Source of the DNA: an uncultured archaeon | Lineage (GTDB): Archaea > Asgardarchaeota > Heimdallarchaeia > Heimdallarchaeales > Kariarchaeaceae | Assembly: GCA_964645535.1 (NCBI GenBank) | Contig: CAZYCQ010000066.1 | Coordinates: forward strand, 1 to 15,700 | Direction of reading: 5' to 3' | DNA: 15,700 nucleotides | In this document: positions 1-15,700 of the stretch, one piece after another | Layout: every line of letters starts with the position of its first letter | How positions within the stretch are numbered: the stretch's first letter is position 1 | The notes under the pieces: model-generated | The model's input: only the letters and a program-made list of their open reading frames with translations | Databases searched by the model: none | What the model was told of the DNA's origin: nothing | Position numbers and translations under genes: made by a program

Positions 1-57
1 GTTTTACACCGCATATTTTCGTAATTTTCAGTAATCTTTTGGAATTTTTTTTATTAT

Positions 58-735
58 ATGTCAGAATTCTTACTTATGGATCCAACAGAAAAAAAGGTAG
101 TCCTTGCAGGACTCATTTTCGGAATTTTTGTTTTTTCCGCTCTTTTTGGTGGACTTATCATTGATAAACTCACCCAACCTGATGTACCGCTCCTTGAAAA
201 TCCCTACCCCGCAAAAGATTTTCAACTGAGAAATTATATGAATGAAACAGTACAATTTAAGGCTTATGACGGAAAGGTAAGGCTTGTAACTTTCGTTTAC
301 CAATTATGTCCTGATGGCTGCAGTACTGTTGCATCAAAAGTAATTCAAGCCCAAAACCGATATTCTGATTCTGGAAAGGTCGCGAGCTTTGTCATTGATT
401 TCGACTATATTCATGATACCTCTGCTTCCTTGAAAACATTTGCAGAGACCCTTACTGGTAGCAATGAAACCCAAGAAAACCTTCAATTCCTTTATGGAAA
501 TGAAACGGAAATCAAGAAAGTGGCTGCGGATTGGAATTTCTTCTTTCAACCAGTCAACGAAACTCTTTCTTCAACTCTCCAACCAAACCATGAAGGTGGC
601 CATAAGGCTCTTTGGATACATCAATTCATTGTCTATGTGGTTGATGAGGATGGGCTGGTTCAGAGAATATTTACTGGTCTTGATTGGGACAATCAGGATC
701 TTTATGACACAATCGATCTGCTTCTTTCAGATTAA
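58..735 (+). CDS. SCO1/SenC family copper chaperone (thioredoxin fold, N-terminal membrane anchor)
   Basis: N-terminal TM helix (VVLAGLIFGIFVFSALFGGLII). PAKDFQLRN..GKVRLVTFVYQLCPDGC supplies the SCO CxxxC motif. A distal His lies in WIHQFIVYVVDEDG, matching the SCO H-x5-L/V-D-x2-G pattern. Confidence 0.9.
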   Translation: MSEFLLMDPTEKKVVLAGLIFGIFVFSALFGGLIIDKLTQPDVPLLENPYPAKDFQLRNYMNETVQFKAYDGKVRLVTFVYQLCPDGCSTVASKVIQAQNRYSDSGKVASFVIDFDYIHDTSASLKTFAETLTGSNETQENLQFLYGNETEIKKVAADWNFFFQPVNETLSSTLQPNHEGGHKALWIHQFIVYVVDEDGLVQRIFTGLDWDNQDLYDTIDLLLSD

Positions 736-1922
736 ACGCCTTTGATTGCCTTTTCAAGAATCCAATATGGGGCGTCTGTCCGCAATGCCTGTTTCCGATA
801 CGTAGTTTTCAATGCCTTATAGCCAAGAATGGTTAGTTTTTCTATTAATTTGGTAGTTTTCGGCGTATTGACATGCAAGTAGGAAGCCATTTGATCCAAT
901 GAATAATAATATGGAATATCAATTCCTTCCACCCCTTCACTTAGTATTTTTTCAATTTTCTTGGTGGTGGGAAGATTCAGGCTGTGCAAAATTGCCATAC
1001 CTTTCTCACACCAATCCTTGTTGAATATGGATCCTCCCCAAAGTGGTCCTGCACCGGCAGGGTTTTGATGGTAGCTAAAATGGCAGTCCATGTTATCAAA
1101 GGAAAAGTATTGGCAATGCCGGCAGAAATATACGGATCGCAATGTGCGGATTGATGCATTTGCTTTACCTCTTCCTTCATGCACTCTGATGAATACCTTG
1201 ATATAATGATCTGAGGATATGGACAGTAGTGGTTCAATTCCTTTTTCAAATCTTGCGGCAGATCTTGCAATCATCGCGAGCAACAATCGAACAGCAGTTT
1301 CATGTGTACGGTCATTGTTAAAAGGCAATCCACCATATTTTCTCAATGCGGCATCAGGAAAAACTCCTGCCAAAGCAGTCATATCTGTAGCAGTTACTGC
1401 CAAAATTCCTTTGTTTGAAATAATCCGCCAAAGGGAATCGATGAATGGAGATGGAGAACCGAACGGATCAAGATCGACATAATGGTATTTCATAGAGTTT
1501 TCAGCTAATGAGGCTGCCAAAGCTCTTGCTTCCCGTTTGTATTGAATGAGCTTGGAATCATCAATAAATGTTCTATTGTATCTTGCCAAATCTGTGGAAA
1601 TTTCCCCAAAATCATTGATCACCACCTTTTCGATTGCCTCATTCACTTCATTTATCAATCTGAACCCCCTTACTCCAATTCCTGCCAAAGGTTCAAAGAT
1701 TCTGAGCTTTCTTCCCCTTTCCTTATGGTGAACCCATACATTCAACAAAGAAAGGTCTCTATTCAGGCACATGACCGGGTTAAAGAATGCTGGGGCATCA
1801 TAGATATTGCTTGTATCAAGAACCTTGAAAGTGGTAGTGCCTTCGGTAAAATCTTTAAGGGGATAGGTGTAAGGCCATTTTTCCAATGATTCAACCGTTC
1901 CGGTTACAGGTACTCTTACCAA
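732..1922 (-). CDS. trm1: tRNA (guanine26-N2)-dimethyltransferase Trm1
   Basis: Trm1 motifs FFNPVMCLNRDLS, EPLAGIGVRGFR, DLDPFGSP, VTATD, ETAVRLL and GPLWGG. TTG start. The stop overlaps the SCO stop in a shared TTAA (732-735). Confidence 0.93.
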   Translation of the reverse strand: MVRVPVTGTVESLEKWPYTYPLKDFTEGTTTFKVLDTSNIYDAPAFFNPVMCLNRDLSLLNVWVHHKERGRKLRIFEPLAGIGVRGFRLINEVNEAIEKVVINDFGEISTDLARYNRTFIDDSKLIQYKREARALAASLAENSMKYHYVDLDPFGSPSPFIDSLWRIISNKGILAVTATDMTALAGVFPDAALRKYGGLPFNNDRTHETAVRLLLAMIARSAARFEKGIEPLLSISSDHYIKVFIRVHEGRGKANASIRTLRSVYFCRHCQYFSFDNMDCHFSYHQNPAGAGPLWGGSIFNKDWCEKGMAILHSLNLPTTKKIEKILSEGVEGIDIPYYYSLDQMASYLHVNTPKTTKLIEKLTILGYKALKTTYRKQALRTDAPYWILEKAIKGV

Positions 1923-1931
1923 TTTCTTCTC

Positions 1932-2543
1932 TCACTCCTGATTTCCCTTGTATCCCATGCATACATAATATTCTTCTGCAGATCTTTTTCTTGTTGCAGG
2001 GGGGCGGAACCGACGTATCTTTTCAAACCAAGGTTTGATTTCCCCATCCAATTCCTGAATTGTCGGTCCGCGAAATACTTTCGTAACAAATATTCCCCCC
2101 GGTTTCAATATCTTATGGCATGCATTCAAAGCCAATAAAACCAGATAATTTTGCCTATCCGCATCAAGAGACCAATTTCCTGTCACATTTCCTGCTAGAT
2201 CTGACAAAACCACGTCTGCCACTGATCCTGCAACCTCCTCAATTTTTTCTGCGAGATCTGGTCTTCTCATATCCAATCTCAAAATCTCTATATTCTTTTT
2301 CTCAAACGGCAGGATTGCCTGTTTGTCAACAGCCACAACCTTACCCTTGGATCCGACATACTCTGAAGCAACTTGTGACCATCCTCCAGGCGCAGCGCCA
2401 AGATCTACAACTACATTTCCCCTCTTGATAATGTAGAATTTTTTCTGTAATTGCTTCAACTTATATGATGCACGGGAGCGATAACCTTCTTCTTTGGCTT
2501 TATTGTAGTAATATTCCCGCTTTCGCTCATCAATCGAGGCCAT
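1932..2543 (-). CDS. rlmE: 23S rRNA (uridine2552-2'-O)-methyltransferase, RlmE/FtsJ/RrmJ family
   Basis: Motifs AKEEGYRSRASYKL, VVDLGAAPGGWSQ, DVVLSD, VTKVF and SAEEY (K-D-K-E tetrad). Lies 9 bp upstream of trm1, so probably co-transcribed. Confidence 0.95.
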   Translation of the reverse strand: MASIDERKREYYYNKAKEEGYRSRASYKLKQLQKKFYIIKRGNVVVDLGAAPGGWSQVASEYVGSKGKVVAVDKQAILPFEKKNIEILRLDMRRPDLAEKIEEVAGSVADVVLSDLAGNVTGNWSLDADRQNYLVLLALNACHKILKPGGIFVTKVFRGPTIQELDGEIKPWFEKIRRFRPPATRKRSAEEYYVCMGYKGNQE

Positions 2544-2633
2544 TCAATCTGAAACACCTTTTTGTCTTAATTAAGGAGTTTGTTTGGACACATGGCCGTC
2601 CTAAAAGGGACTTCAAGTATATCAAATTTGGCA

Positions 2634-2660
2634 TTTACAGGGGAAAGATTTATTAAAAGT
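2634..2660 (+). promoter_or_regulatory. Putative BRE/TATA promoter for the TFE-beta-like gene
   Basis: Purine-rich GGGGAAAGA followed by TTTATTAA (2649-2656). The spacing favours the ATG at 2691 as the start. Confidence 0.55.
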
Positions 2661-2690
2661 GAAATGATGTATTCTGATAGACATCCAAGG

Positions 2691-3146
2691 ATGAGAAATA
2701 GCATGTTTGAAAAAAATAAGAAGTTCTACCTTGATGAAACAGGACATGGGAGGGTCGACACAAAAATTAGCACAACCTTTGAAGAGAACCTTGAACAGGG
2801 CATTCTGGACATGCTTTCAAAATATAAGGTGGCTCCCTTAACCGAGGTTACCCGAAAATTTGGGGATTATCCCCAAGTGCATAACAAACTAAAGGATCTT
2901 GTGCTTGAAAATAAAATCTTCATGTATGAGACAAAGGTTGTGGTCAAAGACCAGCTTAAAATTGAAAAGAAAGTTAAAATTGTCGATCCCAATGCCTCAA
3001 GTTGGAACCCCTTCAATGCACAACCCTGCCTGACCTGTATGATCATGAGCGAGTGCAAGGTCGGCAATCCTGTTTCTCCTGCCACCTGTCAAGAATTTCA
3101 AGAATGGTTGGAATTTGAAATTGAATTGGAAATGCAGAATGAATGA
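2691..3146 (+). CDS. RNA polymerase III RPC34/POLR3F-like protein (archaeal TFE beta subunit): winged helix plus C-terminal 4Fe-4S motif
   Basis: The C-terminus PCLTCMIMSECKVGNPVSPATCQEFQEWLEF has the C-x2-C-x5-C-x10-C spacing and SPxxC-x5-WL tail of the RPC34/TFE-beta FeS domain. The preceding ILDML..LTEVTRKF..VHNKLKDLVLENKI segment looks like a winged helix. The start is uncertain: the ORF track gives TTG 2580, and there are ATGs at 2664, 2667 and 2691. Confidence 0.8.
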   Translation: MRNSMFEKNKKFYLDETGHGRVDTKISTTFEENLEQGILDMLSKYKVAPLTEVTRKFGDYPQVHNKLKDLVLENKIFMYETKVVVKDQLKIEKKVKIVDPNASSWNPFNAQPCLTCMIMSECKVGNPVSPATCQEFQEWLEFEIELEMQNE

Positions 3147-3185
3147 TGTGCGAAAATAAATAAATGCTGTTCTATTCTTGGATTC

Positions 3186-3704
3186 ATGGAAGAACAGTTG
3201 GAAGAGGGGAAACCAGAAGCCAAATTTTCTGAACTAATCAATAAATCCATTACACGTAAACTATTGACCATTTTCACGCTTATTGTCCTTCTCTTCTTTC
3301 CCTCTTATACGAGAAGTGACAATGGAGTAATGCTGGAAACCATTTTCTATTTCCCTTGGGCAATTTTCAGAATATTCGAACCGAATCCCTTATACAAGAC
3401 AGATCAGCTTCAAATGCTTTCACCTTTCTCAACAATAATTCTCATGTTCCCAACTTATATTGCCATATTTGAGGTCTTCAAACTGTTACAGAGTGATCTG
3501 GACTTGGTAAAATCTTCACTGAAAATTGCAGGGGCGGAATTGGGTCAAATTCTCCTTCTCCTTCTTACCTTACAGTCTAGTGTAAGGAGAGAAACCCACC
3601 AAATTTTCTTTTTGGGACCAATTTTGATGATCATCACGTACCTTGGTATTGCAGGAGGAACATACCTCGAAAAGGCTCGAAACGATTTATATGCAACAGA
3701 ATGA
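3186..3704 (+). CDS. Hypothetical integral membrane protein (about 4 TM helices)
   Basis: 172-aa ORF with about four hydrophobic stretches. A BRE/TATA-like CGAAAATAAATAAA lies at about 3151-3165. Family not recognised. Confidence 0.7.
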   Translation: MEEQLEEGKPEAKFSELINKSITRKLLTIFTLIVLLFFPSYTRSDNGVMLETIFYFPWAIFRIFEPNPLYKTDQLQMLSPFSTIILMFPTYIAIFEVFKLLQSDLDLVKSSLKIAGAELGQILLLLLTLQSSVRRETHQIFFLGPILMIITYLGIAGGTYLEKARNDLYATE

Positions 3705-3760
3705 CAAATTTCCATTCTCCTTTACCTACATTAATATAGGATTCCCAAGGACACTATACG

Positions 3761-4195
3761 ATGAGTGATCGATTAAGCAAGATCTTGAATCATGAAATCT
3801 CGGAGGTCAATAAGCACCTCCCGGTTCGGACAGTTACTCTTCAGCAGGCGTTGAGGATGGATAGACCTGGATTTCTCAGTCGTTCAAGGGAATTTGTAAG
3901 TCTTGACAAAAAAGAACTGGAATTGATTTCAGAATGGTTTTCCCAAAGGGAATGGGGAGAGGTTGAATTACCGATATTTCTGACAAGGAGGAGAGACTTG
4001 GGACCGGGGGCTTTCTATATTGGGGGAAGTGTTGCTAACATCTATCTTATCCGGAAACTTATCGATAAGGATTTACCAAGCTACCATGTCTGGAAATTGA
4101 CACAGAAAACAGAAAAGTTACGCGTAATTTACAGACCAGAATATGCCATAGTTCGAAAACACTTGAAATCCCTAACTGTCCCTGCTTTTGCTTGA
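3761..4195 (+). CDS. DUF61 / UPF0216 family archaeal protein
   Basis: The pattern EISEVNKHLP..TLQQAL...RP....R.......KKELELI......VELPI is characteristic of DUF61. Confidence 0.8.
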   Translation: MSDRLSKILNHEISEVNKHLPVRTVTLQQALRMDRPGFLSRSREFVSLDKKELELISEWFSQREWGEVELPIFLTRRRDLGPGAFYIGGSVANIYLIRKLIDKDLPSYHVWKLTQKTEKLRVIYRPEYAIVRKHLKSLTVPAFA

Positions 4196-4221
4196 TTTCC
4201 ACTGCGAAAGATTCATTCCGG

Positions 4222-4240
4222 AAACCGAAACGGTTTTTAG
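4222..4240 (+). promoter_or_regulatory. BRE/TATA-like promoter overlapping a perfect inverted repeat (AAACCG-AAA-CGGTTT)
   Basis: CCGAAA (BRE-like) followed by TTTTTAG, about 22 bp upstream of ATG 4262. The palindrome spans 4222-4236. Confidence 0.5.
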
Positions 4241-4243
4241 CTG

Positions 4244-5485
4244 ATGCGGTATGAAACGCGTATGGAACAGGACGACCCTCTCATTTATGACTGGAACAAG
4301 GTTGATTTTGAAATCAAACGAACCAAGAAAATCATGCTTGATGATGAAAGCCTCAGAGATGGTCTTCAATCCCCCTCAACAAGAGACCCCCCTCTTGAAT
4401 ACAAACTGAGGCTTGTCCGATTGATGGAAAAATTGGGTATTGATGGCGCCGATATAGGCTTTCCGGGTTCAACAAAAAAAATGTATGATGACGTCACTGC
4501 CATCTGTGAATTGATTCGGGATGAGGGATTGAAACTATTCCCAAACTGCGCTGCAAGAACCGTTGAGGCAGATATCAAACCAGTGATCGAGATCAGTCAT
4601 AAGGTGGGAATTCCCGTAGAGGTGGCTGCCTTTCTCGGTTCATCACCCATAAGGATGAAGGTGGAAGGATGGACAAAGGAAAAATTAGTTCAACTCACAA
4701 GAGATGCAACAAGACTTTGTCTTGACAATAATGTCCCTATAATGTTTGTAACTGAGGATACAACAAGAGCTAATCCGGAAATGCTTAGGGATCTTTATTT
4801 GACAGCTGCCGATGAAGGCGCTCAAGCCATCTGTCTTTCGGATACTGTAGGTCATGCCACTCCGAATGGTACTTTCAAATTGGTTTCGTTCATCAAAAAC
4901 ATGCTGAAAGAAGCTGGACATGAAAAAGTTAGAATTGATTGGCATGGTCATCGCGATCGTGGTCTCAGCATTCCAAATGCGATTGCAGCAATTGAGGCAG
5001 GCGCTGATCGCATTCATGGTACTGGTTTGGGCATAGGAGAAAGATGTGGAAACACTCCTATGGATATTCTGCTTGTAAACCTCAAGCTCATGGGCTACCC
5101 TGGATTTAAGGATCGTGATTTGTCATCCCTTGCCGAATACACGGAACTTGTTTCTGAAATGGTTCAGATCGAAATCCCACCAAACTATCCAGTTATGGGG
5201 AAGGATGCTTTCCGGACTGCTACTGGGGTTCATGCGGCCGCGATAATCAAGGCTCAAGAAAAAAATGCACATTGGGGTGATGTAGTCTATTCTTCAGTTC
5301 CTGCATCCCATTTTGGAAAAGAACAGGTCATTGATGTTGGGCCCTTAAGCGGAATTTCCAATGCAAAATACGTGCTGTCAAAATTGGGAATAGATCCCAA
5401 TGAAGAGAATTGTAGAAAGGTGCTTGATTATGCCAAGGAAAACCAAACCGTTCTTTCAAGGGATGAGGTGGCCAAATTATTCTGA
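4244..5485 (+). CDS. LeuA/homocitrate synthase family DRE-TIM acyltransferase, lacking the C-terminal regulatory domain
   Basis: Motifs DESLRDGLQ, EDTTRA, SDTVG, WHGHRDRG, GIGERCGN, AFRTATGVHA and GPLSG. Only 413 aa long. The true start may be ATG 4262. Substrate specificity cannot be determined from sequence alone. Confidence 0.88.
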   Translation: MRYETRMEQDDPLIYDWNKVDFEIKRTKKIMLDDESLRDGLQSPSTRDPPLEYKLRLVRLMEKLGIDGADIGFPGSTKKMYDDVTAICELIRDEGLKLFPNCAARTVEADIKPVIEISHKVGIPVEVAAFLGSSPIRMKVEGWTKEKLVQLTRDATRLCLDNNVPIMFVTEDTTRANPEMLRDLYLTAADEGAQAICLSDTVGHATPNGTFKLVSFIKNMLKEAGHEKVRIDWHGHRDRGLSIPNAIAAIEAGADRIHGTGLGIGERCGNTPMDILLVNLKLMGYPGFKDRDLSSLAEYTELVSEMVQIEIPPNYPVMGKDAFRTATGVHAAAIIKAQEKNAHWGDVVYSSVPASHFGKEQVIDVGPLSGISNAKYVLSKLGIDPNEENCRKVLDYAKENQTVLSRDEVAKLF

Positions 5486-5537
5486 GGTCAGCTAGTGGAA
5501 ACCGAGAATTGAAATAAGGGAAAATGTAATTTTACCT

Positions 5538-6062
5538 ATGGGAAAAAAAGAAATCCAAGCATATGACATATATCTCATCAGAACATCTGGCATTCCTCTT
5601 TTTGCAGGATGTACGCAATCGGACTATTGCATGAGCCATTTGCAGCAACACGAATTGCAGGCAGGGTTTCTTGCGGCAATCAATGCTTTCTCTAAAGAGG
5701 CATTTGAAGATGAAAAGATACATACCATTTACATGGATAACATCCAGATCAATTTCATCGTCAACGAAGAAGATGGTTTGATATTTGCGGTACTTCATGA
5801 CATCAATGCAGATACCGATTTCATCAAGAGACGGCTCAAAGACGCATATGATATTTTCATCTCTCGTTTTCCGGAAGCAAAAGATGAAAACCATCTTGAG
5901 GTAAGCCAATTTGAAGAGGTGACTCATATTCTACGCCAACTTGGTCTTGTAGGAAACAAGCTTGGAAACACTCTTGAAATGCAGTTAATTGAAAAGCAAA
6001 AACAAAGCAAGAGAGGCCGGTTAATGGGATGGATACGAGGTATCATTAGCCCCAGCTACTGA
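5538..6062 (+). CDS. Longin-like domain protein (Asgard type)
   Basis: IYLIRTSGIPLF ... LQAGFLAAINAFSKE ... IHTIYMDNIQINF ... GLIFAVLHD followed by two helices fits the beta-beta-alpha-beta-beta-beta-alpha-alpha longin topology. The tail is basic and amphipathic. Confidence 0.65.
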   Translation: MGKKEIQAYDIYLIRTSGIPLFAGCTQSDYCMSHLQQHELQAGFLAAINAFSKEAFEDEKIHTIYMDNIQINFIVNEEDGLIFAVLHDINADTDFIKRRLKDAYDIFISRFPEAKDENHLEVSQFEEVTHILRQLGLVGNKLGNTLEMQLIEKQKQSKRGRLMGWIRGIISPSY

Positions 6063-6096
6063 AAGATTTTTGTTTCTTGGCAACCTATTCTTAATC

Positions 6097-6984
6097 ATGA
6101 TACGTTATAGCCCGATTGCAGGTTCTTGGTACCCCGCAGACCCTGAGAGTCTCAAAGAAACTATCAATGAACTTTTTCTTGACAAAAAATTTGGTCCGGG
6201 ATATGACCCCAAGGAAGAGAAAAGAAACTGCAATGATCATTTGGTGGGGATAGGTGTTCCTCATGCTGGATATTTCTTCTCTGGTGCTGTGGCTGCCCAC
6301 AGCTATGCCCATCTTTTCAATCATCTTCCGCAAATCGACTCTGCAATTATATTTGGTCCCAATCATCAATTTGGCTATCCATCAATATCCATATTTCCAG
6401 AAGGCCATTGGGAACTCCCTCTCGGGAACGCGGAAATCGACACTGAGTTGGTGGAATTTGCAGAACAATATGAGAACTCTACATTTCATGAGGTTGTACA
6501 GTTTGAAGCTGAATCACAACGATATGAACATTCCATAGAGATTCAAATCCCTTTTCTCCAATATCTTTACGGTTCAAAATTCAAAATCTTGCCAATATGT
6601 TTCGGAAACCAGGATTTCAATCAAACTGGAAAAATTATCTCCCAATTTGTCTATGATTTGCTCATGGAATTCCAGGATCGAAGAATCGCGGTTTTGGCAA
6701 GTTCAGATCTCTCCCATGAACCAGACATCAAGCTCCTTGAAAACAATGATCGGACAATGCTCAAGCTTCTTGAAGAAAACAGATTGGAGGATGCCATTCA
6801 ATTCAGGCAACAGGTCGGCATGACCATGTGCGGTTATGGTCCTGTCTTCACTCTTGCAAATCTGACAAGAAAATTCGGAACACCAAAGAACAAAGTCCTG
6901 AAATATGCGCACAGTTCTGAAATTAGACCGAAACACAGGGGTCCATATACTGTTGGCTATCCTTCATTGGCATTTGAGTTTTAG
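6097..6984 (+). CDS. amrB: MEMO1-family protein (AmmeMemoRadiSam system protein B)
   Basis: Motifs PIAGSWYP, PHAGYFFSG, GPNH, EHSIEIQIPFLQ, SSDLSH, TMCGYGP and VGY. ATG 6097 is preferred over TTG 6070. Confidence 0.93.
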   Translation: MIRYSPIAGSWYPADPESLKETINELFLDKKFGPGYDPKEEKRNCNDHLVGIGVPHAGYFFSGAVAAHSYAHLFNHLPQIDSAIIFGPNHQFGYPSISIFPEGHWELPLGNAEIDTELVEFAEQYENSTFHEVVQFEAESQRYEHSIEIQIPFLQYLYGSKFKILPICFGNQDFNQTGKIISQFVYDLLMEFQDRRIAVLASSDLSHEPDIKLLENNDRTMLKLLEENRLEDAIQFRQQVGMTMCGYGPVFTLANLTRKFGTPKNKVLKYAHSSEIRPKHRGPYTVGYPSLAFEF

Positions 6985-6993
6985 CTGTAGATA

Positions 6994-8094
6994 TTATTCC
7001 CAAGTATAACGGGGAACATCAAAAAGCCGTTTACAGCCGTTTTTTGTTACATACACGTCATCTTCGATCCTTACTCCGAACTTTCCTTCAATATAGATCC
7101 CCGGTTCAATTGTATGAGCAGAACCTCCGATCAAGGGTGTTTGATTGGTTCCTACAAGGTATGGATGCTCATGTACCTCCAATCCAAGTCCATGGCCTAA
7201 TCTGTGTGTGAAATATTTCCCGTATCCTGCCGATTCTATATGACTTCTTGCAATTTTGTCAAGTTCTGCTGGAATTGCTCCTTCACGGTTTGCCTCGAAT
7301 GCTTTTCGGTTTGCTTCAAACACTATATCGTAGATTTCTCTGAATTGATCAGGTGGTGAACCAAATGGCTTGGTTATGGTTATGTCTCCTTGATAGCCAT
7401 TAACATTTGTTCCTACATCCAAAAGGACAACATCTCCTGACTTCAGTTTTCGATCGGTTGGATATCCATGCGGTAAGGCGGAATTTGGTCCAAATTGTAC
7501 CAAGGCATAGGTGATGGGATTGCCTGAACGAGTCCCTAATTCCTCATTCAATATTGGAACCACTTCCTTTTCCGTCATCCCTTCTTTCAACCTGTCAAAG
7601 GTTGCCAAAATTCCCTCAGCAGATGCACGTGCCGCTGCCTTCAGCTGTTCGATCTCCCAATCTGATTTGACCAAACGCAGAGAATCAATAACTGCACCTG
7701 CAGATTTGAAACTCCGATTTGTGTTCCGACTGAGACGTTCCACCTCAATTATCCATAGTTTCGGATCCACTCCCACATTGGATCCGATTTTTCGTTCATC
7801 CAATTCTTTTATGAGGTTTCTGTAGGGAGACTCTGTCTCTTCCCAAACGATGATATCTTCAATTCCAGTTGCCTGCGCAAAATTGGATCGCTCGAAGGCA
7901 GGTGTCAGTAGAAATGGGTCTCCTTCAGCAGGAATTATTCCACAAAGGAACCGCTCAGAAGGGTTTCCCGGTTTACCAAAGAAATACTGAAAATTGACAC
8001 CCAATGGAATAAGAAGGGCATCCCATTCCTCTTTAGACATGACTTCCTGCGCTGCTGTCCATCGACTTTCCAATTCCTCGCGTGGTACATCCAT
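6994..8094 (-). CDS. pepQ: Xaa-Pro dipeptidase/aminopeptidase, M24B family
   Basis: Creatinase-like N-terminal domain. Catalytic-domain motifs SALPHG, DVG..GYQGDITIT, HRLGHGLGLEVHE, TIEPGIY and GVRIEDD. Confidence 0.93.
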   Translation of the reverse strand: MDVPREELESRWTAAQEVMSKEEWDALLIPLGVNFQYFFGKPGNPSERFLCGIIPAEGDPFLLTPAFERSNFAQATGIEDIIVWEETESPYRNLIKELDERKIGSNVGVDPKLWIIEVERLSRNTNRSFKSAGAVIDSLRLVKSDWEIEQLKAAARASAEGILATFDRLKEGMTEKEVVPILNEELGTRSGNPITYALVQFGPNSALPHGYPTDRKLKSGDVVLLDVGTNVNGYQGDITITKPFGSPPDQFREIYDIVFEANRKAFEANREGAIPAELDKIARSHIESAGYGKYFTHRLGHGLGLEVHEHPYLVGTNQTPLIGGSAHTIEPGIYIEGKFGVRIEDDVYVTKNGCKRLFDVPRYTWE

Positions 8095-8187
8095 AAATTA
8101 CCATTAGACTGTCCCTTCTTAAACTACTCGGACCCTGAGGCAAAAATGCATTTAATTTCTTTTATAAAGTTTATCCTTTGTTTAGTT

Positions 8188-8224
8188 TTTACAGGGGAAT
8201 TACTTTTTAATAAGTAAATTCTCC
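8188..8224 (+). promoter_or_regulatory. Putative promoter of the LRR gene, with an overlapping imperfect palindrome
   Basis: TTTACAGGGGAA followed by TTTTTAAT (8204-8211), 24 bp before GTG 8236. Imperfect inverted repeat GGGGAATTACTT...AAGTAAATTCTCC at 8194-8224. Confidence 0.5.
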
Positions 8225-8235
8225 ATTAGTGTTCG

Positions 8236-9396
8236 GTGATTCCCTTGCGGGGGGAGCTATATCCAATCAACTGCAAACACATAATTCCAATCCAACCACA
8301 AGATCTACGAGTAATAGAATACATAAACAAAATCATTGGGGAGACCGGGGATAAAATCAGTCCTCCCGAAAATCAGGATCCCCTCCTCAAACAGATCCTT
8401 TCGTTTCTTCTTCCTGAAAACGCTTTCCATGAGCTAGGAAATTCTCACTATCATGTCATCGTATCCAAAAAAGGGGAAATTGTAGCATTTTTTGCGAAAA
8501 AAATTCTTCCCAATGTTCTTGAACATATTCTCAGACTGAATCATCTCAGGGCATTAAGCATCCAACTTGGAAATGTCATTTTCGACGACCTAGAAAAATG
8601 GTTAACATTGAAACCAATCGAATTCCTACATATTGAAAGCGATGAGACTGTTTTCTCTGATAATCTGCAAATTGCAAACATGCCCTATCTGAAACATCTT
8701 TCCATCAGTTTCAAATCATCACAACCATTAGATATCCAAGGACTAAATAGCTTGGTGTTTCTATCTATCAACGGACCTGATCTGACATTGCATGAGCTCC
8801 CTTCACTCAAAACATTCTGCATCAATGATCTATATAGCTACACCATATTGCACCCTAAAAAATTCCGAAGTCTTGCAACCATTGCCATCCGAAATGCTTA
8901 CGATTTACATGAAAACACATGGCTTCAAGAATTACCAAATCTTCAGGAACTGTATGTCCATAATTCTCCAATTGCAATAGAAACCATAAGCAATCTCTCA
9001 CTCAAAACACTTTCCATCACTGACGTTCTTATGCCAGTTCTTGATATCCCCCCACAAATGGAATTAAAGCATCTCATCATCAATAGATGCAGAGTACAGC
9101 AAATCAAAAATCTTCCCCCATCATTGGAAACACTTGATCTTGCCAACAACCTTATCACACAAATTCCCCCTCTAACTGGGTTTGACAACCTTCAGATTCT
9201 TTCTCTTCAAGACAACAGGATAGATGGCGAAAATACGCCTTCATTCTTTCCACCAAGCCTCAGAATGGTCAACCTTCAAGGAAATCCCATTAAATTCCTA
9301 AATCAGGAGTTTCTGAAGCAACTCAAGGGCATCCCAGTGGTACTTCTGCCAGGAATAATCCCGAACAGCATTCAAGTATCACAAGAAAGTGCCTGA
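8236..9396 (+). CDS. Leucine-rich repeat protein
   Basis: Repeated LxxLxLxxN units: LQELYVHNSPI, LKHLIINRCRV, LETLDLANNLI, LQILSLQDNRI and LRMVNLQGNPI. More degenerate repeats lie N-terminal to these. GTG start, no signal peptide. Confidence 0.88.
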   Translation: MIPLRGELYPINCKHIIPIQPQDLRVIEYINKIIGETGDKISPPENQDPLLKQILSFLLPENAFHELGNSHYHVIVSKKGEIVAFFAKKILPNVLEHILRLNHLRALSIQLGNVIFDDLEKWLTLKPIEFLHIESDETVFSDNLQIANMPYLKHLSISFKSSQPLDIQGLNSLVFLSINGPDLTLHELPSLKTFCINDLYSYTILHPKKFRSLATIAIRNAYDLHENTWLQELPNLQELYVHNSPIAIETISNLSLKTLSITDVLMPVLDIPPQMELKHLIINRCRVQQIKNLPPSLETLDLANNLITQIPPLTGFDNLQILSLQDNRIDGENTPSFFPPSLRMVNLQGNPIKFLNQEFLKQLKGIPVVLLPGIIPNSIQVSQESA

Positions 9397-9437
9397 TCCC
9401 AGAATATAAATACATAAAGTTCCATATTTACCCAAAC

Positions 9438-10535
9438 ATGAATCTCGAACAACAGCTCAGAAAAATGGTGAAACCCTCTCGCTTGTATAAGGAAATTCAC
9501 ACAAACAACCGAAGCTATCTCCAATGCCTTGCATGTGCCCATCAATGCAAAATTGCTCCTGGGAAAAAAGGCATTTGTCAAGTCAGATTTAATGAAGATG
9601 GAAAATTGTATGTACCTTATGGATATATTGCCAGTTGGCAGGTCGATCCTATTGAAAAGAAACCTTTCTTCCATGCATATCCTGGTGCTTCGGCACTTTC
9701 ATATGGAATGCTTGGATGTGATCTGCATTGTTCATACTGCCAAAACTGGCAAATTTCCCAAACCTTGAGAGATGAAAATGCAGGAACAAACCCAATCGAA
9801 GCCACTCCAGAACAAATTGTTGATTCCGCTATCAGATTCGGCGCTAGAGCAGTCGTTTCAACATATAACGAACCTCTGATCACTTCTGAATGGAGCAGGG
9901 ACGTCTTTGAGCTTGCCAAAAAAAACGGTCTCGCTACAGGTTATGTTTCAAATGGAAATGCCACTCCTGAGGTTCTCGATTTTATACGACCTGTCACAGA
10001 CCTCTACAAAATCGACCTAAAGACATTCAACGATAAAAACTACAGAGCATTGGGAACCTCACTTGAAAAAGTCCTTAATGGCATAAAAGAAGTCTATAAG
10101 AGAAAATTTTGGCTTGAGATTGTAACCTTGCTCATTCCTGGTTTCAATGATTCCCCAGAAGAAATCCATCAAATGGCTGAATTTCTTGCCGATATCTCAA
10201 CAGATATCCCTTGGCATATCACTGCATTCCATCCAGACTACAAAATGAACGACAAAAGATATACTTCTGCAAAGGATCTAATCAAAGCAGGAACTATCGC
10301 AAAAGAACATGGAATCAAATTCGTCTATCTTGGCAACATTCGGGGGCTTGAGGATTGGGAAAATACAATCTGTCCCAATTGCAATACAACACTCATCCGG
10401 CGGGATGTCTTCAGAATCAAAGACTATGCAATCACAGAAAAAGGAACCTGCCCTGAATGCAACACCAAAATACCTGGCATATGGGAGAAACCATCAGAAA
10501 GAATATCTGATCTCCCATTTGTGGTAAGATTCTAA
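9438..10535 (+). CDS. amrS: AmmeMemoRadiSam system radical SAM enzyme
   Basis: N-terminal CxxCxHxC..G.C.VR, then DPIEKKPFFH, the radical SAM motif CDLHCSYCQNW, TYNEP, WHITAFHPDYK and YLGN. C-terminal CPNC...CPEC. Confidence 0.95.
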   Translation: MNLEQQLRKMVKPSRLYKEIHTNNRSYLQCLACAHQCKIAPGKKGICQVRFNEDGKLYVPYGYIASWQVDPIEKKPFFHAYPGASALSYGMLGCDLHCSYCQNWQISQTLRDENAGTNPIEATPEQIVDSAIRFGARAVVSTYNEPLITSEWSRDVFELAKKNGLATGYVSNGNATPEVLDFIRPVTDLYKIDLKTFNDKNYRALGTSLEKVLNGIKEVYKRKFWLEIVTLLIPGFNDSPEEIHQMAEFLADISTDIPWHITAFHPDYKMNDKRYTSAKDLIKAGTIAKEHGIKFVYLGNIRGLEDWENTICPNCNTTLIRRDVFRIKDYAITEKGTCPECNTKIPGIWEKPSERISDLPFVVRF

Positions 10536-10568
10536 AATTGGCACCAACTCACTTGACTTATCCCTAAG

Positions 10569-10578
10569 TTTAAAAAAA
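10569..10578 (+). promoter_or_regulatory. TATA-like box for tRNA-Leu
   Basis: TTTAAAAA starts 34 bp upstream of the mature tRNA 5' end. Confidence 0.45.
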
Positions 10579-10602
10579 TCAAATTCCTCAAAAAAATTAA
10601 CT

Positions 10603-10687
10603 GCCGGGATCGCCCAGCCTGGTCAACGGCGAAGGACTTAAGATCCTTTCTCATTGGAGTTCGTGGGTTCAAATCCCACTCCCGGCA
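10603..10687 (+). tRNA. tRNA-Leu(TAA), intronless, CCA not encoded
   Basis: Acceptor stem GCCGGGA/TCCCGGC with discriminator A. D arm GCC..TGG..GGC. Anticodon arm AAGGA-CTTAAGA-TCCTT with TAA at 10639-10641. Long variable arm CTC-ATTG-GAG. T arm GTGGG-TTCAAAT-CCCAC. Confidence 0.96.
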
Positions 10688-10693
10688 TCTTCT

Positions 10694-10737
10694 GTATCCA
10701 TTCAAGTGATCCATTTTATGGATACTTTTCTTTTTCT
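10694..10737 (+). terminator. Putative terminator after tRNA-Leu: inverted repeat plus T tract
   Basis: GTATCCAT (10694-10701) pairs with ATGGATAC (10718-10725), followed by TTTTCTTTTTCT. Confidence 0.55.
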
Positions 10738-10814
10738 GGAATCTGTTTTTGTCATCACATGGACTCTACAACTTGATAGTCATATCTTATCTCCTTACAT
10801 TTCTTAACGTTTTC

Positions 10815-10832
10815 AGTAAACGCTTAAATAAT
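10815..10832 (+). promoter_or_regulatory. BRE/TATA-like promoter; probably a leaderless transcript of the Melted-like gene
   Basis: AGTAAACG-CTTAAATA ends about 22 bp before ATG 10853. Confidence 0.5.
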
Positions 10833-10852
10833 TTGTAGGAACTATTGTTTTG

Positions 10853-12466
10853 ATGAGTTTGATTGAAGCTCTCCGGAGAGGAGAAAAAGAGGCTTTTGGC
10901 CAATTAGATACCATGGAGCCGTCCTTGATAACTTCCAACCTTTCAGAGCTAATCGAAATTGCTTTGAAGCAGCAAGACCGCATGAATTCTTTTAATCTTC
11001 TTCGTAAAATTCATGAAGTACTCCAATCGGATCCTGTTTCACTTGAGGAAAATTTTGAAAGGATAGTGGATCTGATTAAACGAATTGTTGACATGGATTT
11101 ACCTGAGGATGACTTATTGAATAGTTCTGGTACGATGTTTCTTACCTTAATTCTTCCAAAATTCATGGCAGATCCCAGTATTGTTGATAGGTACGCTGGC
11201 TTTCTCTTGCATTTGATGGCTGTGGGTGGAACATATGGTCAGCTTTCAGCGTCGCCAATCAGTCAGGTTGCCCAGAACCGACCCCAAGTCATTGCTCCAT
11301 ATGTCAAGGAGTTGTTTTCGGCGATCAAGACAGGCAATGATACCCTATTGGTTGCACTTTATGGATTGTATCCCTACAACAAGGAAGGATTTGAAGAGGA
11401 ATTCGAGACTTTAATGGAGCTTTATAAGCTAAAACCTGCCCACAAATCGATCATTCTCAAAGTGATTGGTGATATCGCCACTTCCCGACCTGAGATGATT
11501 AAACCACACCTAGGAACATTTCTCCCCGATCTTTCAGGAATGGGAACCTCTTATCTTGTTCTAAACATTTTTACGGAAGTTGCAAAGGCTGATCCTCATG
11601 CTGTTGAACCTTTCATTGATCGGATTTATGCAGAGGTTGATAATCAACCCCATATGGCCTATTCAGTTCCTAATCTTCTTGGTCTGATTGGACGGGCGCT
11701 CCGCACTGAGGACATGTTGGAGAAATTGGTTGTCCTTATGCGTAAGGTTCCAGAAGAGGCCTTACCAATGGTTTTGGCAGAAATTCGTAACCTTGGAGAG
11801 ATGGACACATCCTTATTGGATCCATACATTACGGAAATCAAGAAATTAGAAAATCATCAGCAGGAAGGTGTGCGTGATCAGGCAAGAATGGTTGTTGATT
11901 TATATGAGGGGAGATCATTACGAACTCTTGAGCTTTCAATTGAGGAGCAAAACCGCCGGATAAGTGAGGCTGTTCAAAGCACAGAGGATCTACGTAGATA
12001 TGTGGATGAGAATGTTTCAGAATTGAAGGACTTCATTGCACAGATCAACAAAAAACTTCCCATTCCCAAACGTTTTTCGACTCGGGGAAAGATTCGTAAG
12101 ACCCTTATCCTTGAATTTGTCTGTGATGGAGGTTCTCCCAACTGTCTTTTCCCAGATGAACGTCCTTTTACGACAGAGACGAAAGATTGGAACAAATGGT
12201 TGAAAATTGCCTTTTCAGGAATTAAGTTGGGTAAGAGTCTCATAGTACCTGCTAGTGCTGGTGATGCAATCAGTGCAGTCAAGGATGCCTATGATGCATA
12301 CAAGGAGAAATATGACAAGGATTTCTTATCATATATCAAGGAGCCTTTCTTGACAAGTGCAGAACAAGACAATCTTGTAAACCAACTGCGGGATTCAAAG
12401 TTCTTTAATGTGTTCAGTTATGATGCTCAGACTGCCAATTGGGTTTGCACCATGTGCAGTCTATGA
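10853..12466 (+). CDS. HEAT/ARM-repeat protein with coiled coil and C-terminal Cys4 domain; probable Melted/VEPH1 homolog lacking the PH domain
   Basis: Amphipathic helical repeats over about aa 1-355 (e.g. AQNRPQVIAPYVKELF, ATSRPEMIKPHL, AKADPHAVEPFI). Coiled coil at about aa 357-400. The C-terminal domain contains KKLPIP..LEFVC-x6-CLF..W..FFNVFSY..WVCTMC. The VEPH1 similarity is from recalled sequence. Confidence 0.7.
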   Translation: MSLIEALRRGEKEAFGQLDTMEPSLITSNLSELIEIALKQQDRMNSFNLLRKIHEVLQSDPVSLEENFERIVDLIKRIVDMDLPEDDLLNSSGTMFLTLILPKFMADPSIVDRYAGFLLHLMAVGGTYGQLSASPISQVAQNRPQVIAPYVKELFSAIKTGNDTLLVALYGLYPYNKEGFEEEFETLMELYKLKPAHKSIILKVIGDIATSRPEMIKPHLGTFLPDLSGMGTSYLVLNIFTEVAKADPHAVEPFIDRIYAEVDNQPHMAYSVPNLLGLIGRALRTEDMLEKLVVLMRKVPEEALPMVLAEIRNLGEMDTSLLDPYITEIKKLENHQQEGVRDQARMVVDLYEGRSLRTLELSIEEQNRRISEAVQSTEDLRRYVDENVSELKDFIAQINKKLPIPKRFSTRGKIRKTLILEFVCDGGSPNCLFPDERPFTTETKDWNKWLKIAFSGIKLGKSLIVPASAGDAISAVKDAYDAYKEKYDKDFLSYIKEPFLTSAEQDNLVNQLRDSKFFNVFSYDAQTANWVCTMCSL

Positions 12467-12472
12467 TGTCTT

Positions 12473-14482
12473 TTAAATTCGTATTTTCCGATACTTCCTA
12501 ATTATGACAATGGTGGCAAAAGAAACAAGAAACGGCCAAACTTGGATTGGAATTCCCTCATCGGGAACTTCTTCGTTTTCCAGAGGTGAGGGTTGCCAAT
12601 TGAAATCCCAATTCTGTGCCTGTAAGCTTGAGGGTACTGAATCCTTATTCTGATTAAGAAATTCCTTAATGGAACCGATTGCTCGATCATATTCATTTGG
12701 TTCCCTCTCAAATTGTGTTACTGAAGAAACCAATTTCATCGCAGCATCAATTAAATTCTGGGTCTCCTGTTGGTTTCCAAGATTCGCCTCTTCAAGAGTC
12801 TTGATGTACTTATAATCCTCAATTCCCAATCTGAAGAGTTCAAGGCGTAATGATGATACTGGTTGTATGGTGTCTTTCTGTGTACTGTGTTCATCGACGA
12901 GGGTTCCCGGATAGACGAGGAACCCATCTCCATTTTGAGCAACTGTAGACCCACGTATTCTGAGTGCAGGACTATCAACATAGGGGTCAATGATTTGATC
13001 TGTTTGCGAGTTGTACCACGCCATAGCTGCCCAAAAGTTTACCCCTGCCAAGTTATATTTGTAGACAATCCATGGAAGAATACGGGAAAAAAGTGCTGGA
13101 TTGACAATACCTGCAACAGATGGAAATTCATAGTCCTTCTTTTGGATGCCTGGGGGATACTCTTCTTCATCTTCTGGAAGTTTCAATGCGGTCCAAGCCT
13201 GCTCATAGGCGGTCACCTTTGCGTTTCTTTTGATTGCATCATTGATGAATTGTGTGTCCCACTCAATATCTTCCTGTGGTGCAGACCAAGCAGTAAATTT
13301 ATCGTTCAAAGGTTCCCAACCTGATGTGTCGGTTTCAAGATCGAATTGGACAATTGGAGAATCCCAATCGATGGTTCCATCCACACGATAATGAAATTGA
13401 ACTTGGTCATTTCCTGCTTCATGTGTCAGAAGAGCATATTTTGCAATAAGCCATGCCTTTTCAGCGGTATCAGGTTCATCCAAATCGTCAATCCAGACCA
13501 ACCATTGGATATCTGTCATTCCATTTGAAACGACAAAATCGCGAAACTGCTGGAGAAAATCGGTATATGATTGGAAAGAATCGTCAGTTGCAGCCTCTTC
13601 AACTTCAAATCCCAGAACCTCTCCAAAATTGACAGGAACTCGTACAACCGGTGTGCTAAAATATTCTGAATAGATACTGAGCAACGGGTCAATGCTGTTC
13701 TTCCAATCATCGAAATTCCATTGACCGTTATCATAAGATGGAAGAACTCCCATCGCGTCAATAGTGTCGCTTGCAAGGATTCCGCGTTTGGCAAAGAATT
13801 CAACATAATCCATAGATATCTGATCTAATTCCTTACTTGTGGACGTGAATTGTTCCAACTCCCAAAGATCAAGATATGCTGGATTATAGAGTGGGTTTTT
13901 TAGAGGAATTGTGAAATCCAATACTTGAATGCTTACCTGAATTGAACCAGTGATTCCGCCAGAGAAATCAATCGAACCACTGTATGTTCCAGCTGGTGTA
14001 TCTGAAGGGATTATGACCTCTACCCATATGGGTTGATTTTTCGACCCCTCAACATCAAATGGCTCTGTCAGTGGAAGTAAAGCATCAGGATAAAGTCCCA
14101 ACTGATAATCATTGACGGATTCAAAGAGGGTTTCTTCCCTGACATTCACATAGTATTCCAAATATAGATTGATTGCCTTATCTGGAAGGTTGTTGTTGCC
14201 AGAAGAAAAAGTTCCGACATTGGCAGTAATCCCACTCAACGCTTGTGAAGGGGAAAGAACAACTTGAAATGCCCCAAATCCTCCTTTAGCTAAGGATAGT
14301 GAAACTGTTTGGTTTCCTTGAGGAAGGGTGGACAAGATACCAGACTGATCTTGAAATATTTTGGTGGTGGCATGTGTTGCCCAAATTTGCTGAGCCAAAA
14401 TCCCTATCGGTTCAGAATTGCTCTGCTGAAGCGGAACTATGGGTAAAAGTAGTATGAACAGAAAAGGAATGAGTAATCGCAT
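12473..14482 (-). CDS. Secreted, C-terminally membrane-anchored glycoside hydrolase (GH123-like, DUF4091 C-terminal domain)
   Basis: Signal peptide MRLLIPFLFILLLP. Motifs YPDALLP, NQPIWVEV.IP.DTPAGTYSG and LDEP. DUF4091 signature NGDGFLVYPG...PVSSLRLELFRLGIEDY. C-terminal TM helix followed by RKYRK. Confidence 0.8.
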   Translation of the reverse strand: MRLLIPFLFILLLPIVPLQQSNSEPIGILAQQIWATHATTKIFQDQSGILSTLPQGNQTVSLSLAKGGFGAFQVVLSPSQALSGITANVGTFSSGNNNLPDKAINLYLEYYVNVREETLFESVNDYQLGLYPDALLPLTEPFDVEGSKNQPIWVEVIIPSDTPAGTYSGSIDFSGGITGSIQVSIQVLDFTIPLKNPLYNPAYLDLWELEQFTSTSKELDQISMDYVEFFAKRGILASDTIDAMGVLPSYDNGQWNFDDWKNSIDPLLSIYSEYFSTPVVRVPVNFGEVLGFEVEEAATDDSFQSYTDFLQQFRDFVVSNGMTDIQWLVWIDDLDEPDTAEKAWLIAKYALLTHEAGNDQVQFHYRVDGTIDWDSPIVQFDLETDTSGWEPLNDKFTAWSAPQEDIEWDTQFINDAIKRNAKVTAYEQAWTALKLPEDEEEYPPGIQKKDYEFPSVAGIVNPALFSRILPWIVYKYNLAGVNFWAAMAWYNSQTDQIIDPYVDSPALRIRGSTVAQNGDGFLVYPGTLVDEHSTQKDTIQPVSSLRLELFRLGIEDYKYIKTLEEANLGNQQETQNLIDAAMKLVSSVTQFEREPNEYDRAIGSIKEFLNQNKDSVPSSLQAQNWDFNWQPSPLENEEVPDEGIPIQVWPFLVSFATIVIIRKYRKIRI

Positions 14483-14639
14483 AAAATTAAGAAAAAGGAC
14501 AAATATTTAAACCTGTAACAAATCCTTGCTTATTTTCAATTAATCTCCGAGATTTTTCAAAACTGGTGTTCACATAAATTGTACCGATCTTCCTTTTTGG
14601 AACCGTTTCATTTTTTTATGGTTGTTTAAGTTGGACAGT

Positions 14640-15700
14640 ATGGTTCATGCCCCGACTTCCCTCGGATTGAAAGTTTATGAGGTCGCTGTAGTGGTAGTCA
14701 TTGCAGCGGTCTATGCCTTTTTCAGATTTTCAGACGGCAATCCAATTCTTGTTGCAGCACTTGGATTCACTATCGCCCTTTGGCTAATTCTTAAGCCCAG
14801 TGAATGGGCAGTTGAAGGTTTGACAATGCTTGCAGAGAGGATGGGGATCGGTACCTATGCAGCAGGGATTGTAGGGTCAATTATGGCCAACCTTCCAGAA
14901 CTGATTCTAGCATTGCTGTTAATTATTCGTGGAGAAAGCAACATTGCGATTCTGACGGTACTCATCGTTGCTGGAGCAAATACTCTTCTTTTCGGTGTGG
15001 TCACGGTTTTTCAAACAAGAAAAACTGGTCATATCCAAGTTCCAACAACTACTCTTCGATATGAATCTGAGTTGATGATGTTCGCTTTTGTCACTGCACT
15101 TTTCCTGTTTGTTTTTAACTTTGCAGAAAATGTAAGATTGGGAACACAGGTTGAAGGAGTGAAAATTCCGCTCTTATTTTCGGTTGGAACTGTTGCCATC
15201 TATATAGCATACATGATTTTTGTGGCTGCTGACAAGGAACTAAACCCCGGTTATTCCGAAAAGGAAAAAGAAGCCATCTTAAAAGAACCTGGACTTCAAT
15301 GGGGCAATATCATGAAGTTTCTCTTGCTGGGAATAATTGGCATCGTTCTTGCAGGAGAGCTTATGGCCAATGGGGCTGAACTTCTCATCAATGAGGCAGA
15401 GCATTCTGGTTTAGAGTTGAATGAAGGCCATATCGCCTTGATTGTAGGTATTTTGGGCTCAATTCCAGAATGGGCAGTTGCATTCAAGGCAAAAGACGAT
15501 CCAGAACTGGTTTTTGGAAGTGTTCTTTCTTCTATTTCAGCCACAATCCTTTTCATGATAGGTTTGGTTAGTATCTTTCTCCATTACTTGGGAAGGGAAT
15601 TTGTTCTGGATCCTTATGGCATGGTTCAAATTATGCTTTCAGGAGCAATTCTGTTGTTTGTCCATTCCCTGATGAAAGATGACCTCAAATTGGATCTCTT
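14640..15700 (+). CDS. Ca2+/cation antiporter, CaCA superfamily (Na+/Ca2+ or H+/Ca2+ exchanger); 3' end truncated by the window
   Basis: Absent from the ORF track because there is no stop in the window. Manual translation from ATG 14640 (MVHAPTSLGLKVYEVAVVVV...) stays open for 353 codons with about 10 TM helices. Alpha-1 repeat ANLPE is at 14886-14900 and alpha-2 repeat GSIPE at 15456-15470. Confidence 0.85.
   Translation, partial: MVHAPTSLGLKVYEVAVVVVIAAVYAFFRFSDGNPILVAALGFTIALWLILKPSEWAVEGLTMLAERMGIGTYAAGIVGSIMANLPELILALLLIIRGESNIAILTVLIVAGANTLLFGVVTVFQTRKTGHIQVPTTTLRYESELMMFAFVTALFLFVFNFAENVRLGTQVEGVKIPLLFSVGTVAIYIAYMIFVAADKELNPGYSEKEKEAILKEPGLQWGNIMKFLLLGIIGIVLAGELMANGAELLINEAEHSGLELNEGHIALIVGILGSIPEWAVAFKAKDDPELVFGSVLSSISATILFMIGLVSIFLHYLGREFVLDPYGMVQIMLSGAILLFVHSLMKDDLKLDL

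Follow-up and report, generated by a model that had tools for sequence, protein, structure and literature searches.

The window analysed here, a 15,700-nt stretch that constitutes an entire contig of an Asgard archaeal genome (3.6 Mb, 89% complete, 1% contaminated), carries a gene whose product is, judging from profile and fold comparisons, almost certainly a true homolog of VEPH1/Melted. As it has no C-terminal PH domain, it is classed as a PH-less homolog and not as VEPH1 proper. Taken as a whole, the observations are best explained by an archaeal VEPH1/Melted scaffold in which a HEAT solenoid is followed by a coiled-coil stalk and then a cysteine core domain (probability roughly 0.55).

Results

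The single-copy ORF starts at TTG 10850 or ATG 10853; two Met open close relatives, making the upstream start plausible (Table 1). An AlphaFold model places 19 helices over residues 3–352 (block pLDDT 84–95) and three long helices over residues 354–401, followed by a mixed alpha/beta C-domain that, when refolded with a deeper alignment, gave pLDDT 80.5 and pTM 0.76. The model and the cysteine conservation bear out the architecture proposed in a preliminary description of this DNA (HEAT/ARM repeats, coiled coil, Cys4 C-terminal domain). The solenoid, with a net charge of -19, matches the N-terminal Armadillo-like region of VEPH1/Melted, while the coiled coil is longer in protists and is replaced in animals by a linker that does not align. 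The C-domain, which has no name and is called the Melted core here, is the best-conserved portion of the protein. Its four cysteines (C424, C431, C532 and C535) are invariant across 28 prokaryotic homologs and at least 90% conserved once eukaryotes are added, with C424 invariant in all groups and C431 present in at least 90%; they are likely to bind Zn. The helix at residues 446–464 has a hydrophobic moment in the 91–94th percentile of the protein, residues 401–465 carry a net charge of +7, and the helix could conceivably contact a membrane or a partner. No transmembrane segment and no PH match were found in the protein, which stops two residues past its last cysteine. Pfam, NCBIfam and PDB sequence searches returned nothing significant, PDB structure matches to the whole model (Foldseek) were generic ARM/HEAT proteins only, and searches of solved structures with the C-domain gave a best Z of 3.2 and no Foldseek match under E 0.1, which does not in itself establish a new fold. 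A promoter scan, built for bacterial promoters, remained at chance level.

Table 1 Coordinates of the archaeal VEPH1/Melted homolog, its neighbours and related loci
Feature	Locus	Position	Strand	Evidence or remark
Gene for PH-less VEPH1/Melted homolog	window	10850..12466	+	intact ORF, 537–538 aa
HEAT/ARM alpha-solenoid, residues 1–352	window	10853..11908	+	model; generic ARM/HEAT Foldseek matches; animal profile domain, E=2.5e-28
Coiled-coil helices, residues 354–401; predicted self-association stalk	window	11912..12055	+	model and alignments
Melted core C-domain, residues 402–537	window	12056..12463	+	conservation, profiles, model
First cysteine pair C424/C431, probable Zn site	window	12122..12145	+	conservation
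Basic amphipathic helix, residues 446–464, invariant W449	window	12188..12244	+	hydrophobic moment and charge
Second cysteine pair C532/C535, W-x-C-x-x-C knuckle	window	12446..12457	+	conservation
RPC34/TFE-beta-like protein with cysteine-rich tail	window	2580-3146		Pfam E 4e-4
Stand-alone longin-like protein	window	5538-6062		weak Intu/Fuz longin matches, E 0.002-0.045
Memo (AmmeMemoRadiSam B) and AmmeMemoRadiSam radical SAM genes	window	6070-10535		PepQ and LRR gene between them
tRNA-Leu(TAA)	window	10602-10689	+	160 bases 5′ of the VEPH1/Melted-like gene
GH123-like glycoside hydrolase	window	12473-14482		convergent; likely signal peptide and C-terminal anchor
Full-length bacterial copy	L010	4852-6495
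Full-length bacterial copy	L011	4825-6495
Decayed remnant, Asgard	L030	3508-3834
Decayed remnant, Asgard	L031	3366-3709
Decayed remnant, Asgard	L032	3789-4004
Decayed remnant, Asgard	L034	3560-3643
Decayed remnant, Asgard	L035	3438-3614
TPR protein with divergent core, Asgard	L026	4174-6039
TPR protein with divergent core, Asgard	L027	4034-5908
FG-GAP/Ig protein with divergent core, Asgard	L029	856-8247		2463 aa
LRR-Roc-COR gene with terminal Melted core (P0129)	L046	364-3404		frameshift near 1890-1905
Second Roco with terminal Melted core (P0118)	L045	133-2295
Divergent full-length homolog (P0102)	L038	1123-2673		gene-dense 34% GC contig

A profile built from the 28 prokaryotic sequences only, with which 1.84 billion proteins were searched with no word filter applied, yielded 131 matches at E≤1e-30 and recovered shark VEPH1 (7.2e-35), spider Melted (3.2e-53) and damselfly Melted (6e-47), as well as sea-urchin and hemichordate VEPH1; a word-based search from the single archaeal protein recovered no animal sequence, the profile search alone finding these. 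In reverse, an animal-only profile with the PH domain removed ranked the ORF first among 18,461 ORFs of the window's genome, at E=6e-60 with the runner-up at 0.22, the cysteine core (E=1.4e-28) scoring alongside the solenoid (Table 1). The match is therefore reciprocal against named animal orthologs and goes beyond generic HEAT similarity. hhalign of the archaeal and animal profiles gave a probability of 100% (E=1.7e-50, 478 columns), the top two Atlas matches to the predicted structure of the whole protein are VEPH1, and for the C-domain the top Atlas match is Melted, on which its model superposes with TM 0.74 (rmsd 2.5 Å over 154 residues). Unrelated long HEAT-repeat proteins also score on both profiles (e.g. 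P0110, 4e-34 against the animal profile) and lack the C-domain, making the non-repeat C-domain the decisive evidence. Separate HEAT and C-domain profiles each match animal proteins, in the correct order, the C-domain by itself scoring 58–93 bits, and 16 core positions are conserved across all groups. One dinoflagellate match is called ‘Protein melted-like’ in UniRef.

The five colinear blocks that the preliminary description had drawn against human VEPH1 are present at residues 157–173, 235–255, 307–314, 386–405 plus 420–433, and 512–535. In comparisons with shark and bird proteins, all five have counterparts in matching order in shark VEPH1 (P0161), as do four of them in bird VEPH1 (P0178), and the hhalign alignment is in register. 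Two further details of that account were upheld: the archaeal end falls at about residue 700 of the shark protein, whose PH domain starts at 715, and the short coiled coil stands where animals have a long linker, for which hhalign found no aligned counterpart.

Housekeeping genes of archaeal type (Trm1, RPC34-like, DUF61 and PepQ) neighbour the intronless VEPH1/Melted-like gene, along with genes for a longin-like protein, an LRR protein and tRNA-Leu. In an independent assembly, a 201-kb contig retains the upstream gene order and an 84%-identical copy. The order of the Memo and radical SAM genes is retained in L043, where the interval between the radical-SAM gene and the VEPH1/Melted-like gene is ~0.9 kb longer than in the window; the GH123-like gene is swapped for other genes in the close relatives L001 and L043. 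In a Heimdallarchaeota chromosome record of 4.9 Mb, another copy lies near a secY-like gene. GC3 and codon use lie at the 46th and 13th percentiles of the genome, and the tetranucleotide profile of the contig is typical. Archaeal neighbours, synteny and composition agree in placing the contig in an archaeon, and contamination is excluded for practical purposes. The upstream tRNA-Leu was considered as a sign of a mobile element and set aside, since composition is ordinary. No neighbouring gene recurs outside close relatives, and an operon or partner read from gene context was accordingly rejected.

A pattern-seeded scan of 185,579 species genomes found 13 archaeal loci (11 named as Asgard) and 2 bacterial ones; homologs are thus not widespread in bacteria. 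In the Asgard phylum, 23 of 400 genomes had a match, namely an intact full-length copy in 14, a decayed remnant in about five, a fragment at a contig edge in one and C-domain fusions in three. Twelve of the 14 intact copies belong to the window's own class, and the two largest families of its order and phylum have no intact copy (0/31; one remnant in 135). With so few intact copies, and none in the largest families, inheritance requires very many losses. The remnants come from three families, and those of L034 and L035 occupy the same locus, with the same neighbours, as the intact Thorarchaeota copy in L009, indicating that loss does happen and is in progress. The bacterial full-length copies (Planctomycetota, L010, and Myxococcales, L011) are on long contigs with 72% and 54% GC, and the Myxococcales copy occurs in one of six genomes of its family.

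The C-domain is also found without the solenoid: at the end of Roco GTPases, after TPR repeats, in an FG-GAP/Ig protein and in a Helarchaeota LVIVD protein (P0156). Both TPR proteins (L026, L027) have a divergent core with extra cysteines, are encoded inside a TPR gene cluster and share with L028 and P0156 a middle region that appears adaptin-appendage-like by eye. The FG-GAP/Ig protein (L029) has an N-terminal hydrophobic segment ahead of its FG-GAP and Ig repeats, with the core at its end. LRRs of the Roco gene in L046 are similar, at 36% identity, to LRRs from the window's genome. The full-length homolog P0102 has almost no coiled coil and no close relatives in the protein collection, and is important for rooting the tree.

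Eukaryotic relatives refute the view of VEPH1/Melted as an animal-type family, which is instead pan-eukaryotic and not specific to animals. Named protist homologs are from Capsaspora (two paralogs), Diphylleia, Filamoeba, Cavostelium, Polykrikos, Durusdinium and Phaeomonas, so that named members span animals, Filasterea, CRuMs, Amoebozoa, dinoflagellates and one stramenopile; fungi and plants are not among the named matches of these untargeted searches. Core identity of the archaeal protein averages ~43% to non-animal eukaryotes (43–52% to protists) and only ~23% to animals, and identity to animals over the HEAT part is ~18%; animals are the fast-evolving branch of the family. The protist values come near the 58% found between Asgard classes, a point against an Asgard origin. 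Protist homologs are missing from the account in the sole VEPH1 review, of 2019, which has the gene ‘emerged with pseudocoelomates’ and lists Armadillo-like and PH as its only domains (PMC6734325).

What follows the core differs between groups. In animals it is a PH domain in 24 of 27 proteins. The 74 presumed-eukaryotic non-animal homologs (many, like most of the CaaX-bearing ones, without an organism name, and including the Roco fusions P0118 and P0129 of probably prokaryotic origin) have PH in 16, FYVE in 4 and a CaaX box in 16, the last expected by chance at 0.0016 per terminus; the CaaX-bearing sequences are akin and thus do not represent 16 independent events. Both PH and FYVE occur in Capsaspora (CAOG_05957 and CAOG_04144, respectively), and 45 of 46 prokaryotic homologs have no tail. 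PH, FYVE and CaaX prenylation all direct proteins to membranes, and three such tail types behind the core suggest that the scaffold works at the cytosolic membrane face. The earlier proposal that the PH domain was a later addition needs amending in that PH is just one of three alternative membrane-targeting tails. Other arrangements include a fusion between a protein kinase and a core domain whose cysteines have been lost (P0164) and a stramenopile protein that contains multiple core domains and terminates in CaaX (P0072), in the same cluster as P0229 of Phaeomonas.

In a full-length tree (LG+C20; 56 sequences; 460 columns of HEAT and core, linker and tails excluded), the main prokaryotic group forms one side of a branch (96/99) and animals group, as expected, with Capsaspora and Diphylleia (88/79). 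Within the prokaryotic group, a Thor-group clade (100/99) and a clade of most own-family copies (98/97) appear, and the bacterial copies lie inside this Asgard-dominated group, pairing at 87/85 in a polytomy. The best tree puts the prokaryotic group beside a Cavostelium-like (amoebozoan) sequence (82/85) on a short stem (0.23), diversity is greater among eukaryote sequences than within the prokaryotic group, and rooting on P0102, the lone prokaryotic-type outlier, makes eukaryotes paraphyletic. AU tests rejected prokaryotes plus animals (p=0.009) and did not reject eukaryote monophyly (p=0.16). The archaeal sequence is therefore neither nested in nor sister to animals, and the trees exclude an animal source of the gene. 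The most divergent C-domain versions are the Asgard fusions; in a C-domain tree rooted on them, 26 protist sequences form a clade (84/88) that falls within a polytomy including Asgard lineages, with eukaryote monophyly at p=0.24. A C-domain-only FastTree that placed animals among prokaryotes was dismissed as long-branch attraction.

A three-copy model of residues 356–537 associates through the coiled coil and core with a score of 0.63 (best control 0.00). Among solved homo-pairs 20 of 30 attained this mark, against 1 of 23 single chains, and its calibration is only approximate for three copies. Contact agreement between runs is at least 0%, with a pLDDT of 73 or more; the copy number was chosen by the analyst, and coiled coils dock easily. 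On this modelling, the protein is probably an oligomeric scaffold, and the repeated appearance of the coil and core together as the terminal part of otherwise unrelated proteins fits an oligomerisation module.

Discussion

In the proposed mechanism, stalk and core would self-associate (a trimer was modelled), a Zn ion held by the four cysteines would steady the core, and several HEAT arms would be displayed outward for binding of partner proteins, by analogy with the N-terminal region of human VEPH1, which binds ALK5 (PMC6734325). The archaeal form may reach the membrane through partners or through the basic amphipathic helix, a membrane-proximal role in the archaeon being a tentative suggestion. 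The gene would go back to an Asgard ancestor common to the Heimdall and Thor groups, from which the eukaryote stem would have received it; most Asgard lineages would have lost it, and a few bacteria would have acquired it by transfer. Immediately after the core, eukaryotes would have attached membrane-targeting devices of at least three unrelated kinds: PH, FYVE (alone or with ankyrin repeats) and CaaX. The fullest version of this history is speculative and rather doubtful as a package: a tail-less HEAT-coil-Zn oligomer inherited from an Asgard ancestor, its core an undescribed Asgard oligomerisation module also used in Roco and TPR proteins, and membranes reached several times via PH, FYVE and CaaX.

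An Asgard origin of the gene seems reasonably probable, because Thor-group and own-family clades appear, remnants are syntenic with the Thor copy, divergent C-domains are Asgard and eukaryote monophyly is not rejected. The earlier claim that the core predates eukaryotes goes no further than being allowed by both trees, and is weakened by the amoebozoan neighbour in the best full-length tree and by the 14 intact copies in 400 genomes. These same two observations, together with the short stem, the greater diversity of eukaryote sequences and the gene mobility evident from the two bacterial copies, would suit an ancient transfer in which a stem or early eukaryote gave the gene to a single Asgard lineage, with the tail lost or not yet gained, and then spread to Heimdall and Thor groups and a few bacteria; Forterre (PMC12395588) argues for such a route for patchy eukaryotic signature proteins (ESPs) generally. 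We regard it as a credible though somewhat improbable alternative, given that the C-domain fusions of greater divergence come from Asgard or Asgard-like sources, that monophyly of eukaryotes is not rejected, that syntenic decay shows loss to be real and that the amoebozoan sister position has a support of 82/85 only. Such a transfer would leave the homology intact, though it would no longer be evidence of pre-eukaryotic origin.

Origin in bacteria, followed by entry into both Asgard archaea and eukaryotes, could draw on the full-length copies on long contigs in one Myxococcales and one Planctomycetota genome and on their pairing, albeit in an unresolved fork; it is very unlikely in view of the 2 bacterial against 13 archaeal loci, the single Myxococcales genome among six and the position of both copies within the Asgard-dominated group. 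Generic HEAT resemblance might account for the scores of proteins such as P0110 and for the generic PDB matches to the whole model, but not for a C-domain that alone matches animals in sequence and fold and is lacking from those HEAT proteins; a eukaryotic contaminant is at odds with an intronless gene amid archaeal-type genes and syntenic in an independent assembly, and a recent transfer from animals with the rejected archaeal-plus-animal grouping. The separate C-domain match and the synteny refute this set of explanations, whose probability is negligible.

Literature searches found no paper joining VEPH1 with Asgard archaea or Melted with ESPs. VEPH1/Melted is unmentioned in the main text of PMC12962969 and bioRxiv 2026.10.28.762692, and is absent from the accessible parts of the supplements of bioRxiv 2024.07.03.601958, PMC10307638 and PMC12872458, in which an unnamed listing is possible; family motifs were not found in the accessible part of the Eme 2023 supplement. 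To that extent, the expectation that the family is new to Asgard ESP lists stands. The family is broad in eukaryotes and present in Asgard archaea yet rare in other prokaryotes, and the archaeal protein, a tail-less variant of a known family, is a good ESP candidate among many patchy ones. Its recognition extends VEPH1/Melted to many protist groups and Asgard archaea and exposes a third, unnamed domain as the most conserved part of the family. The compact, linker-less archaeal protein is a practical structure target for the core of a poorly understood, disease-linked human adaptor, and its distribution makes it useful for testing whether patchy ESPs arise through inheritance or through transfer. 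Asgard inheritance with repeated tail gain, if true, would be a clean example of an archaeal scaffold wired to eukaryotic membrane identity. Archaeal TOR, FoxO or Hippo signalling is not implied.

Among known systems, Asgard ESPs of adaptin-like or HEAT type (Adaptin_N, coatomer gamma, INTS4-like) resemble the archaeal VEPH1 homolog in their alpha-solenoid and patchy distribution, and differ in that the latter has no appendage domain and a C-domain specific to the Melted family. Several homologs give weak Adaptin_N matches and the third-best structural match is coatomer gamma (TM 0.50); identification as an adaptin or coatomer large subunit was rejected, as the window's protein has no Adaptin_N match and its C-domain matches Melted and not appendages. 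With Roco proteins (LRR-Roc-COR), of which two metagenomic genes end in the same coiled coil and core, only the C-terminal module is common, the GTPase and LRR parts being absent from the window's protein. VEPH1/Melted itself shares the domain order (Armadillo-like solenoid, then cysteine core) and the predicted core fold, but animal proteins have a PH domain and a linker of ~170–450 residues in place of the archaeal 48-residue coiled coil. Animal members are reported to act as adaptors on TSC1/FoxO, Hippo or the TGF-beta receptor and to be located at the plasma membrane (PMC6734325). Their reported partners TSC1, FoxO and ALK5 (PMC6734325) have no shown archaeal counterpart, and nothing ties the archaeal form to Tsc1, FoxO or Hippo signalling. 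The closest eukaryotic relatives are the uncharacterised protist Melted-like proteins, which keep HEAT repeats, coiled coil and core and differ from the archaeal protein in carrying a PH, FYVE (with ankyrin repeats in some), CaaX or other tail.
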